A DNA stretch of 64,000 bases from assembly GCA_964636545.1 (NCBI GenBank), contig CAZWSR010000002.1, forward strand, positions 32,001 to 96,000. The letters run 5' to 3'. Numbering within the stretch: position 1 is the first letter of the stretch; each line of letters opens with the position of its first letter. The position numbers and the translations under genes were made by a program. Shown one piece after another: positions 1 through 64,000 of this stretch. The notes below the pieces were generated by a model. That model searched no databases. It saw only the letters and a list, made by a program, of their open reading frames with translations, and was not told the DNA's origin. This stretch comes from Candidatus Undinarchaeota archaeon (GTDB taxonomy: Archaea > Undinarchaeota > Undinarchaeia > Undinarchaeales > UBA543).

Positions 1-67
1 CAAGGGTCGCACCGATCATTACGGCAGATCCTAGGGCTGCTCCGACTTTTTTCCACATGCTTTGCAT
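1..67 (-). CDS. S-layer protein, N-terminal fragment (runs off window)
   Basis: Translates MQSMWKKVGAALGSAVMIGATL, resembling archaeal S-layer signal peptides; strong SD GGAGGT (76-81) and TTTATATA box (~160-167) upstream. Confidence 0.65.
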   Translation of the reverse strand, partial: MQSMWKKVGAALGSAVMIGATL

Positions 68-184
68 AGCTTTTTACCTCCGTTTTTTTACATAGTTTGT
101 GTTGTCTTAAAAAAACAAAACAAAAACAACAACACACTACTGTATGACTAAATCATCGTATATAAAGGTTTCTATACAGGTTTT

Positions 185-628
185 TCAATCTTTTTTCTGG
201 CTAGGCGCAGTACCTTGCATCCTATTGATTTCGCCCTGTTTTGCGAACACAGAATGAGCTAAAGAAACAACTACACTTGAGATGTCTGCGAGTATATTTT
301 GGGCCTCTCCAGAATCCACTGTAATGTTTTTTGGAGAAAACACTTCAACATTTGAAGGAGAATACATGAGAGCAACATAAACCATCTTTCCAAAGTCTCT
401 TGCAACTAGTTTAATATCAACATGTTGTGATAGTAAACCAGTGTCTAGCTTATCGGTTTTGGAATATTCCTTACCATAGACTTTGACCTTCTCTTCTTTT
501 TCTAATCTCTCAAGTAGTGCGTCAAGGGCTTCCTTCATGTGCTTTTCATCATTGCCTTGAACCTCGATAATGATCTCTGCATTGATCCATTTTCCTTCAT
601 CAATCAAAGTTCTGATTTTATCATCCAT
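185..628 (-). CDS. conserved archaeal hypothetical protein
   Basis: 147-aa ORF with IEVQG and YSPSNVEV segments; no function recognised. Confidence 0.6.
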   Translation of the reverse strand: MDDKIRTLIDEGKWINAEIIIEVQGNDEKHMKEALDALLERLEKEEKVKVYGKEYSKTDKLDTGLLSQHVDIKLVARDFGKMVYVALMYSPSNVEVFSPKNITVDSGEAQNILADISSVVVSLAHSVFAKQGEINRMQGTAPSQKKD

Positions 629-669
629 AAGTAAAAATGATTGAAAGACGTTGTTTTTATAACTTTGGG

Positions 670-3600
670 TTAGGGTAAGAAGGTTGTGAACTGTCGGTAA
701 TCGTTAGCAAGCAACATATCTGTTGAGTTTTGAATTTGGAAGTGGATTGTTTGAAGTCCAGATTTTAAACCAAATGGTGCATCGTTTTTATATTTATTGC
801 AGTTGCCAGAAGATGCTGAAAATTTTGGATTGTATGTTTTATTGCACCACGACTCATTGCAGTTTTCAGTCCAGATTCTGAGTTTAACATTGTCATCAAA
901 AGCTAATGTGCCGTGATTACAAAGGTCAATGTCAATTAGAATCTTTTTTGTTTCATTATTGTAGAAATCGTTGGTTAAAGAATAATAGATAGTATCGACA
1001 GCCAAATCATTTACAATCCCACAAAATTTGGTTTCGATTAGTTGATTGTTTTGAAGATTATCGTCAGATTCTTGGATTTTTGGATTGATTGAATATATAC
1101 CGCTGTCTTCTGGTTTCCATAAGAAATCAAGGGGGTTTTGTTGGTGTGGTTGGATGGTTGTGGTGGCACAATCGTTGTTGAAGCAAATTGTTGGTGTTGT
1201 CTCAGTTTGGCCATAATTTTCAAGGAGTATAGAAGTTGTAGAAAAAGAACCAGGAACAAGCGGCGTAGTTGTTGAGGAAATTATTCCAACATCTTCAATG
1301 TCTGAAAACATTTCTGTCAAGATTCTACCGGTTGTATTTTGTTTTGGAAGGTTGAATAAGTGTTCCAAAGTTGGTGTGACTGCGTCATTGAATGCAAGAG
1401 AATCAGAGAATTTTGGCGAGATTCCTGGACCAAGAACAATGAAGGGAATGCGCATTGCTTCAGGTAGAGAACAGGACGCATGATAGCCGTATTCACCATA
1501 ACTTCCTTCCCTGAAACACATACCATGATCTGCTGTGATGATTAGAATTGTGTTTTCAATTATTCCTGTTTTCATTAAAGTATCAAGAACTTGTTGAGCT
1601 TGAAGGTCAACCGCTTCTAGGGTTTCAGCATAATCAGATGGACCAGAATGGCCACCATGATCAGTTCCAGCAAAGTTAGAAACAAGGAGGAATTTTTCAG
1701 ATGTGTTTGAGAGTGTGTTTAGAACTCCAGAAAGCGCATCTGCTGTCCACCAATCATAATCCACAAAAATCGAGTTGCTACGCCCTTTATATGCTGAAAG
1801 GTTGTTGTGATTTTCAAATGTTGTTTGAAGTTCTTGTGAAATGTTTTTGTTTATTGTAAGGCTGGAATTGAATTGTTCCCAATCAGACCAGTGAGGATCG
1901 TGGAGAATTGCATCCATTTTTCCAACAACCCCTTCAGCATCTCCTTGACCCATTACGCCAAGAACTGTATAATTTTTTGAGCGAGCGCTATCGAAAAGTG
2001 AATTGTTTGGCAAAGAAACTGAATTGGAATATGCGCGCCAGTCATATGTTTTGTTATATTGAGAAGTAAATAAAACAGAGTGAGATTCAGTTGTACTTGG
2101 GATGCGGACTTTCATGTTCGTTGAGGTAAAACCGCGATGCATATACCCCATTATGTTTGGTGTGAGTTCGTTGTTTAGGTGTAATTCACCAAGTCCGTCG
2201 AAGATTAGAAGAACAATATTTTGTGGAGATGCATTCTTAGTTATGAAGAATGAGATATTTTGCTGGTTGTCTGCTGGACGAAAATCATCGGAAATTTGTG
2301 CTTTTAGCTCAAAATTAGCGACACCAGAGCTCAAATTTGAGGAATTTAGGGAAATTTGGTGATATTTTGACTCAAATGGAGTGAGGGTGAGGTTTTCAGA
2401 CCAGAGAAATAGGTCATTTTGTAAAGATATATTTACATTTTCCAGGAAATTCTCCTTATTTTCCAATAAAACCTCGATTTTGGTGTCTGCACCAGATAAA
2501 ATTGGCGCGGTTTTAGTGTAAATTGCAACATCGTGGACAGGAAAATGTTTAGAATAAGGCAAAAACACAGTGTCTGCACCTGGTTCGTCCCAACCATCAA
2601 CTGGAGGCAGAGTTCCAGAAACAACCATTGTTCCACTACATGCACCTGCCCCATTCTGAGCTTGAAATGTTATGTTTTTTGATGAGAACGCTGGCAAATT
2701 AAAATTGTTTTCAGAGAAATTTAGGACAAGTGGATCGCCTTTTTCATTTGTAATTTCAGAGGAAATAAGAATGCTTTTTAGTGGGCGGCCTGTCGGATTT
2801 GTAATTGTGATTATTGAACTATTTAGAGTTGCTTCCAGAAATCCAATACTGATTTTTTCCTTTTTTTCGTGGATAATATCACCAGTTGAAGTAAGGAGTT
2901 TGAGGTGGAGACGTGGAAGATATAGGTCTCGAGCGTAAAGATTGTTGGGGACAGCTAAATTTAATGAGAAGGTTTGTGTGCCTTCTGTAAGATTGATTTC
3001 TTGTAAAGAATGTTCTGAAAGATAAATGATCTTTTCATTAACTTCTTTTATGAAAGCAACATCAAGCACTGTGTTTTCAACAAATTTATTTTGTTCTGAA
3101 ACAGTGTCGGGAAACGTTGTTAGAATGGAAATAGTAGTGTTTGAGTTGCGACCCATAACAAATTTGTCATGGCTCTGCATACTAACTTTTGATTTGCTGA
3201 TTGTCAGAAAAAAATGAACAGAGGATTCGTTAGTGATTGTTTTGATTGCGTGCTTGTTTATTAAAAAACCAGGAGCAATCACTGTGACAGTTGTTGTTTT
3301 GTTGGGGTGTATGAGATTCGTGAGGCCGGACGCGTTTGTAAGTTTTGAAGTATAATTTTCAATTGCAGGGTTTGTAATTATCCTTGCGTTTGGAACTGGA
3401 ACAAGTTGATAAGAATCACTTCGAGGCATTGTACGATTATAATAAACACCAACGAGCGTTGGAGTACTGTTTTCATAGAAAAGTGGAGGTGGTGGAGAAG
3501 TTGGTGGTTTTTGAATTGGTTTAATGCCTGGGACAGTGCCAACAATTCCTGAAGAACCGCCACCATACACCACAGGTTGGCGCTTGTTTGAATAATTAGA

Positions 3601-3834
3601 AGTATAGGTCCAAGGTGTGTAATTTTGCCAAGTGTTTTGATATGTTTGTTCAATTGGTTCTGTGGTTTCTTCTTCAGACCAGGCAGATTCTGCTAGAGTA
3701 AATCCAGTAATATTTGTTAGCCCGAATATTTTGACAGCTCCAGCTATTACAAAAAATGCTGCGAAAATCGCTAATAGTCGCCAGTTGATTCGGTTCTTCT
3801 TCCCGCTACGGAACATTAGGGGCTCGTCACTCAT
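670..3834 (-). CDS. large membrane-anchored/secreted alkaline-phosphatase-superfamily protein with Ig/CARDB-like domains
   Basis: N-terminal TM helix; LIFDGLG, PSTTESH, DHGGH, ITADHG metal-binding motifs; Asn/Thr-rich beta domains. Confidence 0.75.
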   Translation of the reverse strand: MSDEPLMFRSGKKNRINWRLLAIFAAFFVIAGAVKIFGLTNITGFTLAESAWSEEETTEPIEQTYQNTWQNYTPWTYTSNYSNKRQPVVYGGGSSGIVGTVPGIKPIQKPPTSPPPPLFYENSTPTLVGVYYNRTMPRSDSYQLVPVPNARIITNPAIENYTSKLTNASGLTNLIHPNKTTTVTVIAPGFLINKHAIKTITNESSVHFFLTISKSKVSMQSHDKFVMGRNSNTTISILTTFPDTVSEQNKFVENTVLDVAFIKEVNEKIIYLSEHSLQEINLTEGTQTFSLNLAVPNNLYARDLYLPRLHLKLLTSTGDIIHEKKEKISIGFLEATLNSSIITITNPTGRPLKSILISSEITNEKGDPLVLNFSENNFNLPAFSSKNITFQAQNGAGACSGTMVVSGTLPPVDGWDEPGADTVFLPYSKHFPVHDVAIYTKTAPILSGADTKIEVLLENKENFLENVNISLQNDLFLWSENLTLTPFESKYHQISLNSSNLSSGVANFELKAQISDDFRPADNQQNISFFITKNASPQNIVLLIFDGLGELHLNNELTPNIMGYMHRGFTSTNMKVRIPSTTESHSVLFTSQYNKTYDWRAYSNSVSLPNNSLFDSARSKNYTVLGVMGQGDAEGVVGKMDAILHDPHWSDWEQFNSSLTINKNISQELQTTFENHNNLSAYKGRSNSIFVDYDWWTADALSGVLNTLSNTSEKFLLVSNFAGTDHGGHSGPSDYAETLEAVDLQAQQVLDTLMKTGIIENTILIITADHGMCFREGSYGEYGYHASCSLPEAMRIPFIVLGPGISPKFSDSLAFNDAVTPTLEHLFNLPKQNTTGRILTEMFSDIEDVGIISSTTTPLVPGSFSTTSILLENYGQTETTPTICFNNDCATTTIQPHQQNPLDFLWKPEDSGIYSINPKIQESDDNLQNNQLIETKFCGIVNDLAVDTIYYSLTNDFYNNETKKILIDIDLCNHGTLAFDDNVKLRIWTENCNESWCNKTYNPKFSASSGNCNKYKNDAPFGLKSGLQTIHFQIQNSTDMLLANDYRQFTTFLP

Positions 3835-3947
3835 ATTGAAATTGGCTGTCTGAACCCCTTATATTATTTCACCAACTTGAGTGAGTTTATTTAGTTGATG
3901 AGACCATAAACAATATAAGCCCAAATTGATTGTATATCTTGATTAAG

Positions 3948-4256
3948 ATGGTTGAAGAACTTACTGATGCAAATTTTGAAACAGCAATCAGCAGCGGATT
4001 AGTTGTTGTTGATTTCTGGAATGAGGGTTGTCCACCTTGTGATATGTATGCTCCAATTTTTGAAGAAGTTTCAAAAGTATATCCTGATGTGAAATTCGCA
4101 AAGATTGAAGCAAGAGAAGCTCCGATTTCTTCAAGTAAATATGGTGTAATGGCAACGCCAACTACGCTTTTCTTTAAGGATGGGCAGAAAGTGGATGAGC
4201 TGTTAGGTGCAAAGAGTGCTGAAGAACTGAAAAATAAGGTCGAAACACACAAGTGA
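3948..4256 (+). CDS. trxA: thioredoxin
   Basis: VVDFWNEGCPPC active site, cis-Pro region ATPT; ATG at 3948 preferred. Confidence 0.85.
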   Translation: MVEELTDANFETAISSGLVVVDFWNEGCPPCDMYAPIFEEVSKVYPDVKFAKIEAREAPISSSKYGVMATPTTLFFKDGQKVDELLGAKSAEELKNKVETHK

Positions 4257-4320
4257 CATAGGTAAACACAGGAAACCCTTAAATACTTAGAGACCTGAGT
4301 AAATGACACAGGGGAGAATA

Positions 4321-4578
4321 ATGGCAAGAATTCCGTTTAAAGAAATACAAGCAAAGACAGTCGTCTCAGAAGGCGGCAGAATGTTCGGTAAAGTACTGGA
4401 CCTCACAGTTGACATTTCTACTGGCGAGTTAATCAACCTACTAGTTGAGCCAACAAAATACATAACAGCTCATTTTGAGGATTTGGTTCAGGACCACCGA
4501 GGCAGATTGTTACTCCCATTCAGTTCAGTAACTGCTGTTGGCGATTTTGTATTAATAAACGAGCAAGACGTTATTTGA
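4321..4578 (+). CDS. PRC-barrel domain protein (CdpB-like)
   Basis: GRMFGKVLDLTVD...LPFSSVTAVGDFVLI pattern; SD GGGGAG upstream. Confidence 0.8.
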   Translation: MARIPFKEIQAKTVVSEGGRMFGKVLDLTVDISTGELINLLVEPTKYITAHFEDLVQDHRGRLLLPFSSVTAVGDFVLINEQDVI

Positions 4579-4621
4579 TTAAAACTAGTTTTTAAATAAA
4601 AGAAGAAAGATACTACTAGAT

Positions 4622-5518
4622 ATGATACTAGTACTTTCAGATTTGCATATAGGTGCTAATGAACACAGTGGACACAGGAAGAATTTAGGGACTCCAGAAG
4701 AAGTTGAAAATGTATTTAAAGCTGTTGATCAGGAAGTTGATACTCTTATAATTACTGGAGATTTGTTTGAAAGCAGGTGTCCTGCAGATAAATTGAAAAA
4801 ATTCGTGGATAGGACATTTAGTATTATAGACAAAAAGATGAGGAAAGGAACAACTATTTTTTACATTGCAACTGACCATGATACTCTTCATGACAAAACT
4901 AATCCTGAAAAAAATTATTTGAATATAATAAAACCAGCATTCATAGACATTCTTGGACTAAAAAAAAGAAGACAAATTATAGACAAAGTAACACCAAAAC
5001 AAGCTTTTGATAATGTTGAAATACGACCAAAGCAGGTTTTTTTAACAATAAAGGATAAGAGAATTATGTTCATGCATGGAAAGTTTGGGAAACCTTTGTG
5101 GAAGCTGGCACTTGATTTTGAAGCAGCAAGAAATCCAATTACAGATAAATTATCACAGTTTTGGGTAACACGAATCTGGGATAATTCCATGAAACTTCTT
5201 AGAGATCTGTCTGAAAAACCAGAAAAAAGAGAGCAAAATCAGTATGCTAGACATATTTTAAGAGTTTTGAAAAAAGAAAAGATAAAAGTTTCAGCTGTTT
5301 TCTTTGGACATATACACCGGCCATTTATTACAAGAAAAAAATCAAAAAAGAAAAAACCACTAATGGTAAGTTTAGGGTCTTGGGGATTATTTCCAGTTAA
5401 TAAAACCAGTCCAGCTATACGAACTTTTGCAACAATTTCAGATGACCTGAAAGTAAATTTATATTCATTAAATTATGAAAACGGGGGGAAACCAATGGCT
5501 ACTGGGGCAATACTTTAG
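4622..5518 (+). CDS. calcineurin-like metallophosphoesterase
   Basis: SDLHIG, TGDLFE, MHG, GHIH motifs (GNH position reads TDH). Confidence 0.8.
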   Translation: MILVLSDLHIGANEHSGHRKNLGTPEEVENVFKAVDQEVDTLIITGDLFESRCPADKLKKFVDRTFSIIDKKMRKGTTIFYIATDHDTLHDKTNPEKNYLNIIKPAFIDILGLKKRRQIIDKVTPKQAFDNVEIRPKQVFLTIKDKRIMFMHGKFGKPLWKLALDFEAARNPITDKLSQFWVTRIWDNSMKLLRDLSEKPEKREQNQYARHILRVLKKEKIKVSAVFFGHIHRPFITRKKSKKKKPLMVSLGSWGLFPVNKTSPAIRTFATISDDLKVNLYSLNYENGGKPMATGAIL

Positions 5519-6059
5519 AGAGGAGTTCATCAATTTTTGTTTTGAATTCTTCTAAAGTGCCTTCATTTTTCAGTTGATAATCTGCTTTTTCAATTGTTTC
5601 TCCAAGTCCCCAGCTCAGTTCTTCTTTATAGCGCCACCGAAGACCTGCCTCATCAACAGGGTCATCCTTCCTGGTTTTTGCTCTTTCCGGGAGTCTGGAT
5701 AAACATACTTCAAAATCTGCTTCAACTGAAATAAGAACAAAATCATCACCATATTCTTTCTTGAAAACATCAATTTCTTCAGGAGAACGAATACCATCAA
5801 TAACAATTACATCTTTGGTTTTAGCAAGCTCGTCAATAGCAGAAAATGCAAGTTCTGCAGCAACTCCGCGGCCTTTATCTTTGCGAATTTGAGTTGCGAA
5901 ATTACGGATATTTTCATGGTTTATTTCAATTTTTTGTCTTTCCATTTCATCCTTAATGCCTTGGCTCATAGAAACTTGTTTGTATCCTCTAGCAGTGAGC
6001 TCTTTTGTTAATTCTCCTTTGCCTGCAAGCGGCATTCCAGTTATTGCTATGATTTTCAT
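5499..6059 (-). CDS. archaeal CoaE-like P-loop nucleotide kinase
   Basis: ITGMPLAGKG P-loop, IDGIRS, ELSWGLG, NEGTLEEF. Confidence 0.8.
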   Translation of the reverse strand: MKIIAITGMPLAGKGELTKELTARGYKQVSMSQGIKDEMERQKIEINHENIRNFATQIRKDKGRGVAAELAFSAIDELAKTKDVIVIDGIRSPEEIDVFKKEYGDDFVLISVEADFEVCLSRLPERAKTRKDDPVDEAGLRWRYKEELSWGLGETIEKADYQLKNEGTLEEFKTKIDELLSKVLPQ

Positions 6060-6733
6060 TTTAATCCATGCACCTCATCTTCTACTCTGTGTAGAAACTG
6101 TATCATATAAGCTATTCGCCTGTCTGCTAATCTGCGGGCAGTGTCAGTATACATTCTAGCAACACGGTTTAACATATTATCTCGAATAAATGCAACTGTT
6201 CCACGAACATCTCTGCTGAGGCGGCCACCATAAGTGAAGGTTCGGCCTAGCCCAATTGCTCCAAGAGCATCTAGGTTGTCTGCATCGGAGAGGATTTTTG
6301 CTTCAACGCTTTCAGGTGCTTCTCCGTGGCGGTGTCGGTGATGTTTGATTGCCATGAAAACTGGTTTTAGTTTTGCTCTTGGAAAATCAATTGTTTTTAA
6401 GAAATCTTTTCCATAATATGCAGCGGTTTCAGCATGGTCAGCACCAATTCCTTCTTCCATTGTTCGCCCAGTATCGTGGAGCAGGGCTGCAGTTAGTAGA
6501 ACTAATAAATCAGCACCTTCCCATTTTCCAATGTGATAAGCAAGATTATAGACACGTAGAGTGTGGTCAAATCCATGGGACGGGCTGTCAAGTTTTTCCT
6601 TAACATATGCTTCAACTTTTTCAATAAGAGCTGTGTCTTCAGCTGAAATCAAGCGCTTGAGCTCCTTTGAAATAGTCCAGTCTTTTTGTTGTAGTTTTTC
6701 TATGTTGTCACTGTTTGTTATCACTGTTATCAA
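6056..6733 (-). CDS. HD-domain phosphohydrolase
   Basis: HGFDHTLRV, LLHD, DADNLDALGAIG. Confidence 0.88.
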   Translation of the reverse strand: MITVITNSDNIEKLQQKDWTISKELKRLISAEDTALIEKVEAYVKEKLDSPSHGFDHTLRVYNLAYHIGKWEGADLLVLLTAALLHDTGRTMEEGIGADHAETAAYYGKDFLKTIDFPRAKLKPVFMAIKHHRHRHGEAPESVEAKILSDADNLDALGAIGLGRTFTYGGRLSRDVRGTVAFIRDNMLNRVARMYTDTARRLADRRIAYMIQFLHRVEDEVHGLK

Positions 6734-6890
6734 CTCCTAAATCCTTTCTGAGCTGGGTGCGGATGGCGTTTCGGACATATTCACTGACTGATGCGTAGCC
6801 GCCTTTGCCTTCTTTGATATAATCCTGAACCTGTTTGTAGTGATCTTCAGGAATTTGAACTGTTTTCCAGCGAGTTGCCCAACTTTTCAT
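6708..6890 (-). CDS. ribbon-helix-helix (CopG/MetJ) DNA-binding protein
   Basis: TVQIP...GYASVSEYVRNAIR. Confidence 0.8.
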   Translation of the reverse strand: MKSWATRWKTVQIPEDHYKQVQDYIKEGKGGYASVSEYVRNAIRTQLRKDLGVDNSDNKQ

Positions 6891-6946
6891 TTATACTCCG
6901 GTTTAGTGTATTTAGTTGATATATGTGTGTTGTATCTGTTATATAT

Positions 6947-7008
6947 AGGTGTCGGATATCCGGGATCGGGGATCGGGCCCGATACCAGATACCTGTTGCC
7001 AGATGCCT
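6947..7008. repeat. heptamer-periodic imperfect palindrome
   Basis: GGTGTC/GATATC/GGGATC-type units at 7-nt period, centre GGGCCC, mirrored by GATACCA GATACCT GTTGCCA GATGCC. Confidence 0.7.
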
Positions 7009-7046
7009 TTTAATAAGCTTTATATACTCAGCTGTACTCCTAATAT

Positions 7047-7158
7047 ATGGGAGGGAGAGAAATGTAGCTTTGTTTGTTCGCAGATGAAGCTCGGCCTCTC
7101 ACCATTTATTTTCTTGGAGGGTGGGGCAGCTTTGTGCTGCCTCGTTTTCTCTTACCAT
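7047..7158 (+). ncRNA. candidate structured ncRNA (multi-hairpin cloverleaf)
   Basis: TTTATATA at 7019-7026; paired ends; 11-bp stem with UUCG loop 7066-7091; 9-bp stem 7122-7144; many G-U pairs; T-rich 3' tract. Confidence 0.55.
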
Positions 7159-7212
7159 TATTTTTGTTTAATTAAGCATAATATTATAAATCAATAAAAA
7201 CAAAACCTTCAC

Positions 7213-7863
7213 GTGGAACACATAAAAATGCAATTTGTCTATTCAAAAGACAAATCTACAGACATTAGAAAAACAGTAGAAAAAATTTGTTCTGATTTTA
7301 GGACTCAGTGTTCTGAAAAAATAATTTCAGCAATTTCTTCTAGAGAAGAGGGTTTTTCAGATTTTATATTAGACAAAATAGTTTTTCAAACATCAACAAA
7401 ACAAGAGGCTCAGAACAAGTATACTGGAAAAATATTTTACTTAAGACCAATGGCACAACTAGATATTGAAAAATGGACGGTTTGGATAGGAGAACATGGA
7501 ATGCCGGCTGAAGATTTTGAGGAAATTGAGAGTTTTACAAATGATATTTATCTGAAATATGCTGAAAGTTCTGGTTTGCCTGATTTTTATATTCCTGCCT
7601 ACTTGTTTTTAATGTATTTTTTTAAAAAGACAAAAAATAGTGAGGAATTAAAAAAAGAGTTACTAAACAAAACAGCCCCATTTCTGGCCGCAGTTATAGA
7701 AGTTTCTGAGAAACAAACCACAGTGGAAGTAACTATAAAACCGAGAAATTCTTTTGAAAAAAGCGAATTATATCAGAAAGTATTGGGAGAATTTAGTGGA
7801 TTAGAACCAAAAAAATCAAAACAAATGAAAGCAGACAGATATCTAATACCACCAAAAAGATAG
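7213..7863 (+). CDS. hypothetical protein
   Basis: 216-aa AT-rich ORF, no motif recognised. Confidence 0.55.
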   Translation: MEHIKMQFVYSKDKSTDIRKTVEKICSDFRTQCSEKIISAISSREEGFSDFILDKIVFQTSTKQEAQNKYTGKIFYLRPMAQLDIEKWTVWIGEHGMPAEDFEEIESFTNDIYLKYAESSGLPDFYIPAYLFLMYFFKKTKNSEELKKELLNKTAPFLAAVIEVSEKQTTVEVTIKPRNSFEKSELYQKVLGEFSGLEPKKSKQMKADRYLIPPKR

Positions 7864-7896
7864 AATATATATATACAATTTCAACAAATAATAATT

Positions 7897-8439
7897 GTGA
7901 ATATCAGAAAATATGTTGAAGCAGATTTTGGAGGAATTGAACAAGTAATCAAAGAAATTATTAGTACATATGTTTGGCCAGAAATATAGCCAGATGGGTG
8001 GGCTGAAGAAAGAATAAAAACAGAAATTAATGTAGAAGGTTACACAGATGCAATTTTTTTAGTTATTGAAGAAAAAGGGAGGATAACGGGATTTATTGTC
8101 GCGCATGATCTAGAAACATTTATAGATAAAGAGCTTTCTCATTTAAAAACTGAATTTATTTCTCAAAAACTCATCTCAGATGAAAAAGAGAAAGAACACA
8201 AAGAAACATTTTATCAACGACAGATAATTATAACACCAGAATTTCATGAAGGAAAAAGAGGGACAAAATTAGTTGAAGAAATAAAAAAACACGCCAGAGG
8301 AAAAGGGTATACACAATTAGTCACAAGAACACCAACAAGAAATGAGGTCGGAGCAACTTTTTTTAAAAGTTTAAATTACAAAGAAATTTTTAGTGAGAAT
8401 AACCCATCACGACGTTATTTTAAAATGAATTTAATTTAA
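7897..8439 (+). pseudogene. GNAT N-acetyltransferase interrupted by an in-frame TAG (7987-7989)
   Basis: Manual translation: MNIRKYVEAD...WPEI*PDGW...ITGFI...IITPEFHEGKRGTKLV...NEVGATFFKSLNY; absent from the ORF track. Confidence 0.75.
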
Positions 8440-8442
8440 TTC

Positions 8443-8766
8443 TTAAGGAACAAAAGTAACGCCCCACGCCAATGCTATCATTATTGGAATGTATGTTTTT
8501 ATGTAAATTGCAAAGTGAGCATTTGATGGCGCATAAGTGCCAACAGTGAACCTAAACATCAACATACACAAAACAACTACTGCAAATGCGAGTATTGCAC
8601 TCATTCCAGCAAGTCCGTGCTTGACAGTCCTCATTATTGCTGACAAAAGTGTTACTAAAACAAAACCAAATAGTAAGTAGTGCTCAAAGCTGGTCATTCG
8701 GCTAGGCCGACTGACTGTCATTATGAACACTATTCCGAGAACAGTAGCCACAATAGGAAAAACCAT
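8443..8766 (-). CDS. small integral membrane protein
   Basis: About four hydrophobic segments. Confidence 0.55.
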   Translation of the reverse strand: MVFPIVATVLGIVFIMTVSRPSRMTSFEHYLLFGFVLVTLLSAIMRTVKHGLAGMSAILAFAVVVLCMLMFRFTVGTYAPSNAHFAIYIKTYIPIMIALAWGVTFVP

Positions 8767-8861
8767 GCAAATTGGATCAAAGTGGCCTTTTGTGTTTTTG
8801 AAGATTTTTCTAATTATTTTAAAACACCTGTGCTAGATTGGTAGAGTTGTTCTATATATAC

Positions 8862-9992
8862 CTAATTGTCAACAATCCCATCGCCAGTAACCTTGAAAAT
8901 TGCTTCTCCTTCTGGCAGGTTTGGACTGTCAATCAGGCGCGCAATTCGTTTTCCACCTTTACTCTTTCTCAAGTAAATTCTGAAAGTTGCACTGTGACCT
9001 AAAATGTGTCCGCCTACTGGTTTTGTTGGGTCGCCAAAGAACATATCTGGTTTTGACATGACCTGGTTTGTAATATAAACAGTAGCATTGTAAACATCAG
9101 CTAATCTGTGCAAAGTGCTTAAGTGGCGATTGAGTTTCTGTTGCCTGCTTGCCAATGCACCACGACCAACATATTCTGATCTGAACAATGAAATTAAAGA
9201 GTCAACAATAACTAATTTAATTCCACCTTCTTGCAAATACTGCTCTGCTTGTTCTGCCATAAGCATCTGGTCATCAGAACTGTATGCTCGTGCAACCTTG
9301 ATGTTTTTGAGTGCATCTTCTGGATTCAAACCCATGTGTTCTGCCATTTGCATAACACGTTCTGGCCTGAAAGTATGCTCAGAATCAATATACAAACAAC
9401 CAGAATTTAAGCCTCCTTTGTCCTCAGGAAGTTGAACATTTACAGCTAGCTGCATTGCGATTTGTGATTTTCCAGAACCGAATTCTCCAAATGCTTCTGT
9501 GATTGCTTGTGTTTCAAGTCCGCCGCCAAGGAGCTTGTCAAATTCTTCAGAACCAGTTGTTAATCTGCCGATTGATTTGCGCTTCTCCATCAACTTGTCA
9601 GCTGTTTCAAAGCCCATATCACATTTGTCTTTTGCAAGTGTAATTATTTTTTTAGCTTTTGCTTCACTAATATCTGCTGCTGCAGAAAGATCCCCTGGTG
9701 CGCTAGTAGCTATTGATTTTGCATCGTGATAACCAGCTTCTTCAAGCTTTTTTGCAGTTGCTGGACCGATACCAGTAAGTGCTTCAAGACCCTCATCCTC
9801 TTCTTCGTCCTCGTCTTCTTCAGAATCTTCTTCAGAATCTTCTTCAGAATCTTCTTCAGAATCTTCTTTTGGGGTTTCCTCAGTTTCTGGTGTGGTCTCT
9901 TCGACTTTTTCTGCTTCCTCTTCTGGAGCTTCTTCAGTCTTTTGTTCTTCTTCGTTTTTTATCTCTTCATCTGTCATTTCTTTTTCCTCCAT
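8862..9992 (-). CDS. radA: DNA repair and recombination protein RadA with acidic N-terminal extension
   Basis: GEFGSGKSQ Walker [42 protein letters not shown]. Confidence 0.97.
9814..9868. repeat. 12-bp tandem repeat TCTTCTTCAGAA x4.6 encoding (EEDS)n in RadA N-terminus
   Basis: Exact tandem copies read directly. Confidence 0.9.
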
Positions 9993-11305
9993 TATTTCAA
10001 TAAGTTTTCAGCTTCTTTAACCGGGTCAGGTGTACTGACCTTGAAAGCATTAAATTCTAGGCGTTCAAATTGTACATTGTTCTTCACCCGTCCTTCAAAT
10101 AAAATTTCTTTGCCTATAAGCTCATCTATCTTTGACTGTACAGATTCGGGTTTTGACTCAATTTCTTCTGGTTTCATGCCAAAGAGGGCCTCAGCTTGTT
10201 CTCGGAATAGTGAAACGCGAATTGAACCAGTACCGTCATCAACCATTGCATTTATGATTGTGAGTTTGTTTGGTTTAACATCTCCACAGTTCGGACACTG
10301 CCCTGTGATTTTTTTATTACAGGTTGGACACATGTCGTGTACGAAATTACTACCGTAAATATTAACAATCATTCCGCGGATTGTTTTGAAATTGTCTCCA
10401 TCTTGGAGCTCGTTGATTTTGACTTCTTGGCTTGCAGGAGTTTCTCCAAGTTCTGGCGCAGTTACTCCTTTTGGATCAATTGTGATTTTGGTTCCTTGGT
10501 TTGCTTGGATTTCAACACCGCGCTGACCTTCTTTTGTGAAACCATCTGTGACTTTGACGATTTTTCCAACTTCAAGTTTTTCAATTATGTCAGCTTGCTC
10601 ATTCCAGAGAACTAAACGAGTTCCGCCAGAATCGTCGCGGACAATTACATTTGCAACCTTTCCCTTGTTTCCGTTTTTGTCAAATTCACGAACTCCCCAA
10701 TTGTGGGTTATTCGACCAGCAATTGTTGCACTGACACCAGGAGTTAGGTCTGAGATTTTTGCAAGGAATTCTTCTGCTTTTTTTGGTAAATTAGTTGTGT
10801 CAACATCATCTGGATCTAAAACAAGCATTCCTTTGTTGCCAAGATTGACTTCGTAACCACCTTTCCAGCCCTCACGAACATATCCGTTTTTAACTTGAAC
10901 AACTGAGCCCGCTTTTATTTTGCCTTGCTCAATTTTTTCAATGTCTGAGGCGTTCCAGAGAACAATTCGTGTAGAGCCAGTTTCATCAAAGATTTCTACA
11001 TTGCAGACCTTGTTTTGCAGTCCTTTTTTAGTTGTGAATTCACGAGGAGTGGTGGTTGATTTCACGCGACCAAGGGTTGTAACTGCTCGCATTTCAGGCA
11101 TAATGTCCTTTATTTTGATTTGGGCTGTTTCAAGTACACGATTTTGTGTCTTTACCCCGAGTTCGTTAGCAATTATGTAAGCGGCGCCTTCTTCTGAAAC
11201 CAAACCAGAGAGCTCATGCTGCTTTTCTTTGATTCTCTGGCGAAGTTCGCCTTTAAGCATACCAGTTTTCTCAGAAACTGTTGCAATTAATTCTTCCATC
11301 CTCAT
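9992..11305 (-). CDS. rpa: replication protein A large subunit (3 OB folds + Zn finger)
   Basis: Repeated DETGS/DDSGG/DDGTG-RxxLW OB motifs; CPTC...CPNC. Confidence 0.9.
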
Positions 11306-11364
11306 CTCAGTAAGTCGAGTAGAGGTTGATGGTTTATATGTTTTGGCAAACTTTAGCTGGTTGT

Positions 11365-11380
11365 AGTGGCGAATGTCACT
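11365..11380. promoter_or_regulatory. operator-like palindrome AGTGGCGAATGTCACT in divergent rpa/scpB promoter
   Basis: Matches AGTGACA-NN-YGYCACT copies at 51108, 51537, 53547. Confidence 0.5.
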
Positions 11381-11451
11381 GGTTTTATAAATGAAAACAA
11401 GATTTAAGATTTCCGTTACCTTAATAAAACAACAGAGCTATAGAAAAACTA

Positions 11452-12234
11452 ATGAGAAAAACTATTGAGGCAGCTCTTTTCATAAGTGGGAGGCCAATGA
11501 GTATTCATGAACTAGCAGCAATTTCAACTACTAGTTCTTTGGAGAAGGTCAAAACAGAGTTGCTGAATTTGAAGCAGGAATACAATGCACGGGAGTCACC
11601 GATTAGAATTTCTGAATTAGAAGACGGACGCTTCAAAATGGATTTGCGTGGTGAGTATTTGGGAAGTGTGCGGGCACTGGCGCCGCATATGGATATGAAG
11701 CGCGCGGTTGTTACTGTTCTTTCACATATTGCTTTGAAACAAGTTGTTACGCAAAGTGAACTTGTGCATAAATTTGGTAATCGAATTTATGAGTATGTTA
11801 AAGATTTAGAAAAACGAGGACTTGTGAGGACAGAACCGTACAGACATACTAAGAAAATTATCACAACTAAGAAATTATATGCACTTTTGGGTGAAGAAGA
11901 TTCTGGAAATGTTAAAGCTCAATTGGAAAGTGCAAAAGCTGAGATTACTGCTGAGAAACAGGCTAGGATGGATGAGCTCAAACCAGAGTACAAGACCAGG
12001 AGAAGGAAAAAGAAGAATGCATTGCCTGACCGCGATTTGACACCAGAAGATTGGATGAAGAGAATTAAGACAGATGATGCAAAAACTTTGTCAAATCAAA
12101 TGGCACAGTTTGAGAAAAAATCCAGTAAGAAAGAAAGTTTAGAAGATGATTATATGGAAGTTTTTGAATTGAAAGGCGGTGGGGACGAAGACGAGAAGAA
12201 AGAAGAAGTAAAAGAAGAAACAGACGCAGAATAA
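11452..12234 (+). CDS. scpB: SMC-kleisin accessory subunit ScpB with charged C-terminal extension
   Basis: IEAALFISGRPMS N-terminus, tandem wHTH, LSHIALKQ. Confidence 0.85.
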   Translation: MRKTIEAALFISGRPMSIHELAAISTTSSLEKVKTELLNLKQEYNARESPIRISELEDGRFKMDLRGEYLGSVRALAPHMDMKRAVVTVLSHIALKQVVTQSELVHKFGNRIYEYVKDLEKRGLVRTEPYRHTKKIITTKKLYALLGEEDSGNVKAQLESAKAEITAEKQARMDELKPEYKTRRRKKKNALPDRDLTPEDWMKRIKTDDAKTLSNQMAQFEKKSSKKESLEDDYMEVFELKGGGDEDEKKEEVKEETDAE

Positions 12235-12939
12235 TTATTTCTTAAAACTTAGAAGATCGCGGATTTTTTGCGGTATACGAGTTGGTTCAGTTTTAATATC
12301 TTTAACTCGAATATCTGTTTTCAAACTGTAAACACAGAAAAGAACCTGAGATACTACTGGCCTCTTTTTACTCTCCTTCAAATAATAATCAAACACATAA
12401 GAACGAATAAGCTTTTCTTGATTAAGATAATCCATAAGTTCTAAGAATTCTCGAGAGTTTTGATTAAAATTACCAACTTTTGTAGATATTGTTTGGAAGT
12501 CATCTGGACCGCCAACACGATGAGGACATACTTGAAAATCAGGATCATGCACTGCGGAAAGAATAGACTCAACAAAATAGCCCTCCTTTTGAGTAAACAA
12601 AAAGAAAATATCAAAATCTTTCATATGAAATTTTTCAGGGTCTGATAAGACTATTTTATAGATTTTCTTTCGGAGATCCATATGATCAAACGGTGTTTCA
12701 TCGCGCCCTTCCCTGAAATAAGGAATAATTAAACCAATTTTTTCAGGTTTGATGTTGGTTTTTTTAAACCATCTAAATAATTTTCGATCTGAATACTTAC
12801 ATAACATGTGCTCCAGATGTAAAATTCCTATTTTTTCACCACCAACAAAAATATCACATTCCCAACCTTGTGAGTATAATCTAATTTTTCCGCTCTTCTC
12901 TAAGATTTCTCTCAGTTCACTAAAGGTAATTTTTGTCAT
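12235..12939 (-). CDS. hypothetical protein
   Basis: 234-aa ORF, no motif recognised. Confidence 0.55.
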   Translation of the reverse strand: MTKITFSELREILEKSGKIRLYSQGWECDIFVGGEKIGILHLEHMLCKYSDRKLFRWFKKTNIKPEKIGLIIPYFREGRDETPFDHMDLRKKIYKIVLSDPEKFHMKDFDIFFLFTQKEGYFVESILSAVHDPDFQVCPHRVGGPDDFQTISTKVGNFNQNSREFLELMDYLNQEKLIRSYVFDYYLKESKKRPVVSQVLFCVYSLKTDIRVKDIKTEPTRIPQKIRDLLSFKK

Positions 12940-12991
12940 TAAAACTACTTGTTCTTAAAACTATAAAAACACTCCAAACTACTATTTTCTT

Positions 12992-14641
12992 GTGAAAAAA
13001 CAAATAACATCGCTGGACTTGTTTTATCTTGTTAAGGAAATGCAGGAACTAGTTAGTGCTAGAGTTCAGAAAGTTTACATGATTGGAGATGTTGTTTACC
13101 TTGTTGTTTATGGAAATAACAAAAAACAGACACTTGTTCTGGCTCCAAATAAAATGATTGTTACAGAATATGAGCACGATTACCCAAAACAGCCACCAAT
13201 GTTCTGTATGTTACTGCGGAAGCATTTAGTGAACAAGCGGATTTTGAGTATTAAGCAACACGAATTTGAAAGAATTGTTGAAATTGAATTTGCTGACCGT
13301 GTGCTAATTGTTGAACTGTTCTCTGAAGGGAATGTTGTCCTTGTTGATAAAAATATTCAAGAAATTATTCATCCACTGAAAGTACAGAGATGGAAAACAC
13401 GTGAAATTATTTCAAGACAACCTTACGAGTATCCGCCTGCTGGCTTGAATACAGTTGAAGTTGAAAAAGAGAAGTTTTTGGAGATTTTGAAAGCATCAGA
13501 CAAAGATATTGTGCGAACTCTTGCTACAAAGTTTTCGCTTGGCGGACATTATGCTGAAGAGGTTTTGTTCCGAGCCGATATTGAGAAAGGTTATCTTGCA
13601 AGTGAACTTTCAGCTGCTGCGCTTGGTCGCGTTTATGATAGATTGAAAGAATTATTTACGCAAGAACCAAAGCCACAATATTATGGAGCTAAGGCAATGA
13701 TTGCTCCATTTGAAATAAAGAACACTGAGCTAAAACCAAAACCATTCAAGACATTTTCACATGCTTGTGATGAATTTTTTGCAGAAGTTGTTGTGAAACG
13801 GAGTGAACACGATAGATTACAGAGAATGTTGGATGACCAGCAAGGAACATTGAAAGAGCTGGCAAAAGTTGTTGTTGATTCAAAAAAAGAAGGGGATTTG
13901 TTGTCGCAGAAACAAGAATTTGATAATGCAAACAAGGCGTATATGAAATCAAAAAAAGCAAAAAAGAAAATCAAGGGATTGAAAGAAGCTATTGAAAGAA
14001 CAAAGAAGGCAATTGCAAAGAAGCCAGTTGTTGTGCAGGCACCGAAAAAGAAAGAAGTTGTTGTGAAGCAGTGGTTTGAGAAATTCCGGTGGTTTAAGTC
14101 AAGTGAGGGGTTCTTGGTAGTTGGTGGGAAGGACGCAACCACAAATGAGATTATTGTTAAAAAACACGCAGAAAAGGGCGACATTGTGTTCCATGCAGAA
14201 ATTGTTGGAGCACCATTCTGTGTTATTAAAAGTGAAGGAAAATCAATTCCTCAAAAAACAATTATTGAAGCTGGCCAGTTTGCTGCAGCTTACTCCAAAG
14301 CTTGGCAACAGGGACTTGGAACAGTTAATGTTTATTGGGTTAATCCAGATCAATTGTCAAAAGAAAAGGGTTTGCCAAAAGGTGCGTTTATGGTGCACGG
14401 AAAGCACAATTATATTCAAAATGTTCCGCTTGAGCTTGGTTTTGGAATTGGGGAGGACAAGGAATTATTGCACGGGCCACTGTTGACTATTCAGAAAATG
14501 ACTAAGAGATTTGTAAAGGTTGGCCCAGGGAGAATTAAAGCAGGCGAACTTGCAAAGAAAATTAAAAATAAACTGAAATATGAAGGTAATGTTGATAATA
14601 TTCAGAGGTTTATTCCTTCTGGAAAAGGTAGTTTGAAATAA
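12992..14641 (+). CDS. rqc2: archaeal Rqc2/NEMF (NFACT) ribosome quality-control protein
   Basis: FCMLLRKHL, QHEFERIV, ELFSEGN, WFEKFRWF, GGKDATTNE, KGAFMVHG. Confidence 0.9.
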   Translation: MKKQITSLDLFYLVKEMQELVSARVQKVYMIGDVVYLVVYGNNKKQTLVLAPNKMIVTEYEHDYPKQPPMFCMLLRKHLVNKRILSIKQHEFERIVEIEFADRVLIVELFSEGNVVLVDKNIQEIIHPLKVQRWKTREIISRQPYEYPPAGLNTVEVEKEKFLEILKASDKDIVRTLATKFSLGGHYAEEVLFRADIEKGYLASELSAAALGRVYDRLKELFTQEPKPQYYGAKAMIAPFEIKNTELKPKPFKTFSHACDEFFAEVVVKRSEHDRLQRMLDDQQGTLKELAKVVVDSKKEGDLLSQKQEFDNANKAYMKSKKAKKKIKGLKEAIERTKKAIAKKPVVVQAPKKKEVVVKQWFEKFRWFKSSEGFLVVGGKDATTNEIIVKKHAEKGDIVFHAEIVGAPFCVIKSEGKSIPQKTIIEAGQFAAAYSKAWQQGLGTVNVYWVNPDQLSKEKGLPKGAFMVHGKHNYIQNVPLELGFGIGEDKELLHGPLLTIQKMTKRFVKVGPGRIKAGELAKKIKNKLKYEGNVDNIQRFIPSGKGSLK

Positions 14642-14644
14642 AGT

Positions 14645-15382
14645 TTACGTTGGCATACGATACACAGATTCAACTTTCGAGCTCTTCCCGCATTTTGGAC
14701 ATTTTGGTTTGTCTGTGTGTATTTTTGGTTTTTTGGCATTAAACTTTTTTTTGCAACCCTTGCAGTTCCACATTGACAAAAATTGATCTTGGGAAGCTAA
14801 TCCCCTTTTTGTTCTACCAAAACCAGCTTTACTACTACCACTTCGTTTTACAGGTTTAAGTGGTTCTTCATCAACAGATGGATGAGTGGGTGAGTGGTCT
14901 TTCTTTCTTATTTCCACTTTACCTTTGTTTTTGATTGGGTGTTCTCCTTTTAGTTCATCATATTTTGTTTTGGAAATTTTATCAAAATTTAGGTCATTTA
15001 ACTGATTAAGGAAAGAACGGAAAGAATCTGTTTTTTTGAAAGCGGCATTCTTTGTTTCTAATTTTAGTGCGAGAAAGCCTCCAGTTAAGATCTCAAAAGT
15101 AAATGCTGCGCCTATTTTTAATATACCACTGTGAACAAAACCAATTTCCCCATTGAAAAAACTACCCTTCCCCTCGTCTTGTTTCAAAAAGAAATGGTCT
15201 TTATCCGCTGATTGTACAAGTTCTTGATCTATGTTTTTCTGTTGCGCATTAATGTTGTCCCTAAAAAGTGCAAGTCTGTGTTTTTTAAATAATCCTTTAT
15301 AGAAAAAGTAAAGAGTGTCTGGCACTGGCGCTATCTTTTTTGATTTCTGTGTCGTCTTTTTCTTCTTTTTTTCTTTCCCCAT
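14645..15382 (-). CDS. basic hypothetical protein with C-terminal Zn ribbon
   Basis: CKGC...CPKC at C-terminus. Confidence 0.55.
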   Translation of the reverse strand: MGKEKKKKKTTQKSKKIAPVPDTLYFFYKGLFKKHRLALFRDNINAQQKNIDQELVQSADKDHFFLKQDEGKGSFFNGEIGFVHSGILKIGAAFTFEILTGGFLALKLETKNAAFKKTDSFRSFLNQLNDLNFDKISKTKYDELKGEHPIKNKGKVEIRKKDHSPTHPSVDEEPLKPVKRSGSSKAGFGRTKRGLASQDQFLSMWNCKGCKKKFNAKKPKIHTDKPKCPKCGKSSKVESVYRMPT

Positions 15383-15428
15383 ATCAAAAACTATAGATTA
15401 GCTTATTTAAAACAATTGTGTTGAATGC

Positions 15429-16616
15429 TTAGAAGGCGTCTTCTTCTTCAGGCTCGTATTTGAAGAACAATTTCAGTAATGCAGGTGATAAAAAGAGCGT
15501 AATTACCATTGAAATGATTGTTACAGGAATTAATATTCCATTCACAAACAGGGTTGCACTGGCGCCAGAACCAAGAACTTGCGCAGCAATTACTAAAATA
15601 AGCAATTGTTCTCCACCACGAGTCATCATACCAACACTTGCACCCAAGCTGTGCCTAAATGAAACCCCACCAAGCATTGCACCAAGCAAGTTCCCAAGGA
15701 ATTTTGCACCAAGTCCAACAAGAATGAGGAGCCAGATAATTGAAGATATTTTGAACATACTAGGATCAATTGACAAACCCATCCATGCAAAGAATAGTGG
15801 TGAGAAAACTCCGTACGTGAAAGATGCGATTTTTGGAGAAAAGCTTCCTGTTTTCAGATATGGTGAATATGCGAGAGCGATTCCTGCGAAAAACGCTCCG
15901 ACAACTGCAGCGAAACCGAGAACATCAGCAACATATGCTAAGAAAAGTATGAGAACGAAACCAATTGCAAACTGCGCTTCTTCAGAACGCATATGCTCAC
16001 TGTAGCGGATAATGTATGGTGAAATAAATTCCATTGCAATGAAAATTCCAAAGAAGAGGAGGATTTTTCCAATTCCAATTGCATATTGTGCAGGCCCGGT
16101 TGCACCAATTAAAGCAACAGTAAATGCAAGAATTGTGTAAAAGATAAAGTCCTCAATAACAGTTGCACTGATTATAACTTCAGAAACTTTTGAGCGAAGG
16201 CGCTTCAAACTGACAATTGTTTTAATGGTATTTGGAGTAGACTCGCCACCCATAATGAGTGCAAAGAAAATTGCATGAACAATGCCAAGACCAATGCTTT
16301 TGAAAATGAAATAAGACGGAACTAAGACAAAGATAAACCCAAATGTTGTTAGGAGAACTCCACTTTTCCCACCCTGCTTCATTTTCTCTATGCTGAAATT
16401 AAATCCAACAAGGAATAGTAAAAGGATGATTCCAAGAAGTGCAAGTTGCTCAAGTGATCCAGCTGTTATGAGTTTGAGCATTGCTGTCCCAAGAACAACT
16501 CCTGCTAGAATTTCGCCAAGAAGAGCAGGCATTCCGAATCTTTCAAAAACTTCTCCGAAAATTTTGGCAAGTAGAAGTAAAAGAATAAGTGCTGGAAGAA
16601 ATGTCAAGAGTTCCAT
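15429..16616 (-). CDS. CPA2-family cation:proton antiporter
   Basis: GEILAGVVLG, ATVIED, GAFFAG, GMMTRG; many TM helices. Confidence 0.88.
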   Translation of the reverse strand: MELLTFLPALILLLLLAKIFGEVFERFGMPALLGEILAGVVLGTAMLKLITAGSLEQLALLGIILLLFLVGFNFSIEKMKQGGKSGVLLTTFGFIFVLVPSYFIFKSIGLGIVHAIFFALIMGGESTPNTIKTIVSLKRLRSKVSEVIISATVIEDFIFYTILAFTVALIGATGPAQYAIGIGKILLFFGIFIAMEFISPYIIRYSEHMRSEEAQFAIGFVLILFLAYVADVLGFAAVVGAFFAGIALAYSPYLKTGSFSPKIASFTYGVFSPLFFAWMGLSIDPSMFKISSIIWLLILVGLGAKFLGNLLGAMLGGVSFRHSLGASVGMMTRGGEQLLILVIAAQVLGSGASATLFVNGILIPVTIISMVITLFLSPALLKLFFKYEPEEEDAF

Positions 16617-17086
16617 TATTTCTTATTCTTCCCCCTTTTTTTATTGTGTTTGAAAATTTCATCAAGGATTTCAAACTCAGTTATCATTCCAACAAGCTTG
16701 CTAGATTTAAGAACAGGAATCGCATCAATGTTGTGTTTGAACATTAAACTTACGACTGAACGGATAGTGGTTTCTGGTGTAACCGTTATTTCGTGTCTGT
16801 GCATAAGGTCTTTGGCAGTTTCAGCAAAATAACCCATGTCAACAATTCTGCCAAAAAGTCCAGTCACTTCATTCCATGAAACATCTTTTGGATCAATTAA
16901 TAATTTGAGAAGGTCTTGTTGGTGAATGTCCCCAACAAAATCACCATTTTTATCAGTAACTGCAATTGCATCTGTAGAATCATCTTCAAACACAGTTATA
17001 ACATCAGAGATTTTGGCATCCGCGTGCACGCTTTCAAGTTTTCGCATAAGATCTTTAACCTTGAGCTTTGCAATATGCTGCATCAT
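16616..17086 (-). CDS. CBS-domain pair protein
   Basis: KVKDLM...AKDLM...AIPV..LVGMIT; abuts the antiporter gene. Confidence 0.85.
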   Translation of the reverse strand: MMQHIAKLKVKDLMRKLESVHADAKISDVITVFEDDSTDAIAVTDKNGDFVGDIHQQDLLKLLIDPKDVSWNEVTGLFGRIVDMGYFAETAKDLMHRHEITVTPETTIRSVVSLMFKHNIDAIPVLKSSKLVGMITEFEILDEIFKHNKKRGKNKK

Positions 17087-17162
17087 AAATTCGGGTAAGT
17101 TCTGATAGTATTTAAGTGTTAAACAAAATAATAAATAGAACAACGCCTACCAAATTGTTCTA

Positions 17163-19274
17163 ATGAAGATAGGGGAAATTTCTGCAAAGTGTCCAGTACT
17201 AACCGATGTAGTTCAGCGACTGCAAGAAATAGACAAAATTGATGAATTGTACCCGCCGCAAGCTAATGCACTGAATGCTGGATTTTTAGATGGGAAAAAC
17301 CTTGTGCTGAGTATCCCAACTGCTTCTGGAAAAACCTTGATTGCTGAGTTGGCTCTGATGAATGAGGCACTGCAAGGAAAGAAAGGAATTTATTTGGCTC
17401 CGTTGAGGGCGCTTGCTTCTGAAAAATATGAGGAACTGAAAGAGAAATATGGGAAGCTTGTGAAAATTGGGATTAGTACAGGAGAGTATGATTCAACTGG
17501 AAATGAGCTAGCAGATTATGATATTTTGATTTTGACAAATGAAAAAATGGATTCGTTGATGAGGCATAAACCAGAATGGTTGCAGGATCTTGGTTTAGTG
17601 GTTATTGATGAAATCCACTTGGTTAATGACAAGAGTAGGGGACCAACTTTGGAGATGGTTACTACAAAATTGAAAAAACAAGGAGTTAAATTTGTTGGGT
17701 TGAGTGCGACAATTGAAAATTCTGATGAAATTGCAAAGTGGTTGGGTGCAGAGCTTGTAGAATCAGATTTCAGGCCAGTAAAATTGTCAAGGGGTATTTT
17801 CTTGAATAATTCAATTTCATTTAAGGAAAAAGAGGATGTGAAATTTGATGCACCACCTGGCGCAAATGCATTGGCAGTTATGTCTTCAGATATTGTGCAA
17901 AACAAGGCACAGTCACTTATTTTTGTAAATTCAAGAAGGAGTGCGGAGAAAGAAGCTGAAGATAATTCCAAAGAGATTTTTGTATTAATAGATGCAGAAA
18001 CAAAAAAAGCATTGGAAAAAGTGGCGGACCAGATTGAGGGGGTTTTGGATTCACCAACAAAACAGTGCAAGCGATTAGCAAATTGTATTAGGAGGGGCGC
18101 TGCGTTTCATCATGCTGGTTTGCATGCGAAACAACGGAGTTTGGTTGAGAAGAATTTTAAGCAGAATATTATCAAATTGATTTGCGCAACCCCGACTTTA
18201 GCAGCTGGAGTGAATTTGCCAAGTAAGCGAGTTGTTGTTAGAGATTATAAGAGGTATGGGACTTTTGGGATGGAACCGATTCCGATTCACGAAATTCACC
18301 AAATGTTTGGAAGGGCAGGTCGGCCAAAGTATGATACAGGGGGTGAAGCAATTCTGATTTCTAAAAATGAAGAAGAATTTGACCAATTGTGGGAACATTA
18401 TATTGAAGGACGGCCTGAACCAGTTTCAAGTAAGTTAGGAATTGAGCCAGTTATGAGGACGCATGTGCTTGGTTTGATTTCCGAGCAAGAACGAACAAAA
18501 GAGCAAATGTTTGAATTTTTTGCAGATACTTTTTACGCTCAACAGTATGAGGATATGGATGCATTTGAAGCAATGATTGAGAAAATTCTTGATAAGTTGT
18601 TTGAGTGGGATTTTATTGATCATGAAAATAATAGATTAAAATGCACAAAACTTGGGGAAAGGGTTGCGCAATTATATTTGGATCCATTAACTGCTTTTGA
18701 TTTTATTAAAATGCTTGATAGAAATCCAAAAGATGAAATGGTTTTGTTAACTATTTTGTCAGATGCTGCTGAGATGCGGCCGCTAGCTGGTGTGAAAAAA
18801 TCAGAAGAATTTGTTATTTATGAAGAATTTGAAAAACATGATGTTGATGAAGATCAAATTCGAGCGTTCAAAAATGCCTGGATTTTTAATGAATGGATGC
18901 AAGAGAAGGGTGATGATTTTATTTTTGACACTTTTGGAATGCCACCAGGCACATTCAGGATAAAGCTGAATGTTGCTGATTGGTTGTTGTATGCTTGTGG
19001 AGAAATTGCAAGATTGACTAAGCGAGAGAAGATTTTAGATAGGTTGAAAATGTTGAGAAAGAGATTGAAATATGGAGTGAAAATGGAGCTCTTGCCACTG
19101 ATTAGGATTAGGAATGTTGGGCGAGTTAGGGCAAGGAGATTATTTGATGCTGGGTTTAAAAATGTTGAAGATATTAAAAAGGGGAGACCCGAATTTTTAG
19201 TTACATTGTTAGGGAAGAAAGTTGCTGGGAAAGTTATGGAGCAATTGGGGATGGAAGTTCAAACAACTCTTTAG
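17163..19274 (+). CDS. hel308: Hel308/Hjm Ski2-like DNA helicase
   Basis: PTASGKT, DEIH, FHHAGL, TPTLAAGVNLP, QMFGRAGRP, VGRVRARRLF. Confidence 0.95.
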   Translation: MKIGEISAKCPVLTDVVQRLQEIDKIDELYPPQANALNAGFLDGKNLVLSIPTASGKTLIAELALMNEALQGKKGIYLAPLRALASEKYEELKEKYGKLVKIGISTGEYDSTGNELADYDILILTNEKMDSLMRHKPEWLQDLGLVVIDEIHLVNDKSRGPTLEMVTTKLKKQGVKFVGLSATIENSDEIAKWLGAELVESDFRPVKLSRGIFLNNSISFKEKEDVKFDAPPGANALAVMSSDIVQNKAQSLIFVNSRRSAEKEAEDNSKEIFVLIDAETKKALEKVADQIEGVLDSPTKQCKRLANCIRRGAAFHHAGLHAKQRSLVEKNFKQNIIKLICATPTLAAGVNLPSKRVVVRDYKRYGTFGMEPIPIHEIHQMFGRAGRPKYDTGGEAILISKNEEEFDQLWEHYIEGRPEPVSSKLGIEPVMRTHVLGLISEQERTKEQMFEFFADTFYAQQYEDMDAFEAMIEKILDKLFEWDFIDHENNRLKCTKLGERVAQLYLDPLTAFDFIKMLDRNPKDEMVLLTILSDAAEMRPLAGVKKSEEFVIYEEFEKHDVDEDQIRAFKNAWIFNEWMQEKGDDFIFDTFGMPPGTFRIKLNVADWLLYACGEIARLTKREKILDRLKMLRKRLKYGVKMELLPLIRIRNVGRVRARRLFDAGFKNVEDIKKGRPEFLVTLLGKKVAGKVMEQLGMEVQTTL

Positions 19275-19855
19275 ATAATTTTGAAAAAGTGGGCAGTTAT
19301 CCATACAATGCCGTGTAGAATTGTTACAAGGTAGAAATTAGGGAAGAAAACATAGATTGCAGATATTCCAGTACCCAACACAAGTGTGAGTGCGAAAATT
19401 TTCCAGCTGTGGAATGGTATGTGCGCAAAACCGAAAAGGAAAGACATTATTAAGATTATCCAAGGCAGAGACAAGCCAAAGCTGAGGAGGGCTGGGAAAA
19501 GTATGCTTCTGAAGATGATTTCTTGGGCTGGAATCAGGGCAAGCGCCCAGTTTGATTTAAGATTGTCCCGCCCAATTATTCGGATATAATCCATTTTGTA
19601 GTTATTCTGTTTGAAATATGCGCAAAGACCAAAAGCAAGAAAGAACATGATGTAATAGTAGCCGTCTGCTGCCATGAAATTATCCAACCGGAAACCGAGA
19701 TCATGCCAGGAATATCCTTTTATAAAAGCAACTGCGAATGCAAATAATGACCCGAAGACAAACGCCATCAAATGGTACTTCATTGGGATTAGTTTGTAGA
19801 ATAAGACAATAGGAATTATTATGAACAGGGCAAGAAGGATTATTTCCAGAATCAT
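19271..19855 (-). CDS. CPBP/CAAX-family intramembrane metalloprotease
   Basis: QEIIFR, FGFAH, ILHG motifs. Confidence 0.8.
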   Translation of the reverse strand: MILEIILLALFIIIPIVLFYKLIPMKYHLMAFVFGSLFAFAVAFIKGYSWHDLGFRLDNFMAADGYYYIMFFLAFGLCAYFKQNNYKMDYIRIIGRDNLKSNWALALIPAQEIIFRSILFPALLSFGLSLPWIILIMSFLFGFAHIPFHSWKIFALTLVLGTGISAIYVFFPNFYLVTILHGIVWITAHFFKII

Positions 19856-19930
19856 TAGAAAATGTAGTTAGAAAAGGGTTAATAAAGTTGCGGAAAAGAT
19901 TAAAAAGGAGTGATTTAACAAATTTAACAC

Positions 19931-20016
19931 GCGGGGGTACCCGAGCCTGGTCAAAGGGGCAGGGTTTAGGACCCTGTGACTTAGTGTCTTCGCAAGTTCG
20001 AATCTTGCCCCCCGCA
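19931..20016 (+). tRNA. tRNA-Leu(TAG)
   Basis: GCGGGGG/CCCCCGC acceptor, CAGGG-TTTAGGA-CCCTG anticodon arm, long variable arm, GTTCGAATC. Confidence 0.95.
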
Positions 20017-20064
20017 TTACTCACCACAGAAACTCTTTTTAACTCCAAATAAGTACAAAGATTA

Positions 20065-20469
20065 ATGAAATTAAAATTCAGGACACAATTGTTTACAGAA
20101 TTCCTAGTATTTTTTGTTCTTACAATATTGTTTTTTAGAATATTGGTTGGGATAATTGGAGATACTTCACTGATACTGTTCGGGCATGAGATACATCATT
20201 TTTATATGGGTGTCTTTTTTGTCCTTTTTTCAGGGTACCGGCAATTCTTTTCTGAGAATAAAATCATTGACAAAATTAATATGAGGATTTTTGCAGTTGG
20301 TACTGGGATGATTGTGGACGAGAGTATTTTTATGATTGCAACCGCAGGACAGCATCTTGATTATTTCTCAATGCGCTCGTTATTTGGGGCAATATTAGTG
20401 AGTTTGATAATACTTTCAGCATTTTATTTAATATCACAAAAAGGAGCCCTAAAACCTAGCGAAACCTGA
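20065..20469 (+). CDS. membrane protein
   Basis: IHHFYMG and GMIVDE motifs, about 4 TM helices. Confidence 0.65.
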   Translation: MKLKFRTQLFTEFLVFFVLTILFFRILVGIIGDTSLILFGHEIHHFYMGVFFVLFSGYRQFFSENKIIDKINMRIFAVGTGMIVDESIFMIATAGQHLDYFSMRSLFGAILVSLIILSAFYLISQKGALKPSET

Positions 20470-21229
20470 ATCCGTACTCGCGTCGCAGACCTAGATTGTT
20501 TTTGAATATGTGGTAACTGGATTTTCGCATGTGTTTTCTGTGTGGGTGGTTGACGATCATTCGTTTTTCTTTGTCAAGAGAATCCACGAAACTATTTACA
20601 GAAAACTCATCAACGGCAACAAGTGCACTTCCAAGAGTTTCAAGAACGTGAGCATCACTTCCAACAATTGTGGGTAGATTGTGTTTTTTAACCCATTCTT
20701 TCATGAGCACATTTCGATCCATTCTTAATGCAGAATTGTGAGATTCAGCAGCAGTAATGTGTTTGAGTAGGTGTGGGTTGTTATCAAAGAACACAAAACT
20801 ATTTTTTGGTTTTAACCCATGAGAATGTGGAAGAACAACTCGGCAATTGTAGTTTTCTGGTGCTAGCAATAGTTCTTCGTTTGTCAGGGTGGTTCGGTTG
20901 AAATTGAAAAGATTGTTTGAAATTTTGTTTGGCTCTACATTTTTCTTGTAATATTCCTCAAGCTCAGAAAGATTGTAGAAATAAAGAAGAAAATCAGCAT
21001 AAGTTGATGAAGTTATTTCAACACCAGGAACTGCACAATCCATTTCACGATGATGTTTTTGCACAGCGCGGATGTCATTGTGATCCATAAAAATGATGTT
21101 GAATCCCTTGTTCTTTGCATGAGCTAGCATCTTGTCTGGATGAACGCTCCCGTCCGAAAACCTCGAATGGCAGTGCGGATCTACAAGGGTGAGGCCTTCT
21201 CTTTTATACTCTTCAATCAACTGATTCAT
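20456..21229 (-). CDS. PHP-domain phosphoesterase
   Basis: DPHCHSRFSDG, DHN, PGVEI, GSDAH. Confidence 0.88.
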   Translation of the reverse strand: MNQLIEEYKREGLTLVDPHCHSRFSDGSVHPDKMLAHAKNKGFNIIFMDHNDIRAVQKHHREMDCAVPGVEITSSTYADFLLYFYNLSELEEYYKKNVEPNKISNNLFNFNRTTLTNEELLLAPENYNCRVVLPHSHGLKPKNSFVFFDNNPHLLKHITAAESHNSALRMDRNVLMKEWVKKHNLPTIVGSDAHVLETLGSALVAVDEFSVNSFVDSLDKEKRMIVNHPHRKHMRKSSYHIFKNNLGLRREYGFRFR

Positions 21230-21266
21230 AGATACAAAAAGTGCGTTCAACAGCATATAAATGTTT

Positions 21267-22427
21267 TTACTTTAACCAGCGCATTATCAAATAAGTCCAG
21301 ATAAACCAAAGCATATGTTGGTCAAAACCAGTTTCAATCCAGACAATGCTGAGGGCAAGTAAAACAGGATAGAAAACGCGCATTAGCGACTCTTTTTTCT
21401 CAATAGAAATGTAGGCGTTTCCTAAAATAACGCCGAGGAAAAACATCCAAGTTAATGCAAAAATTGGACCAAATTCCATTAATGGCGGACCAAGCATTGT
21501 TGAAGTAAGAGAATTTTCAGCACCTAAGAACTCACCAAGATAGTCACGTGGTTGTGCGTGGTTGAGTAGGAACTTGCCGTGCTCTACTCCGAAAGGCATG
21601 CTCTGATCTAAAACTTGATCATAAACATTGTAAGTTGTGCTTGAGCGCCAGAGGAAAAGGGTTGCAGGATTAGCGAGGCCAGCGACAAAGTAGCCGAGGA
21701 AAAGAACAAGGAGAACTGCTGTTGCAAGGGGAATTAGAACAGTTTTGTTATCTAGTTTTTTTGACTTATATGCTGCAATTGTTCCAGACAAAAGCACAAG
21801 CAAGAGGGCAAATCGGAAACCAGTGAGGGCAAATAAAACTGTGCTGACAAGTATAATCAAATATGCTTGTTTGCGTTCTTTCACATTCATAATCAGCCCG
21901 ACAGAACCAAACATATAGAAGAAAATAGCAGGAGCCCAAGCCCAAGAAGTATCGAGATTAAACCGAAGTGCTTTGTCAAGTAGAGGGATGCCTCCGACTT
22001 GGAAAAATGTGATGACTAGGAAAAAGAAACCAAGAGACATTAAAGCCTTGTAAAATTTGAGTGTCGGACGCTGCCATTTTGAAATTAATTTGAATCCTTT
22101 GAAAGCTATAGCTAAGATAATTGCAGTTGCGAATAAACTAATTTCCCAAGAGAGATTGAAAAAGTTTGAGACAACACTTGAATAATAGAGTGTTAAGAGA
22201 AGTAAAAATGCCAGAGGCAAATATTCATTTACTTTTTTTAGTTTGAATTTTTTAGAAAAGCGAACACCCACGTAGTAGAAAGAAAGGGAGAGAAGCACAA
22301 ACAAGATGCTGAATGTTGAGGGTCTTGTTAGGTTTTTCCAGTAAAGGAAACCAATACCAGCAGTTAGTAAGAAAAAGAAAAATATTGCAATAAAGGATTC
22401 TGGTCGGAAGATATCTATTTTCTTCAT
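21267..22427 (-). CDS. oligosaccharide repeat-unit polymerase-like membrane protein
   Basis: GGIPL, LTGFR, TSTMLGPPLMEFG; multi-TM. Confidence 0.65.
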   Translation of the reverse strand: MKKIDIFRPESFIAIFFFFLLTAGIGFLYWKNLTRPSTFSILFVLLSLSFYYVGVRFSKKFKLKKVNEYLPLAFLLLLTLYYSSVVSNFFNLSWEISLFATAIILAIAFKGFKLISKWQRPTLKFYKALMSLGFFFLVITFFQVGGIPLLDKALRFNLDTSWAWAPAIFFYMFGSVGLIMNVKERKQAYLIILVSTVLFALTGFRFALLLVLLSGTIAAYKSKKLDNKTVLIPLATAVLLVLFLGYFVAGLANPATLFLWRSSTTYNVYDQVLDQSMPFGVEHGKFLLNHAQPRDYLGEFLGAENSLTSTMLGPPLMEFGPIFALTWMFFLGVILGNAYISIEKKESLMRVFYPVLLALSIVWIETGFDQHMLWFIWTYLIMRWLK

Positions 22428-22428
22428 T

Positions 22429-23481
22429 TTATTTGCCGAGGTTTTTTATCATTTTTCCAGGAGTTGTGTAAATCATAGAAAGGAAACTAATTGCAAGATA
22501 ACCAAAGAGATATGTCAAGATATAGAAAGTAAATCTGTCAACAAGAATTACTGCAGTTATTGCGCTAGCTGGAACACCAAGAAGTGACATGATAAGCACA
22601 GCAGACCCCTCTGTTGCGCCAGTTCCACCAGGAACAAATACAAGATAACCAACAGACAAACTAATTGTCATTACAGCAACCAACCTAAAGAATGGGACAG
22701 AAAAACCAAGTCCTTTGAATAAGAACCACAGCCCGAGCCCTTGTAAAAGATACCAGATAAACCCAGCTAAGAAAATTGTCCACAATACTTTTTTGTCCTT
22801 CCAGAGATGTTTTAACATACTCATAAATGCTTTTTGTTTTGAATTAACAGACCGAACGAACTTGTCAGCACTTTTGGCATTTTTGCGAAGGATTTTGAGA
22901 GGTGGGAATTTGTAAAGCCATCGCAAGAGTTTTTCAAATCTCTTTTTTTGTTTGCTAAGTCTGAAAATTACAAACACAATAACCATTGCCACGATTAAAC
23001 AAATTAAGAACCAAATAGCTAAGAAATATTTTAGTTTGGGAATGCCGATTGAAAAGATTAAGTAGAAAGTTGAAAATGACATGAATATGAATGTTGTAAC
23101 CATGAACACCAAACTATCCATTGCATACAAACCAAGACAAGCAGAACCGCGCATCCCTGTTGCTTTTTCCAAATAATATGCTTTTAGTGGTTCGCCACCA
23201 ACACTTGGACCGGGAGTAAGATTATTAACTAGCATACCCGATAATTGAATCAAACAATATTTCCAAAAACTTATTTTTTTCAGTTTAGGTATTTTCTGGC
23301 TTAAGAAATATGTTTTAAATGAAAAAAGAAAAAGAGAAACAGGCCTAATACAAATAACTAATAAAATGTAGATTGGGTTTATTTTAGAAATTGTTGCAAA
23401 AACTTCTCGGTATCCTACGAATTTCAGAAGAGTAACTAACACTATAATGCCCAGAGAAATGAGCAATATGTTCTTCCGCAT
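22429..23481 (-). CDS. UPF0104/AglD2 flippase-like (LPG synthase TM) protein
   Basis: NNLTP...GGEP, PGGTGATEG, DRFTFY. Confidence 0.85.
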   Translation of the reverse strand: MRKNILLISLGIIVLVTLLKFVGYREVFATISKINPIYILLVICIRPVSLFLFSFKTYFLSQKIPKLKKISFWKYCLIQLSGMLVNNLTPGPSVGGEPLKAYYLEKATGMRGSACLGLYAMDSLVFMVTTFIFMSFSTFYLIFSIGIPKLKYFLAIWFLICLIVAMVIVFVIFRLSKQKKRFEKLLRWLYKFPPLKILRKNAKSADKFVRSVNSKQKAFMSMLKHLWKDKKVLWTIFLAGFIWYLLQGLGLWFLFKGLGFSVPFFRLVAVMTISLSVGYLVFVPGGTGATEGSAVLIMSLLGVPASAITAVILVDRFTFYILTYLFGYLAISFLSMIYTTPGKMIKNLGK

Positions 23482-23613
23482 ATTCTGAATAAACTTAGGC
23501 TCGTAAGGATCCACGACACACTTTAGTATTCCCCTTATATACATTTTCCCCGAACAGGAAAAATACAGTATTTCATAAAACTATTTAACTGGCGGACGCA
23601 GGATAGTGATACG

Positions 23614-24336
23614 ATGATAGGACTAATACCAGCTGCTGGTCTTGGAACCAGGCTGAAAGAACTTACAAAAGACACTCCAAAAGAGATGTTGCCTGTTGGT
23701 GGAAAGCCAAGCATAGAGTATGTTCTAGATCAATTTAAACAAGCAGGAATTACTAAAATTTTCATAATTGTTGGCCCGCAGAAGAGTAAAATCTTAGATG
23801 GTCTTGGAAATGGTAGCAAGCTCGGATTTGAAATTGGATATTTGTACCAAGAAAAGGCAGAGGGGCTTGGAAGAGCGATTTATGAGGGAAAGAATTTTAT
23901 TAATGAAGATTTTGCAGTTGTTTTAGCTGATAATTTATTATTTCCAAACACTTTGTTGAAGGACGTTGTTGCAGAACATGAAACAAGTGGAGCAGAAATT
24001 ACACTTGTTGGAAGAGAAGTTGATGACCCAAGTAGGTTTGGTGTGATTGAAAGTGCTGATGGAAAAGTTACTGGGTTGGAGGAAAAACCACCGGAACCGA
24101 AAACAAAAAACGCAGTTGTTGGCATGTATGTTTTCAAGCCAAGTATTTTTGAAGCAATTGAAAGAACAGAACCAGGAGCAAAAGGCGAATATCAGATTAC
24201 TGATTCAATTAAGTTAATGTTGGAAGAAGGGAAAAATATTAGAGTAGTGAAACATGAGGGAGATTGGATAGATATTGGAACAGAAGAAAGTTATGCTGAA
24301 GCGAATAAGAGGTTAGGAGAAACTAAAAATGGTTAG
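23614..24336 (+). CDS. sugar-1-phosphate nucleotidyltransferase (RmlA/GalU-like)
   Basis: PAAGLGTRL, PKEMLPV, EEKP, GEYQITD, WIDIG. Confidence 0.9.
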   Translation: MIGLIPAAGLGTRLKELTKDTPKEMLPVGGKPSIEYVLDQFKQAGITKIFIIVGPQKSKILDGLGNGSKLGFEIGYLYQEKAEGLGRAIYEGKNFINEDFAVVLADNLLFPNTLLKDVVAEHETSGAEITLVGREVDDPSRFGVIESADGKVTGLEEKPPEPKTKNAVVGMYVFKPSIFEAIERTEPGAKGEYQITDSIKLMLEEGKNIRVVKHEGDWIDIGTEESYAEANKRLGETKNG

Positions 24337-24667
24337 AACAAATTTAGAAAAATTCAAAGAAGTTGCAGAATTAGCAAAGTCAGATGAGACTTACGATATT
24401 CATGATCTGAAAATGGAGCATTTAGTTGTGTCAACTACGCGACTGCATGCTGGAAAAGAGACTAAGGGACATAAGCATCCTGGGCAAGAAGAAGAAGTTT
24501 ATTTGTGCTTGGAAGGTTCTGGAAAAATGCAAGTTGGTGAGGAGACTGCTGGTTTTGTGAAAGGTGATTTAGTTACGATTCCGATTGGTAGTTTTCATAA
24601 AGTGATTAATGATTCATTAGAAGATTTGTTATTTTTGTGTGTTTTTGAGAAGTATGAGCGAATTTGA
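24329..24667 (+). CDS. cupin-domain protein
   Basis: GHKH..EEVY, IPIGSFHKV. Confidence 0.85.
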   Translation: MVRTNLEKFKEVAELAKSDETYDIHDLKMEHLVVSTTRLHAGKETKGHKHPGQEEEVYLCLEGSGKMQVGEETAGFVKGDLVTIPIGSFHKVINDSLEDLLFLCVFEKYERI

Positions 24668-25096
24668 TTATTCTTCCAAAACAGTTCGTCTGAAGTTTGT
24701 GAACATTGTCATAAGTGAATTCATTTCTTCAATTATTTGAGATTTCATTTCACTAGTTACTTCCCCTGCTTCAAGTTGATCCCAGCCCTTTTGAAGCATA
24801 CGAGAAACTGCTGGAGCCATTCCAGCTTCTAAAGATAAACTAACGAGAATTTCAACAATGAAAAATGCTTTTTCTGCTATTGGAATTTTTGCTGCCGCAA
24901 TTGCTGGTTGCCTTGATTTTTTCTGATTCTCTTTTAGATTACATTCTTTTTCAAAATCAAACCCCCAAGTCTTCATTACTTGAGATTGTGCTTGCATTTT
25001 AACAGGATCAACAACACCAGTTACAGGATTAATGCCTTTCTTAATATCAGCTAGGATTTTGGAAAGACTGTTTTCAAGTTCGCGCATCGTGGCCAT
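24668..25096 (-). CDS. hypothetical protein
   Basis: 142-aa helical ORF. Confidence 0.5.
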   Translation of the reverse strand: MATMRELENSLSKILADIKKGINPVTGVVDPVKMQAQSQVMKTWGFDFEKECNLKENQKKSRQPAIAAAKIPIAEKAFFIVEILVSLSLEAGMAPAVSRMLQKGWDQLEAGEVTSEMKSQIIEEMNSLMTMFTNFRRTVLEE

Positions 25097-25133
25097 TGTG
25101 ATATGTTTTTAAACAAGGTACTACTTAAGATTA

Positions 25134-25601
25134 TTGATGAGTGGGTTGGTTGTAGGCATAGATCCTGGTGCAAAAACAGGGGTATGCGCACTGAATTTAA
25201 GTGGTGATTTTGTTGGTGTACGAAGTGAGAAAGGATTTTCTAAAGAGAAGATTATTAGATATATTTCTGAGTTGGGTGAGGTGGTCATTATTGCAGTTGA
25301 TGTTGCTAAGATGCCAAAAACTGTGAAAGATATTGCTCAGAAATTTAGAGCTACTTGTTTTGTGCCTAAGAAAAATATTAGCACCTTAGAGAAAGCTCGG
25401 TTGTATAATCGATGGATGGAGAAAGGTGGTAGAAGATTGGCAAACCAGCATGAAAAAGATGCGCTTGTTGCTTGTTTGCTAGCTTATTACGAGAGGCAGA
25501 ATAAGATGAGAAGTGTTGAGAAAAAAGGTGGGGGAGATTTGGTGAAGAAGGCCGTTATTCGTGGGAAGAAGGTTGGGGACGTTATTGGGAAAAGTATATA
25601 A
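25134..25601 (+). CDS. DUF460 (RNase H-fold) protein, short form
   Basis: VVGIDPG, IAVDV, HEKDAL. Confidence 0.8.
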   Translation: MMSGLVVGIDPGAKTGVCALNLSGDFVGVRSEKGFSKEKIIRYISELGEVVIIAVDVAKMPKTVKDIAQKFRATCFVPKKNISTLEKARLYNRWMEKGGRRLANQHEKDALVACLLAYYERQNKMRSVEKKGGGDLVKKAVIRGKKVGDVIGKSI

Positions 25602-25627
25602 ATTATTTACCATATAGTAAATAAATA
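25601..25627 (+). promoter_or_regulatory. 27-bp operator-like site AATTATTTACCATATAGTAAATAAATA, copy 1
   Basis: Between TATA (~25596-25602) and ATG 25627; identical to 27751-27777. Confidence 0.7.
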
Positions 25628-25983
25628 TGGTAAAAACAGTACAAAAAGGTCGGGGACGGCCTGTAAAATCACTAATACGCGACCGCATGCAACAGATTGT
25701 AGATGCGCTAGGCAAGGCCTATGGTTATGAAGTTTACAAAGTTTACAACCAAGTTTTTGAGCCAGTTTGTATTCGCTCAATGTATTATCACCTCAAACGC
25801 GGTTGTGAATTGGGTGAATTTGCTGAAGCAGGGCAGAAGCAAGAGAAAGGGCCATACACCTGGGGCAGAGAGAGCACACACATCTACTATTCGCTTGGAG
25901 AAGCAGCAAGCCATAAGGCAAATAACGACTTGCAAGAACAAGTTAAGAAGCTAGGATTTTCCGTGAGAGAAGTGAAGAAGTAA
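25627..25983 (+). CDS. PadR-like winged-helix protein with AT-hook-like GRGRP
   Basis: AYGYEV...RSMYYHL...YYSLG wHTH pattern. Confidence 0.7.
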   Translation: MVKTVQKGRGRPVKSLIRDRMQQIVDALGKAYGYEVYKVYNQVFEPVCIRSMYYHLKRGCELGEFAEAGQKQEKGPYTWGRESTHIYYSLGEAASHKANNDLQEQVKKLGFSVREVKK

Positions 25984-26450
25984 TGACAAAAATTAAAAAA
26001 ATAACAAGAGAGGAATTTGTATATATGTGGTTAAGTGCTAGCGTAGAAATTTATGGTTCTATTGAAAATGTGATGGAAGAAATAAACAAAAAATTGGACA
26101 AAAAAAACAGAGGAATGCGTAGGTGTTTTATTTTTCTTGCAAGTAGATGGGAAGGTATAGATGGTGTTATAGAGTTTCTGATAGAAAACAACCTTAGGTT
26201 TATAGATGATTATACTATGAATGACCTATTTGATTGTTGTGACTATATGCTTAAAGATATTGATAAATTAAAAAAAGGGTATGAAACGTATTTGAAAATA
26301 TTAAAAGAAAAAAAACAAATAGAGAAAATAGAGGAAGTGATTGAAGAAATTAAAAAAGAGATTGAGATGCATCAGAATTTTAGTGAAAAAAAGGTTGATC
26401 GCGTTATAGAAAAAATGAAGGAAGAAACAAAGAGAAGGTTGGGGGGTTGA
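25983..26450 (+). CDS. hypothetical protein (AT-rich ORFan)
   Basis: 155-aa ORF coupled to neighbours. Confidence 0.55.
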   Translation: MTKIKKITREEFVYMWLSASVEIYGSIENVMEEINKKLDKKNRGMRRCFIFLASRWEGIDGVIEFLIENNLRFIDDYTMNDLFDCCDYMLKDIDKLKKGYETYLKILKEKKQIEKIEEVIEEIKKEIEMHQNFSEKKVDRVIEKMKEETKRRLGG

Positions 26451-27235
26451 AGAAAATGAGTGATAGACGAAAAGTAACTCCAAATTTTTATGCAATGGTT
26501 TTACTACTTAGTTGTTTGAATGAGGTTGAGAATGTGCAAGCCATGAGTATAGCACTAGATATGTTGTTTATTGATGTTGAAAAAAAAGAAAACGGGAATG
26601 TTTTTCTAAAGGGGTTATTTAATATTACAAATGAAAAAGAGTTTGAAAAACAAACAAAAAAACTTAATTACTTAGTTACAGGAGAAAAACCAAAAAAAGC
26701 AACAGCCGCTGCCCTTACTGTGTTTTTAAATGATTGGAGAGAAACCAAAAAAGATATGGTATCGGCGTTGAAAGGTATTAAAAAACAAAGTAAAAAAACA
26801 CAACGTAAAGATAAAAAAACATTAAAAATTCGGGTGTTGCACACCCCAAATCAAGCTGCAAGAATTTTGTTGTTGTCTTGGTTAACACACGACAATAGAA
26901 TAGAAGAGAATTTAGAGGTTATGAAAAATGTTATTTTGCCATTCAAAGGTATAGCTGCTGGATATCTTTTTTTAGGAATAGTATACAAGGTTTCTAGTGA
27001 AGAGAATTTTAGAGAAATAATAATAGAACGTACAAGATTGGGTATCTCTTATGAAAACCCATATAAAAAAACAGCAAAGGCACTTGGAACTTTGTTTGGT
27101 GATGAAGAAGAAGTTGAAAAACTCATTTTGGCTTGGGGAAATTTATTAGAAAAAAAGAAAGGAACGGTGGAACTTCCAGGATCAAAAGAGGGTATTGAAG
27201 AAACTATAGTTGATGTTCAAAAAGTGATTGATTGA
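26447..27235 (+). CDS. hypothetical protein with internal two-fold repeat
   Basis: TPN...LLLS.L, G..FL, P.K.TA.AL each occur twice. Confidence 0.55.
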   Translation: MKKMSDRRKVTPNFYAMVLLLSCLNEVENVQAMSIALDMLFIDVEKKENGNVFLKGLFNITNEKEFEKQTKKLNYLVTGEKPKKATAAALTVFLNDWRETKKDMVSALKGIKKQSKKTQRKDKKTLKIRVLHTPNQAARILLLSWLTHDNRIEENLEVMKNVILPFKGIAAGYLFLGIVYKVSSEENFREIIIERTRLGISYENPYKKTAKALGTLFGDEEEVEKLILAWGNLLEKKKGTVELPGSKEGIEETIVDVQKVID

Positions 27236-27350
27236 GGGGTTGGCTCAAGTAATAAAAGAATTAAAATTGAGTATGGTTAGTAAGAAAGAGTGAAAGAAGA
27301 TAAAAAAAGATAAGTATTTATGTTATAAAAAAGAATTGTGTTTGATAAAA

Positions 27351-27713
27351 ATGACTAAAAAAAACATTGATGTTTTAAAAAAGGGGGCACAAAATGAAGA
27401 TATTGCTTTTGAATTAATAAATAATTGGGTTTCAAAATCGCGGGGTTTTGGGGAGAAATATGTAGATTTAAAGATTTATGTTTTGGAAAAAATGATGAAA
27501 AAGTGTGTAGAAGATGATTTGGGTCCGACTTTTATGCATTTTTGTTATGATATTACAATAAACCAAACTAAAGAATTTATAGATCTTGTAAAACAATTGG
27601 GTTATTTAGTAGAAAAAGAACAAACTATTTTAATATTTGATGAAATTGGAAAGTGGTTTAATTATTGGAGTAATTTAGAAAGATATCTAAAACGTGGATA
27701 TCAACATAGATAA
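27351..27713 (+). CDS. hypothetical protein
   Basis: AT-rich ORF of about 120 aa. Confidence 0.45.
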   Translation: MTKKNIDVLKKGAQNEDIAFELINNWVSKSRGFGEKYVDLKIYVLEKMMKKCVEDDLGPTFMHFCYDITINQTKEFIDLVKQLGYLVEKEQTILIFDEIGKWFNYWSNLERYLKRGYQHR

Positions 27714-28531
27714 AAATTATTCAAAAATTAATAATTTTTTAAAATTAGTGAATTATTTACCATATAGTAAATAAATAGGGTGGTGTGACCCCTTAGTTGC
27801 GAGTGGAGATGATGAAGGTGGTATGTGGTTTGATTTTTTTTATTATATTATTATCTATATGGTAAATATATATATATATATATATATAAATTTTTTCCTC
27901 AAAATTCTAAAAACACTTCTTATGGAAAAATAATTGAAATTTTTTATCACAACCCAAACTAAAAAACCTAATATTTTTTTGATCAATAAAATAAAAAAAA
28001 ACTAAAATATTTTTATTAATATTTTATTTTTCTCACTATTTCCCTTTCTTTATTTTTTATCACCAAATATTATGGGGTGGGTTCACAAATAGGACAAAGG
28101 GCCCCAATAACCCAACGTATTCAGGGGGGCATTCCTCAAACCCTTTTAGGGATTATTCTAAAACCATCAATAACCACCATCAACCCCGCCATTTCCTATG
28201 GACAGTTACTGGTTTTGTTATTTCACTGAAAAACGAATATTTTTCTGTTCTTTTTCTTTTCCTCTTTTTTACCCACTACCCACTACCTACTACCAACCAC
28301 CTTTATTTCCTCTGGAACCCCTATACTAAAACCGGCACCAGTAGAACCCACACTTCATCTGGAACCAAATACTCCAAAAACACCACTCAAAACCTCCAAA
28401 ACACTTCCAGACGAAGCCAAGGGGACACACCCCTACAACAAAGCTTATATACCCTAATTTCATATGCAACTATTAGTCGCATAGGTGGGGAGAATGGCAC
28501 CCATTCTTATGCACTTCGGTGGGTTTATCCA
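27714..28531. other. putative replication origin oriC
   Basis: Gene-free 0.8 kb before cdc6-DP1-DP2. ORB-like boxes: (-)~28184-28203 TCCATAGGAAATGGCGGGG, (-)~28298-28320 GTTCCAGAGGAAATAAAGG, (-)~28347-28366 GTTCCAGATGAAG, (+)~28405-28425 TTCCAGACGAAGCCAAGGGG. AT-rich DUE 27830-28060 with (AT)11; strand-composition switch. Confidence 0.8.
27751..27777 (+). promoter_or_regulatory. 27-bp site copy 2 at left edge of oriC (inverted variant at 27848-27868)
   Basis: Identical to 25601-25627. Confidence 0.7.
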
Positions 28532-29725
28532 ATGGCACAACAAAATCTTCATGACTTATTTGATGACTTTCTAAATCGGGCTCCGCACTTCACAAGGAAG
28601 GACGCGCTCCAAGACACATATACTCCAAGCCAGGTTCCGCACCGGGCTGAGCAAATCAATCAGCTTGCTCAAATCCTGGTTTCTGCACTCCGTGGTGAAA
28701 AACCAAGCAATGTGTTTCTTTATGGCAAAACAGGTACTGGGAAAACCCTAGTTTCTCGATATGTTGGAGAAGAACTTGAAAAAAAGGCTGCAGCTCAGAA
28801 CATGGCACTCAAAATGTGTTACATCAACTGCAAACTTGACAAAATCAACACCGCATACCGACTATTCGCTCGTTTCTTAGCAGAATTTGGAGAAGAGGTG
28901 CCACCAACTGGCCTTCCAACACACGAAGTTTATACACAATTCTTAAACACAATGAATAAACGCAAAGGAATTTTTATCTTGATTTTGGATGAAATTGATT
29001 CACTGGATGACACAGACATTCTCTACAATCTTTCGCGCATAAATACAGAGCTGAAGAATAGCCGAGTGAGCATAATTGGCATCTCCAATGACCTCTCCTT
29101 CACAAACAACCTTGATCCACGCATAAAATCGTCACTTTCAGAGGAAGAACTCGTATTTCCGCCATACAATGCTAATCAAATCAGCGACATCTTAACCCAG
29201 CGCGCAGAACTTGCACTTCAGAAAAACATACTTGATTCTAGTGTGATTCCAAAATGTGCTGCATTAGCTGCTCAAGAACATGGGGATGCTCGCAGAGCAC
29301 TTGATTTGCTTCGTGTTGCTTGCGAAATTGCAGAGAGAAAAGGGTCCCAAAAAATCGAAAGCGTGCACGTTGATGATGCACAAAAGAAACTTGATATCGA
29401 CCGTGTTGTTGAAGTTGTCAAAACCCAACCTCGCCAGTCTCAGCTTGTACTTCACAGCATAATCTATCTTACTGATTTGAATAAGGAAGACATTGGAACT
29501 GGTGATGTGTATGAGGTTTACCAAACATTTTGCAAACAAACCGGTCTCTCCCCACTTACCCAGCGCCGCGTTTCAGACCTAATCTCAGAATTGGATATGC
29601 TTAGCTTAATAAATTCATCAGTTATTTCAATGGGGCGCTATGGCCGAACCCGCAAAATTAAACTGGAAATAAGTGGGCGGGCACTTGAAAAATCCAAAGG
29701 AATTCTTGATGAGGAGTTGTCATGA
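28532..29725 (+). CDS. cdc6: Orc1/Cdc6 replication initiator
   Basis: YGKTGTGKT, LDEID, FPPYNANQ, HGDARRALDLLR, GRYGRTR wH. Confidence 0.97.
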   Translation: MAQQNLHDLFDDFLNRAPHFTRKDALQDTYTPSQVPHRAEQINQLAQILVSALRGEKPSNVFLYGKTGTGKTLVSRYVGEELEKKAAAQNMALKMCYINCKLDKINTAYRLFARFLAEFGEEVPPTGLPTHEVYTQFLNTMNKRKGIFILILDEIDSLDDTDILYNLSRINTELKNSRVSIIGISNDLSFTNNLDPRIKSSLSEEELVFPPYNANQISDILTQRAELALQKNILDSSVIPKCAALAAQEHGDARRALDLLRVACEIAERKGSQKIESVHVDDAQKKLDIDRVVEVVKTQPRQSQLVLHSIIYLTDLNKEDIGTGDVYEVYQTFCKQTGLSPLTQRRVSDLISELDMLSLINSSVISMGRYGRTRKIKLEISGRALEKSKGILDEELS

Positions 29726-31158
29726 GTATTGAGCAGGATGCGCTCAATATTTTTCTCAACAACAAACTTCAAATCTCAAAACCGGCGCTTGACTTGATTT
29801 TAAAACAAGAGAAACCACTAGAAACAGCAGAACAGTTTCTAAAATCAGTATCTCCAGACCTCCTGACAATTCTCCCAAAACACCTAGAAGATCACTTATT
29901 TTCCTCTGAACCAACAATTTCACTCCTCAACAATTTCACAAAAAGCAAACCAATTAAGGGAGTTCAAGACCTATCTGAATTTTTCAACAACCGATACACA
30001 TATTTCAGAAAACTCCTGTCTTCTCGCCTTCCAAATCCCGCATCACTTTCAAGTATTGCCAAACGCAGCAAGGAAAAATCAAGCACAATCGGCTTGGTTT
30101 CTAGCAAGCGAAGAACACTCAAGGGAAATATGATGATTGAAATAGAGGACCCAACCGGCACCCTCAAAGTAATTGCTTCCAAGCCTGAAGTAAGAAAGAA
30201 AGCAGAGGGCCTTGTTATGGATGAAGCAATTGGGGTTATAGGAACAACGAGTGATAACACAAACGGCACTGTCTTATTCCTTGATGACATCCTTCACCCA
30301 GGAGTCCCAATATCCACTGAACCAAAAAAACTCACTCAGGACATCTATGCAATATTCCTTTCTGATACGCACATTGGTAGCAAGAAGTTTATGAAAAAGG
30401 AGTTTAACCGCTTCTTGTCTTGGGCAAACGGAGAAGTTGGCAACGAAACCCAAACTGACTTGGTTAAAAAAATCCGATATTGCTTTGTAGCAGGCGATAT
30501 TGTTGACGGAATTGGAATTTATCCAAAACAGGAAGAAGAACTTGAAATAGCAAACATCGAAGAGCAATACCAGGAAGCCGCGGAGCTATTTGACAAACTT
30601 CCAAAATCTATGAAAATAATTTTATCTCCTGGTAACCACGATTTTCTTCGCGGAGGCCAACCACAACCTCCCCTTGATCCAGAAGTGGCCGCACCACTTT
30701 TCGAACTTCGTAATGTAGAATTTGTCAGCAATCCATCTACTGTAAAAATCGAAGAAAAAGATAATGGTGGCCTTGATGTTCTTATGTACCACGGAGTCAG
30801 TTTTGATACAATGATCCCAGCTGACCCACAACTCAAAAATGGATATACTGAACCACATGTTGTTATGCAATCTCTTCTTCAACGTCGCCACTTATCGCCA
30901 CCATATGACACTGGCCTAGTTGCATCTGGTGAAGATCAAATGATAATCCGCACAGTTCCTGATATTTTCCATAGTGGACATGTTCACTCAAATGGTAATT
31001 GCTCTTATCGTGGTATTAGCATAATCAATAGTGGAACTTGGCAGTCCAGAACTGCATTTCAGAAACTCTGTGGTCACGACCCAACACCAGCAATTTTGCC
31101 AATGGTGAGTTTGAAAACAAGGGGGTTGAATCTAATCAATTTCAATTATCTGAAATGA
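29722..31158 (+). CDS. polB: DNA polymerase D small (proofreading) subunit DP1
   Basis: SDTHIGS, GDIVDGIGIYP, PGNHD, YHG, RRHLSP, GHVH, NSGTWQ. Confidence 0.95.
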   Translation: MSIEQDALNIFLNNKLQISKPALDLILKQEKPLETAEQFLKSVSPDLLTILPKHLEDHLFSSEPTISLLNNFTKSKPIKGVQDLSEFFNNRYTYFRKLLSSRLPNPASLSSIAKRSKEKSSTIGLVSSKRRTLKGNMMIEIEDPTGTLKVIASKPEVRKKAEGLVMDEAIGVIGTTSDNTNGTVLFLDDILHPGVPISTEPKKLTQDIYAIFLSDTHIGSKKFMKKEFNRFLSWANGEVGNETQTDLVKKIRYCFVAGDIVDGIGIYPKQEEELEIANIEEQYQEAAELFDKLPKSMKIILSPGNHDFLRGGQPQPPLDPEVAAPLFELRNVEFVSNPSTVKIEEKDNGGLDVLMYHGVSFDTMIPADPQLKNGYTEPHVVMQSLLQRRHLSPPYDTGLVASGEDQMIIRTVPDIFHSGHVHSNGNCSYRGISIINSGTWQSRTAFQKLCGHDPTPAILPMVSLKTRGLNLINFNYLK

Positions 31159-34100
31159 ACACAAAGCAATATTTCACACTACTTGAAAAGAAAACGCAAA
31201 CCGAATACGATCTTGCGAGCCAGGCAAGGAAAAATGGGTGTGATCCTGCTGAAGAACCAGAAATCTACATCGCAAAAAATCTAGCAGAAAAAGTTGAAGG
31301 TCTTATTGAGCTTCCCGGCCTTGCAGACATTATAAAATCTGTAACAAAAGACACAGAAAGTGATGTTGCAGCAGCATTTAAAATATCTGAACAGATTGCA
31401 AAAAATGAGCCGGACAAAGAAAAAGCAGCAGACATCGCTATCCGAGCCGGTCTTGCCTTCCTCACCCAAGGCGCAGTTGCGGCGCCACTCGAGGGTATTG
31501 CAAAAATCAAGCTCCATAAAAATTCAGACAATTCTGATTATCTTGCAGTGTATTTCGCAGGTCCAATCCGGGCAGCTGGTGGAACAGCAGAAGCGCTATG
31601 TGTCATCTTAGCTGACTATGTTCGCAAAGTTCTTGGCATTTCTCCTTACAAACCAACCACTCAAGAAGTTTCTCGTTATTATGAAGAAATCCAGTGGTAT
31701 GGTCGCAGAACCCACTTGCAGTATATGCCATCTGAACAGGAAGTAAAAACAATAATCACCAACACGCCAGTGTGTATTGATGGTGAACCAACTGAAAAAT
31801 ATGAGGTTGCAAACTTCCGCGATCTTGGAAGAATTCCAAGTAATCGTGTCCGTGGTGGAATGTGTTTGGTTCTTGCAGAAGGTCTTGCTCAAAAAGCTCC
31901 AAAACTTTGGAAGAGAATGAAGCCAATTCAGGACAGCTTTGGGATGGATTGGTCTTGGCTTGAAGGTTTACTAGTTAAAAAAGCATCTGATGAAACCCCA
32001 GAAATCAAGGAAAAAATAGCTAAAACAAAACTTCCTGGCTTTGAATGGATTGATGACTTGACAGGCGAATCTGCTTCTGACATCCAAGACATAATTGAGC
32101 AAACTGGGGTGGATGGTAGATGGGAATGGCTTGATGGACTTATGGAAGAAGACGAAGGTGCAGAACAAGGTGGTAGTAAGAAATACTTGCGCGAAGTTCC
32201 TGCCGGTCGTCCTGTATTTTCACATTTCTCCAGAACCGGCGGATTCCGTCTTCGTTATGGAAGAACGCGAGCTAGTGGGTATGCAGCAGCAGCAATGAGT
32301 CCAGCCACAATGCAAACAATGGGGCGATTTATTGCAATTGGCACACAGATCCGTCTTGAAATGCCAGGAAAAGCAGCAATCATCACACCCTGCGATACTG
32401 TTGAGGGTCCGCTTGTTCGACTAAAATCTGGAGAAGTTCTTCGATTATCAACAATTGAGCAGTCAATTGAACTTGAAAAAGAAATTGAAGAAATCATACA
32501 AATTGGTGACCTTCTTATCTCAGCCGGCGATTTCTTGGAAAATAATCACCACCTAGCTAGGCCAGCATATTGTGAAGAATGGTGGGCACTCCAACTCTCT
32601 CAAAAAACAAAAACCGACCAAGACCCACACAAGAAACCCACATTTGAAAAAGCAGTTGAACTGTCACAAAAATATGACATTCCACTCCATCCTGCCTACA
32701 CACTTTATTGGAATGACATAACAATCAAAAATTTCCTTGTACTTGTAGAATCCTTAAGCACAACTACAAACAAAATCCAAAATAATAAACAAATCAAACG
32801 AACACTGGAGTTTTTGGGAGTATTTCATAAAGTTGACGGAGACATTATTATTGATCCAGATCACCACAAGGCCTTGATTTTTTCACTAAACCTGGGGCAC
32901 GCAAATCGAGACGACATAAAGAAACAAACACTTCATACTAAAGACGTTCTTAAAATTGTCAATAATCTTTGCCAAGTTCAAATCAAAAATCGCGCTCCAA
33001 CTTATGTTGGAGCTAGAATGGGTCGCCCAGAAAAAGCAAAACCGCGAAAAATGGTTCCGGCTCCAAATGTGATTTTTCCAACCGGTGGTAAACAAGGCCG
33101 TATCCGTGACATTGTAAAAATATCAAACACGACTAAAACCAGCATAACTGAGGTTGCAAAATATCGCTGTCCAAACTGTGGGGAAATTGGCATTTACGCA
33201 CGCTGTACAAAATGTGGAACAAAAACAATTCTTGAAAGTATTTGTGGTAGGTGTAACCGCAGAGTGCCGTCTGAAAAATGTCCTGTTTGCGGAGTTTCAA
33301 TGACGTCTTATGAGAATCGTGCAATAAATTTCAAAGAACATCTTGATTCTGCCTTAACAAGACTTGGTATTTCTGCTCCTGAAAAAATCAAAGGAGTTCT
33401 GGGAATGTCTAGTCATAGCAAAACACCAGAATGTTTGGAAAAAGGAGTTCTACGCGCCCGCCAAAATCTATATGTTTTCAAAGATGGAACACTCCGTTTT
33501 GACAGCACTGATGCGCCACTCACTCATTTCACTCCACGTGAAGTTAAAGCACCAATTAAAAAACTCATCAAATTAGGTTATACTGAAGATTGGCAAGGCA
33601 AACCACTTGAAAACGAGGACCAGCTTTTGGCACTAAAACCACAAGACGTTGTCATATCTTCTCATGGTGAAGAATCTGGAGTTAATTATTTTATTGGGGC
33701 AGCTAAGTTCATTGACGAGCTTCTGGAAAAATATTACAACCTCAAACCATATTACAAAGTCAAAAAACCAGAAGATCTTATTGGTCATATGGTTGTTGGG
33801 CTCGCACCCCACACTTCAACAGGGACAGTTGGAAGAATAATCGGCTTCACAAAAGCTCGTGTTGGTTATGCACATCCTGCTTTCCATGATGCAAAACGCA
33901 GAGACTGCGACGGAGATGAAGACGCAATTCTTCTCCTTCTAGATGCATTCCTTAATTTCTCTCGTGCATTTTTACCTGAAAAACGTGGTGGAAAAATGGA
34001 TGCGCCACTTGTTATCACAACACGATTAACTGCAAATGAGCTTGATGATGAGGTTTACGATGTTGATATTGTTCCAAATTATGGTTTGAACTTTTACAAG

Positions 34101-34640
34101 TCTGCTGAAAATGGTGCAGATCCAAACAACATCAATCTCAAAACAGTTGAATCAGTTTTGGAAGAACCAGAAGCACTTCTCAACTGGCCATTTACACATT
34201 ATACAACTGATATCAACAATGGCCCAATTGTTAATACATATTCAGAAGGTGAAATGATTGACAAACTTGAAAAACAACTTGGGCTTGCTGAAAGAACTAG
34301 GGCTGTTGACGCGGACGATGTTGCAGAGAGAATTTTATCTTCTCACTTTTTACCAGATATCAAAGGAAATCTGAGAACTTTCTCGCGTCAGAAACTTCGC
34401 TGTACAAAATGTAATTCAAAATATCGCAGACCACCACTTTCTGGCGTTTGTACTAATTGCGGACATGGTTTGACAATGACTGTTCACGAAGGGTCAATTA
34501 AAAAATATTTGGATATTTCAAAGAAAATGATACAGAAATACAACATAAACCCCTATCTGTCGCAGCAAATTACAATGTTCAGCAAAGCAATTGACTCAAT
34601 ATTCGGAATTGATCCACAGAAGAAATTAGGAGCATTTTAA
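31155..34640 (+). CDS. polC: DNA polymerase D large subunit DP2
   Basis: GPIRAAGGT, GGFRLRYGR, RMGRPEKAK, KRRDCDGDED, C-terminal Zn fingers; ATG 31155 overlaps DP1 stop (ATGA). Confidence 0.96.
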   Translation: MNTKQYFTLLEKKTQTEYDLASQARKNGCDPAEEPEIYIAKNLAEKVEGLIELPGLADIIKSVTKDTESDVAAAFKISEQIAKNEPDKEKAADIAIRAGLAFLTQGAVAAPLEGIAKIKLHKNSDNSDYLAVYFAGPIRAAGGTAEALCVILADYVRKVLGISPYKPTTQEVSRYYEEIQWYGRRTHLQYMPSEQEVKTIITNTPVCIDGEPTEKYEVANFRDLGRIPSNRVRGGMCLVLAEGLAQKAPKLWKRMKPIQDSFGMDWSWLEGLLVKKASDETPEIKEKIAKTKLPGFEWIDDLTGESASDIQDIIEQTGVDGRWEWLDGLMEEDEGAEQGGSKKYLREVPAGRPVFSHFSRTGGFRLRYGRTRASGYAAAAMSPATMQTMGRFIAIGTQIRLEMPGKAAIITPCDTVEGPLVRLKSGEVLRLSTIEQSIELEKEIEEIIQIGDLLISAGDFLENNHHLARPAYCEEWWALQLSQKTKTDQDPHKKPTFEKAVELSQKYDIPLHPAYTLYWNDITIKNFLVLVESLSTTTNKIQNNKQIKRTLEFLGVFHKVDGDIIIDPDHHKALIFSLNLGHANRDDIKKQTLHTKDVLKIVNNLCQVQIKNRAPTYVGARMGRPEKAKPRKMVPAPNVIFPTGGKQGRIRDIVKISNTTKTSITEVAKYRCPNCGEIGIYARCTKCGTKTILESICGRCNRRVPSEKCPVCGVSMTSYENRAINFKEHLDSALTRLGISAPEKIKGVLGMSSHSKTPECLEKGVLRARQNLYVFKDGTLRFDSTDAPLTHFTPREVKAPIKKLIKLGYTEDWQGKPLENEDQLLALKPQDVVISSHGEESGVNYFIGAAKFIDELLEKYYNLKPYYKVKKPEDLIGHMVVGLAPHTSTGTVGRIIGFTKARVGYAHPAFHDAKRRDCDGDEDAILLLLDAFLNFSRAFLPEKRGGKMDAPLVITTRLTANELDDEVYDVDIVPNYGLNFYKSAENGADPNNINLKTVESVLEEPEALLNWPFTHYTTDINNGPIVNTYSEGEMIDKLEKQLGLAERTRAVDADDVAERILSSHFLPDIKGNLRTFSRQKLRCTKCNSKYRRPPLSGVCTNCGHGLTMTVHEGSIKKYLDISKKMIQKYNINPYLSQQITMFSKAIDSIFGIDPQKKLGAF

Positions 34641-34664
34641 TACTCCTTTACAATATACTAAATT

Positions 34665-34919
34665 ATGGCAAAAGAAGACAAAGACTTAATGGACGAAGAA
34701 CCTGTTGAAGAAGAGTCAAAAGAAGAAGAACCAGCGGAAGAAACAGAAGAAGAGGAACCTGCTGAAGAATCTGGAGATTCTGACATGGACTTTGGCGGCG
34801 GAGGCGGAGGTAGCGGTTCTCTTGGGGATATTTTCAGTAACAAACTTTTAGTTGCTGCAATTGCAGGATTCGTTGTTTTTTCTCTTGGATTGCTGTATCT
34901 CTATTTCTGGGTTTTCTAA
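34665..34919 (+). CDS. small acidic tail-anchored membrane protein
   Basis: E-rich N-terminus, poly-G linker, C-terminal TM helix. Confidence 0.65.
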   Translation: MAKEDKDLMDEEPVEEESKEEEPAEETEEEEPAEESGDSDMDFGGGGGGSGSLGDIFSNKLLVAAIAGFVVFSLGLLYLYFWVF

Positions 34920-36157
34920 AGTCCAAAAAACAACATAAACCAAACATTAATCCCAGCATAATACAACATCACTGGAACTAAAAAGAATGCCATACAATTC
35001 GCTCGTCTAACTTCTGCTAATGGTGCTATCAAACCAATTAATGTACTTAAAACCAGTACCAAGAACCCAATACAACCAGTTAGCCAACAAACACTAACAA
35101 CAATCAACAAAATAATTCCAACTGTAATCTTGTTATAAAACCCACCACTTCCACAAACTTTCATTGTCAAAAATCCACCGATTTTCAAATGCAGAAACAA
35201 TGCAATACCACCAGCGGCTACTACAACCCCCAAAAATATTAACAAGTCTGCAAATCCAAAACTTTCAATAATTGTGTCAATTGCAATAACAATTCCAGAT
35301 CGCATTTTTCCTAAAGTATACAGAACAACTAATGTAAAAATTATATTTGCAGTATTCACACCACTTGCAGCCACCAGAAATTCTTTCACACCACCTTTCC
35401 GACTAACTTGCTGAACCAAATAAGTAGCTTGCGCCCCACCCAAACCAGGCAACATACCAACCAACATTCCTGCAACTGATCCCAAAAATGAATTCTTCAG
35501 CACACTCCACCCACCTAATGTAGCTTTTGCTCGAATCTGAACTGGAATAACACAATCTCCTTTCAAGCTCAGGAGCATTGTGCTGATTCCAAACATCCCA
35601 GAAAGCGCTGGAAAAATAATACCTGAGTCAAATAAACTACTATTCAACAAGAAAAATCCAAACAAACCAGCAGTTAGAAAAACAAAAAACCCTTTCACCA
35701 GCTTCTTTTCAGTTCCCAAACTAATACAGCACATAAAAATTAGCAGATAAAGAATATTCGGCTTTACAAATTCATAAACAATTGGCAATAGCTTGACAAC
35801 TGGCAAAAACACAATTGCAGTTATCAGCAAGCTAACTAAACTTCCTAGACCAGTTAGTTTAATTGCTTCCAGCGCCCGGCCACTCAACAACATTCTATGT
35901 CCAGGCAAAACAGACAAAGCAGTTCCACTTTCCGGCGCTCCAAACAAAACACTTGGGATAAAATCCAGAAAAGTATGTGTCACACTCATTGCCATTATCA
36001 TAACAGCAACAGAAATCGGGTCAAAACCAACAAACACCGGCAGTGAAGCAACAACCAGTGTTGAAACCATGTTAATGTGAATTCCTGGCACTAGTCCGGT
36101 AATAATTCCCAGCCCGCAGCCTAGCAACATGAACAACAATATTTCAATGAATAGCAT
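34916..36157 (-). CDS. TctA-like (archaeal DUF112) membrane protein
   Basis: TGLVPGIHIN, HTFLDFIPS, SVLPGH. Confidence 0.85.
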   Translation of the reverse strand: MLFIEILLFMLLGCGLGIITGLVPGIHINMVSTLVVASLPVFVGFDPISVAVMIMAMSVTHTFLDFIPSVLFGAPESGTALSVLPGHRMLLSGRALEAIKLTGLGSLVSLLITAIVFLPVVKLLPIVYEFVKPNILYLLIFMCCISLGTEKKLVKGFFVFLTAGLFGFFLLNSSLFDSGIIFPALSGMFGISTMLLSLKGDCVIPVQIRAKATLGGWSVLKNSFLGSVAGMLVGMLPGLGGAQATYLVQQVSRKGGVKEFLVAASGVNTANIIFTLVVLYTLGKMRSGIVIAIDTIIESFGFADLLIFLGVVVAAGGIALFLHLKIGGFLTMKVCGSGGFYNKITVGIILLIVVSVCWLTGCIGFLVLVLSTLIGLIAPLAEVRRANCMAFFLVPVMLYYAGINVWFMLFFGL

Positions 36158-36376
36158 AGCAAACTGGCGCGGTTTACTTGTTATAAAAGTTCATTAACTG
36201 GGGTGAGTTTATTGAGTTAATTTAAGTAATATCACTTCTACCTACCCTACCTAACTCTGGCATTTCCTTTGTGTTTTTACTCTTACATTTTTTACATTTT
36301 GGTGGTTTATCCCCAAATATTCCTCTTCTTTTACCAGGAAATTCCTTACCACAGTTTTCACAAATCCACATGCTTG

Positions 36377-37543
36377 TCATAACAAACTCATTACAACGGG
36401 CAATGCTATAAAAGTTCCGATTATACTTCCCAAATTAGCAAAAGCAACAACTAACAAAATCCTAGTAACTTGATTTTTCCAATACGCTTTCACACTATCT
36501 AACTTATTCAAATTCTTAAAGTCCTTCACTTTCGGATTTCTTATTTTTGCTTCAACATAACCAGCAAACCACCCAGCAGCTAACAAAGGATTAACTGAAG
36601 TAAATGGGGCAGCTAAAAATGCAGTCAGAATTGACAAAGGATGTCCAAGTGCAATCAATGCACCAAGCGCCGACAAAGTTCCATTAATTAAAAACCACCA
36701 CATCAACATATTCAAAGTTGTTCCCAAACCTTTTGTAGCAAAACCATAAACTAATAAACCAAGCAGTAGCGCTGGAATAATCAACCCAGTCATCTTCAAT
36801 TTCTTTTTCTTTCGCCGCCCCGGCGCCCCGGCGCCCCGATCACCCTGAACCAATTTAGTAAACTCAATCCTATGCGGCAAAGCTCGTTTCATTCCTTCAA
36901 CATGTCCAGCACCAACAACAGCAACAATCTTCTTACCTTGAATTTTCTGCAGCATTCCAGCCATGTAAATATCTCGCTCATCAACCAGAATCCGCTTAAC
37001 ACTTGGGGCAGTTCTTGCTAATTCCTCCATTGCATCTGCCAAACCTTCACCTTCTTTCAACTTCTCAACAAATTCTTCATCAATATCTGCAGACAAAGTA
37101 TCAAAAAACAGAGATTTCACAACCCTGGCCTTTTCTATCAAAGACATGGAATTAAATGCTCGCTTCAAAGTAATTTGCACATCTCTATCTAAGAAAACCA
37201 GTTTTGATTTATATTTCTCAGCAGCTTCAATTGCACTAAGCATCTCTGCGCCAGGCTCAATTCCAAGATCTTTTCCAATTTTCTTTTGAATATTTGATAA
37301 AATCAAACTTGACAAAAACAAATATGTTTGTCCATCTTTGATAACTTGCTTAATTTCAGTGTTCTGCCAACTTTCTTTATTTTTCAGTGCATGATAACGG
37401 TTTGCATCAAGTTCAATTGCTACAATATCTGGCTTTTCTGTCTTGATAATCTCCGCAACTTCGTCCCGACTCTTTTTTGAAACATGCGCAGTCCCGACTA
37501 GAATAATCTCCTTTCCATTGTGTTCAATTTTCTCCACTGACAA
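36377..37543 (-). CDS. traB: TraB/PrgY (pheromone shutdown) family protein
   Basis: LVGTAHVS, ELD..R, PGAEM, DRDVQITLKR, ERD.YMA, VGAGH. Confidence 0.9.
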   Translation of the reverse strand: MSVEKIEHNGKEIILVGTAHVSKKSRDEVAEIIKTEKPDIVAIELDANRYHALKNKESWQNTEIKQVIKDGQTYLFLSSLILSNIQKKIGKDLGIEPGAEMLSAIEAAEKYKSKLVFLDRDVQITLKRAFNSMSLIEKARVVKSLFFDTLSADIDEEFVEKLKEGEGLADAMEELARTAPSVKRILVDERDIYMAGMLQKIQGKKIVAVVGAGHVEGMKRALPHRIEFTKLVQGDRGAGAPGRRKKKKLKMTGLIIPALLLGLLVYGFATKGLGTTLNMLMWWFLINGTLSALGALIALGHPLSILTAFLAAPFTSVNPLLAAGWFAGYVEAKIRNPKVKDFKNLNKLDSVKAYWKNQVTRILLVVAFANLGSIIGTFIALPVVMSLL

Positions 37544-37886
37544 CTAAAACATCTCCTATTTTACTCGGTATTATTTCCAGCTCTCCCTTATATTCTTTTA
37601 TCTCCCCAGTAACTGTTACAAAATCATCAATTTTCAGAACAGGCATATTGCTTTTGAAACCAAACAACTTCAATTCACTATCTTCAAACTGAGCCACGAC
37701 TACACTATCAAAAATATTTACACTTTCAATAGTCCCGTTCACAGTAACAACTTTCCCCATCAACTCATCAGTAACTTCACTCAATTCAAAAATTGGTGGA
37801 TCGTGATGTGCGCAAGCAAACCACAAAATAGTAATTCCAATAACTGAAGTAACTACAGCAAGCATCAGCAAGGTTCTATCTTCCAT
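37524..37886 (-). CDS. membrane-anchored OB-fold protein
   Basis: N-terminal TM helix; VTVTGEIKEYKGELEI. Confidence 0.75.
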   Translation of the reverse strand: MEDRTLLMLAVVTSVIGITILWFACAHHDPPIFELSEVTDELMGKVVTVNGTIESVNIFDSVVVAQFEDSELKLFGFKSNMPVLKIDDFVTVTGEIKEYKGELEIIPSKIGDVLVVSGEN

Positions 37887-37948
37887 ACGCTAGCGCTCAC
37901 TTTATACTTTATAAAATTTCACCAACTCAGTGGAGTTTATTTTAATAG

Positions 37949-38021
37949 AGCCTCGGGAGAGATTTGAACTCCCGACCTTCGCTTTACGAGAGCGACGCTC
38001 TACGAACTGAGCTACCGAGGC
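37949..38021 (-). tRNA. tRNA-Thr(CGT)
   Basis: Reverse complement GCCTCGGTAGCTCAG...TCGCT-CTCGTAA-AGCGA...GTTCAAATC...CCGAGGC. Confidence 0.95.
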
Positions 38022-38057
38022 ACAACTAAATTTCTATTTTCACTACTATAAAACTGT

Positions 38058-38519
38058 TTACAACGCAAATAAATTCAAAATGCCCAAACTCGCTAAACTA
38101 ACCAGAATTCCAGCAATTGTTATTCCAATTGCAACTGCAATCATTGCTTTTTTCTTTTCCATTCCTAGCAAATGTGCAGCCAAAGCACCAGAATATGCCC
38201 CTGTCCCAGGCAAAGGCACACCAACAAACAAGGCCAAACCAAGCAATCCATATTTATCAACATACTTGCTTGCTTTCTTATCTATTTTCACTAGTCTTTT
38301 CTTAAACCAAGGCCCAAAAACTGGAATTTCTTGTGCTAGATCAAAAACAAACGGCAACACAGCAAACAAAACCGGTATCAATAGCAGGTTAAATGCAATA
38401 CACGAAACAATAACAAGTAGTGGGCTAATCCCAGCAGCCATTCCAAATGGTATAGATCCTCGCAATTCAATAAATGGTGTCACAGTTATTACAAGCATCC
38501 ACAAGTACGGATTCATCAA
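38058..38519 (-). CDS. small multidrug export family protein (COG2426-like)
   Basis: PFIELRGSIP, FVGVPLPGTGAYSG. Confidence 0.85.
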   Translation of the reverse strand: MMNPYLWMLVITVTPFIELRGSIPFGMAAGISPLLVIVSCIAFNLLLIPVLFAVLPFVFDLAQEIPVFGPWFKKRLVKIDKKASKYVDKYGLLGLALFVGVPLPGTGAYSGALAAHLLGMEKKKAMIAVAIGITIAGILVSLASLGILNLFAL

Positions 38520-38554
38520 AAGATTTAAATCAGGTCAGTATAAAAACTCTTCTC

Positions 38555-38899
38555 ATGCATATTCAATTAAAATCAGGGACAGCGTCACTTAATGCAAAAG
38601 TTGCAGAAACAAATTTCCAGAAAATCCGCGGACACATGTTCAAACTCAAAACTGACCCACTATTCTTTGAATTCAATCGCGAATCAACTTTTGACAGCGC
38701 CGTGCATATGTTCTTTGTTTTCAAAGCACTTGATTTAGTTTACATCAATTCCGCTTGGAAAATTGTTGATATCCAAAAAGCACTTCCTTTCTTCCCATAC
38801 TATTCTCCAGCCAAACCAGCAAAATATCTAGTTGAACTTCCATCTGGTATGTCTAAAAATTTCAAAATAGGCGATCAATTGAAGTTTGAGTATTTCTAA
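38555..38899 (+). CDS. DUF192 family protein
   Basis: RGHMF, VHMFFV, AKYLVELP; ATG 38555. Confidence 0.8.
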   Translation: MHIQLKSGTASLNAKVAETNFQKIRGHMFKLKTDPLFFEFNRESTFDSAVHMFFVFKALDLVYINSAWKIVDIQKALPFFPYYSPAKPAKYLVELPSGMSKNFKIGDQLKFEYF

Positions 38900-39643
38900 T
38901 TACTTCCAAGGATTTTTAGCCGGAGCTTTTTTGTAATTCACTTTGTCTTTGCTAATAGCTGAAGCTGTTTTCTTTGTTTCACTTGAAAGTGTTTTCACTT
39001 CAGAATGCATCTGCTTCATATCATCTCTCAGTGTCTTAATCGTATCTCTCAATGATCCAACCTCACTGGAAAGTTTCAATGAACCAACATCAGGTTTTGA
39101 CTGAGCTTCTATTAAATTCTGCTTAATACTTTCCAATTCTTTCTTCAGAGTTTCTTCCCGCTCTTTCTTGTCCTTCACCTTCAAAACATCTTTCAGTCTA
39201 CCGCTTTCTGGCAAAGTAGCAACAAGATCTTTTATCTGAGCCTTTGTTCCATCAAGCTGTGCTTTCCATTGTTCTGCAGTAGCTTTTTCTTCATCTTCAA
39301 GTAATTTCATCTTGGTCAAGGTCTCTTCCATTTTTGTAGTAAAATCATTGAGTTTTGACAAATCCTTGACAATTTTGTCATACTCATCAACTTTCATAAA
39401 GAGTGGTAAATTAGCAACCTCTTTTGTATTCAGTGCTGGAGTTGCTGGTGGTTTTGAAGGGGCTTTCTTTTTAGCTGGTGATTTTGCGGCCGGAGGCTTA
39501 GGTGCTGCGGGTGGCTTTGGCGCTGGCGGTAGCATTGGCTTCTTCATTGGAGCCACTGGCTTCTTTGGCACAGGCGGCAAATCCTTCTCTAATTCTTTCA
39601 AGAGTTCATCGTCATTTTTCTTTTTGTGGTGGAACAATCCCAT
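38900..39643 (-). CDS. coiled-coil protein with MGLF N-terminal amphipathic segment and Pro-rich linker
   Basis: MGLFHHKKK, PPAP repeats, PLFMKVDEY, heptad repeats. Confidence 0.65.
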   Translation of the reverse strand: MGLFHHKKKNDDELLKELEKDLPPVPKKPVAPMKKPMLPPAPKPPAAPKPPAAKSPAKKKAPSKPPATPALNTKEVANLPLFMKVDEYDKIVKDLSKLNDFTTKMEETLTKMKLLEDEEKATAEQWKAQLDGTKAQIKDLVATLPESGRLKDVLKVKDKKEREETLKKELESIKQNLIEAQSKPDVGSLKLSSEVGSLRDTIKTLRDDMKQMHSEVKTLSSETKKTASAISKDKVNYKKAPAKNPWK

Positions 39644-39686
39644 TTAAATCACCTATAAACATCATACTTGTTTTGGGCTTATAAAT

Positions 39687-41858
39687 CTACTCCCCATATT
39701 TCTCACTAACAACTTTCCGTATATTTTGCGCTTTCTTCTCCCCAATCTTGTCAATCTTCATCAAATTAGTTTCACTTGCAGTAACAATTTTCTCAACACT
39801 TCCAAATTTCTCAAGCAATCGTTTTGCCAAACTAGGTCCAACTTTCGGCAATGATTCAATAATAAACTGTTGCTGTTCCTTCATCAAAATAGGAACTCGT
39901 TCACTTCGCAATGCAACTTCTTTTTTATTGTCAAATTGCTCCCTTCCTGCAAGCACTTTCAAAAAACCAGCAGTGTCTTGCACATCTTCAGTATAAACAA
40001 TTGGGATTCCATAATCAATAGCAAGCGAGGATAAAGCACCTCTAATCGCATTTGGATGAATATTTCGTTTTCCATGTAATCTATCTCCTTCAACAATCAA
40101 TAACGGTTTTTCAAAAACCCTAGAAAGAGATGCTGCTTGTTTCATCAATCGTCCGTCAATCAGTGATTGCAGAAAATCATCAACACTTTTCCGCTCAATC
40201 CCAACCCTTTCCGAAACCTGAAAATCAGCAACATCTAATAATTTCATTCGAACTTCAACACCATTATTTGATAATTCTTTCAGTATTCCAGAACCAGACT
40301 CTCGTGAATCAGCAAAAATAACTGGCATATTTGATTCTTTTTTCTGAAACCTATCTAAAGTCTTCTGTCCAACCCCCTTTCCCTTGAAACTATTAAGTGC
40401 GGTTTTCATATTCTTTTCTTTCCGTCTTGCCGCCCAATAATATGCTTCATCTCTTGTGCCTTTTGTAATCAACATTGAAACGCGACCAGGCGCGTGCCTT
40501 GCGGTTCTGCCTGCTCTCTGGATACTCCTAATTGCGCTTGGAACTGACTCATAAAAAACAATATGATCAACTGATGGAATATCTAATCCTTCTTCCCCAA
40601 CTGAAGTTGCAACAAGCACATTGTATTTTCCTTCCCTAAAATCATCTAATCGTTTTATTTGCTCTTTCTGAGAAATCCCCTTTCCTGCTTTCCCTTCTGA
40701 CTGACCAATAAGTTTTCCTGCAGTAATTCCATTTTCCTCTAAAAGTTTCATTACACTATCAACACTTGCTCGATAATGCGCAAAAACAATTGTTTTCTCA
40801 GCTGGTTCAAGAATTTCAATCAACTTCGCCAACTTAGGATGCTCAACTCCTGCATCCTTCATTAAACCAACTTGCCAAATAGCTTCCTTAAACTCAGGAT
40901 TCACAAGCAAGTTCTTTGCAGCTTTTGAACTATCTGACCTCATTTTATCAAAATAAGCAACAAGTGGGGCAATCCCTTGCGTTTCCAACATTTCTTGAGC
41001 ATGATTTATTTTCATTACAGCAGCTAGGGCAGAAATATATTGGTACAAATCAGTATTCTGCGCAGCATCTCTTGCCAACTCGCCTTGCAATCTCAAAACT
41101 TCTCTTTTCCTTAAATAATTTACATTTTCACTTTTGATAATCTCACCTTTTTTCAAGAATCTTAAATAACTTTTCAAAACCGACTCCAACAATGATTTAA
41201 CTTTTGTAAAATCTTTTGGCAATTCAACTTCAATGTGCTTGAATGCTCTATGTTTTACATATGGCCGCACCTCTTCATCATCCCGATCTCGCGCTTCCAC
41301 TTTGTCAATGTAAAGTGCATTACAAATTTGCTCAATGCTTTGTTTATCAGTTCCAGGCGACGCAGTCAGTGCCAATATCCTCTGATTTGCATCACTTTCA
41401 ATATATTTTTTTGCAATAAATGGATATGGATATTCTCCAACGGCTCGGTGTGCTTCATCAAAAATCACTAAAACAAACTCACTCAGGTCTAGTTTTTTTG
41501 TAATCAAATCATTTTGAATGACTTGTGGAGTTGCGAATATGAAGTCTGAGTCTTTGTAATTGTTCTCTCGTTTTCCAGGAAGTGTCTGACCTGTAAAAAC
41601 TTGAAAATTATCATCACTTAGGTTAAATGCTTCTTTCCAGGTTGTGCAGTGCTGTTCAACAAGCGGTCTAGTCGGAGCCATAAACAGAACTTTACCTTTT
41701 AATTTCTCAGCTCTGTGAGCAGCCAACATGGCGGCAATATGTGTTTTTCCCAAACCAGTTGGCAAAACAACCAGAGTATTCGCTGTAGTAGCTGTGTTAA
41801 AAATACTCTCTTGATACAATCGCGGCTTAAGCCCAGCCGGATCCATTATTCCTCCCAT
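39687..41858 (-). CDS. hef: Hef (FANCM-like helicase + ERCC4 nuclease)
   Basis: PTGLGKT, DEAH, TASPG, QRAGRTAR, ERKSVDDF, C-terminal HhH. Confidence 0.95.
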   Translation of the reverse strand: MGGIMDPAGLKPRLYQESIFNTATTANTLVVLPTGLGKTHIAAMLAAHRAEKLKGKVLFMAPTRPLVEQHCTTWKEAFNLSDDNFQVFTGQTLPGKRENNYKDSDFIFATPQVIQNDLITKKLDLSEFVLVIFDEAHRAVGEYPYPFIAKKYIESDANQRILALTASPGTDKQSIEQICNALYIDKVEARDRDDEEVRPYVKHRAFKHIEVELPKDFTKVKSLLESVLKSYLRFLKKGEIIKSENVNYLRKREVLRLQGELARDAAQNTDLYQYISALAAVMKINHAQEMLETQGIAPLVAYFDKMRSDSSKAAKNLLVNPEFKEAIWQVGLMKDAGVEHPKLAKLIEILEPAEKTIVFAHYRASVDSVMKLLEENGITAGKLIGQSEGKAGKGISQKEQIKRLDDFREGKYNVLVATSVGEEGLDIPSVDHIVFYESVPSAIRSIQRAGRTARHAPGRVSMLITKGTRDEAYYWAARRKEKNMKTALNSFKGKGVGQKTLDRFQKKESNMPVIFADSRESGSGILKELSNNGVEVRMKLLDVADFQVSERVGIERKSVDDFLQSLIDGRLMKQAASLSRVFEKPLLIVEGDRLHGKRNIHPNAIRGALSSLAIDYGIPIVYTEDVQDTAGFLKVLAGREQFDNKKEVALRSERVPILMKEQQQFIIESLPKVGPSLAKRLLEKFGSVEKIVTASETNLMKIDKIGEKKAQNIRKVVSEKYGE

Positions 41859-41937
41859 ACTATTCCTTGAATGCAGTTACATATATTCTTATTGCCACTC
41901 GAAAAAGTTTAAAACCACCCCCTCCTAAATCATTATC

Positions 41938-42171
41938 ATGCGCAAAAAAGCAATTCGAAAACTCAAACAGCTTCGCAAATCTAAAGAGATTTCTTCTTGG
42001 TTCAATGCTTTCTCAAACAACATCCTGCCTCCAGTCTTTTTCCTTTTCGTTGCAACTGTTGCCTTGCACTTCATTCCAAAGGTTTCAAACATGTTTCTCC
42101 GCACTAACCTTGGTATAATATCGCTAGCCTCCGCCGGACTTTCACTTTACATAATCACCCTCATGTTCTAA
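41938..42171 (+). CDS. small membrane protein
   Basis: Basic N-terminus and 2 TM helices; TATA-like TTTAAA upstream. Confidence 0.55.
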   Translation: MRKKAIRKLKQLRKSKEISSWFNAFSNNILPPVFFLFVATVALHFIPKVSNMFLRTNLGIISLASAGLSLYIITLMF

Positions 42172-42209
42172 CTCAAAATCTTTATATATGGCTTACAGTA
42201 ACTCTTAAT

Positions 42210-42797
42210 ATGGGAATTAGATCTATTATAAAGAAAGTAGCCGGAGGGCTCAAGGAATCAATTGGTCTTGGTAAATCCAAGGACCCAGACGCTGATTTTG
42301 GTATGGATGAGGTTGGAGAAGTTCCAGCAGAAGCACTTGACGAAACTATTTCTGAAGAAACTGATGAATTACCAGAATTGGCACCAGAACTACAGGAATC
42401 TGAACCTGAAGAAGAACCCGCAGCTGAAGAAACTGGTTCAGAAGAACCTGCTGAAGAAGAAACACTCGATGATTTAGATGATCTTGATGAATCCACAGAA
42501 GAAGCTCCAGTGAAAGATACAGAAACTGATGTGGAAGAAACTGACTCTCTTGACGAAGAACCAGTTGAAGAATCTGTTGAAGACCTCGAAGAAGAACCAA
42601 AACCAGCTGAAGAAGAACCAGCACCAACCTCTCCAGAAGTTGAATCAAAAATAGAATCACTTGAATCTCGTCTTGCTTATCAGAAATCAGAAATGGACCG
42701 GTTCACAGAGCAAATCTCTTTCCTGAACCAGAAAATCGACCATCTTCAGGAAGAGCAAATGGAACTTGAACAACAGTCCAAACACAAAGAAGAATAA
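42210..42797 (+). CDS. highly acidic protein with N-terminal amphipathic helix and C-terminal coiled coil
   Basis: MGIRSIIKKVAGGL, D/E/P-rich middle, heptads. Confidence 0.65.
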   Translation: MGIRSIIKKVAGGLKESIGLGKSKDPDADFGMDEVGEVPAEALDETISEETDELPELAPELQESEPEEEPAAEETGSEEPAEEETLDDLDDLDESTEEAPVKDTETDVEETDSLDEEPVEESVEDLEEEPKPAEEEPAPTSPEVESKIESLESRLAYQKSEMDRFTEQISFLNQKIDHLQEEQMELEQQSKHKEE

Positions 42798-42799
42798 TC

Positions 42800-43411
42800 A
42801 TGGCACCAACTAAGAAGGGAAAATCCATTTTCCTTCATTACGAAACCGCATTCCTCGCTGTTATACTGGTTGCCGCACTTGTAATCACAACAACTCTTTT
42901 CTTTCTTCTCTGGAATTTCTTAAAAATCGGCTTTGTCTGGATTATCTGTTTCCTGATTTTCTTTATGATCCGCAAAACAAATCTGTGGAAATTTTCTATT
43001 GAGGTTCACTTTTTCATGATTTTCGTGACGACGTTTGTTTTTGGATGGCTGTTTTCTGTTTCCCTTTTCATTGTAACACTTTTTGTTGTTGTCAAATTTT
43101 TTCGTCCAGATGAGTTACAAGGTGCTATCATAAACCTCGTTTGTCTTGCAATTGTGACTGGTTTGACTGTCTACCTTGCATCTGTCTATGGTATGACAAT
43201 TGCTGCCTCGACATTTGTTTGGGTGGCTACTGCTGTTGTGGCGATTGGTATTGTTCTTGACTATCTCATGATTCTTCGAATATTTCCCTTCATGTGGATG
43301 AAACTCACAATGATGCACATTCTTGAATGTTTTTTACAATACTATTTTATCTCTGCAATTGGTTTCAAAATTTTCAAATTTCTTCTTTCAGTCAAAACTG
43401 CTACACCATAA
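42800..43411 (+). CDS. multi-TM membrane protein (paralog A)
   Basis: Shares VVKFFRPDELQG and WK..IE with 43563-44183. Confidence 0.65.
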   Translation: MAPTKKGKSIFLHYETAFLAVILVAALVITTTLFFLLWNFLKIGFVWIICFLIFFMIRKTNLWKFSIEVHFFMIFVTTFVFGWLFSVSLFIVTLFVVVKFFRPDELQGAIINLVCLAIVTGLTVYLASVYGMTIAASTFVWVATAVVAIGIVLDYLMILRIFPFMWMKLTMMHILECFLQYYFISAIGFKIFKFLLSVKTATP

Positions 43412-43432
43412 GATTTGTAGAAATTGGTTAAA

Positions 43433-43511
43433 GGCAGTAGGTAGAAGGCAGGGGGCAGTAGGTCAATTCCACTGCCTAGTGCCTATTACCCAGTGCCCGA
43501 ACAAATTTCTC
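43433..43511. repeat. 79-bp heptamer-periodic hairpin element, copy 1
   Basis: GGCAGTA/GGTAGAA... versus ACTGCCT/AGTGCCT...; 72/79 identical to 45058-45136. Confidence 0.85.
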
Positions 43512-43562
43512 CACCACTACCATAGAAATCTATATTAATACCTAACATTATTAACTTTTTAA

Positions 43563-44183
43563 GTGAGCACTACGAATAATTTCTCACTTGCCGAACCTGG
43601 GGGACAAAAAAACATACTTTTGCACAAGGAAACTGTCCTCATCATAGGGCTAATCCTAGCTTCCTTAATTCTTGTCTCAGTTTTCTTCTCATTTTTATGG
43701 GCACAATTTAAATTCGGATTTGTTTTCCTACTTGCTTGGCTACTTATTGTCATAACCCGCAGAACAGACTCTTGGAAAATGGGAATTGAATGTTATTATG
43801 TTTTCACATTATTATTTGCATTTGCCTTCAATGGATGGATTGCGTTTTTCATGTCAACTTCAGCACTATTGTTTGTTGTCAAGTTTTTCCGCCCAGATGA
43901 ACTCCAAGGAACCCTGACACAAATCTCTGGAATCGCTGGAATAGCCGCAACAACACACTACTTTTCAGCATATTACGGTCCTGCAATAACTCAATCTCAA
44001 CTTTTGTTTGTCGGCATTCTCTTATTCGGCATCTGGGACTTTGTCCGATTCCTTGTTGCTTTGAAAATCTCTCCTGCACATTGGGTCAAACTCTTTGCTT
44101 CCTTCATCACAGGAATTTTCATTAATTATTTCTACTACATTACATTCGCATACCCACTTCTACAATTCCTCTTGTCCGTCTAA
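43563..44183 (+). CDS. multi-TM membrane protein (paralog B)
   Basis: Paralog of 42800-43411. Confidence 0.65.
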   Translation: MSTTNNFSLAEPGGQKNILLHKETVLIIGLILASLILVSVFFSFLWAQFKFGFVFLLAWLLIVITRRTDSWKMGIECYYVFTLLFAFAFNGWIAFFMSTSALLFVVKFFRPDELQGTLTQISGIAGIAATTHYFSAYYGPAITQSQLLFVGILLFGIWDFVRFLVALKISPAHWVKLFASFITGIFINYFYYITFAYPLLQFLLSV

Positions 44184-44232
44184 ACCCTAACTATTTTAAA
44201 CCCACATTACTAACATTGTTGAGGGGAGAATA

Positions 44233-45048
44233 ATGAAAAAAATCTTAATTGCACTAATAATACTCTTGATAGCGGTTCCACTTTGTTTTGCAGTAGGCAG
44301 TCGAATTGTACTTGTAGCTAACACAATTGATTATGCAAATGCTGGTGACCTTGTTGAGCACTTGGATTCTAATGGAAGGCCAGTTTTGCACATAACAGCA
44401 CAACAATTAGATGCTCACAACCAGGAGCGATTTATCATAATCTTGGGTGGGCCTGATGCACCAGAAGGAATTGGAAATCAAGTTCAAGAAATTCTCCCAG
44501 AAAACGAGCAGGAGTTCCTACGAGAACTCAAAAACAACAAGCTAATGTTTGCAACAACAAATGTGTGGCGCAAAGGACAAATCGTTGTTGTTATGGCTGG
44601 TAATGACAGAAACGGAACAAAAAATACAATGATTGAAAACAAAGATTCTGTACTTTCTGAACTAACTGAATCTCGTGCAAACACACTTGCTGAAAACACA
44701 GATAACATTGAACTGAATATTGAGGATTTCAATTATTCACTCAACAGATCTGACGGCTACTGGTATTTCCACTGGGTTGAATACACTTTGACGCACGATG
44801 ACACAGAAAGCATTCAGCCAATGATTGATGTTGAACTAAAACGCAAACTTGGCCTTAAATACAATTCAGTTTTCCTAAACACAAATGTTACTCATTTTGA
44901 TTCACTTTTCAAACCAAATGACAAATGGATTGACACGCACACTGAAGATGTGAAACTAATTGTTGGCAAGTACAAAATGATTGTGAGATTACGGGATGGC
45001 GCGGACTCAACTGTAATCAAAGAAGATGTTGAGGAGTTTGAGATTTAA
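44233..45048 (+). CDS. secreted/S-layer-associated protein
   Basis: Signal peptide; VANTID...IIILGGPDAPEG...AGNDR pattern. Confidence 0.65.
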   Translation: MKKILIALIILLIAVPLCFAVGSRIVLVANTIDYANAGDLVEHLDSNGRPVLHITAQQLDAHNQERFIIILGGPDAPEGIGNQVQEILPENEQEFLRELKNNKLMFATTNVWRKGQIVVVMAGNDRNGTKNTMIENKDSVLSELTESRANTLAENTDNIELNIEDFNYSLNRSDGYWYFHWVEYTLTHDDTESIQPMIDVELKRKLGLKYNSVFLNTNVTHFDSLFKPNDKWIDTHTEDVKLIVGKYKMIVRLRDGADSTVIKEDVEEFEI

Positions 45049-45057
45049 GTTTTTACG

Positions 45058-45136
45058 GGCAGTAGGTAGTAGGCAGGGGGTAGTAGGTCTGTTCCACTGC
45101 CTAGTGCCAACTACCCAGTGCCTGAACAAATTTCTC
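45058..45136. repeat. 79-bp heptamer-periodic hairpin element, copy 2
   Basis: Direct repeat of 43433-43511; sits between convergent genes. Confidence 0.85.
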
Positions 45137-45725
45137 AAATAAGCAAATTTCCCCAAAACAAGGAAATAATCGCTATTGCCAACCCTATTCCCCAATATGT
45201 TCTATTCCACTCCAAAACTTTTCTTCCATCTAATGGTCCAAATGGAATTAAATTAAACAAAGCTAAAAATGCATTAACATAAACTCCAGTTCCAGCAACT
45301 GCTACAACAAGTGGATCAACTGCAAAAAGTCCAATCAATCCAAAAACACCAATCAAACCCAAATTTACTAGTGGTCCAGCAAATCCAATTTTCCCAACAT
45401 CGCTTTTGCTCCCATGCTTTCCTCCAAAATAAACAGCTCCTGGTGCAATAAACAAGAACTTAGTCCCAAACCAATTTGTTACAATTGCCATCACAAGAGC
45501 TGCAATCAAACCTTTCTTCCACATCCGATACTCTGCATTGAAACCGAATTTCTGAGCAGCGAATTTGTGTCCAAGTTCATGAAAAGCAAAAGCAGGCGCA
45601 ACAACAATCAAAGCAAGAACAGACATTACCAAAGTCATTACCATATCTGACTGCCAACCAATAGCAAGTGAAATAACTAGAATTGAAATTGCAAGTTCTT
45701 TTATTTCAATTTTGGAAAATTTCAC
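45135..45725 (-). CDS. M50 (site-2) metalloprotease
   Basis: HELGH, AGPLVN, FNLIPFGPLDG. Confidence 0.9.
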   Translation of the reverse strand: MKFSKIEIKELAISILVISLAIGWQSDMVMTLVMSVLALIVVAPAFAFHELGHKFAAQKFGFNAEYRMWKKGLIAALVMAIVTNWFGTKFLFIAPGAVYFGGKHGSKSDVGKIGFAGPLVNLGLIGVFGLIGLFAVDPLVVAVAGTGVYVNAFLALFNLIPFGPLDGRKVLEWNRTYWGIGLAIAIISLFWGNLLI

Positions 45726-45910
45726 TCTACACTCTTAACTTCTATTGGTTTTCCTAAAATAAGTTCTGCTGCTCGTACAACAGATCCTCCAGGACCAATT
45801 GCTCTTCCAATTTTGTCCTTGGAAACATAAACAGTTAGTTTTTCATCAGCGGTTTCAAGTTTTTCAACAACTACATCAAGCATTCTTTCTAAATCTGTGG
45901 TCTCTGTCAT
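45722..45910 (-). CDS. single KH-domain protein (NusA-like)
   Basis: IGRAIGPGGSVVR...LGKPIEV. Confidence 0.7.
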   Translation of the reverse strand: MTETTDLERMLDVVVEKLETADEKLTVYVSKDKIGRAIGPGGSVVRAAELILGKPIEVKSVE

Positions 45911-46018
45911 ATCAAAATCACCAAATTGACATATGTAACCGGTATTTAAATGGTTTTCCTAACCACAAAAATATATAAACACTAAAGTAAAACAGATTGC
46001 ACCGAGAGGGGATTAAAA

Positions 46019-46363
46019 ATGGCTGTATGTAATTTAACTGAATTAATGGGAAAGGATGTCTACACACGCAACGCAAAGTTCGTTGGGAAAATAGACGACA
46101 CTATGATAGATACTGAGAAGGGTAACTTATACGGAGTAGCTGTTGGTTTGACAAAAGAAAGTTTCTTGTCAAAAGCACTAACAGGCTCTGAAGCTGGAGT
46201 CCGCAAGTCAATCTTGATTCCATACCGCGAAATTATTTCTGCAGAGGACATAATTATTGTTACAGTTCCAAAGCAGTATGAGCGACCAGAAGATGTTGCA
46301 ACACCAACCGACGAGGCTGAAGAAATTATCTTGCCTGGTGTTGGCGGAAGCGAAGAAATTTAA
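46019..46363 (+). CDS. PRC-barrel domain protein (CdpB-like)
   Basis: GKDVYT..AKFVGKIDD...IPYREI.SAEDIIIV. Confidence 0.8.
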   Translation: MAVCNLTELMGKDVYTRNAKFVGKIDDTMIDTEKGNLYGVAVGLTKESFLSKALTGSEAGVRKSILIPYREIISAEDIIIVTVPKQYERPEDVATPTDEAEEIILPGVGGSEEI

Positions 46364-46396
46364 GGAATTTATTTGTGTTTGAATAGTTTGAGCTAG

Positions 46397-48076
46397 CTAG
46401 GTCTCTATCTCCACTTCATATACCTCAACCCACCACAACGCATCCTTGTTACCCTCTTTTGCAAGAGCTATTAAATATGTTTTTACAGTCTCTTTCATAA
46501 TTCCACCAGTAATCACTTTCAGCTCTCGCGCAATTACTCCTGGTGTGATCTTTTTTCTCCACTCTTTCTCATCCATCTTTCGGATGTTCTGTATATAATT
46601 AAGGATGTATGACTCACGGTAGCTTTTAGCCAGTTTCCTGTTGTGAACCATAATCCACCAGGATGCTTCATCCACCCCTCTCTCTGCCATTCTTGCCATA
46701 GCATTTTTTATCACAGCATTTGAAGAGTATATTTCACGAGATTTCAGGAATTTTATTACCTCTTTAAAAAATGTTTTGCGCTTCCAGTCCTTTTCTGACT
46801 CATTTATTCTCACTCGTTTCAAATACTGAAGAATAGTGATTTCAAGCAGTTTATCTCTGTCCAACTGTTTGTGATTTTTTAACCACCACTTTGCTACTGC
46901 AATATTTTCTCCCCCCAAATATTCCAAATGATTTATTATAGCATCTATTTTTCCGTTTTCTACTCCCATCTCTTTTATGAAACTTTCTAGTCTGCTGGCG
47001 CCTGTTTCCTTCACCCATTTTATTCTCGGCATATTCTCTTGCACAGTTTTGATATAGCAAACCAGTAGCTGATTCATGATAGACATTATCTTTTCATTAT
47101 CCCAAACAGGAACTGCGATTAAAAGGTCTTCCCTCTTTATTGTAAGCTTCCAACAATCCTCTTCTTTTTTTATTATCCTAGACCGTTTCAGCATATTGAA
47201 CAAGTGTTCATGTTTTGCTTTAATCCAGCCATTTTCATTGCGTCCTCTTGTATATGTGAATGCTAGAATATCTCTGTCTTTGCATGTTTCTCTCAGGTTC
47301 TTCCATAAGATATTTTCAGGATCTGCTTTTACTTTCTCAATCAAGATCTTTAGCAAGTATAAGTAACTTGGATTTAGTTTTGAAAGTTTTCTAAGTGTTT
47401 TCTTATCTAATGTAATCACTTTTGGATTCGGATTTGTTAACTGTTTTATTTCCTTTTGTTTTTTCTCTGGTTTTTCTTCAGATCCGTGAAGCCCCTGCCA
47501 CCAAATCGTCTCATCCACTCTTTGGCTTGAAAGTTTGTCAATATATTTTCGGACACTTCTTTCATCTAATCTTTTTAGTCCTTTTTTCCTTAGAAGTTTG
47601 GTTATCTTTTCAATTCCAGTTTCTTTCTGCTTTTTCTCCTTACCCCATCGTTTCTCCATGACTTCTGCAAGATAACAAATAATGAGCTGTTCTTCGATAC
47701 TAAAAAGTCCTTCTATACTCTCTCCTGGAATAGCTACTAAAATTTCCTCTGGGCTTATCTTCAAATAAGCGCCACCTGCTTTTCTATCCCACTCAACTAT
47801 TCCTGCTCGTTTCAAATGGTTATAAAACTGGCGCGGATGCACGGTTATGTCACTACTTGCCTCGCCAGTGGAGAAAAAGATTTTGAATACTTGAACTTTT
47901 ACACCTTCACAAGTTCTGCTAAAATCTACCCATCTTACTTTTTCAGGATCTGGTTTTACAACTGTTATCAGCCGTTTCAACAAAAACAGATTTGTTTTAC
48001 TCAGGCGAGCTAATTTTTTTATTATATCTTTTGGCAAACTCCAGATGTGGGGATCAATTTGTTTTATAGATGTCAT
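46397..48076 (-). CDS. hypothetical repeat protein
   Basis: Two ~200-aa repeats and four WW-terminated modules. Confidence 0.65.
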   Translation of the reverse strand: MTSIKQIDPHIWSLPKDIIKKLARLSKTNLFLLKRLITVVKPDPEKVRWVDFSRTCEGVKVQVFKIFFSTGEASSDITVHPRQFYNHLKRAGIVEWDRKAGGAYLKISPEEILVAIPGESIEGLFSIEEQLIICYLAEVMEKRWGKEKKQKETGIEKITKLLRKKGLKRLDERSVRKYIDKLSSQRVDETIWWQGLHGSEEKPEKKQKEIKQLTNPNPKVITLDKKTLRKLSKLNPSYLYLLKILIEKVKADPENILWKNLRETCKDRDILAFTYTRGRNENGWIKAKHEHLFNMLKRSRIIKKEEDCWKLTIKREDLLIAVPVWDNEKIMSIMNQLLVCYIKTVQENMPRIKWVKETGASRLESFIKEMGVENGKIDAIINHLEYLGGENIAVAKWWLKNHKQLDRDKLLEITILQYLKRVRINESEKDWKRKTFFKEVIKFLKSREIYSSNAVIKNAMARMAERGVDEASWWIMVHNRKLAKSYRESYILNYIQNIRKMDEKEWRKKITPGVIARELKVITGGIMKETVKTYLIALAKEGNKDALWWVEVYEVEIET

Positions 48077-48199
48077 CTACTATACTAATCCAGACAAAGT
48101 TATATATAATCTTTTCTCAAAATTCCAAAAAATAAAAATAACAACCAACAACATCTTACTGCTGTTGGTCCTTGGAAGTTTTTGTTTAAACTTTTTCCT

Positions 48200-48637
48200 T
48201 TATTCTGCAGGTGCTTCTTCTGGCGCTGGCTCTTCAGCTGGAGCAGCTTCCTCAGCCGGAGCTTCAGGTGCTGGCTCTTCTGCTGGCGCCTCAGCTTCAG
48301 GAGCAGGTTCAGCTGGTGCTTCCTCTGCTGGAGCTTCTTCCGCTGGTGCGGTTTCTGCTTCAACTGGTGCGTCTGCTGCTGGTTCTGCTGGTGCAGCTCC
48401 TGCTAGCGCAGCCATCTCCTTAACTTTTGCGCACACGAAGTCAATTACTTCAGGTGCATCCGGAATTGTAAAGCTCTTTTTGAACCTCTTAGATCCGTCC
48501 GGCGCAAAGAAACCACGTGAGATCGCAATGAACTCGTTGGTTCCTTCTGGTGCAATAGCTCTCTTTCGAGCAACTTCAAGGAAGTTGTTGTTTCCAAAGG
48601 GAACTTCTTCTGCTTTTATTGTTTCAAATTCTACCAT
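48200..48637 (-). CDS. small beta-rich protein (possible PC4/Pur-like nucleic-acid-binding fold) with A/E/P tail
   Basis: FGNNNFLEVARK...FIAISRGF...RFKKSFTIP; fold is inference. Confidence 0.55.
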   Translation of the reverse strand: MVEFETIKAEEVPFGNNNFLEVARKRAIAPEGTNEFIAISRGFFAPDGSKRFKKSFTIPDAPEVIDFVCAKVKEMAALAGAAPAEPAADAPVEAETAPAEEAPAEEAPAEPAPEAEAPAEEPAPEAPAEEAAPAEEPAPEEAPAE

Positions 48638-48742
48638 TTTCTTTTTCCTCCATAGTAACATCCAAAGAACTCTAGAATTTTCCTAGGTTTGAATTGTAAC
48701 TTTTTGCAATCTAGAACTATCTTAAGTTATTTAAAAAGTTTC

Positions 48743-49678
48743 CTATTCTTCTTGCTGGTTTTCTTCCTCTTTCCCAATTTTCAAAAGATCACCTAACTCA
48801 ATTCCTTCTGGCAACATCTCCTCAGTCCCACCAATTTCTTCTTTCAGCATCCCAACAATAATGTCGGCAACTCCCAAAAACCCAGTGCAGTCGCACATTT
48901 TCATATCTCCAGGCCGAACAGCGCATAATTTCATATTAAATAATTCATCAGCACCTTGCATTTCCTCTTCATCAAATCCTTCTAATGTCAGCACACCAAG
49001 AATGTATGCATCACCATTCAATTCAGCAATTGTGGCGCTCTTGAGTCTATATCCTGGATATTCCTCAAGTAAAAATTCCAATTTCTCTGGATTACTGTAC
49101 TGCGTTGCGTTTTCTCCAAACAAAGTCCCCATCTCCATTTCTTTCAATACACTGCGAGTCTGCAAACAAGTTGGATCTTCTGGCTTGAATATTCCACCAA
49201 TTACTGGCAAATCAAATTTCTCCCGAACTGGTTGAGGAACAACGAATCCAATAATAATTGCAACCAAGAGAACAACTAACAGCGCCGCTCCAATAATTCT
49301 TTTGTTATCTAAAAATAACCTACTGATGAATGATTTCCCCATTTTCTTCTGATGATGTGTTTTTCTATAAAACATCAGGAAAAAGCTTATTGAAGAAATA
49401 ATTGATAAACCAACTCCTGTAACGAAAATCTTCAAAGGAGCTTGTATGAACACTGGTAGGTCCCAGAAATTCGGCAAAAATACGCCTAAATGGAATGAGA
49501 TGAAAAATATGATGCTTCCGAGCACAATTCTGGCCACCATTCGATAACTCCATGAGATTTTGGGTAGTCCGTGCCTTGCTAATGAGCCGTAAAACAGTAT
49601 GAGTGACAGCGATCCTAATACAGTTCCCCAAGTTATGAGTGCAGGGAGGTACTGAATCAGTTTGGTTAAATCAGGCAT
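48743..49678 (-). CDS. membrane protein with extracellular C-terminal domain
   Basis: About 4 TM helices followed by a Cys-containing domain. Confidence 0.6.
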   Translation of the reverse strand: MPDLTKLIQYLPALITWGTVLGSLSLILFYGSLARHGLPKISWSYRMVARIVLGSIIFFISFHLGVFLPNFWDLPVFIQAPLKIFVTGVGLSIISSISFFLMFYRKTHHQKKMGKSFISRLFLDNKRIIGAALLVVLLVAIIIGFVVPQPVREKFDLPVIGGIFKPEDPTCLQTRSVLKEMEMGTLFGENATQYSNPEKLEFLLEEYPGYRLKSATIAELNGDAYILGVLTLEGFDEEEMQGADELFNMKLCAVRPGDMKMCDCTGFLGVADIIVGMLKEEIGGTEEMLPEGIELGDLLKIGKEEENQQEE

Positions 49679-49753
49679 AATAGTGTAATATCCAGCAACT
49701 GTTTTTAAGGTTATTGGAAAGATATAAAACAAATCAAAACTAGTTAATTAAGC

Positions 49754-50326
49754 ATGACTTCCTTGCTTGAAAAAGAATTAGAATTCATTAAAAGTATAGA
49801 TTGGTTACAATCAATTAAACTTCGTCCAAGTATTGAGGGAAAGGTTTGGAGGCATGCTGCCAAATTTTTTGACTTGCTGGAATTGAAGAAGCAATGGGGC
49901 CGCCCACTATTTTCAATAAATTTATATAGATTCACCTGGGAAGAGCTTAAGAAACCTGACGACGATCCAGCTTTCTTCAAAAGAGACATTGAGGGGATTA
50001 ATAATATTCGCAAGCGAACCGGCTTTAATGTTGCTGTTCCACAGAATAAGATGTATATTGTTAGGAAGGCTCAGCAGTCTGCTGCAAAGAAATTGTCTAA
50101 ATACAAACATATTCTTGGGAAAGAGTATAAATACCTATTAAAAACTGCTTTTTTTGATATTCATGGTGCGATTGCTTGCGCTTTTTACGAAATTCCTCAA
50201 TTAAAAAACCCATTCCACCAATTTCTATCTATTTGGAAATTCGGTTTTTATCCAGTTGGGCCAGTTTATCAGACAATTTCTCCTCGTAAATTAAATATGT
50301 TTTTTTATTTTGTTCCTAAAAAGTAA
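49754..50326 (+). CDS. hypothetical protein
   Basis: 190-aa ORF; NPF..FLSIWKFGFYPVG. Confidence 0.55.
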   Translation: MTSLLEKELEFIKSIDWLQSIKLRPSIEGKVWRHAAKFFDLLELKKQWGRPLFSINLYRFTWEELKKPDDDPAFFKRDIEGINNIRKRTGFNVAVPQNKMYIVRKAQQSAAKKLSKYKHILGKEYKYLLKTAFFDIHGAIACAFYEIPQLKNPFHQFLSIWKFGFYPVGPVYQTISPRKLNMFFYFVPKK

Positions 50327-50346
50327 TTTTTAATCAAAAATCACCC

Positions 50347-50365
50347 TGTCTATACACCTGTATAG
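50347..50365 (+). repeat. left 19-bp inverted repeat TGTCTATACACCTGTATAG, followed by GGTAGTG-type heptamers to 50400
   Basis: Exact reverse complement of 54009-54027. Confidence 0.9.
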
Positions 50366-50526
50366 GTGGTGGGTTGTGGGTAGTAGGTAGTGGGTAGTGG
50401 CAAGAATTAAAGAGTAGAGAATCACGCCTCAGCATACTGGTTTTTAATCGCGGTTATGTAATCTCTTATTTATTATCTATATGGTAAATAATTGTAATAC
50501 TTTTGAATTCTGCCTTATTTCCCACA

Positions 50527-50965
50527 CTCACAAATTTATACTTGATTCTAAACTCTAAATTCCAAACTCCAAACTCCATTCTACTTCTCACAAACTGGAT
50601 TTTTACGAACAAACTCAGACCCCTGTCCTTTTCATATCTCACAAATAACCCCGAAACAGCTATATAGCTCCAGGCTATACTGATATATCTCACAAAGCGC
50701 CGGTAGTTTAGCCTGGTATGACCCGAGCTTCCCAAGCTCGAAACTCGAGTTCAAATCTCGGCCGGCGCACTCTCACAATCCTTATTTCTTACCCTCATAG
50801 CACACCATATTGGTGTGAAAATAACTCTCACAAACGAACATTTCAGTTATTTTTCGGTATGGCGCATGCTATCGGTTTCTGAAAAACGTTGTTTTAATGT
50901 ATTAAACGTATCTGATCACAGCTAAAACCTATATCCTCAACAATATAAATTATAGGTCTCACAAC
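50527..50965 (+). repeat. CTCACAAA array (left arm)
   Basis: Exact copies at 50527, 50587, 50638, 50689, 50827; variants at 50772, 50958. Confidence 0.85.
50697..50769 (+). tRNA. tRNA-Gly(CCC)
   Basis: GCGCCGG/CCGGCGC acceptor, CGAGC-TTCCCAA-GCTCG, GTTCAAATC. Confidence 0.95.
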
Positions 50966-51426
50966 CAACTCCCCCAATACCTGACAAATGTCATGTTTAC
51001 CATAAAACACCACATTTTGCTCCAAAAACCACCCTTTTTCTCACTTTTCTTGTATTTTCCTCATTTTTCCTGTATTTTCCCCAAATCTCACTAAACTCCA
51101 CCACATTAGTGACAAACGTCACTCTTTAGGTATTTTTTTCTCCTACTGCCCAGTGCCCACTACCTACTGCCAACATTTCCTCTATTATCGCAACGTTTTC
51201 CTACAAAAACCAATAACAACAAAAATGTCAGGTCATCAAACCGCTAACAAGAAATATGTCATCTTACATATCTTACACATTTTAGTGACATATAGACCCT
51301 TTGCCCTACAAAAAAAACCGATAGCAAGAGAACAACACCGATAGCAGTAAACTGTCCGATATGTAAGCTTACATATCTTACACATTTTTCGAAAGGTTTA
51401 TAAAGGATAAACCACTACCCCTCGGT

Positions 51427-51975
51427 ATGAAACTATTCTCTTTTTTCAAGAAAAAAGCCAAAAATGTGTCCGATATGTCAGGTGAAGTGTCAGATGACAC
51501 ATCAGATATGTCAGATGACAAATCTTACACTTCAGAAGTGACAAATGCCACTGTTTCACGCGAAGATCCGCTTTTTTCCATTTCCAGACAATTAACTCAG
51601 GTTCAATACGAATTACGTGAAATTAAACCACTAATCGAGTCCAGTACTCAAAGTTTACGAGAAGATCACTATCGATTACTTGAAGAACAAGCAAAAAGTG
51701 TTGAAGAATACAAAAAACACCTCTCATACAAGCGCGAAAACCTGAAGCAAGCGAAGGATAAGGTCGAAAAAGAGCTCAAACATGTTGAAGTTGATGCCAA
51801 AATCTTAGATCATGTTTCAATTGCTCCAAAACGTACTATTGAAATTTCTGAAGATTTGAAAATTAGTCGTGGTTACGCTGCTGAACGAATAAAAGCTTTG
51901 CTTGAAGCAGGGCAAATTACTCGCTTCAAACAAGGTCGAAAAGCATATTATAGAATTCCAAAACCAGAAAATTAG
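51427..51975 (+). CDS. amphipathic-helix / coiled-coil / C-terminal winged-helix DNA-binding protein
   Basis: MKLFSFFKKK; heptads; EISEDLKISRGYAAERIKALLEAGQI...GRKAYY. Confidence 0.75.
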   Translation: MKLFSFFKKKAKNVSDMSGEVSDDTSDMSDDKSYTSEVTNATVSREDPLFSISRQLTQVQYELREIKPLIESSTQSLREDHYRLLEEQAKSVEEYKKHLSYKRENLKQAKDKVEKELKHVEVDAKILDHVSIAPKRTIEISEDLKISRGYAAERIKALLEAGQITRFKQGRKAYYRIPKPEN

Positions 51976-51983
51976 GTCGCTTA

Positions 51984-52091
51984 CTACTTCTTTTGTCTCT
52001 CTGCCTTAGCCTTTCTTTTACGTGTTCTTTTCTTCTTAGTTCGCCTACGCATACTACCCTTCTTCTTCATTTTGTTAGGTGCCATCTTCAT
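51984..52091 (-). CDS. rpl41e: ribosomal protein eL41 (eS32)-like small basic protein
   Basis: MAPNKMKKKGSMRRRTKKKRTRKRK resembles archaeal L41e; own TTTTATAAA box about 25 bp upstream. Confidence 0.55.
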   Translation of the reverse strand: MKMAPNKMKKKGSMRRRTKKKRTRKRKAKAERQKK

Positions 52092-52186
52092 AGTGGCTTC
52101 TTGTTGAGACAACTGGTTTATAAAACTTCCTATATTCTTTAGTACAATAAATTTAATTCTCACAAACTCCGCCTTGCCGCGGACAA

Positions 52187-52277
52187 TGTGCAGGCATTGA
52201 AGTTGGTTACTGCACAAGTCTCAAACCTTCGGTTTGAGAGGATGGCATGAGGGCATTCACGCTTCGCGTGAAGCCCT
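52187..52277. repeat. cluster of three hairpins, two with C-GAA-G triloops on the minus strand (REP-like or terminator)
   Basis: TGTGCAG/CTGCACA; CTCAAACC-TTC-GGTTTGAG; GGGCATTCACGC-TTC-GCGTGAAGCCC. Confidence 0.6.
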
Positions 52278-52300
52278 GTCTTGAAATTGGTTCGTTCTAC

Positions 52301-52894
52301 TTAGTCGCTTCCTCTCGCTTTTGCAGTCTGAACCAATGAATTATACTCATTAGCAATATGCTCCCAAAACTTACTAAACTGCGTACTTGGTCTCACAATT
52401 TTCTTGTAATATTTCTGTTTTGAATGTTCATGATGGAATTCTTCACGCTCTAATCTTACCATCCCAACTCTCCTCAATCTGGGCAAGATCACGTTGTAAA
52501 ACGTAGCTTTTGAGAACCCTTTCTCTCGAATAAACGCCCCAATCTCGTCTCCTTTCAATACCTGTCTCTCAAATAACCTATTCATAAACTCTAGGGCTGT
52601 CAAGTGGTACTTTTGCTGATATTTTGGAGGAAAAACCAGCTCTAGTATCTGGTTTAGCTCAACCCTCACATTCTTATGATATGCCCAATCTGACCTCAAT
52701 CTTTTAACATCATCAAACCACATTGACTCTTTGCTTGGCACACCTCGACTTGCAGGTCCCCTCGCTGAAAAAGTTGGTTTTTTGCCTTCATCTCTCTCCA
52801 CAACTTGCACAACCTCGGATGCATATTCAATATCATTATGGTGTTTTTGGTCCATAGTCGCCGGTATGCTATCTTGGTATTTAAAACTTACCAT
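52301..52894 (-). CDS. winged-helix-like DNA-binding protein
   Basis: EIGAFIREKGFSKATFYNVILPRLRRVGMV HTH/wing pattern. Confidence 0.65.
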   Translation of the reverse strand: MVSFKYQDSIPATMDQKHHNDIEYASEVVQVVERDEGKKPTFSARGPASRGVPSKESMWFDDVKRLRSDWAYHKNVRVELNQILELVFPPKYQQKYHLTALEFMNRLFERQVLKGDEIGAFIREKGFSKATFYNVILPRLRRVGMVRLEREEFHHEHSKQKYYKKIVRPSTQFSKFWEHIANEYNSLVQTAKARGSD

Positions 52895-53119
52895 TATGGT
52901 AAACTCTGGGCCAAGTAAGAAATTAAAAAATCGTCTTCCGGTCTAGTGTAATGGTGTGATATCACTTTTTTGGTTGACAGGGGCTAGGGTATGCGATTAA
53001 ACAAGTATTTTTTATGAAAACTTAGCAAAAAACCTGATCCCAGTTTATCATAATGGTGTTATTCCACTATTTCCTAAAATCAAATTTCTACAACTTCAAA
53101 ATAACACCACAATGGTGTT

Positions 53120-53431
53120 TTACTCACTTTCTGGAATATTTTCTTCAGTTCTTTGCGCTAAACTCTTGAAAAGCAAATTTTCAAAGTCATTTGCCAGTGC
53201 ATTTCCAGCTTCAGTCAAACTTATGTATTTTACACGGCCATCCCTGTTAAATTCAACAAGTTTGTGATCTTGCATCTTTTGTAGCAATTTTACAGTGTGT
53301 GCGTACGTACAATCTATTCTTTTTGCTAAATTTGATGCATATGCCTCTGGATGTGCCTGTTTGATGTGTACAAGCAGTCTAGCTGGCTTTTTTCTAAGAA
53401 ACATCTCTTCTAATTCAATATTTGTTTTCAT
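53120..53431 (-). CDS. MarR-type winged-helix transcriptional regulator
   Basis: YASNLAKRIDCTYAHTVKLL...DGRVKYISLTEAG; ATG 53431 with GGGGT SD. Confidence 0.85.
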   Translation of the reverse strand: MKTNIELEEMFLRKKPARLLVHIKQAHPEAYASNLAKRIDCTYAHTVKLLQKMQDHKLVEFNRDGRVKYISLTEAGNALANDFENLLFKSLAQRTEENIPESE

Positions 53432-53615
53432 AATTTTACCCCCTGATGAACAACATCTCAAAAGTGAGAGTTGTCTTTTCTATCTTCCAACACAAGTTTT
53501 GGAATTATAAGTATTGTAATGTATCTTTAGTATTTATTCTTTTTCCAGTGACAATTGTCAGCAAATATCAAAACCGATAGCAAGCGAACCGTTCAATTTA
53601 TTACCCAAAATCTCG

Positions 53616-53868
53616 TTTGTGAGAGTTAGCTCATGTGTTAAAGTGTTTTTGAAAAATGTGAGACCGAAAAAATAGGTCTAACATTTTTGTGAGGGGCATC
53701 GGAGCATCGTAAATTCGTAGAGCCGGGGCGCCGGGGCGACGTAAAGTGGTTTTGTGAGTGAAAAACCAATTTGTGAGAGTTTGTGCAGAACCAAAATACA
53801 ACAAATCAAAAAGTTAGATCAAAAACATGCATTTGTAAGTGCTAAAAACTCTAAAATATTTTTGTGAG
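53616..53868 (-). repeat. TTTGTGAG array (right arm, inverted relative to left arm)
   Basis: Exact copies at 53616, 53686, 53751, 53770, 53861; variants at 53656, 53780, 53832. Confidence 0.85.
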
Positions 53869-54008
53869 GATTAGAAAATGGTTGGTGGTTGGTAGTTTGT
53901 GGTTGGTTGATGAACTAAAAAATACACAAACTAAAACCCAAAAACCAATATGTTGCGCACCAGTTTAGTTTTTCATTCTACCCACCACCCACAACCAACT
54001 ACCTACTA

Positions 54009-54027
54009 CTATACAGGTGTATAGACA
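54009..54027 (-). repeat. right 19-bp inverted repeat, preceded by CTACCCA-type heptamers from 53978
   Basis: CTATACAGGTGTATAGACA. Confidence 0.9.
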
Positions 54028-54121
54028 CCATTTATTTTCAAGCCATTTTTCATAATAACTAAAAACCGCCATCTAGCACCTAACCAATAACCTTAAAAGC
54101 CACCAGCCATTATTACAAATC

Positions 54122-54745
54122 ATGCCTAATCCACAGCTATTAGCTTACGTGCGCCAGAACCTCCAACTCAACTATTCTGAAGAACAAATACGCAATGCCC
54201 TAATCACTGCTGGCTACAATATGCGCGATATTGATGATGCACTTGATTCTGTTCTGCATCCCCAAGATCTTGCTCAAGTTCAACAAGCTCAACCACAAAA
54301 ACCAGAAGCAGTCGCCCAACAAAACTTTCTCCACAAAATCCCAACCTGGATGATTGGCGCCGCTGTTGGCGGAATTTTCCTACTTGTTGTAATCATAATT
54401 CTTCTCATTCCAAGCGGAGATGCTCCCTCTGGTCTTCTTTCAGAAAATGGAATCAAAGTTTCCGCATACGACTTTGCTTGCGCAGGTCCTGGATCAACAT
54501 TGACAATCACAATCAACAACGATGGCTTTGAAACCTTGTCAGATATTCAGCTTTTCGTGGATGACGCCTTTCAACAAGACCAACTCGTTCCATCACTAGA
54601 ACCAGATGCCTCCGGCACATATTCGTACTCAGGCATCGATTGCACAGAATGGGTACAAGGGAAAACCATAAAAATCGTTTCTGACAAGGCAGTAGTAGAA
54701 GGACCAATCGATTTCAAGTGCACTTCAGGTGCATGCTCAGGCTAG
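54122..54745 (+). CDS. single-pass membrane protein with N-terminal helical domain and Ig-like ectodomain
   Basis: LLAYVRQNL..YSEEQIRNAL..AGY; TM helix; ITINNDG. Confidence 0.65.
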   Translation: MPNPQLLAYVRQNLQLNYSEEQIRNALITAGYNMRDIDDALDSVLHPQDLAQVQQAQPQKPEAVAQQNFLHKIPTWMIGAAVGGIFLLVVIIILLIPSGDAPSGLLSENGIKVSAYDFACAGPGSTLTITINNDGFETLSDIQLFVDDAFQQDQLVPSLEPDASGTYSYSGIDCTEWVQGKTIKIVSDKAVVEGPIDFKCTSGACSG

Positions 54746-54806
54746 GTGTCAGGTATCAGCTGTCAGCCATCAGGTCAAGAGACCTGACTGCTGAGGGCTC
54801 ACACCT
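54744..54806. repeat. heptamer-periodic hairpin (TGTCAG type)
   Basis: GGTGTCA GGTATCA GCTGTCA GCCATCA GGTC-aaga-GACC TGACTGC TGAGGGC TCACACC. Confidence 0.7.
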
Positions 54807-54827
54807 TAACCCATAGGAAAAACTCAA

Positions 54828-55874
54828 ATGGATCAATTACTAAAAAAACTTTCAGAAGCACCAAGCATCTCCGGCTATGAGGAGAATGTTGGCAAACTCA
54901 TCAAAGCCGAGCTCAAGGGCAAGGTTGATGAGATCCGAGAGGACTCTTTCGGAAACATCATAGCATGCAAAGGCAAGGGCAAAACCAGGGTCATGCTCGC
55001 TGCTCACATGGACGAAGTTGGATTGATGGTAAAACACATTGATGACAACGGCTTCATAAAATTCACCCGCATTGGCGGACTGGACAATCAAGTAATTCTC
55101 TGTCAGCGCGTTCAAGTTCACACTCGCAAAGGAGTTCTTCCTGGTGTTCTTGGTGCAAAACCTGTTCACATGATGAAGGAAGAAGAATCAAAAATGGCAA
55201 TCAAGTCAGAAGCTATGTTTATTGACGTAGGTTTCAAAGATAAGAAAGCTGTTGAATCTGCTGGCGTCAGAATCGGCGACTGGATTAGTTTTGAGCGAGA
55301 AACAACAAAACTTGGAACCAGAATCACTGGAAAAGCATTTGATAACCGAGTTGGTTGTGCAGTTCTTATTGAATTAATGAAAAAAATAAACCCAAATTGC
55401 GAAGTTTATGGTGTATTCACCACTCAAGAAGAAGTTGGATTAAAAGGGGCGCGTGTTTCCGCTTTTGGTATTGACCCACACTTTGCTTTAGCAATTGACA
55501 CAGACCTAGTTGGCGACACACCTGGCCTAACTGCAGATGAGTGCACTGCCAGCTTAGGCAAAGGTCCAGTAATCACAATCTCAGACGGCGGCAGAGGAGA
55601 TTCTTCTGGAAGTGGTTTAATGACAAGTAGAAAAATCATTGACTGGCTTGAAGATTCTGCAAAAAAAGCAAAAATCAAATACCAAATGCTCGTTTCATCT
55701 GGCGGAACAACTGATGCAACAATAATTGCACTAAATCGCTCAGGCGTCCCAACTGGAACTCTTGGAATCCCAACTCGATACTTGCACACCCCAGTCCAAG
55801 TTCTTGATATGGAAGACGCCAGAGACATGATAAAATTAGTTGAAAGTGCATTGAATAATTTACCAAATCTTTAA
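54828..55874 (+). CDS. M42 family (TET) aminopeptidase
   Basis: AAHMDEVG, KAFDNR, QEEVGL, GGTTDA, RYLHTP. Confidence 0.93.
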   Translation: MDQLLKKLSEAPSISGYEENVGKLIKAELKGKVDEIREDSFGNIIACKGKGKTRVMLAAHMDEVGLMVKHIDDNGFIKFTRIGGLDNQVILCQRVQVHTRKGVLPGVLGAKPVHMMKEEESKMAIKSEAMFIDVGFKDKKAVESAGVRIGDWISFERETTKLGTRITGKAFDNRVGCAVLIELMKKINPNCEVYGVFTTQEEVGLKGARVSAFGIDPHFALAIDTDLVGDTPGLTADECTASLGKGPVITISDGGRGDSSGSGLMTSRKIIDWLEDSAKKAKIKYQMLVSSGGTTDATIIALNRSGVPTGTLGIPTRYLHTPVQVLDMEDARDMIKLVESALNNLPNL

Positions 55875-56102
55875 ATGGACAAAACAAAATACGCTGCATA
55901 TCTTGGAATTCTTTTGATAGCACTAATCCTCTTGGCAGCGGTTTTCGTGTATTTCGGAACTCCACCAGAAGAACGCTCTGACTTTTTTGAACCACAAGGA
56001 GTCTGCATTTGCATTAACCCCGATACAAACATTGCAGTTAATAATTGCGAATGTCAAATATTACAAGAAGGCGCTTCTTTTGAAGTAAATATTGAAACCT
56101 AA
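55875..56102 (+). CDS. small membrane-anchored protein
   Basis: N-terminal TM helix, two CxC motifs. Confidence 0.5.
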   Translation: MDKTKYAAYLGILLIALILLAAVFVYFGTPPEERSDFFEPQGVCICINPDTNIAVNNCECQILQEGASFEVNIET

Positions 56103-56141
56103 AGTTTAAAAACACCCCAACCCAATTCCAGCTGAGGGAAA

Positions 56142-57422
56142 ATGATTGACATAAAATTACTCAGAGACAATCCTGAAATTATCAAGGACTCCCAGCGGAA
56201 GCGCGGTGCTGACTTGAAAGTAATAGACCACGCCATTGACCTTGACAAAAAATGGCGCGATGAAGCAAAACAACTTGATGAACTCAAACACGACCGAAAT
56301 CAATGCAATGAAGAAATCGCTCGATTAAAAAAATCACAAAAAGACGCATCTGCAAAAATAAAAAGCATGCAGAAACTCGGCAAGAAAATAGCAAATCTAG
56401 AACAAGAAACTGAAAATACTCTAAATGTTCGAAACGACATACTTTCTAGAATCCCAAACATTCTTCACGACTCAGTTCCACCTGGAGAAACTGAGCAAGA
56501 TTCTGTTCCAATTAGCCACTGGGGTAAAAAACCAACGTTCAAATTCAAACCAATTTCACACGTCGACATTGGAGCAGCATGCGGTATTTTCGACATAGAA
56601 CGCGCTGCAAAAACTTCAGGTGCTCGCTTCTACTTTATGAAAAACGAAGGAGTCCTTCTTGAACTTGCATTAATCAACTACACAATGGACTACCTGAACA
56701 AAGCTGGCTTCACTTTAACAATTCCGCCAAATCTTGTCCGAGAACGAGCAATGTTCGGCGCTGGAATGCTCCCACTTTACAAAGATGAAATTTACAAAAT
56801 CGAAAACGAGGAACTTTACCTTATTCTAACCAGCGAACACGCACTCGCAGGTATGCACATGGATGAAGTTCTTGAAAAAGAGCAACTTCCACTCCGCTAC
56901 TGCGGACTTTCGCCTTGCTACCGCACAGAAGCAGGAGCACACGGCCGAGATCAGAAAGGAATTTTCCGAGTTCACCAATTTGAAAAAGTTGAAATGTTCA
57001 CATTCACAACACCAGAACAGTCGTGGGACGAGCACGACATACTTCTCAAACACGCTGAAAAACTTGTTCAAAGTTTGAAAATCCCATACCGCGTAACAAA
57101 TATTTGCACAGCAGACATGGGTAGCACCGCTTCCAAAAAATACGACATTGAAGCCTGGTTCCCTGGACAGGACGCATACCGCGAACTTATCAGCTGTTCA
57201 AACTGCACAGATTATCAAGCTCGTCGTCTTAATATCCGCTACCGCGATCCAAACACTGAAAAACCAACCAATGTCCACACTCTAAATTCAACTGCAATGC
57301 CAATTAGCCGTGCAATGGTTGCAATAATGGAGAATTACCAAAAATCAGATGGTTCATTCAAAATCCCTAAAGTTCTTCAACAATACATGGGTGGGCTTAA
57401 GGAGATAGCAGTCAAAAAATAA
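56142..57422 (+). CDS. serS: seryl-tRNA synthetase (bacterial/standard type)
   Basis: TSEH, CYRTEAG, FRVHQFEKVE, ELISCSNCTDYQARR, HTLNST. Confidence 0.97.
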   Translation: MIDIKLLRDNPEIIKDSQRKRGADLKVIDHAIDLDKKWRDEAKQLDELKHDRNQCNEEIARLKKSQKDASAKIKSMQKLGKKIANLEQETENTLNVRNDILSRIPNILHDSVPPGETEQDSVPISHWGKKPTFKFKPISHVDIGAACGIFDIERAAKTSGARFYFMKNEGVLLELALINYTMDYLNKAGFTLTIPPNLVRERAMFGAGMLPLYKDEIYKIENEELYLILTSEHALAGMHMDEVLEKEQLPLRYCGLSPCYRTEAGAHGRDQKGIFRVHQFEKVEMFTFTTPEQSWDEHDILLKHAEKLVQSLKIPYRVTNICTADMGSTASKKYDIEAWFPGQDAYRELISCSNCTDYQARRLNIRYRDPNTEKPTNVHTLNSTAMPISRAMVAIMENYQKSDGSFKIPKVLQQYMGGLKEIAVKK

Positions 57423-57423
57423 A

Positions 57424-58302
57424 ATGGATCTTTCTCGTTTAACTGCTCCAATCATAATCACAGGAATTCTATGTGGTCTCTTCTTTCCGATTTTCAAAAT
57501 ATTTTCACCAATAATAACTGTCCTTCTTGGCATTGTCATTTTCTCAGTCTGCCTGAACATCAGTGTGGACAGCATTGCTGAATCTCTTAAAAAACCCAAA
57601 CAGCACGGGATAATGCTTCTAGTCTTATTCGTGCTTCAGCCGCTTGCAACTTGGCTAATAGCTCGCCAATTTGTTCAAAACCCACTCATTCTCGCAGGTA
57701 TAGTTCTTGTCAGCGCAGGTCCGACCCCCACTGGCCTTGGTTTTTGGATCCATTCAATAAAAGGAAACGTCTCACTCTCACTTACTTTCACTGCTATCTC
57801 TCATCTTCTTACTCCACTCATAATTCCTGCTATTGCGTACTCGTTACTTGGCTCATATGTAACTGTCCCAGTTCTTGGAATGGCCCGCACTTTAGCACTA
57901 ACAATCCTCATCCCAATGGTGCTCGCCCTTTTCCTGCAGCGATTCCATGACATTAAAAAATACACCAGTATAATCGCGCTCCCTGCATATTTCCTCTTAA
58001 TCGCAACAATGATTTCCCTCAATGCAGAAACTCTATTCGCTGGCACAGACCTTCTCATCATAACGATTTTCATTATCTTCCAATCAATCTTCAGCTTTGG
58101 TTCAGCGTACTTGCTTTCTCCTGGCTGGCCAAAAAGAGACAGAGAAGTTTTACTTATTGGAGCATTCACTAGAAACAACGCAATCATCATGGCAGTTGCA
58201 ATTGCTGGTTTCGGGGCACTTGCAGCACTTCCTGGAGTTGTTGCAATAATAATCCAGCTCATGCTTGTTGCAATTTACCTCCACTTTAAAAAACCAGAGT
58301 GA
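57424..58302 (+). CDS. bile acid:sodium symporter family transporter
   Basis: GNVSLS, LTP..IP, RNNAI; multi-TM. Confidence 0.8.
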   Translation: MDLSRLTAPIIITGILCGLFFPIFKIFSPIITVLLGIVIFSVCLNISVDSIAESLKKPKQHGIMLLVLFVLQPLATWLIARQFVQNPLILAGIVLVSAGPTPTGLGFWIHSIKGNVSLSLTFTAISHLLTPLIIPAIAYSLLGSYVTVPVLGMARTLALTILIPMVLALFLQRFHDIKKYTSIIALPAYFLLIATMISLNAETLFAGTDLLIITIFIIFQSIFSFGSAYLLSPGWPKRDREVLLIGAFTRNNAIIMAVAIAGFGALAALPGVVAIIIQLMLVAIYLHFKKPE

Positions 58303-58350
58303 ACCAGTTTTTCCAAAACCTAATAAACCCCTAAACCTGTCCTTTTCTTC

Positions 58351-59403
58351 ATGACAGAACTGTTAATGACGCCAGGACCAACACTTGTTCCACTTGAAGT
58401 TCTAAAAGCAATGGCGCAACCCGTAATTCATCACCGTACTCCTGAGTTTATTGAACTTTTCAATGAAACAACTGAACGCCTAAAGCGTGTTTTCAAGACC
58501 CAAAACGACACTTTCATCATAGCTGGCTCTGGAACCGCCTGCATGGAAGCTGCAATCTGCAACACAATTCAAAAAGGCGACAAAGTTCTTTCACTTGTCT
58601 CTGGAAAATTCTCAGAACGCCTATCTGAAATTGCAAAAACATACGGTGCAGAAGTCACAATCATAGAAGCAGATTGGGGAACTGCAATTGACACTGAATT
58701 AGTTAAAAAAGCACTCACTTCAGACACAAAACTTCTCACAATGGTTTTCAATGAAACCTCAACTGGAGTTCGCAACAACATCCAGCCAATTTCTAATCTT
58801 GTCAAAGGAACAGACACACTCTTACTCGTAGACGCAATATCTGGTCTAGCAGGAGATGAATTTGAAACAGACAAATGGGGGGTTGACCTATGCATTTCTG
58901 GTTCTCAAAAATGCTTTGCAGCTGCTACTAGTCTTGGTTTCATCACAGTTTCACAAAAAGCATGGAACATTATTGAAAATAACCCAACTCCTCGCTACTA
59001 CCTTGACCTTCGAAAATATAAAGGTGCAAAACCAACTCCTTTCTCAACTCCAGTAACTTCTATTTACGGACTAAAAACAGCATTAGATTTAATTGCAGCT
59101 GAAAAACTAGAAAACAGAATCAAGCGCCATGCTGAAATCGCAAAACTCTGCCGAGACGGTGTCAAAAAACTTGGCTTTGAACTCTTCCCAGAGTCAGAAG
59201 AAATTTGTTCAAACACTCTCACAGCAGTAAAATCAGAAAAAGCAGCTGAAATCATAAAAAAACTTCTTGAAAAACACAATATCAGAATCGCAGGAGCTCA
59301 AGCACACATGAAAGGAAAAATGTTCAGAATCGGCCACATGGGTGCAATCACAAAAGAGCATGTTGAGAAAACATTAGCAGCATTAGAGGATATTCTACAA
59401 TGA
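58351..59403 (+). CDS. class V aminotransferase (serine-pyruvate / archaeal phosphoserine aminotransferase)
   Basis: MTPGPT, HHRT, NETSTG, VDAIS, SGSQK (PLP Lys), FRIGHMG. Confidence 0.9.
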   Translation: MTELLMTPGPTLVPLEVLKAMAQPVIHHRTPEFIELFNETTERLKRVFKTQNDTFIIAGSGTACMEAAICNTIQKGDKVLSLVSGKFSERLSEIAKTYGAEVTIIEADWGTAIDTELVKKALTSDTKLLTMVFNETSTGVRNNIQPISNLVKGTDTLLLVDAISGLAGDEFETDKWGVDLCISGSQKCFAAATSLGFITVSQKAWNIIENNPTPRYYLDLRKYKGAKPTPFSTPVTSIYGLKTALDLIAAEKLENRIKRHAEIAKLCRDGVKKLGFELFPESEEICSNTLTAVKSEKAAEIIKKLLEKHNIRIAGAQAHMKGKMFRIGHMGAITKEHVEKTLAALEDILQ

Positions 59404-59434
59404 GCCAAACTAACCAATTTCAATTGAATTGTTT

Positions 59435-59501
59435 AAGCCCCTTCGCGAACGAAGTGAGTGAATGGGGCTTCATGCAGTGCGCACTGCACTCCGGAGTGCC
59501 A
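59435..59501. repeat. REP-like hairpin with GAACGAAGTGA tip plus adjacent palindromes
   Basis: AAGCCCC TTCGC GAACGAAGTGA GTGAA T GGGGCTT; TGCAGTGCGCACTGCA; GCACTCCGGAGTGC. Confidence 0.6.
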
Positions 59502-59548
59502 CTCAAGAACCAATTCATAAATTTAACCAATGGAGGTATCAGCGGAGA

Positions 59549-60454
59549 ATGAAAATAGCAGCAACTGACCCAATCAGTGACACTTGCAAAACAGAATTGC
59601 AGAAAATCTGTGAATTCTCTGACCTATCTGAAGTTCCAAAAGAAGAACTTCCAGCAAAACTTTCTGATTTTGAAGCAATCATAGTCCGCTCAAAAACAAA
59701 AGTAACAAAAGAGCTTATTGATTCTGCTCCAAACCTAAAAGCAGTAATACGCGGCGGTGTTGGCATTGACAACATAGATTCTGAATACTGCAAATCAAAA
59801 AACATTCAAGTTCACAACACACCAAACGCACCATCTCGCGCAGTTGCAGAACTATCAGTTACTCACATGCTTTCAATGCTTCGCAATGTACCACGAGCTG
59901 ATGCAACAACAAAAGCTGGTGAATGGCTTAAAAAAGAATTGAAAGGTCGCGAACTAACTGGAAAAACCGTTGGAATAATCGGCTTTGGCAGAATCGGCTA
60001 TGAAGTTGGCAGGATTCTCAATGCATTTAATTGCGAAATCCTAATTGTAGATCCATATGCAGAATCAAATCTTATTTCTGAAGTAAATGGTCTCAAAGTA
60101 GAACTTGACGAACTTTTGGAAAAGTCTGACATACTCACAATCCATGTCCCACTTCTTGATTCCACAAAAGGAATGCTTGGTGCAGAACAATTCAAGCAAA
60201 TGAAGAATGGTGTTCTTATTGTAAACGATGCACGTGGTCCAATTGTTGAAGAACAAGCACTATGCGATGCCTTATCTTCAGGAAAAGTTGCAATGGCGGC
60301 ATTAGATGTTTATTGGGAAAAAACTCCAGAAGGCTCTTGCATTCTTGAACACAAGGACAAATTAGTTTTAACTCCGCATATTGGGAGTGCAACTTACGAA
60401 GCGCAAGACAGGATTGGTAGTGAAATTGTAGAATTAGTTAAGAATCTTTCTTAA
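59549..60454 (+). CDS. serA: D-3-phosphoglycerate dehydrogenase (no ACT domain)
   Basis: RGGVGIDNID, GIIGFGRIG, NDARG, ALDV, TPHIG; ATG 59549. Confidence 0.85.
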   Translation: MKIAATDPISDTCKTELQKICEFSDLSEVPKEELPAKLSDFEAIIVRSKTKVTKELIDSAPNLKAVIRGGVGIDNIDSEYCKSKNIQVHNTPNAPSRAVAELSVTHMLSMLRNVPRADATTKAGEWLKKELKGRELTGKTVGIIGFGRIGYEVGRILNAFNCEILIVDPYAESNLISEVNGLKVELDELLEKSDILTIHVPLLDSTKGMLGAEQFKQMKNGVLIVNDARGPIVEEQALCDALSSGKVAMAALDVYWEKTPEGSCILEHKDKLVLTPHIGSATYEAQDRIGSEIVELVKNLS

Positions 60455-61312
60455 CTATCTCCTCTTCTCTCTCCATCTTAACTTATCTCTATAATCTTTC
60501 CAATCTTCCCACCACTCATTAGTTTTATTATCTATGTATATTTCCCAAACTTTTTTGAAAAAAGGAGACAATTCATATATACTTGAAAATGATCCCACAC
60601 CACCATGTCCTTTTTTCTTTCGTTTAATATACGCTGGTTTCCCATCATATTCTTTATCTAAGTGACCATTTCCAATTGCCGTCTTAACTGTAGCTTCTGC
60701 TCGGTTTCCCTCTACACCAAGACCTTTTGCTAATTCTTTAACTGACAATTCTGGCCCATATTCTGCCAAATAATAAATAATCTTGAAAAAATTTGATGCA
60801 TTTCTTATATCTCCTTTATAAAAACAATCAAAACATTCCAATAGCAATCGCACAACCAACTTAATTTCTCCATTTTCCTTTTTTGGAACAATTAATTCAT
60901 ATCTTCTTGCACTTGTTTTTCGCATATGTCCTTTTTTCTTTATTTCAATTTTGAAATATCTCCTACCCATTGCATCCAAACTATTCAAACTAAATTTCTT
61001 CCTTCCTTCCACACTATGAAAAACTCTATCTCGTAATTGTTGAGCCGTTACTGCTACATTAATTTTCTTTTTTTCATTGTCTGGATAATACATTTCTCTC
61101 ATTAAACCATCTTTTTCAGCTAGAACAAATTCCTTTACAGTCATTGCAAATGGCATTTCTTCCATATACTCTTCAATTTTCTTAATCCGTTGAATGGTTT
61201 TACCATACGATGTTTTTTCTTTTACCCTTTTCCTACTTTTTCCAATATCTGCCAGTTCCTCAGCTGAAAGGTCTACATTATCCCATGTTTGTTCTAGTTT
61301 TTTTCTTATCAT
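60455..61312 (-). CDS. ORFan family paralog 3 (C-terminal wHTH-like)
   Basis: PFA.T..E...AE..G, LSVKELAK, FFK.VWEI, W.DWK shared with neighbours. Confidence 0.7.
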   Translation of the reverse strand: MIRKKLEQTWDNVDLSAEELADIGKSRKRVKEKTSYGKTIQRIKKIEEYMEEMPFAMTVKEFVLAEKDGLMREMYYPDNEKKKINVAVTAQQLRDRVFHSVEGRKKFSLNSLDAMGRRYFKIEIKKKGHMRKTSARRYELIVPKKENGEIKLVVRLLLECFDCFYKGDIRNASNFFKIIYYLAEYGPELSVKELAKGLGVEGNRAEATVKTAIGNGHLDKEYDGKPAYIKRKKKGHGGVGSFSSIYELSPFFKKVWEIYIDNKTNEWWEDWKDYRDKLRWREKRR

Positions 61313-62197
61313 CTATCTCCTTTTCAAACCCCACTCCAACTGAGCTCTTATCTCTTTTTTCTTCCAATCGTCCCACAACTCAATTGTATCTTCATCAATT
61401 GCAATTTCCCACACTTCTTTAAAGAATTTTGTTAAAGTATAAATCTCTAATGGGTTTTCTCGTTTATTTTTTCGTTTTCCTTTTTTCCTTTTTACAAGAG
61501 CAGGCCGTTCATTTATTCTTTTCAATAAGTTTTCCCTTTCAATCGCGTCTGGAATCGACCTATCACTATTTCGTGTTTTTTCATCTTCTTTGTAAATTTT
61601 ATTAACAAGTTCTTTTGCTGTAAGCCATTTTTCTCCTGCAGTTGCCAATTCTTGTAATATTTTGAATGACAGTTTTGCATTATCTATTCGCCTCTTCAAA
61701 AAAATATCAACATACTCTAGTATCATTCGCACAGCAATTTTTTTATGCCCCTCTTCCCCAGGCACAGTTGTTAAATATTTTGTTCCATGTTTTTGACGTA
61801 ATCTAAAATATCCCCAAGCAACATCATCTAATTCAATTCTTGCTATATCTTCTCCAGCTGCATCTGTGTTATTTACAAGTGCCTCTAATTTAACACTAGT
61901 TTGCCAATCTTTTTTCTCTTCTTTGCCTTTACTTTTTGCTCGATACTCTTTCAAAAACCCACCCCCCTCTGCTCGTACCATTTCAAAAAAGGTTAATGCA
62001 AACGGGGTTTTGTGTAAATATTCAACCACATCTTTAATTATTTTTTTTGAATCTTCTTTTGCGTGTTCTCTTCTCTTCTCAGATATATATGAATTAATCT
62101 TCTTTGCTTCTGCAAAATCAACTTTCTTCCAATGAGGTATCTCTGGTTTAGTTGCATTTTCTTTTTGTCTCTTTTTCAGTTTCTTTTTCCATTCCAT
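61313..62197 (-). CDS. ORFan family paralog 2
   Basis: HKKIAVRM.LEYVDIFLKRRI, LTAKEL, EDTIELWDDWKKK. Confidence 0.7.
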   Translation of the reverse strand: MEWKKKLKKRQKENATKPEIPHWKKVDFAEAKKINSYISEKRREHAKEDSKKIIKDVVEYLHKTPFALTFFEMVRAEGGGFLKEYRAKSKGKEEKKDWQTSVKLEALVNNTDAAGEDIARIELDDVAWGYFRLRQKHGTKYLTTVPGEEGHKKIAVRMILEYVDIFLKRRIDNAKLSFKILQELATAGEKWLTAKELVNKIYKEDEKTRNSDRSIPDAIERENLLKRINERPALVKRKKGKRKNKRENPLEIYTLTKFFKEVWEIAIDEDTIELWDDWKKKEIRAQLEWGLKRR

Positions 62198-62211
62198 TTT
62201 AACAATCTTCC

Positions 62212-62997
62212 TTACTTTCTTTTAGCTCTCCATTGAATTCCAGCCCTAATTCCTTTTTTCTTCCAATCGTCCCACAACTCAATTGTATCTTCATTTGTTG
62301 CAATTTCCCATGCTTCTTTAAAGAACTTTTCTAACACAAAACCATTTGCTATACGCCCCCTCTGCCCTTTCTTTTTTATTCCCTTCACAGTTTTCACAAG
62401 CCGTGGTCGTGTTTTAATTTTTTCCAGCATGTTCGTCATTTTGAAGGTTCTTCCAATCTGTTTCTGGCCATCCACCTCTTTATTCTCTCCTTCAATGTTT
62501 TTGTAGATTTTCTCAGCAATTTCTTTAGCAGTAAGTTGTTTTTCTGCATTTGCTAATACTTGTAATATTTTGAATGACATCTTAGCATCGTAAATTCGCC
62601 TCTTCAAAAAAATATCAACATACTCTAACATCATTCGCACAGCAATTTTTTTATGCCTATCTTTCCCAGGTACTGTGATAAACAATTGTTTTACTTTACT
62701 TTTCATGTTTCCTGGATATAGTCGAAAATATGCTTCACCTGCGTCAATCATTTGAACTTTACTAATCATTTTTTCTGTGTCTTCTCTTTTGTATATGAGG
62801 TTCCACAACTTTCCACCAGTTTGCAAATCTTTTTTCTCTTCAGGACCTTTACTTTTTGCCCGATACTCTTTCAAAAAACCATTTTTCTCTGCTTTTACAA
62901 CCTCAAAAATCGTTACTGCAAACGGATTCTCCTGTAAATATTCACCCAAACGCCCCATTATCTTTTTTGAATCTTCTGTAAGCCCTTTTCTATTCAT
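62212..62997 (-). CDS. ORFan family paralog 1
   Basis: Near-identical blocks with 61313-62197. Confidence 0.7.
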   Translation of the reverse strand: MNRKGLTEDSKKIMGRLGEYLQENPFAVTIFEVVKAEKNGFLKEYRAKSKGPEEKKDLQTGGKLWNLIYKREDTEKMISKVQMIDAGEAYFRLYPGNMKSKVKQLFITVPGKDRHKKIAVRMMLEYVDIFLKRRIYDAKMSFKILQVLANAEKQLTAKEIAEKIYKNIEGENKEVDGQKQIGRTFKMTNMLEKIKTRPRLVKTVKGIKKKGQRGRIANGFVLEKFFKEAWEIATNEDTIELWDDWKKKGIRAGIQWRAKRK

Positions 62998-63079
62998 ATG
63001 TTTCTTTTGTGAACAGACATTAATAAGGCTTTCTCCAATACAAGCAATTTATTTAAACTACAATAAACATCACTTTGTT

Positions 63080-63802
63080 ATGCCACGACTATCAACAACG
63101 CCCCACATACCGTTTCACGGGCGCTCCAGAGAAGACCAGGAGCAGACAATAATCATACGCAGACTTAAATCAACTTATGAAGCAGTTTTAAAGCTGTTGG
63201 GTGTGGCAATCAAGAAAATAACTGTAAAATTCAAAGCCATAAAATCAGTTAATGATGCTAAAAACCTTCTTGATTTCTGCACATTACAGAAAGATAGTCT
63301 TCTCAGCCTTATTGCAACTGAACAGCTCAATCTAGTTGGCTATGCTGGCGACGAGTATTATGAAGTTCGAAAAACAATTGAAGTTTATTTGCACAATTTT
63401 AATAACCGCCTAGCCAAATTGCAAGCATACGAAACTGCAGTTTCCAAGAAAAAGAGAGAACTCGAATTAATACCAGTTCAGAAAAAATCTGATGTCAAAC
63501 TTACTGAAGAGATGTACCTCTATCTAGAAAATTCCTTCGAGTGTGTAAAATTTGATGCTTTGTCAATTAATGCAAAAGTTGAACGTTTGGACGGGCTTCT
63601 GCTTTTTTCTAAAGAATCTCTCAAATCTCTGGACGAATTACTTAAACAAGAGTTAAGAAAAGATCAAAAACACGATTTGTCTGCCCTCAAAAGAAACTTT
63701 GTTTCCATCCAAAATGACATAATAGATACACGAGAAGAGTATGTTGGAGTTGATAAGAATGTCCGGAAGACTTATCATAAAAATTTCATCCCCCCTTTCT
63801 GA
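63080..63802 (+). CDS. helical/coiled-coil hypothetical protein
   Basis: ATG 63080 about 25 bp after TTTAAA; upstream part of the 62777 ORF is a shadow frame. Confidence 0.55.
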   Translation: MPRLSTTPHIPFHGRSREDQEQTIIIRRLKSTYEAVLKLLGVAIKKITVKFKAIKSVNDAKNLLDFCTLQKDSLLSLIATEQLNLVGYAGDEYYEVRKTIEVYLHNFNNRLAKLQAYETAVSKKKRELELIPVQKKSDVKLTEEMYLYLENSFECVKFDALSINAKVERLDGLLLFSKESLKSLDELLKQELRKDQKHDLSALKRNFVSIQNDIIDTREEYVGVDKNVRKTYHKNFIPPF

Positions 63803-64000
63803 ACGCCGAGACATGCTCCGTTCCATAAAAGACAAAATAAAACTTCAGAAGTCTGTTATTTTAAAAACAACCAATAACTTGAATTATTTTTATAATGCAG
63901 CTAAGAAGCATGTTGATTTAAAACACACCATGCTTTATATTGATATAGAGCTTGTTGAAGGTGAATTCTCTCGTTTCTTGATCCTTCTTGATAATTTTAA

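Follow-up and report, generated by a model that had tools for sequence, protein, structure and literature searches.

Autoregulated archaeal regulators of the MarR, ArsR, TrmB and Lrs14 types are encoded by small winged-helix genes that adjoin their own palindromic or repeated operators, which lie at the TATA/start region and overlap the promoter or start site. Archaeal origins carry ORB repeats, oriented and in a mirror layout, that flank an unwinding element beside orc1/cdc6. Mu and Tn7 carry several oriented binding sites just inside their termini, arranged as inward arrays of one oriented site. In the AspA-ParB-ParA (pNOB8) and SegAB systems, a small winged-helix protein uses a palindromic starting site, with flanking repeats doubling as operators; AspA is described as binding its palindrome and then spreading, and bacterial parS as origin-proximal (PMC13722703).

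We analysed a 64,000-nucleotide stretch (the window, whose positions are used below) of the genome of a small marine archaeon, Candidatus Undinarchaeota (G000; 840,427 bases, 83%-complete), in which one locus resembles the autoregulated regulators: small winged-helix genes adjoin their own predicted palindromic and repeated operators, at TATA/start regions. Unlike those systems, it unites three different regulators in one conserved unit, has mirror arms each carrying 6–7 oriented, near-locus-restricted putative half-sites, is palindrome-capped at its ends and encloses genes for a ribosomal protein and a tRNA. The initial annotation had described a repeat-bounded, motif-rich locus with about 2 kb of non-protein-coding DNA and no integrase, transposase, Rep or ParA. 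As a whole this observation was confirmed, with 2083 of 3681 nt counted as non-coding and no such domain in any ORF of the locus (Pfam, NCBIfam, PHROGs). The arms are two colinear, degenerate mirror images of ~0.6–0.7 kb each, capped by a 19-nt repeat, and their colinear alignment score (318) exceeded that of shuffled sequence (217 ± 8.5, 30 shuffles). Between them lie tRNA-Gly(CCC), wH182 (a winged-helix gene with a putative coiled-coil), an eL41-like gene, wH197 (a probable divergent winged helix) and wH103 (MarR-like). wH182 is transcribed rightward, and wH103, wH197 and eL41 leftward. The surrounding genes are housekeeping genes (serS, M42 peptidase, Hef). The features are as follows.

50347–50365 (+): left boundary palindrome, core CTATACA-CC-TGTATAG, one arm of the 19-nt repeat.
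50365–50400 (+): G-rich heptamer array, GGTAGTG x5, one of a genome-wide dispersed family.
50470–50490 (+): 21-nt element identical to oriC 27848–27868, of the TTATCTATATGGTAAATA type and related to TTTACCATATAGTAAA; kept in the G001 arm.
50527–50964 (all +): left-arm CTCACAA array, 7 boxes (starts 50527, 50587, 50638, 50689, 50772, 50827, 50958); orthologous boxes kept in G001 and G002.
50697–50770 (+): tRNA-Gly(CCC), flanked by a box immediately upstream and a second box 1 nt downstream; TATA-like CTATATAG begins 29 nt before the upstream box.
50821–50880 (+): two-part block, TAACTCTCACAAACGA, a spacer of ~28 nt, then CGC-TGCTATCGGTTT; mirror copy at 53570–53629 (-).
50929–50993 (+): promoter-like conserved block (CTATATCC, 21 nt, TCTCACA), then palindrome TGACAAATGTCA.
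51254–51406 (+): putative wH182 promoter operators; 30-nt repeats at 51254 and 51359, ACCGATAGCA at 51316 and 51336, core BRE/TATA AAAGGTTTATAAA ~30 nt before the ATG.
51427–51975 (+): wH182; variable N-terminus, conserved EDPxISxSRQLT motif, helical region, C-terminal ArsR/AspA-like winged helix.
51984–52091 (-): eL41/eS32-like small basic protein, 35 aa.
52165–52303 (no strand): GC-rich multi-hairpin dispersed element, a MITE-like insertion outside the conserved cassette.
52301–52855 (-): wH197, 184 aa from MDQK..., of a family without a Pfam match, single-copy across the order.
52856–53119 (-): wH197 promoter; TATA GTTTTAAATA ~30 nt before the ATG, palindrome TTACCATTATGGTAA beside the TATA, and more ACCAT dyads.
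53120–53431 (-): wH103, small MarR/HTH_27-type winged helix; closest solved relative AF_1382.
53432–54008 (-): right arm; 6 CTCACA boxes, all - (53618, 53657, 53688, 53753, 53772, 53863), TGACAATTGTCA at 53549, ACCGATAGCA at 53572, heptamer arrays at 53879–53907 and 53978–54009.
54009–54027 (-): right boundary palindrome, the other arm of the 19-nt repeat.

The perfect 19-nt inverted repeat noted by the initial annotation (TGTCTATACACCTGTATAG) had these two occurrences only in the genome, against an arithmetic chance expectation of ~3e-5 for a perfect 19-mer inverted repeat within 4 kb. Its core is itself palindromic (CTATACA-NN-TGTATAG) and was kept at both cassette ends in G001, G002 and G004; the central dinucleotide was CC/GG in G000 and G001 and CT/AG in G002, changed at both ends. 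Complementary heptamer runs do continue inward of the repeat, as had been claimed (28 nt at 86%; 46 nt at 72%), but they are not locus-specific and form part of a 7-nt array family dispersed over the genome: the 12-mer GGTAGTGGGTAG occurred 12 times over 8 contigs and 279 period-7 arrays were found in the whole genome (TRF). Summed contig depth was very high in the 50365–50400 bin, from other loci or organisms. Two elements had been thought to be copied exactly from oriC. The 21-mer TTATTATCTATATGGTAAATA (27848 / 50470) was specific to oriC and the locus, whereas the 22-mer (28273 / 50379, opposite strand) was the dispersed heptamer. The oriC regions of G000 and G001 contained a palindrome related to the 50470 element; that of G002 had a variant form.

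Three winged-helix genes had been proposed, and this held for wH103 and wH182, while wH197 gave weak signals only. wH103 matched HTH_27 (25.1 bits, cut-off 22.2) and, in profile searches of the PDB, AF_1382 (2e-10) and AspA (0.004). wH182 matched HTH_24/TrmB below threshold, as it did ArsR and Lrs14 models, and its C-terminus matched structures in the range 2e-5 to 1e-4, including ArsR (2.4e-5) and AspA (8e-5); we read its helical region as a coiled-coil. For wH197, PadR was matched in 5/19 family members (best E 0.007) and a MarR structure, 3s2w, at E 0.011, with no significant match of its profile to wH103 or wH182; from these signals it is probably a divergent winged helix. ATAATGGTGT of its promoter was present in G006 too. 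The eL41-like gene was supported through its G003 orthologue, which matched archaeal eL41/eS32 chains (E 1.8e-5); the best E value of the window's own copy was 1.7, though all four of its matches were eL41/eS32 chains. It lies inside the cassettes of 8/9 relatives, and no second eL41 copy was found. The tRNA-Gly, also predicted at the outset, is an additional cassette member in this genus. The GC-rich element at 52165–52303 (z -2.75 / -3.89) has a 90.7% copy at C1:13175–13314 and partial copies on contigs C1 and C3; it was missing at the corresponding G001 site, and a variant contig exists among the public-run contigs.

Repeated motif families had also been reported, and one of them is the CTCACAA box, which occurs 14 times in the locus, where its frequency in the remainder of the genome would predict 0.46. 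The whole window held 23, compared to 13.5 ± 3.5 after shuffling (23 reached in 0/100 shuffles), and elsewhere in the 840 kb there were only 7 intergenic copies, in contexts without a common feature. The boxes point inward on both arms. Over 10 loci of the order, which come from kin genomes so that their counts are not independent, sense:antisense ratios were 44:5 on wH182-side arms and 36:6 on wH103-side arms, with 91 boxes in 18 kb of arms versus 29 in 78 kb of flanks. Oriented arrays occupied both arms in 8/10 loci; in family f2 (G003, G007) the wH103-side arm was without boxes, so that not every locus is symmetric in its two arms. Comparison inside the genus showed near-invariant boxes and a near-invariant TAACTCTCACAAACGA...TGCTATCGGTTT block amid diverged spacers. 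In this block, two islands hardly vary and are separated by a spacer whose sequence varies but whose length is nearly constant; with 0 RNA pairs predicted, the pattern suits a pair of protein sites on DNA. In G000, G001 and G002, the tRNA-Gly and 50958 boxes are each preceded by a (C/G)TATAW element that begins 29–30 nt upstream; the 52159 box has one in G000 alone, its G001 counterpart being degenerate. This distance is the standard archaeal TATA-to-start spacing, placing these boxes at the expected start site; many boxes lacked a TATA-like element at -29, so not every box is at a promoter. Arm ends in families f5 and f4 additionally showed the box in dyad or inverted-pair form (e.g. TCTCACA-N4-TGTGAGA), as would be expected for the half-site of a dimeric winged-helix protein.

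Conservation extended across the order. Order and relative orientation of the three regulator genes were identical in 9/9 same-order relatives fetched, and the mirror-oriented arrays were conserved. wH197 was found in 12/13 genomes of the order, with one match in each; the one assembly that lacks it has 75% completeness and 190 contigs. The flanking genes (p213 side, serS side) were constant in all 8 loci with a visible flank. Relative to G000, G001, G002, G006 and G012, the cassette was inverted against its flanks in G003, G004 and G005, and the tree requires at least one inversion event. The G004 breakpoint lies on the M42 side, no more than ~70 nt from the palindrome, and the end palindromes of this genome are in direct, not inverted, orientation. 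In the four genomes with cassette and orc1 on one contig (G000, G001, G002, G006), the distance between them was 11–21 kb.

The account we favour, and give about an even chance, is a single-copy chromosomal regulator cassette, conserved in one Ca. Undinarchaeota order, auto- and cross-regulated and with its own proteins coating both arms. We infer that the oriented box aaCTCTCACAww would be a half-site for one of the winged-helix proteins. Binding may begin at the palindromic end caps and conserved two-part blocks, followed by cooperative loading along both arms. Boxes appear to lie on or beside start regions (the wH103 leader, the tRNA-Gly promoter, a conserved distal promoter at ~50958 and a promoter-like site with a box at 52159), so that occupancy would throttle transcription into the cassette. 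Each gene might also be tuned by separate operators, namely the ACCAT dyads at the wH197 TATA and the 30-nt repeats plus ACCGATAGCA at wH182; TGACA-N2-TGTCA was present on both arms. The mirror symmetry of the arms would let an oligomeric binder bring them together in a loop, and wH182, through its putative coiled-coil, is the candidate oligomer. The physiological output would be a self-contained switch under auto- and cross-regulation. Against this account, two arms of this length and box number exceed the usual needs of simple autoregulation, which leaves room for an architectural or segregation role, and terminal TGT...ACA repeats with oriented arrays inside also resemble complex transposon ends. 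The public runs listed for this DNA included no RNA run.

An architectural role could take the form of an origin-proximal, centromere-like site, in which one cassette protein coats the arrays and marks or positions the origin region, the sites doubling as operators. Such a site might need no neighbouring NTPase, or might rely on a ParA/MinD-type ATPase encoded at another locus. We consider this unlikely, despite the proximity to orc1 in 4/4 resolvable genomes, reminiscent of bacterial parS (PMC13722703), the near confinement of the box to the locus, like a unique chromosomal address, the palindromes capping oriented arrays, the palindromic element common to cassette and oriC, and the AspA matches of wH182 and wH103. 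StbA has been described as a partition system that lacks an NTPase partner encoded on the plasmid. However, origin proximity may reflect gene order kept among kin from two families, and the likeness to AspA is that of a generic ArsR/MarR fold, no stronger than to ArsR, SmtB and MarR. In contrast to AspA's single palindrome, the boxes are dispersed at 20–130 nt spacings. The initial annotation had proposed an analogy in role to SegAB/AspA; membership of a ParABS, SegAB or AspA-type partition cassette was not borne out: there was no adjacent ParB adaptor gene, and no NTPase gene in or adjoining the cassette in the 10 loci read, the ParA/MinD-like matches of G000 lying on contigs C5, C10 and C6 (weak). 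The same annotation's idea of a second chromosomal origin was largely refuted, and we regard it as barely credible. Long non-coding arms with mirror-arranged repeats do resemble ORB layouts, and the 21-mer is shared with the true oriC 22 kb away; yet the locus has no ORB-type TTCCAGAnGAA boxes of the kind read there, no Orc1/Cdc6 or other initiator domain and no AT-rich unwinding element (lowest 100-nt GC 24% vs 12% at oriC), and cumulative GC skew peaks once, at 27–28 kb, falling steadily through 50–54 kb.

Several features fit a transposon-like origin: perfect terminal repeats start TGT and finish ACA, one oriented site is arrayed inward at both ends as in Mu and Tn7, the ends evolve in concert at their central dinucleotide and three genomes carry the cassette in the opposite orientation to its flanks. 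A possible flanking direct repeat, ACCCT, was intact in G001 (5/5), nearly so in G002 (4/5) and degenerate in G000, leaving target-site duplication uncertain. The cassette could be an ancient, immobilised relic whose ends and arrays were retained because its cargo regulators now use them, although this is quite unlikely. The dispersed copies that would mark a transposon were not found: the cassette is single-copy at a fixed chromosomal site across the order and without transposase or recombinase, and the 83%-complete genome contained no rve, DDE_Tnp_1 or tyrosine-recombinase match. Among viral contigs nothing matched the end sequence, no homologous proteins were found and a box 16-mer had 9 single, chance-like matches, and only 3/42 metagenome loci with the end motif were cassette-related, all in the same gene context. 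Purifying selection acts on the boxes across families, which sets them apart from relic ends in decay, the G004 palindromes are direct, and the arms are three to five times longer than those of Mu or Tn7. A mobile element is thus unlikely, and by analogy the inward two-end geometry would also suit the pairing of two DNA arms by one protein. Identical boundary repeats evolving in concert, the occurrence of both orientations among families and the G004 breakpoint would fit an invertible switch that flips between the repeats, altering what flanking promoters read into. This is highly improbable, since contigs of four independent public runs bridged both repeats in the reference orientation, with no strand-changing joints seen (such contigs drop rare variants), no recombinase was found in or near the cassette or in the rest of the genome, and 19 nt is short for homologous flipping. 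Lastly, the arms may be promoter arrays for small non-coding RNAs, with the box as a common start-site or leader (5'-CUCACAAA) and not a protein operator. This would explain the TATA-like elements before tRNA-Gly and two other units, the boxes on both sides of the tRNA in G000, G001 and G002, and left-arm spacings of 51, 51 and 55 nt that could delimit short units. It is nonetheless rather improbable: the sequence separating the boxes is poorly conserved among members of the genus, no Rfam family except tRNA exceeded threshold, the best-conserved block lacks a consensus RNA structure, most boxes have no TATA-like element upstream, and the single structured GC-rich segment is the dispersed insertion absent from G001.

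Taken together, the interpretation offered by the initial annotation was supported in part, in that an operator-dense platform around three DNA-binding protein genes is real and conserved. Across this order, its layout looks like that of a self-regulating switch, neither a second origin nor a jumping gene.

The locus is bounded by the perfect 19-nt inverted repeat that the initial annotation had placed at 50347-50365 and 54009-54027, and no other occurrence of this sequence was found in the source genome (G000; 840,427 bases in 39 contigs, 83% complete). The core of the repeat, CTATACA-NN-TGTATAG, is palindromic in its own right. Non-coding DNA accounts for 2083 of 3681 nt between the repeat copies, matching the ~2 kb originally claimed, and the two arms, on the wH182 (left) and wH103 (right) sides, rank among the longest gene-free stretches of the genome, at approximately four-fifths of the length of the oriC gap on a crude ORF map. 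The genes of the cassette are listed below.

Genes of the cassette (window coordinates)
50697-50770, + strand, tRNA-Gly(CCC)
51427-51975, + strand, wH182
51984-52091, - strand, eL41-like, 35 aa
52301-52855, - strand, wH197, 184 aa as called in the protein collection
53120-53431, - strand, wH103

As had also been claimed, the locus ORFs yielded no domain of an integrase, transposase, Rep or ParA in Pfam, NCBIfam or PHROGs. Only the tRNA passed the Rfam search of the locus, and four sub-threshold matches (E 0.43-4.7) were judged to be chance. The cassette is flanked by housekeeping genes encoding an M42 peptidase, seryl-tRNA synthetase and Hef. Directly to its left, a 190-aa ORF (49754-50326) had no match in Pfam, NCBIfam or PHROGs, and tblastn found it in none of the fetched relatives, both same-genus ones included; probably it was inserted recently or is an orphan.

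Aligned with the reverse complement of the right arm, the left arm gave a colinear alignment (score 318 versus 217 ± 8.5 for shuffled sequences). Common landmarks run, from outside to inside, through the end palindrome, heptamers, GCATAyTGGTTTTT, paired boxes (CTCACA or CTCACAA), TTTTTCGGTCTCACA, a two-part block and TGACA-N2-TGTCA; the defined motifs in or linked to the cassette are the CTCACA box, the end and oriC palindromes, TGCTATCGGTTT, TTACCATTATGGTAA and TGACA-N2-TGTCA. All boxes point toward the genes, with 7/7 in the left arm on the + strand and 6/6 in the right arm on the - strand. In the two-part block, TAACTCTCACAAACGA-(about 28 nt)-CGCxTGCTATCGGTTT, two islands are near-invariant, and the spacer between them is variable but hardly changes in length. 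Six sequences of this block yielded zero predicted RNA pairs and no consensus structure, and we read it as two adjacent putative protein-binding sites on DNA. Helical phasing of the box spacings was also considered and was unconvincing on inspection.

The core promoters of wH182 and wH197 have their BRE/TATA elements ~30 nt before each ATG, a spacing which, by the archaeal standard, would imply leaderless mRNAs for both genes. Conserved putative operators lie directly upstream of these promoters, namely 30-nt repeats at wH182 and TTACCATTATGGTAA together with other ACCAT dyads at wH197. The tRNA gene of the left arm has a box on each side. At the tRNA-Gly and 50958 sites, each of the three genomes of the genus has a (C/G)TATAW element beginning 29-30 nt ahead of the box, and at the 52159 box it is clear in the source genome and degenerate in the same-genus relative G001; this spacing puts the box at the expected transcription start at all three sites. 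The tRNA-Gly(CCC) of the window is 74 nt long and lacks the ~20-nt intron-like insertion found in those of G001 (L012 4029-4124) and a relative from another family, G003 (L017 3762-3855), which are 94-96 nt. The G003 gene lies on the wH103 side, points outward and has no boxes around it. In total, ARAGORN identified 36 tRNA genes in the 83%-complete assembly.

Enrichment over genomic background, which the initial annotation had set as a test, was found for the box: CTCACAA occurs 14 times in the locus versus 0.46 expected. Outside the locus there are seven intergenic copies in the genome, and the window as a whole holds 23 versus 13.5 ± 3.5 in shuffles. The GGTAGT-type heptamers, taken earlier for a feature of the locus, turned out to be a genome-wide class, as the 12-mer GGTAGTGGGTAG occurs 12 times on eight contigs, usually as one arm of a long local hairpin. 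TRF detected 279 period-7 arrays of many sequence families in the genome, 138 of which have their midpoint in the ~12% left intergenic by the crude ORF map, and heptamer bins pile up contigs from other loci or organisms. Within the window, such arrays lie for example at 28270-28294, 43473-43497, 45061-45088, 50365-50400, 50550-50578, 53879-53907, 53978-54009 and 54744-54775, with unit families including ACCTACT, AAATTCT, ACCTGAT, AAACTCT and ACTGCTG. Many form ~30-bp hairpins with G-T mismatches together with a complementary array close by, and the arrays may act as terminators or belong to a REP-like family of elements.

Two elements had been described as exact copies from oriC. The 21-mer (27848 and 50470) is specific, and of the four genomic sites of its core TATATGGTAAAT one is in the cassette and the others are at or near oriC; the 22-mer (28273 and 50379) is the dispersed heptamer. 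A near-palindrome, TTTACCATATAGTAAA, flanks the AT-rich core of oriC, with sites at 25606, 27756 and 27851, has a variant in the left arm of the cassette (50473) and is also present in the oriC regions of both same-genus relatives, G001 and G002 (L023 and L022). The TTACCAT half-site is common to this near-palindrome and the operator at the wH197 TATA box (52888-52902), and together they suggest a possible regulatory link between cassette and oriC.

The palindrome TGACA-(A/T)(A/T)-TGTCA occurs in the window at 50982, 51110, 51539 and 53549, and its sites elsewhere in the source genome include C1:64218, C1:91586, C1:111558, C5:49153, C6:24845 and C20:2110. Nine of the 10 one-mismatch matches to TGACA-N2-TGTCA outside the locus are intergenic. 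Off-locus sites lie upstream of genes for TFB, an SPFH/Band-7 protein, a 1460-aa beta-helix surface protein, a transglutaminase-like protein and DUF63/Rce1-like membrane proteins; a cell-cycle regulon was rejected, as the genes downstream have no coherent theme. A GC-rich folded segment at 52165-52303 was likewise rejected as a cassette RNA, being a dispersed element that is absent at the orthologous site of G001, with a 90.7% copy at C1:13175-13314 and partial copies at C1:52846-52911 and C3:22825-22896. This element of ~140 nt has three or four hairpins and at least four copies or part-copies, two adjoining tRNA-Leu-GAG and tRNA-Ala-GGC, and resembles a small element that moves or recombines.

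The claim that the locus carries three winged helix-turn-helix (wHTH) genes held to differing degrees. wH103 clears the Pfam cut-off (HTH_27, 25.1 bits versus 22.2; HVO_A0114, 27.9 versus 27.6), its best solved relative is AF_1382 (2qvo, 2e-10), and by these profile matches it is a MarR/HTH_27-type winged helix. For wH182 there are PDB-profile matches only: its C-terminus scored 18.0 bits against HTH_24, below the Pfam cut-off of 21.9, and its PDB profile matches are all wHTH proteins (2oqg ArsR, 2.4e-5; AspA, 8e-5). The two proteins match each other at E 6e-4 (hhalign). The N-terminus of wH182 is variable, acidic in the source genus and lysine-rich elsewhere, whereas its EDP..S.Q.T motif is invariant; a long helical region and the putative C-terminal winged helix complete the protein. 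Signals for wH197 were weak and scattered. This family (24 clusters by one search, 61 representatives by another) has no Pfam match; PadR was seen in 5/19 members (best E 0.007), ArnR1_WHD, HTH_27, MCM_C and ScpB each in one or two of 37, the MarR structure 3s2w was matched weakly (E 0.011), and a language-model lead (Atlas) pointed to the AF_0843 family (score 0.91). In the PDB, neither the wH197 profile nor the C-terminal half by itself had a significant match, and hhalign detected no relation to wH103 or wH182. A full-length match of the eL41-like peptide to eL41/eS32 came via the G003 orthologue (1.8e-5, residues 1-34); the window copy reached E 1.7 only, with 4/4 matches being eL41/eS32 chains, and Pfam was silent on these 35-38-aa peptides.

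The cassette is conserved across the order. wH197 was found in 12 of 13 genomes, with one match per genome having it, and the remaining genome is 75% complete in 190 contigs. The synteny check proposed for the three regulator genes gave the same order and relative orientation in all nine same-order relatives fetched, eight of which also have the eL41-like ORF after wH182. Arm architecture is conserved too, with box arrays on both arms in 8/10 loci; family f2 (G003 and G007) has zero boxes in the wH103-side arm. Over these 10 loci, which come from kin genomes and whose counts are not independent, the wH182-side arm holds 44 sense and 5 antisense boxes and the wH103-side arm 36 and 6, the boxes being ~14-fold denser in the arms than in the flanks. 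Their consensus is aaCTCTCACAww, with AA as the flank in family f1 and TTT in f4 and f5, where the box also occurs as a dyad or inverted pair at the arm ends.

The caps, CTATACA-NN-TGTATAG at both ends, are present in the loci of 3/9 same-order relatives (G001, G002 and G004). In G002 both ends carry a changed central dinucleotide (CT/AG), a sign of concerted evolution, and in G004 the caps form a direct rather than an inverted pair. With respect to its flanking genes, the cassette lies one way in G000, G001, G002, G006 and G012 and the opposite way in G003, G004 and G005. Its history includes at least one inversion, and a tree of wH182 and wH103, in which the families are poorly resolved, says no more than this. 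A scan of genome contigs for wH197 returned one locus, in a same-genus relative. The distant archaeon G025 (L020, G025:C3 3392-6539) encodes a wH197 homologue of 42% identity (39% by tblastn), but neither arms nor the other two regulator genes accompany it. Some 1.3 kb separates this homologue from serS, and the interval holds a P-loop (Walker A) gene whose product was read as KaiC/RadA-like. Several same-order cassettes also sit near serS, and since the G025 homologue does so without arms, the wH197-serS linkage seems older than the arms.

Each of the second-origin, partition-cassette and mobile-element readings fails at least one defining test. The true origin was placed at about 27.7-28.5 kb, in a region of 25.7% GC with a (TA)n run and with ORB-like boxes of the TTCCAGAnGAA type at 28300-28420; it adjoins PolD subunit genes and orc1/cdc6 (28532-29725), the sole Orc1/Cdc6 gene identified in the window. 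The second origin suggested at the cassette lacks this signature: its repeat families include no TTCCAGAnGAA ORB-type boxes, its ORFs encode no Orc1/Cdc6 or WhiP/Cdt1 initiator by Pfam or NCBIfam, its minimum 100-nt GC is 24% versus 12% at oriC, and the cumulative GC skew of the window has a single maximum, at 27-28 kb. The parS-like alternative, a partition cassette of the ParABS, AspA-ParBA or SegAB kind (for AspA and parS, see PMC13722703), did not hold either, with no Walker-type NTPase ORF in the locus or its flanks and with the AAA_31 and CbiA matches of the source genome only on contigs C5, C10 and C6. The resemblance of the cassette winged helices to AspA is at the generic-fold level, and their genes adjoin putative site arrays that are nearly restricted to the locus. 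We consider a centromere-like or architectural role unlikely, although arm size, the near-restriction of the box to the cassette, the palindromic element common to cassette and oriC and the near-origin position all speak for it; measured in all four genomes with both on one contig, the orc1-cassette distance is 11.0 kb (G001), 12.8 kb (G006), 20.5 kb (G002) or 20.6 kb (G000).

The layout of the ends is transposon-like, with terminal inverted repeats perfect over 19 nt and a candidate target-site duplication, ACCCT (5/5 in G001, 4/5 in G002, degenerate in G000), beyond which the flanks are themselves inverted (AAAATA / TATTTT). Such duplications together with dispersed copies had been named as the sign of a non-autonomous transposon; the cassette is single-copy and has the same flanking genes across the order. 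Neither rve, DDE_Tnp_1 nor Phage_integrase (XerA type) had any match in the whole 83%-complete genome. Viral contigs gave zero matches to the end motif and nine single matches to a box 16-mer, without related proteins and judged to be chance, and a metagenome scan by the end motif recovered 42 loci, three of them cassette-related and none from a new lineage. We consider a mobile element unlikely, given the single copy, the fixed site and the lack of transposase matches among the locus ORFs; descent from a domesticated element, for which the end layout argues, is in our judgement quite improbable. An invertible switch was rejected, with no recombinase match and with contigs of four runs in one orientation without joints, a survey that rare variants could escape. 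According to PMC13343696, eukaryotic-like transposons were not detected in Undinarchaeota. We found no account of the cassette in the literature on Undinarchaeota winged helices or inverted repeats or on DPANN chromosome segregation; the Undinarchaeota genome paper, a portion of which treats replication genes, may list the genes in its supplements as hypothetical proteins or regulators (PMC7414124).

Judged from sequence, a self-contained regulator cassette is the best-supported reading. One cassette protein would occupy the oriented box arrays of both arms, the remaining operators would give auto- and cross-control, and, as a reasonable extension, a putative oligomer would pair the two arms. 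It is a decidedly speculative and rather improbable further step that a winged-helix oligomer pairs the arms in the manner of transposon ends, forming one large nucleoprotein body 11-21 kb from oriC that acts as a centromere-like or origin-marking chromosome landmark in these tiny DPANN cells without an adjacent ParA. If true, this landmark would be an NTPase-independent or trans-acting device for segregation and organisation, with no described counterpart among archaea, and its occupancy would feed back on the tRNA gene, eL41 and the three regulators.

Undinarchaeota are uncultivated, with genomes under 1 Mb and scarce non-coding DNA, ~2 kb of which is here devoted to one conserved cassette. 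Since the box is almost absent elsewhere, it must serve something both important and local. As a compact and fully specified test system, made up of five or six defined DNA motifs and three small proteins, the cassette could become a model for regulatory or chromosome-organising nucleoprotein complexes in DPANN archaea. It may link the origin region, through the common palindrome, with components of translation (eL41 and tRNA-Gly) and with transcription control.

Follow-up and report, generated by a model that had tools for sequence, protein, structure and literature searches.

Inward-pointing, helically phased arrays of a short asymmetric word around winged-helix genes of Undinarchaeota: candidate operator arrays

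Introduction

To our knowledge, almost nothing is known about gene regulation and chromosome organisation in DPANN archaea, and the Undinarchaeota are uncultured. A 64,000-base stretch of DNA from this phylum, referred to here as the window, carries a short word, CTCACAAA, that is repeated on the forward strand on one side of a small group of genes and on the reverse strand on the other. What kind of site would be repeated in this way, and why would its orientation flip across the locus? An earlier note on the same DNA had proposed phased, oppositely oriented iterons of the kind found in centromeres or origins, or KOPS-like directional signals, and had named a MarR-type protein of the locus as a candidate binder. 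These proposals were compared with the distribution of the word, its geometry, its conservation and the genes that accompany it.

Results

All 11 exact copies of CTCACAAA in the window lie within 50527–53868, and their strands are perfectly partitioned, with six plus copies on the left and five minus copies on the right (Table 1). The counts, strands and coordinates given in the earlier note were all reproduced, as were the first left-array spacings of 60, 51 and 51 bp. The total by itself is unremarkable, as shuffled windows contained 5.1 copies on average and at least 11 in 2 of 100 shuffles; the remarkable features are the clustering in a single span and the perfect strand partition. Under uniform placement, the probability that all 11 copies fall within that given span of 3,342 bp is 7.9e-15. 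When one mismatch was allowed, the window contained 103 matches, 22 of them within 50300–54050. A similar density in other intergenic DNA, which the earlier note had named as the observation that would speak against its proposal, was not seen, as none of the 11 exact copies lies outside the unit.

CTCACAAA is the core of an asymmetric word of about 13 nt, TAAsT-CTCACA-WW, derived from a logo of 107 sites in which information is confined to positions −5 to +8. In each of the 11 Undinarchaeota sources examined, this word is found in excess near the gene trio: summed over the sources, its relaxed form matched 104 times in 47,549 bp near the trio, where shuffles predict 7.7 matches, and 13 times in 132,340 bp away from it, where 21.4 are expected. 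Alignments of three species show no change in the word or its immediate flanks, whereas the spacers contain many substitutions and indels. As far as sequence comparison goes, the word behaves as a DNA site, conserved while the spacers diverge.

The opposed orientation described in the earlier note proved to be an inward polarity conserved in 11 of 11 Undinarchaeota sources. Across these sources, 35 plus and 5 minus matches were counted in the 800 bp upstream of the MarR-like gene, against 3 plus and 37 minus matches in the 1 kb beyond the p182 start. Three to six co-oriented copies occur within 800 bp upstream of the MarR-like gene in 8 of the 11 sources, and L003–L005 have none there. In L005, L007 and L010, the gene block has the opposite orientation with respect to the PRC/p153...SerS flanks, with the reservation that the contigs are metagenome assemblies, in which block inversions beside inverted repeats may be artefacts; the arrays of L007 and L010 still point inward, and L005 has minus copies only. 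The helical phasing suspected from the first spacings was likewise borne out, as a statistical property across species in which neighbour spacings cluster at whole turns. The 37 neighbour spacings from five sources, which are not independent because they are partly orthologous between species, gave R = 0.53 at 10.6–10.7 bp, a value that 0 of 5,000 random sets reached; without the window, R was 0.47 (n = 27, p = 0.002). Word conservation, turn-spaced neighbours and polarity together support the description of the copies as phased, oppositely oriented, iteron-like DNA sites.

Inverted repeats delimit the 3.7-kb unit to which the arrays belong. It contains tRNA-Gly(CCC) and three winged-helix genes; the MarR-like gene is followed by p197, and p182 is convergent to both. 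The two arrays lie 2.7 kb apart, with up to 6–7 copies each, and the right array is indeed located upstream of the MarR-like gene, as had been proposed. Orthologous left-array copies are retained in two related loci, L001 and L002, despite spacer divergence, and right-array orthologues are present there as well. A module of about 57 nt occurs once per array, in inverted orientation, in the window, L001 and L002. The boundary palindrome CTATACACCTGTATAG occurs only twice in the window; it is found at both unit ends in L001 and L002 and is missing from the other 78 loci (2/80). Near-copies of the 21-nt quasi-palindromic element lie at 25601–25627 and 27751–27777, and the unit also contains several palindromic repeat families. 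Orthologues of the isolated copy at 52159 are located downstream of p182 in L002–L008 and L011. The candidate structured RNA next to this copy matched no Rfam family, and its shorter relative in L002 shows two-sided changes in one hairpin.

Table 1. Positions of the arrays and accompanying features in the window
Feature	Position	Strand	Description
Left boundary inverted repeat	50347..50400	+	16-nt palindrome CTATACACCTGTATAG within a 19-nt perfect arm, then an inward G-rich heptad string
21-nt quasi-palindromic element	50470..50490	+	Identical to 27848-27868 in the oriC-like region
Left array	50527..50965	all +	Exact copies at 50527, 50587, 50638, 50689, 50827; variants CTCACAAT at 50772 and CTCACAAC at 50958
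tRNA-Gly BRE/TATA-like promoter element	50652..50667	+	CGAAAC..CTATATAG; between two copies 51 bp apart; conserved in L001 and L002
tRNA-Gly(CCC)	50697..50770	+	Lies inside the left array; L001 and L002 have it at the same place and in the same orientation
~57-nt module, left copy	50822..50878	+	Extended motif TAACTCTCACAAACGA, ~30 nt, then GC(A/T)TGCTATCGGTTT
p182 gene	51427..51975	+	Predicted disordered N-terminus, one ~85-residue helix and C-terminal ArsR-type winged helix
Small, very basic ORF	51984..52088	-	~34-35 aa; homologous ORFs readable in L001 and L002
Isolated + copy	52159..52166	+	Exact copy, immediately 5' of a GC-rich structured stretch
Candidate structured small RNA	52167..52290	+	MFE -49.9 kcal/mol, z = -2.7
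p197 gene	52301..52855	-	184 aa from conserved Met; MarR/PadR-type winged helix with long C-terminal helix
MarR-like small winged-helix gene	53120..53431	-	103 aa
Right array	53616..53868	all -	Exact copies at 53616, 53686, 53751, 53770, 53861; variants CTCACATT at 53655 and CTTACAAA at 53832
Right boundary inverted repeat	53978..54027	-	Mirror of 50347-50400

The tRNA gene lies within this geometry. The copy at 50689–50696 ends one base before tRNA-Gly(CCC), and the variant CTCACAAT at 50772–50779 begins 2–3 nt past its 3' end, so both neighbours reported in the earlier note were found in place; the tRNA-proximal copy is held 0–2 nt from the gene in all three species. The TATA-like word of the tRNA-Gly promoter starts 29–30 nt ahead of the abutting copy; one site ends 14 nt ahead of the TATA-like box and the next spans the predicted transcription start. 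The same register recurs in the window, where the copies at 50689 (the tRNA copy), 50958 and 52159 are each preceded by a TATA-like CTATAT whose first base is 29 nt upstream. Overall, a strict TATA at −29/−30 was present in 7 of 121 sites, and a TATA-like word at +20 to +22 in 6 of 121. The other two tRNA genes of the window lack the word.

According to Pfam and NCBIfam scans, the coding content of the unit is limited to three small winged-helix proteins and a basic peptide. Foldseek searches with p182 returned nothing below E 1e-3; among the weak matches, AspA, which binds the pNOB8 centromere (E 4e-3 to 7e-3), stood beside many generic ArsR-type proteins. For p197, a weak match to the Bacillus subtilis replication terminator protein (RTP; E 8.5e-3) was obtained among many MarR/PadR proteins, and 115 relatives were identified in Undinarchaeota and Micrarchaeota genomes. 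In 10 Undinarchaeota loci, p182 homologues converge on p197; the word co-occurs with the MarR-like and p182 genes, which were likewise identified in 10 Undinarchaeota loci. It is not enriched in 69 Micrarchaeota-type loci that have p197 only (58 matches in 698,850 bp, with CTCACA in 4 of 69 upstream regions), and it is absent from L009, where p197, at 52% identity, is accompanied by neither a MarR-like nor a p182 gene. Moreover, the recognition-helix region of the MarR-like protein is nearly invariant across 11 Undinarchaeota sequences, as is the CTCACA core. This co-occurrence, which spans one clade and a single natural control (L009), suggests that the word tracks the MarR-like and p182 genes rather than p197 alone; the 103-aa MarR-like protein, already named in the earlier note and still a reasonable candidate, and/or p182 are thus the likeliest putative binders, with p197 less likely.

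Discussion

We give an even chance to the proposal that the copies form cooperative binding-site arrays for a winged-helix protein encoded by the locus itself, which would control the locus, including the tRNA-Gly promoter. TAAsT-CTCACA-WW would serve as the docking site of this protein, and each array is co-oriented with the unit that it precedes, namely the operon running from the MarR-like gene to p197 on one side and the tRNA-Gly/p182 side on the other. As the two transcription units converge, the arrays point at each other, and this convergence would be the whole of the apparent flip. Sites on one face of the helix would suit cooperative binding, bending or wrapping, which may yield one nucleoprotein complex per array, with some sites bracketing promoter elements. 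The predicted-start position next to the TATA box is where archaeal repressors typically block polymerase recruitment. Given that the sites bracket the tRNA-Gly promoter at this repressor position, the complex would be expected to auto-regulate the three regulator genes; it may also gate tRNA-Gly(CCC) and the small structured RNA.

In favour of operator arrays, all three locus proteins are predicted to be winged-helix proteins, and regularly spaced sites are present in the upstream region of the regulator gene itself. Dimers of MarR-, PadR- and ArsR-type winged-helix proteins usually recognise palindromes. No such boxes emerged from the logo, which is asymmetric, and only occasional head-to-head pairs were seen, such as 1882/1890 in L006. 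This asymmetry counts against an operator function, and the palindromic repeat families of the unit would suit MarR/PadR/ArsR-type proteins better. The copies are mostly far from start codons, at about 185–440 nt before the MarR-like ATG and 460–900 nt before the p182 ATG; these distances are long range for archaeal promoter control and likewise count against it, as do a register with a TATA-like word that is fixed in a minority of copies only and the empty 800 bp upstream of the MarR-like gene in L003–L005.

A comparable arrangement is provided by Ss-LrpB of Sulfolobus solfataricus, which recognises three evenly spaced boxes upstream of its own gene and wraps about 100 bp of DNA (PMC1802622). 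The likeness lies in the presence of several regularly spaced sites in the control region of a regulator gene and in sites that overlap or flank promoter elements, which are predicted ones in the Undinarchaeota locus. Cooperative binding and a wrapped DNA complex, as described for Ss-LrpB, are proposed here by analogy (PMC1802622). Ss-LrpB, an Lrp-family protein with a ligand domain, uses three palindromic 15-bp boxes at one promoter (PMC1802622); the Undinarchaeota locus differs in its asymmetric word, two convergent arrays, three winged-helix genes and the tRNA within an array.

The position of single copies could also be explained if each were a core-promoter or initiator-type element, or a 5' leader word, at the beginning of a small transcription unit (tRNA-Gly, small RNAs or small ORFs); the arrays would then be inward-pointing batteries of small genes, and the basal machinery or a dedicated variant of a basal factor would recognise the word. 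The direct abutment of copy 50689 to tRNA-Gly in three of three species fits this explanation, as do the copy at 52159, which abuts the RNA candidate, its L002 orthologue, which lies about 36 nt ahead of a 70-codon ORF, and a polarity that always matches the local direction of transcription. Furthermore, because CTATAT is located exactly 29 nt upstream of three window copies, the predicted start falls inside the word. However, the 107-site logo contains no upstream TATA/BRE signal (information of about 0 at −20 to −35), the strict TATA is rare among the 121 sites, and the spacers between copies, unlike RNA genes, show little conservation even among closely related species. T-runs that follow many copies by 5–10 nt (T-enriched at +13 to +17) would terminate transcription immediately, such a model gives helical phasing no part to play, and the two other tRNA genes of the window manage without the word. 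We therefore regard promoter or leader words as unlikely.

The centromere comparison made in the earlier note stood in part. Partition centromeres such as parC/ParR of plasmid R1 and that of AspA on the archaeal pNOB8 consist of iteron arrays beside the gene of the binding protein and double as operator. The locus resembles them in that short direct repeats, all on the same face of the helix, adjoin the gene of a small, putative DNA-binding protein, and the phased, iteron-like array was upheld. The part that failed is the partition NTPase: no ParA/SegA, ParM or TubZ was detected by Pfam on 11 ORFs around the unit or by NCBIfam on 49 window and 7 local ORFs, which lowers the centromere reading, and no Par/Seg-type system of Undinarchaeota was found within the window. 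The locus is, in addition, chromosomal, and its convergent arrays flank genes. In a broader architectural form, p182 and/or the MarR-like protein would cover both convergent phased arrays, and bridging of the arrays would loop the intervening genes into a domain near the origin that serves to organise or segregate the chromosome; on this view, the paired-array geometry would have produced the boundary palindromes and the block inversions in evolution as by-products. Folding of the DNA back on itself would bring inverted arrays into parallel alignment, the predicted long helix of p182 (85 residues) with its ArsR-type winged helix and weak AspA matches would suit such a role, and about 22 kb separate the unit from the orc1/oriC-like region. 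Nevertheless, the structural likeness of p182 is generic to ArsR-type domains, the proximity to the origin comes from the window only, and a polarity that follows gene direction is simpler under regulation. An architectural role is thus, in our judgement, rather improbable.

The inverted repeats of about 30–55 nt that bound the unit in the window, L001 and L002 recall the ends of Tn7, Mu and plant Ac/En, transposons with subterminal transposase-binding repeats. The arrays start 110–127 bp inside each repeat and point inward, as in those elements, and could be former transposase or recombinase sites of a domesticated or decayed mobile element; the DNA just outside the repeats is variable (p190 in the window only, a TPR-DnaJ gene in L001 and L002 only), and the gene block is inverted in some genera. 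Unlike those elements, the unit has no transposase or integrase in or beside it in three species, it occupies the same syntenic site in all three and occurs once in 64 kb, and a target-site duplication is not evident at its ends. Moreover, the arrays and the trio extend across the phylum, but the boundary palindrome is confined to a single genus-level clade, which implies that the arrays predate the terminal repeats. A mobile origin is accordingly very improbable.

Replication functions fared no better. A second origin would place iterons beside initiators, and a polar Ter-like barrier would act through a winged-helix terminator; two opposed polar site groups beside winged-helix genes, the weak RTP match of p197, and the G-rich heptad string and 21-nt element shared with the orc1-adjacent oriC-like region all point in this direction. 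Archaeal ORB and mini-ORB sites are polar sites in inverted groups beside orc1/cdc6 that flank an AT-rich unwinding element, and the arrays share with them the inverted polar groups and a nearby G-rich string. A classic origin layout of this kind is found elsewhere in the window, at 27.8–28.3 kb (GC 0.26–0.30, with an (AT)n run between inverted G-strings) beside orc1 at 28532–29722; it is a separate locus with different, ORB-like repeats and without CTCACAAA, and the shared G-strings are scattered repeats, present 3' of ordinary genes as well. In the unit, no Orc1/Cdc6, MCM-loader or Rep-type gene was found, the arrays flank 2.7 kb of genes rather than an AT-rich unwinding element, and cumulative GC skew has its maximum at about 28 kb and declines monotonically across 50–54 kb with no inflection; the suggestion of an origin was therefore not sustained. 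Tus-Ter and B. subtilis RTP, with inverted Ter sites beside rtp, are replication fork traps, which the locus resembles in two opposed polar site groups adjoining a winged-helix gene. It differs from them in lying about 22 kb from the oriC-like region rather than opposite it, in showing no skew change, and in a polarity that travels with the inverted block, following the genes and not the direction of replication. Either replication function is highly improbable. A chromosome-wide KOPS- or Chi-like signal, which has only the polarity switch in its favour, has next to no probability and was refuted at the scale examined (the 64-kb window and 132 kb outside the trio), given that no exact copy lies outside the 3.7-kb unit and that the relaxed word is at or below chance density elsewhere. 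The origin, fork-trap, KOPS and transposon-end explanations thus all failed the tests that could be applied.

For annotation, a conspicuous repeat pattern has been given an explanation, and the case advises caution against calling an origin, a centromere or a transposon by appearance alone. One short asymmetric word, three small candidate binders and a defined geometry, present phylum-wide, make the locus compact and testable in vitro. If the arrays are architectural, they would be a first candidate for a chromosome-organising site in DPANN. If, as operator arrays, they are regulatory, an archaeal winged-helix protein would read a polar word in long phased arrays and gate a tRNA gene.

Polarized arrays within a single unit

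An exact search of the 64-kb window recovered 11 copies of the 8-mer CTCACAAA, both strands counted, and confirmed every position and the orientation switch reported in the earlier note. The number itself is unremarkable (shuffle mean 5.1, with at least 11 in 2 of 100 shuffles). All 11 copies lie within a single 3,342-bp span, for which the probability is 7.9e-15 for a given span, and their strand partition is perfect, with six forward copies followed by five reverse ones. One-mismatch variants share the orientation of the neighbouring copies. The tRNA-Gly(CCC) gene is framed as previously described, with copy 50689-50696 ending one base short of the gene and variant 50772 beginning 2-3 nt past its 3' end.

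The host is an archaeon; RadA, RPA, Hel308, Hef, the PolD large subunit and Orc1/Cdc6 are encoded in the window. The arrays belong to a unit of 3,681 bp with inverted repeats at its ends (50347-50400 and 53978-54027). In each boundary repeat, a perfect arm of 19 nt includes a 16-nt palindrome, and a G-rich heptad string comes next on the inner side; the palindrome occurs in the window at the two unit ends only. Between the arrays lies a trio of winged-helix genes, in which a MarR-like gene and p197 form an operon convergent with p182. Separately, a 57-nt GC-rich stretch (53694-53750) has a motif copy on either side; an inverted copy of its 17-nt core, GCCGGGGCGCCGGGGCG, lies at 36816-36832 within a TraB-family gene, possibly by chance.

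Coordinates of the word copies, unit features and repeats (window positions unless a locus is named)
Feature	Position	Strand	Remark
CTCACAAA, exact copies	50527, 50587, 50638, 50689, 50827, 52159	+	exact word search
CTCACAAA, exact copies	53616, 53686, 53751, 53770, 53861	-	exact word search
One-mismatch variants	50772, 50958, 51087	+	
One-mismatch variants	53655 (= CTCACATT), 53832	-	
tRNA-Gly(CCC)	50697-50770	+	first in unit order
p182 gene	51427-51975	+	
Very basic ORF	51984-52088	-	roughly 34-35 codons
Relatives of the basic ORF	L001 about 7330-7440; L002 about 6915-7025	-	
GC-rich folding stretch	52167-52290		directly after copy 52159; fold z = -2.7
p197 gene	52301-52855	-	
MarR-like gene	53120-53431	-	last in unit order
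Relaxed word, window plus 10 loci	800 bp upstream of MarR-like gene		35 + / 5 - matches
Relaxed word, window plus 10 loci	1 kb beyond p182 start		3 + / 37 - matches
Relaxed word, middle region, window plus 10 loci	between the two preceding regions		1 + / 23 - matches
Variable outside DNA	49754-50326; L001 3570-4565, 8832-9840; L002 3811-4857		
G-rich strings, inverted	27803-27832, 28269-28305		oriC-like region
ORB-like words TTCCTCTGGAACC / TTCATCTGGAACC	28307, 28354		oriC-like region
21-27-nt quasi-palindrome (x4)	25601-25627, 27751-27777, 27848-27868, 50467-50493		
(GGTAGTR)n strings	28269-28301, 43433-43500, 45058-45130, 50365-50404, 51153-51171, 53884-53895, 53978-54010		

Conservation and co-occurrence with the trio

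The p197 family is small (24 clusters), and a scan of species-representative genomes returned 115 relatives; the 80 loci retained were L001 and L002 from Undinarchaeota MAGs (p197 at 85-86% identity), L003-L011 from further Undinarchaeota-type MAGs (about 50%; L009 is labelled Woesearchaeota) and L012-L080 from Micrarchaeota-type MAGs (32-41%). Exact arrays in a window-like layout were found in L001 (five forward, then four reverse) and L002 (five forward, then six reverse), all inside the unit. A de novo search for clustered 8-mers in loci of at least 9 kb detected comparable exact arrays in these two only, and none in any Micrarchaeota-type locus. The relaxed word CTCACAWW forms arrays in each Undinarchaeota source, and a logo of 107 sites yields an asymmetric word of ~13 nt, TAAsT-CTCACA-WW, with zero information elsewhere.

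Counted over the window and 10 loci, the 47,549 bp of the trio region contain 104 matches (7.7 expected from shuffles), and the 132,340 bp outside it 13 (21.4 expected); the word does not recur there at similar density. The trio, with p182 convergent to the MarR-like gene and p197, is present in 10 Undinarchaeota loci, with no word copy upstream of the MarR-like gene in L003-L005. In L009, where p197 (52% identity) stands without these partners, CTCACA is absent from 6.9 kb. In the Micrarchaeota-type loci with p197, the partners were not detectable and no arrays were found (58 matches in 698,850 bp); k-mer enrichment upstream of p197 in 69 of these loci returned coding-bias words only, and Pfam annotation of its neighbours in 16 (40 ORFs) revealed no constant partner, a KaiC-type ATPase lying downstream of p197 in 4 of the 16.

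In alignments of the three close species, the invariant parts are the word copies, the tRNA with its promoter and a small number of further modules, and the spacers have changed at many positions, a pattern characteristic of binding sites rather than of small-RNA genes.

Gene-linked polarity and helical phasing

Relative to the flanking PRC/p153 and SerS genes, the gene block has the window orientation in L001, L002 and L008 and the opposite one in L005, L007 and L010. Because the arrays still point inward to the trio in the inverted blocks of L007 and L010, the orientation flip is linked to the pair of convergent transcription units rather than to replication direction, as read from metagenome assemblies. 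Some matches in the middle region fall within the p197 coding sequence, on its antisense strand.

The phasing suggested by the first spacings in the window extends across species. When each near-identical group is represented by a single member (window, L001, L002, L008 and L007), 37 spacings between neighbours cluster at whole turns of 10.6-10.7 bp (R 0.53; 0 of 5,000 random sets as high), and those outside the window do likewise (n=27, R=0.47, p=0.002), with p-values that are optimistic because some spacings are orthologous between species. Such same-face placement argues for a DNA-level function with cooperative protein binding and against an RNA-level function. A centromere-like or architectural role, part of which the earlier note had proposed, is compatible with this array geometry; nevertheless, the unit encodes no NTPase, and family scans of its proteins found no partition ATPase, recombinase or initiator.

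Relation to promoters and embedded RNA genes

The word could alternatively belong to core promoters or leaders. A BRE/TATA-like element at 50652-50667, conserved in three species, precedes tRNA-Gly and has a word copy on either side, the two being 51 bp apart. The one upstream stops 14 nt short of the TATA-like word, and the downstream copy covers the predicted start, placed by the usual archaeal TATA-to-start distance, with a gap to the tRNA of 0-2 nt in all three species. CTATAT begins exactly 29 nt before copies 50689, 50958 and 52159, and a core-promoter or leader role fits the tRNA copy and two others. However, most sites lack a TATA register, T-runs follow just past many copies, the spacers are unconserved and the helical phasing would be left unexplained. 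Nor is an upstream TATA box at a fixed distance a general feature of the copies (107-site logo, 121-site scan), as strict TATA occurs at -29/-30 in 7 of 121 sites and at +20 to +22 in 6. The other two tRNA genes of the window lack the word.

Rfam searches brought just three tRNAs to gathering score in the window, tRNAs only over 9 loci, and nothing credible at 50200-54200 (E <= 5) or 52140-52310 (E <= 10). The stretch at 52167-52290 and its counterpart at L002 8185-8300 (-) are a candidate structured small RNA with UUCG-type hairpins. In a BLAST search of 52159-52300 against all loci, L002 alone matched; its version is shorter and located inside the tRNA-side array, and both sides of one of its hairpins have changed with the pairing preserved. 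Near the trio, tRNA-Gly(CCC) genes were also observed at L002 8350-8445, L005 4658-4751 and L004 4555-4644, in the latter two loci on the MarR-like side rather than the p182 side. They are 90-96 nt long and therefore probably contain introns.

Unit boundaries and dispersed repeats

Terminal repeats, together with the variable DNA just beyond them, suggested transposon ends. The boundary palindrome marks both unit ends in L001 and L002 too, and the DNA immediately outside differs between species: a 190-aa ORF left of the unit is present in the window and absent from L001 and L002, and a TPR-DnaJ gene on the other side is present in those two and absent from the window. This reading is countered by the lack of a transposase, by the constant position of the unit and by arrays that are older than the repeats. 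The unit has the same neighbours in all three species, with SerS, an M42 peptidase and a CARDB protein at one end and a membrane protein, p153 and a PRC-barrel protein at the other; it is therefore a fixed chromosomal feature rather than a recent insertion.

The region 27750-28420, beside orc1 (28532-29722), is a likely chromosomal origin: its GC content is 0.26-0.30, it contains an (AT)n run and ORB-like repeats of its own, and the GC skew switches sign at about 28 kb. An origin at the unit, as the earlier note had considered, draws on two elements, the only ones common to both regions, namely the G-rich heptad string and the 21-nt quasi-palindrome. Like a fork trap, it is contradicted by a cumulative GC skew that has its maximum at about 28 kb and declines smoothly across 50-54 kb, by the absence of an initiator gene from the unit and by the gene-linked polarity. 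Moreover, the G-rich strings are a dispersed family (26 matches against 2.2 expected) occurring 3' of ordinary genes; at 43.4 and 45.1 kb, G-rich and C-rich arms form long imperfect hairpins just 3' of genes, with an identical short tail after each. Of the four quasi-palindrome copies, one immediately precedes an ORF start, two are inverted within the oriC-like region and the last sits just within the left end of the unit. The element resembles an operator for a different factor. A KOPS-like directional signal, also proposed earlier, is excluded at the scale examined, the exact copies of the 64 kb being confined to the unit and matches outside the trio numbering 13 against 21.4 expected.

Further repeats were observed within the unit. 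Dense direct and inverted repeats with a roughly 30-nt unit (51254-51550) extend from upstream of p182 into its N-terminal codons, which are poorly conserved. Palindromes of the TGACAAATGTCA type lie at 50982, 51110, 51539 and 53549. Four of the ACCATTATGGT type, also seen in L001, occupy 52829-53121, in the gap separating p197 from the MarR-like gene and at the beginning of p197, and are likely operators for a dimeric winged-helix protein.

Proteins of the unit and the proposed docking sites

The MarR-like protein matches HVO_A0114 and HTH_27 and falls among generic small archaeal winged-helix clusters in the protein atlas. For p197, the modeled core is confident and its likeness to MarR/PadR types is weak (best Foldseek E 2.4e-3, none <1e-3). 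For p182, the prediction suggests a disordered N-terminus, a single helix at residues 48-132 and then an ArsR-type winged helix, with generic winged-helix matches in Foldseek, none below E 1e-3. The very basic ORF is conserved as protein in three species, and its peptide of about 35 codons has no family match.

Co-occurrence with the arrays favours the MarR-like protein or p182 over p197 as the putative binder. The MarR-type protein thus stays the candidate that it was in the earlier note, with p182 now equally named; its recognition-helix region is nearly invariant across the phylum, as is the CTCACA core. Several features fit a docking-site reading less well. The word is asymmetric, while winged-helix proteins of such types are palindrome readers as a rule; most copies lie far from start codons; and other, palindromic repeat families are present in the unit.

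In the literature consulted, the closest described behaviour is that of archaeal regulators acting cooperatively on regularly spaced sites in their own control regions, such as Ss-LrpB, which occupies three boxes and wraps about 100 bp of DNA (PMC1802622). In contrast to Ss-LrpB, the word at this locus is asymmetric, the arrays are long, two of them face each other across three winged-helix genes, one contains a tRNA gene, and the arrangement is conserved phylum-wide. Titles and abstract openings concerning Undinarchaeota, DPANN origins and CTCACAAA in archaea describe no such arrays.

We conclude that the word copies are predicted docking sites for a winged-helix protein encoded in the locus, and we infer the binding, the binder and the regulatory outcome alike. 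The sites would let the protein bind cooperatively along one face of the helix, both upstream of the convergent units and over the tRNA-Gly promoter, and the expected outcome would be auto-regulation of the trio together with control of the embedded RNA genes.

Follow-up and report, generated by a model that had tools for sequence, protein, structure and literature searches.

A predicted gene of an Undinarchaeota (DPANN) archaeon begins within a cluster of repeated DNA motifs that continues into its own coding sequence, which raises the questions of what binds these repeats and what the encoded protein does. The gene, an ORF of 182 amino acids (positions 51427 to 51975, forward strand), lies in a window of 64,000 nucleotides, the whole stretch of DNA that was analysed, within a genome of 840,427 nt. 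The original prediction had described its product as a Noc-like protein that tethers DNA to the membrane and binds sites in and around its own gene. A near-full-length copy is present in 15 of 17 Undinarchaeota genomes, and the ORF counts among the core genes of the phylum, belonging to a phylum-wide family that is nameless in Pfam and NCBIfam.

The ORF is preceded by a non-coding region of 656 nt with a tRNA-Gly(CCC) gene at its upstream edge (50697 to 50770, forward strand); each of the three genus genomes has this tRNA gene next to the ORF. Further components of the neighbourhood are a convergent gene for a 197-amino acid protein (52301 to 52894, reverse strand), a gene for a 113-amino acid winged helix-turn-helix (wHTH) protein of the HVO_A0114/HTH_27 type (53120 to 53461, reverse strand), which has the palindrome TGACAATTGTCA upstream of it (53549 to 53560), and an M42 peptidase gene. 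The 197-amino acid gene is syntenic in 11 of the 15 orthologous loci, with 85 to 86% identity within the genus, and the 113-amino acid gene in five; searches of Pfam, NCBIfam and Rfam returned no family for the 197-amino acid protein or for the intergenic DNA. Integration of a mobile element at the tRNA-Gly gene was considered and rejected, as the order of tRNA, ORF and 197-amino acid gene is constant in the three genus genomes and the pair of ORF and 197-amino acid gene is kept in those 11 loci.

Gene callers chose Met17 or Met28 as the start for some family members (P0002-P0004), and a true start downstream of the FSFF motif would speak against the original prediction. A putative BRE (CGAAAGG) and a TATA box, TTTATAAA, occupy positions 51390 to 51404 (forward strand), the TATA box beginning at -30 from the ATG, and nine of the 15 orthologous loci have a TATA box between -28 and -32. 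A comparison of G000 with G001 revealed two synonymous changes and one non-synonymous change in codons 1 to 13 (omega 0.08), and none of the 15 orthologues lacks the N-terminal motif. The ORF is therefore real and starts at MKLFSFF, as originally proposed; both internal methionines were rejected on the basis of TATA spacing and the conservation of codons 1 to 13. The position of the TATA box at -30 from the ATG suggests that the mRNA is leaderless.

The 21-nt direct repeat CTTACATATCTTACACATTTT, which had been reported at positions 51263 and 51368, is present there in two exact copies, and it turned out to be part of a 30-nt composite unit that occurs three times: at 51254 to 51283, at 51359 to 51388 (93%) and, within the ORF, at 51506 to 51535 (73%). 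These units lie at -174, -69 and +78 relative to the ATG. At 10.5 bp per turn, their spacings of 105 and 147 nt amount to 10 and 14 helical turns; the related genome G002 has spacings of 107 and 116 nt. Unit 1 (forward strand, centre at about -159) consists of three 9-nt half-sites, with extra half-sites at 51222 and 51286, and unit 2, as the feature 51353 to 51389 (forward strand), abuts the BRE and the TATA box. Inverted copies of the repeat are located at 51353, 51465 and 51502; these copies had been noticed before, the first of them with its position given as 51352. Unit 2 also forms the left arm of an inverted repeat (51355 to 51389 and 51460 to 51494; 74% complementary over 35 nt), whose arms enclose the TATA box, the ATG and codons 1 to 13 and whose right arm covers +34 to +68. 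Upstream of the ORF, a second motif, AAAACCGATAGCA, furthermore occurs twice (51313 to 51346, forward strand), and there are two palindromes, CTGACAAATGTCAT of the TGACA-N2-TGTCA type (50981 to 50994) and GTGACAAACGTCAC (51109 to 51122); a 29-nt block around the latter recurs within the ORF at 51528 to 51556 (76%).

The repeats are specific for this locus. The motif GATATGTMAG matches five times in the window, whereas 0.13 matches are expected and none of 100 shuffles reached five, and five of its six sites in the entire genome are found at the ORF locus. A degenerate 9-mer half-site has 13 matches between 51222 and 51525, and the runner-up cluster in the genome contains three per 500 nt; the local count is circular, since the 9-mer was derived from the ORF locus itself. 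In all, the locus holds 13 to 15 half-sites. Contigs from four metagenome runs of four studies carry the same sequence over 51150 to 52000, apart from a C to T exchange at 51191 and one low-depth insertion of 3 nt; the repeats were thus not created by the assembly analysed here. The array is thus one locus-specific cluster over the gene's own TATA box and start and does not consist of sites scattered over the chromosome, and the earlier description of a motif array in and around the gene holds. Autoregulatory operators and plasmid-type centromere/operators are typically placed in this way.

The part of the array that extends into the coding sequence coincides with the linker of the protein, an acidic stretch rich in serine and aspartate (codons 14 to 45; 51466 to 51561, forward strand). 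Its DNA contains six of the 9-mer half-sites (51472 to 51533), the inverted copy of unit 2 (51460 to 51494), composite unit 3 (51506 to 51535) and the imperfect palindrome TGACAAATGCCA (51539 to 51550), and the codons GAT-ATG-TCA, GTG-TCA and GAC-ACA are half-sites read in frame. Of the 8-mers in codons 14 to 44, with low-complexity words set aside, 14 recur in the 400 nt upstream, compared to 1.2 in codon shuffles, none of which (0/300) reached 14. When G000 and G001 are compared, the linker shows a pS of 0.14, a pN of 0.175 and an omega of 1.27, with differences of 5/6/5 by codon position, whereas the protein core has a pS of 0.67, a pN of 0.10 and an omega of 0.06, with differences of 19/10/61. 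The third base agrees in 27 of 32 linker codons versus 75 of 136 core codons (Fisher p=0.002), and synonymous sites are four- to five-fold better conserved in the linker than in the core. With 83% identity, the linker resembles the promoter array (81 to 84%). It is constrained as DNA and not as peptide, and it evolves like the neighbouring operator DNA.

In G002, whose protein has 47% amino acid identity, the repeated words become CGTCAT and GCGAC, and they do so in the linker as well as upstream of the gene. The linker of the window has 23 8-mers in common with its own upstream region and that of G002 has 14, while comparisons across the two genomes yield 12 and 6; the genus comparison comprises three genomes and few independent events. 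As a check, it had been suggested to ask whether homologues conserve the DNA motif rather than the linker peptide: homologues do carry arrays, but their motif changes by lineage, upstream and within the ORF alike, and the constraint on the linker acts on the DNA. Across the 15 loci, word sharing between linker and upstream region is significant in four (0/300 shuffles), marginal in three (16 to 39 of 300) and absent in eight, and the intragenic extension is therefore clade-specific. The S/D linker is confined to the clade of the window's genus, and all other relatives have Lys-rich linkers.

The array itself is a feature of the whole family: the promoter of every orthologue (15 of 15) lies within a lineage-specific repeat array of the TGTNAA type, in agreement with the expectation that homologues share the array, and TGT[C/A/T]A-type hexamers are among the top three repeated words between -140 and -1 of the ATG at all 15 loci. 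Locus L016 contains TGTCAA/TTGACA six times, flanking the TATA box on both sides, L021 carries 14 copies of an 8-nt word spaced by 11 and 21 nt, and in G012 (98% complete) the perfect palindrome TTGACATGTCAA is present at the orthologue's promoter only. It could be argued that such repeats have no function and arose by slippage, duplication or gene conversion, within low-complexity DNA that encodes serine and aspartate. The linker is of low complexity and evolves fast as a protein (omega 1.27), and in L019 a 26-nt block is duplicated exactly in upstream region and linker, which demonstrates that copying occurs. However, this would explain neither the conserved synonymous sites of the linker, nor the arrays around the TATA box in all orthologues, those with poly-Lys linkers included, nor the retention of both orientations and of helical phasing, and we regard it as very improbable.

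A candidate for the protein that occupies these sites is the product of the ORF. In an AF2 model (mean pLDDT 78), residues 1 to 47 are disordered, residues 48 to 132 (51568 to 51822, forward strand) form a single long helix that opens with the family-conserved boxes EDPLxSISRQLT and LREDH(H/Y)R, and residues 133 to 176 (51823 to 51954, forward strand) fold into a wHTH of the ArsR/TrmB type, a three-helix bundle with a beta-hairpin wing (H137-144, H148-160, E165-169 and E172-176; pLDDT >90) whose recognition helix comprises residues 148 to 160. The predicted plan of disordered linker, coiled coil and C-terminal wHTH is thereby confirmed except for the coiled coil, which is possible for the long helix. 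Over residues 115 to 182, VIA gave Z-scores of 10 to 11 and an rmsd of 1.2 to 3.0 over 60 to 65 residues; the matches cover the wHTH part alone, which leaves the long helix without an informative match. A PDB profile search retrieved ArsR at 5.4e-8 and the archaeal centromere binder AspA at E=1.3e-5, while Foldseek against the PDB found nothing at E<=0.001, the best match being ArsR/SmtB at 1.5e-3. The TrmB wHTH profile matches 14 of 19 family members (best E 2.7e-7), but the window protein stays below the curated cut-offs of HTH_24 (18.0 versus 21.9 bits) and Pfam HTH_5 (14.3 versus 22), and with 21 bits against a cut-off of 55 for NCBIfam HTH_metalloreg it falls outside the ArsR/SmtB metalloregulators; a metal or ligand site is not evident in the wHTH protein. 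Homodimer prediction for residues 44 to 182 with alignment A3 gave a score of 0.36 relative to a mark of 0.42, which speaks neither for nor against dimerisation. As a whole, the protein matched no family in Pfam or NCBIfam, and a search of the atlas returned only unnamed archaeal clusters with scores of up to 0.91. A PspA- or ESCRT-III-like reading, suggested by the N-terminus and the 'EDP' box, was dropped, as Pfam lent it no support among the 19 members.

Small wHTH repressors are most commonly autoregulated, and ArsR/SmtB and TrmB-type repressors typically bind over the TATA box or the start site of their own genes. They share the fold with the ORF product, as do Lrs14/Sta1 of Sulfolobus; in the ORF product, however, the wHTH is C-terminal and placed behind a long helix, and its scores are below the curated cut-offs. 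The reading that we favour, with slightly better than even confidence, is that the protein is an autoregulated wHTH repressor whose operators reach into its leaderless ORF, and that it is probably membrane-associated. The wHTH would bind half-sites of the TGTCA/TGTAA type, which would make up three helically phased composite operators (-174, -69 and +78) plus further sites and enclose the TATA box and the start of the leaderless mRNA; once filled, these sites would repress the gene's own transcription by occlusion, looping or a roadblock. Because the mRNA would be leaderless, operators 3' of the start would fall into coding DNA, and in the window's genus the array may have spread by about 130 nt into the ORF, with the S/D-rich spacer replacing an ancestral poly-Lys one. 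Operators within coding DNA are known from gal OI in galE, lac O2 in lacZ and parS inside spo0J of B. subtilis; as in these cases, the downstream operator here would lie in a transcribed coding region and in phase with an upstream one. Unlike in these examples, the gene would target itself, its mRNA probably lacks a leader, and a whole array extends over about 32 codons and would have turned the peptide from poly-Lys to Ser/Asp.

Two other wHTH-like genes next door are candidate binders as well, an observation that does not favour autoregulation. The repeats could be genuine cis-elements recognised by another factor, for example the 197- or the 113-amino acid neighbour; the ORF product would then be a target and would serve some other function. 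The synteny of both genes (11 and 5 of 15 loci) and the palindrome upstream of the 113-amino acid gene fit with this explanation, and so does the second motif AAAACCGATAGCA, since three of its six genomic sites are in the intergenic region before the ORF and three elsewhere, one of these upstream of the 113-amino acid wHTH gene. However, the HTH-like segment of the 197-amino acid protein is almost invariant between genomes with differing arrays, whereas the recognition helix of the ORF product varies (SRGYAAER in the window, SRQYVSDR in G002); arrays are also found at the ORF promoter in L016 and L020-L022, where a 197-amino acid homologue is absent within the loci of 2.6 to 3.5 kb; and small wHTH repressors are, in general, most often autoregulated. 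We consider a different binder unlikely.

The sites outside the locus bear on the same question. With at most one mismatch, TGACAAATGTCA has 11 genomic sites, a number within the range of 30 controls with shuffled half-sites (0 to 16, median about 2; 28 of 30 lower). Four of them are in or beside the ORF locus, and five of the other seven are located at -53 to +1 of envelope genes, which encode an SPFH/Band-7 protein, a CARDB surface protein, an Rce1-like protein, a transglutaminase-like protein and a 78-amino acid membrane protein. The same protein may thus repress a few envelope genes that have a TGACA-N2-TGTCA palindrome over their starts. In G002, TGACGNNCGTCA was found at its own ORF locus only; the SPFH promoter retains a TGACA-type site, while the array of this genome uses CGTCA words. 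That the SPFH operator did not shift with the array is a further point for another binder, and palindromes and arrays may therefore have different binders; co-variation of the regulon in G002 did not tie them to one protein.

The preferred reading places the repressor at the membrane, which is based on its first 13 codons (MKLFSFFKKKAKN; 51427 to 51465, forward strand). They encode a conserved hydrophobic and basic motif, a putative membrane-targeting peptide; what all 15 orthologues keep is a hydrophobic/aromatic 6-7-mer with Lys/Arg behind it. The N-terminus had been called amphipathic, but the hydrophobic moment was not above that of shuffles in any of the 15 orthologues, and the best 11-residue window was matched by 197 of 2000 shuffles; an amphipathic helix was consequently dropped as an established feature. 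The peptide resembles the N-terminus of the organism's own SepF (MRRLLDKILKP; C3:41755-41976, away from the ORF locus) and the C-terminal tails of its own MinD-like proteins. MinD tails are membrane anchors in studied homologues. In archaeal SepF, residues 1 to 12 are the membrane anchor, followed by a flexible linker (PMC8178401). The order of parts (membrane helix, flexible linker, core) is the same in both proteins; the core of the ORF product, however, is a long helix with a wHTH, and the SepF core domain (PF04472) was matched by neither the window protein nor the 19 family members. In the preferred reading, the hydrophobic and basic peptide probably keeps the ORF product attached to the membrane. 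The shift of the adjoining linker from strongly basic to strongly acidic is an odd point for our preferred reading, should membrane binding depend on a polybasic stretch.

The same 13 residues, and these only, could alternatively serve as a partner-docking motif, either a non-canonical PCNA-interacting peptide or a tail that contacts ParA/MinD, which would fit any reading of the array. The sequence LxxFF or LFDFL, with Lys/Arg behind it, is reminiscent of a PIP box in its hydrophobic half, and the lack of significant amphipathicity also suits docking. The PIP-box consensus is Qxx[LIM]xx[FY][FY]; the N-terminus does not match it, for the motif begins at residue 1 to 3, the position of the glutamine cannot exist, and only the LxxFF half is present. 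The genome encodes two MinD/ParA-like proteins, both on contigs other than that of the ORF, and N-termini of ParB proteins contact ParA, according to PMC4331003. Given the similarity of the peptide to the SepF and MinD anchors, docking appears doubtful.

A larger role has to be weighed for the array, as 13 to 15 sites exceed the needs of simple autoregulation, a point against our preferred reading. The array could be a chromosomal centromere-like site with the protein as its adaptor, in which numerous protein copies on the iterons assemble into a multivalent complex and tether an origin-proximal locus to the membrane by pooling weak N-terminal membrane peptides; this would combine a Noc-like mechanism with a layout like that of ParR/parC or TubR/tubC, and autoregulation would be a by-product. 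Noc of Bacillus subtilis likewise has a short N-terminal hydrophobic/basic peptide, a variable spacer and a DNA-binding domain; its helix binds the membrane weakly and depends on nucleoprotein assembly (PMC4331003), and a multi-site array could make up for a weak membrane peptide by avidity. By family, the protein is not Noc-like: Pfam ParBc matched neither the window protein (E<=0.1) nor any of the 19 family members (E<=0.01), so that the ParB/CTPase domain of Noc is missing, the wHTH is of the ArsR/TrmB type, the host is an archaeon, and membrane binding is putative. Furthermore, there is one cluster at the own promoter, whereas Noc sites are scattered round the chromosome.

ParR-parC of plasmid R1, TubR-tubC and AspA of pNOB8 also consist of a small DNA-binding protein, a wHTH protein in the case of TubR and AspA, and iterons about one helical turn apart at its own promoter, and one array could be both operator and assembly site. 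With the ORF product as presumed binder, the array likewise lies at and over the promoter of its binder. R1 parC is reported to consist of two sets of five iterons (PMC2241845), and centromere-binding proteins usually regulate their own operon too (PMC6009700). The number of half-sites here and the 14 copies in L021, the single cluster per genome, the AspA profile match and the distance of 22, 21.7, 13 and 14 kb to the sole orc1/cdc6 gene in the four of six genomes that have both on one contig are in line with a centromere. In contrast to plasmid partition systems, the gene is chromosomal, single-copy and part of the phylum core, the protein carries a membrane-like peptide at its N-terminus and a helix of 85 residues, the array is partly inside the ORF, and the conserved neighbourhood of the compared loci encodes no motor NTPase (ParM, TubZ or ParA). 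Moreover, the sites overlap TATA box and start as those of a repressor do, closeness to the origin may be synteny inherited among kin, and TGACA-type palindromes occur at other promoters too. A replication origin at the ORF locus itself was rejected: an AT-rich region, a GC-skew switch and orc1/cdc6 are found at 26 to 29.7 kb of the window instead, and the AT-rich core of the ORF locus is the -30 position, as expected for a TATA box. A centromere-like role is improbable in our view, if less so than a different binder of the repeats.

For the Undinarchaeota, the analysis defines an uncharacterised protein family that is part of the core genes of this DPANN phylum; the literature searched held no described counterpart of an architecture of membrane-like peptide, spacer, long helix and wHTH, and terms relevant to the family are absent from the main Undinarchaeota paper. 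The locus is a clean natural case of dual coding, in which about 32 codons are constrained on the DNA word and not on the amino acid, and the comparison of lineages points to a binding-site array that overwrites a poly-Lys spacer. Dual coding would arise here because leaderless transcription puts operators downstream of the start inside the ORF, and given leaderless transcription, dual coding of this kind may be widespread in archaea. Should the membrane and centromere reading prove right, the family would provide a handle on chromosome positioning in ultra-small archaea. As a tentative and rather unlikely scenario, Undinarchaeota might possess a minimal system that anchors the chromosome without a motor. 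Its iteron array near the origin would be covered by a coiled-coil wHTH protein that binds the membrane and is encoded at the same place, with the array acting as centromere, operator and, in the window's genus, spacer-coding sequence; one stretch of DNA would then be selected as binding site, regulatory element and protein.

Upstream of the ORF (51427-51975, + strand), which encodes a protein of 182 amino acids in a small archaeal genome (G000; 840,427 nt on 39 contigs, 83% complete), is a tRNA-Gly(CCC) gene (50697-50770), and the 656 nt between them contain no credible ORF. All repeats named in the original prediction could be found in the window. Exact copies of a 21-mer start at 51263 and 51368, and, extended to a 30-nt unit, it is present three times (starts at 51254, 51359 with 93% and, within the ORF, 51506 with 73%; spacings of 105 and 147 nt). 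Between the arms of a 35-nt inverted repeat (51355-51389 and 51460-51494, 74% complementary) lie the TATA box, the start codon and codons 1-11. From -205 to +98 of the ATG there are 13 copies of a degenerate 9-mer half-site, six of them inside the ORF, and the order '+, 11 nt, -, 9 nt, -' is seen three times in this array. GATATGTMAG matches five times in the window (0.13 expected; five reached by 0/100 shuffles), and five of its six genomic sites are located at the ORF locus. The 9-mer pattern has 385 matches genome-wide, with at most three in every other 500-nt span; since it was derived from the ORF locus, only this absence of other clusters is informative. Contigs of four coded metagenome runs from four studies carry the same locus sequence, apart from a C>T at 51191 and a 3-nt insertion at low depth.

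AAAACCGATAGCA(AG) represents a second class of motif, found as an exact 10-mer at six sites in the genome (window 50867, 51317, 51337 and 53573; G000 C3:25979 and C3:31274), three of which lie in the intergenic region upstream of the ORF, and the related AAAACCGCTATGC words are found upstream of other orthologues. A block of about 60 nt at 50822-50880 (TAACTCTCACAAAC...TGCTATCGGTTT) is kept across the genus; at about 53613-53628, the first 16 nt of this block reappear inverted. The word (C)TCTCACA(A/T) is repeated in intergenic DNA of several genera of the phylum, often directly 3' of an AT-rich TATA-like stretch (window 50769, 50824, 52156, 53617 and 53771; upstream regions of the loci L011, L013 and L010).

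TTTATAAA starts at -30 of the ATG and is directly preceded by CGAAAGG. The distance from TATA box to transcript start is characteristic in archaea, so that transcription would begin at about the ATG, resulting in a leaderless mRNA. Nine of the 15 orthologous loci have a TATA-like word at -28 to -32, and three have one at -40/-41; the search pattern matched none in the remaining three. Codons 1-13 differ from those of G001, another genome of the genus, by two synonymous changes and one non-synonymous change (omega 0.08). The TATA position, its spacing in orthologues and the conservation of these codons support the start at MKLFSFF that had been predicted.

The same pair of genomes indicates that the linker (codons 14-45) is constrained as DNA, and it is the DNA motif rather than the linker peptide that is conserved, an alternative the original prediction had raised. 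In the linker, pS is 0.14 and pN 0.175 (omega 1.27; differences by codon position 5/6/5) and 27 of 32 third positions are identical, compared with a pS of 0.67 and a pN of 0.10 (omega 0.06; 19/10/61) and 75 of 136 identical third positions in the core, codons 46-181 (Fisher p=0.002 for third-position identity). Nucleotide identity amounts to 83% in the linker, 81-84% in the promoter-proximal array and about 50% in DNA farther upstream. The linker-coding DNA and its own upstream region (400 nt) have 14 non-low-complexity 8-mers in common, versus 1.2 in codon shuffles (14 reached by 0/300), and more linker 8-mers are shared with the own upstream region than across genomes (23 versus 12 in the window, 14 versus 6 in G002, the third genome of the genus). 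Read in frame, the half-sites encode D-M-S, V-S, S-D and D-T. An acidic S/D linker is restricted to the window's clade (window, P0001, G001, P0005, G002 and P0006), and the linkers of all other relatives are Lys-rich. Sharing between linker and upstream DNA is significant in four of 15 loci (the three of the window's genus and L019), marginal in three and absent in eight; the extension into the ORF is thus a clade feature, and the promoter array is general. In L019, a different upstream motif (second class) recurs exactly over 26 nt in the linker, where it reads TAMQHSIV. A low-depth 151-nt contig (run X6, record 5) matches 34 nt of the window's linker (51491-51524) with a 3-nt insertion, continues into dissimilar A/G-rich sequence and may stem from a relative with another linker.

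As anticipated for homologues, the promoter of every orthologue (15/15 loci) sits within a repeat array, the repeated word of which is lineage-specific: TGTCAG/TGTAAG together with TGACA-N2-TGTCA palindromes in the window and G001, CGTCAT/GCGAC in G002, TGTCAA/TTGACA either side of the TATA box in L016, L018 and L019, CGTCA/CTTACATGTCAC in L013-L015, ATGTCAACT-N4-AGTTGACAT in L017 and TTAACRYGTTAA-type words in L020-L022. The L021 array has 14 copies from -303 to -19, with gaps of 11 nt (8/13) and 21 nt (3/13). In G012 (98% complete), the perfect palindrome is found at the orthologue's promoter and nowhere else in the genome. Genomes of the genus show the change of word upstream and within the ORF alike; G002 contains an 18-nt unit in three copies (spacings 107 and 116 nt), the third within the ORF.

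A word-index search with the ORF product returned five close relatives, and a profile search across 1.84 billion representatives identified 48 proteins at E<=1e-3, with 12 reaching <=1e-10 and six <=1e-30. At <=1e-5, 16 of the 17 phylum genomes searched have a match, which is near-full-length in 15 and covers the wHTH alone in G006; none was found in G009 (75% complete). Sources name the relatives 'winged helix-turn-helix' or 'hypothetical' at most, and no description of the family was found by literature search or in the main text of the main Undinarchaeota paper. In an AF2 model (7-row alignment, mean pLDDT 78), residues 1-47 are disordered, in agreement with the predicted linker, residues 48-132 form one helix, and the expected C-terminal wHTH follows (H137-144, H148-160, a wing of two strands), which was confirmed with VIA (Z 10-11, rmsd 1.2-3.0 across 60-65 residues). 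The likeness to Noc does not extend to family membership: Pfam and PDB profile comparisons gave no Noc/ParB assignment, but TrmB (Pfam, 14/19 family members) and ArsR-type regulators (5.4e-8; AspA 1.3e-5). The window protein on its own scores under the curated family cut-offs.

The first residues of all 15 orthologues follow the pattern M-[G/S/A/K/D]-hydrophobic-hydrophobic-x-x-hydrophobic, after which Lys/Arg come. An amphipathic N-terminal helix had been proposed; however, the hydrophobic moment exceeds that of shuffles in none of the 15 (best 197/2000), and the N-terminus is therefore described as a hydrophobic and basic peptide. It is similar to the N-terminus of the SepF protein encoded by the organism and to the C-terminal tails of both its MinD-like proteins. 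Methanobrevibacter SepF binds the membrane through residues 1-12, and a flexible linker comes next (PMC8178401). This membrane-like peptide is compatible with a less probable reading, a centromere-like or Noc-like tether, as are the many sites spaced by about one helical turn and the proximity of the array to the likely origin. The weak membrane helix of Noc requires nucleoprotein assembly (PMC4331003), parC consists of two sets of five iterons (PMC2241845), and autoregulation is common among centromere binders (PMC6009700).

The orc1/cdc6 gene (28532-29725), the AT-rich stretch and the GC-skew switch at 26-35 kb, where the PolD genes are also found, place the ORF locus about 22 kb from the likely origin. 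From the single cdc6 gene, it lies 21.7 kb away in G002, 13 kb in G001 and 14 kb in G015; in G010 and G012, the ORF and cdc6 are on separate contigs. The chromosomal replication origin is likely located at 26000-29725. GC is 0.28 at 26-28 kb, where the cumulative GC skew peaks, and a gene-free AT-rich stretch directly 5' of orc1/cdc6 (about 27714-28531) contains a 21-nt inverted repeat (27754-27774/27848-27868, 90%). Genes for the small and large PolD subunits come after orc1/cdc6, and those for RadA, RPA and ScpB are found at 8.8-12.2 kb.

No NTPase gene is present in the ORF neighbourhood. Convergent with the ORF is a 197-aa gene (52301-52894, - strand), syntenic in 11 of 15 loci, whose product has an HTH-like segment, matches no Pfam or NCBIfam family and is better conserved than the ORF (85-86% identity in the genus, 50-61% across the order). 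A structured-RNA-like element is present in four copies in G000 (window 52165-52295, C1:13183-13314, C1:52846-52911 and C3:22825-22892) and at about 775-880 of L008. The two long forms agree at 92% across 132 nt, and the two short forms have the conserved ends in common. Compensatory changes in two hairpins are seen between copies and between genomes, and no Rfam match was obtained at E<=5. A copy lies downstream of the ORF in the window and between tRNA-Gly and the ORF in G001. Three further genes were noted. The first encodes a PRC-barrel protein (46019-46363) and the second a product of 559 aa that belongs to no family and in which segments are repeated internally (46397-48076). The third encodes 153 aa that include an Ala/Pro/Glu-rich tail (48100-48686); the low-complexity DNA of this tail gives several spurious ORFs on both strands.

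The palindrome TGACAAATGTCA has 11 genomic sites at <=1 mismatch; 30 shuffled-half-site controls have 0-16 (median about 2; 28/30 below 11). Four sites are in or adjoin the ORF locus. Of the remaining seven, five fall at -53 to +1 of envelope protein genes (three overlap the start codon), namely those of an SPFH/Band-7 protein, a 78-aa membrane protein, a CARDB/Ig surface protein and transglutaminase-like and Rce1-like proteins (L030-L034; G000 C1:111558, C1:64218, C5:25075, C6:24845 and C20:2110). The palindromes cover TATA-proximal start regions or start codons and in three genes encode the first codons (MTNV, MTKV, MSTV); the five genes may form a small envelope regulon. G001 and G002 retain the SPFH palindrome; no such site is evident in G012. 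The G002 SPFH site is still TGACA-type, although the G002 array is built of CGTCA words, and TGACGNNCGTCA occurs in G002 solely at its own ORF locus; hence, palindromes and arrays may have different binders.

The best-supported reading of the ORF product is an autoregulated wHTH repressor. Self-binding is suggested because the arrays are universal at the ORF promoter and unique in the genome, and because the recognition helix of the ORF changes between lineages with different words, whereas the HTH-like segment of the 197-aa neighbour is almost unchanged; this co-change is one event among kin. The putative operators would flank the TATA box and extend downstream of the leaderless start, and in the window's genus they would have taken the place of an ancestral poly-Lys spacer. 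Operators within coding DNA are already known (gal OI, lac O2, parS in spo0J); an array that overwrites the composition of a spacer, with measurable constraint at synonymous sites, would be unusual.
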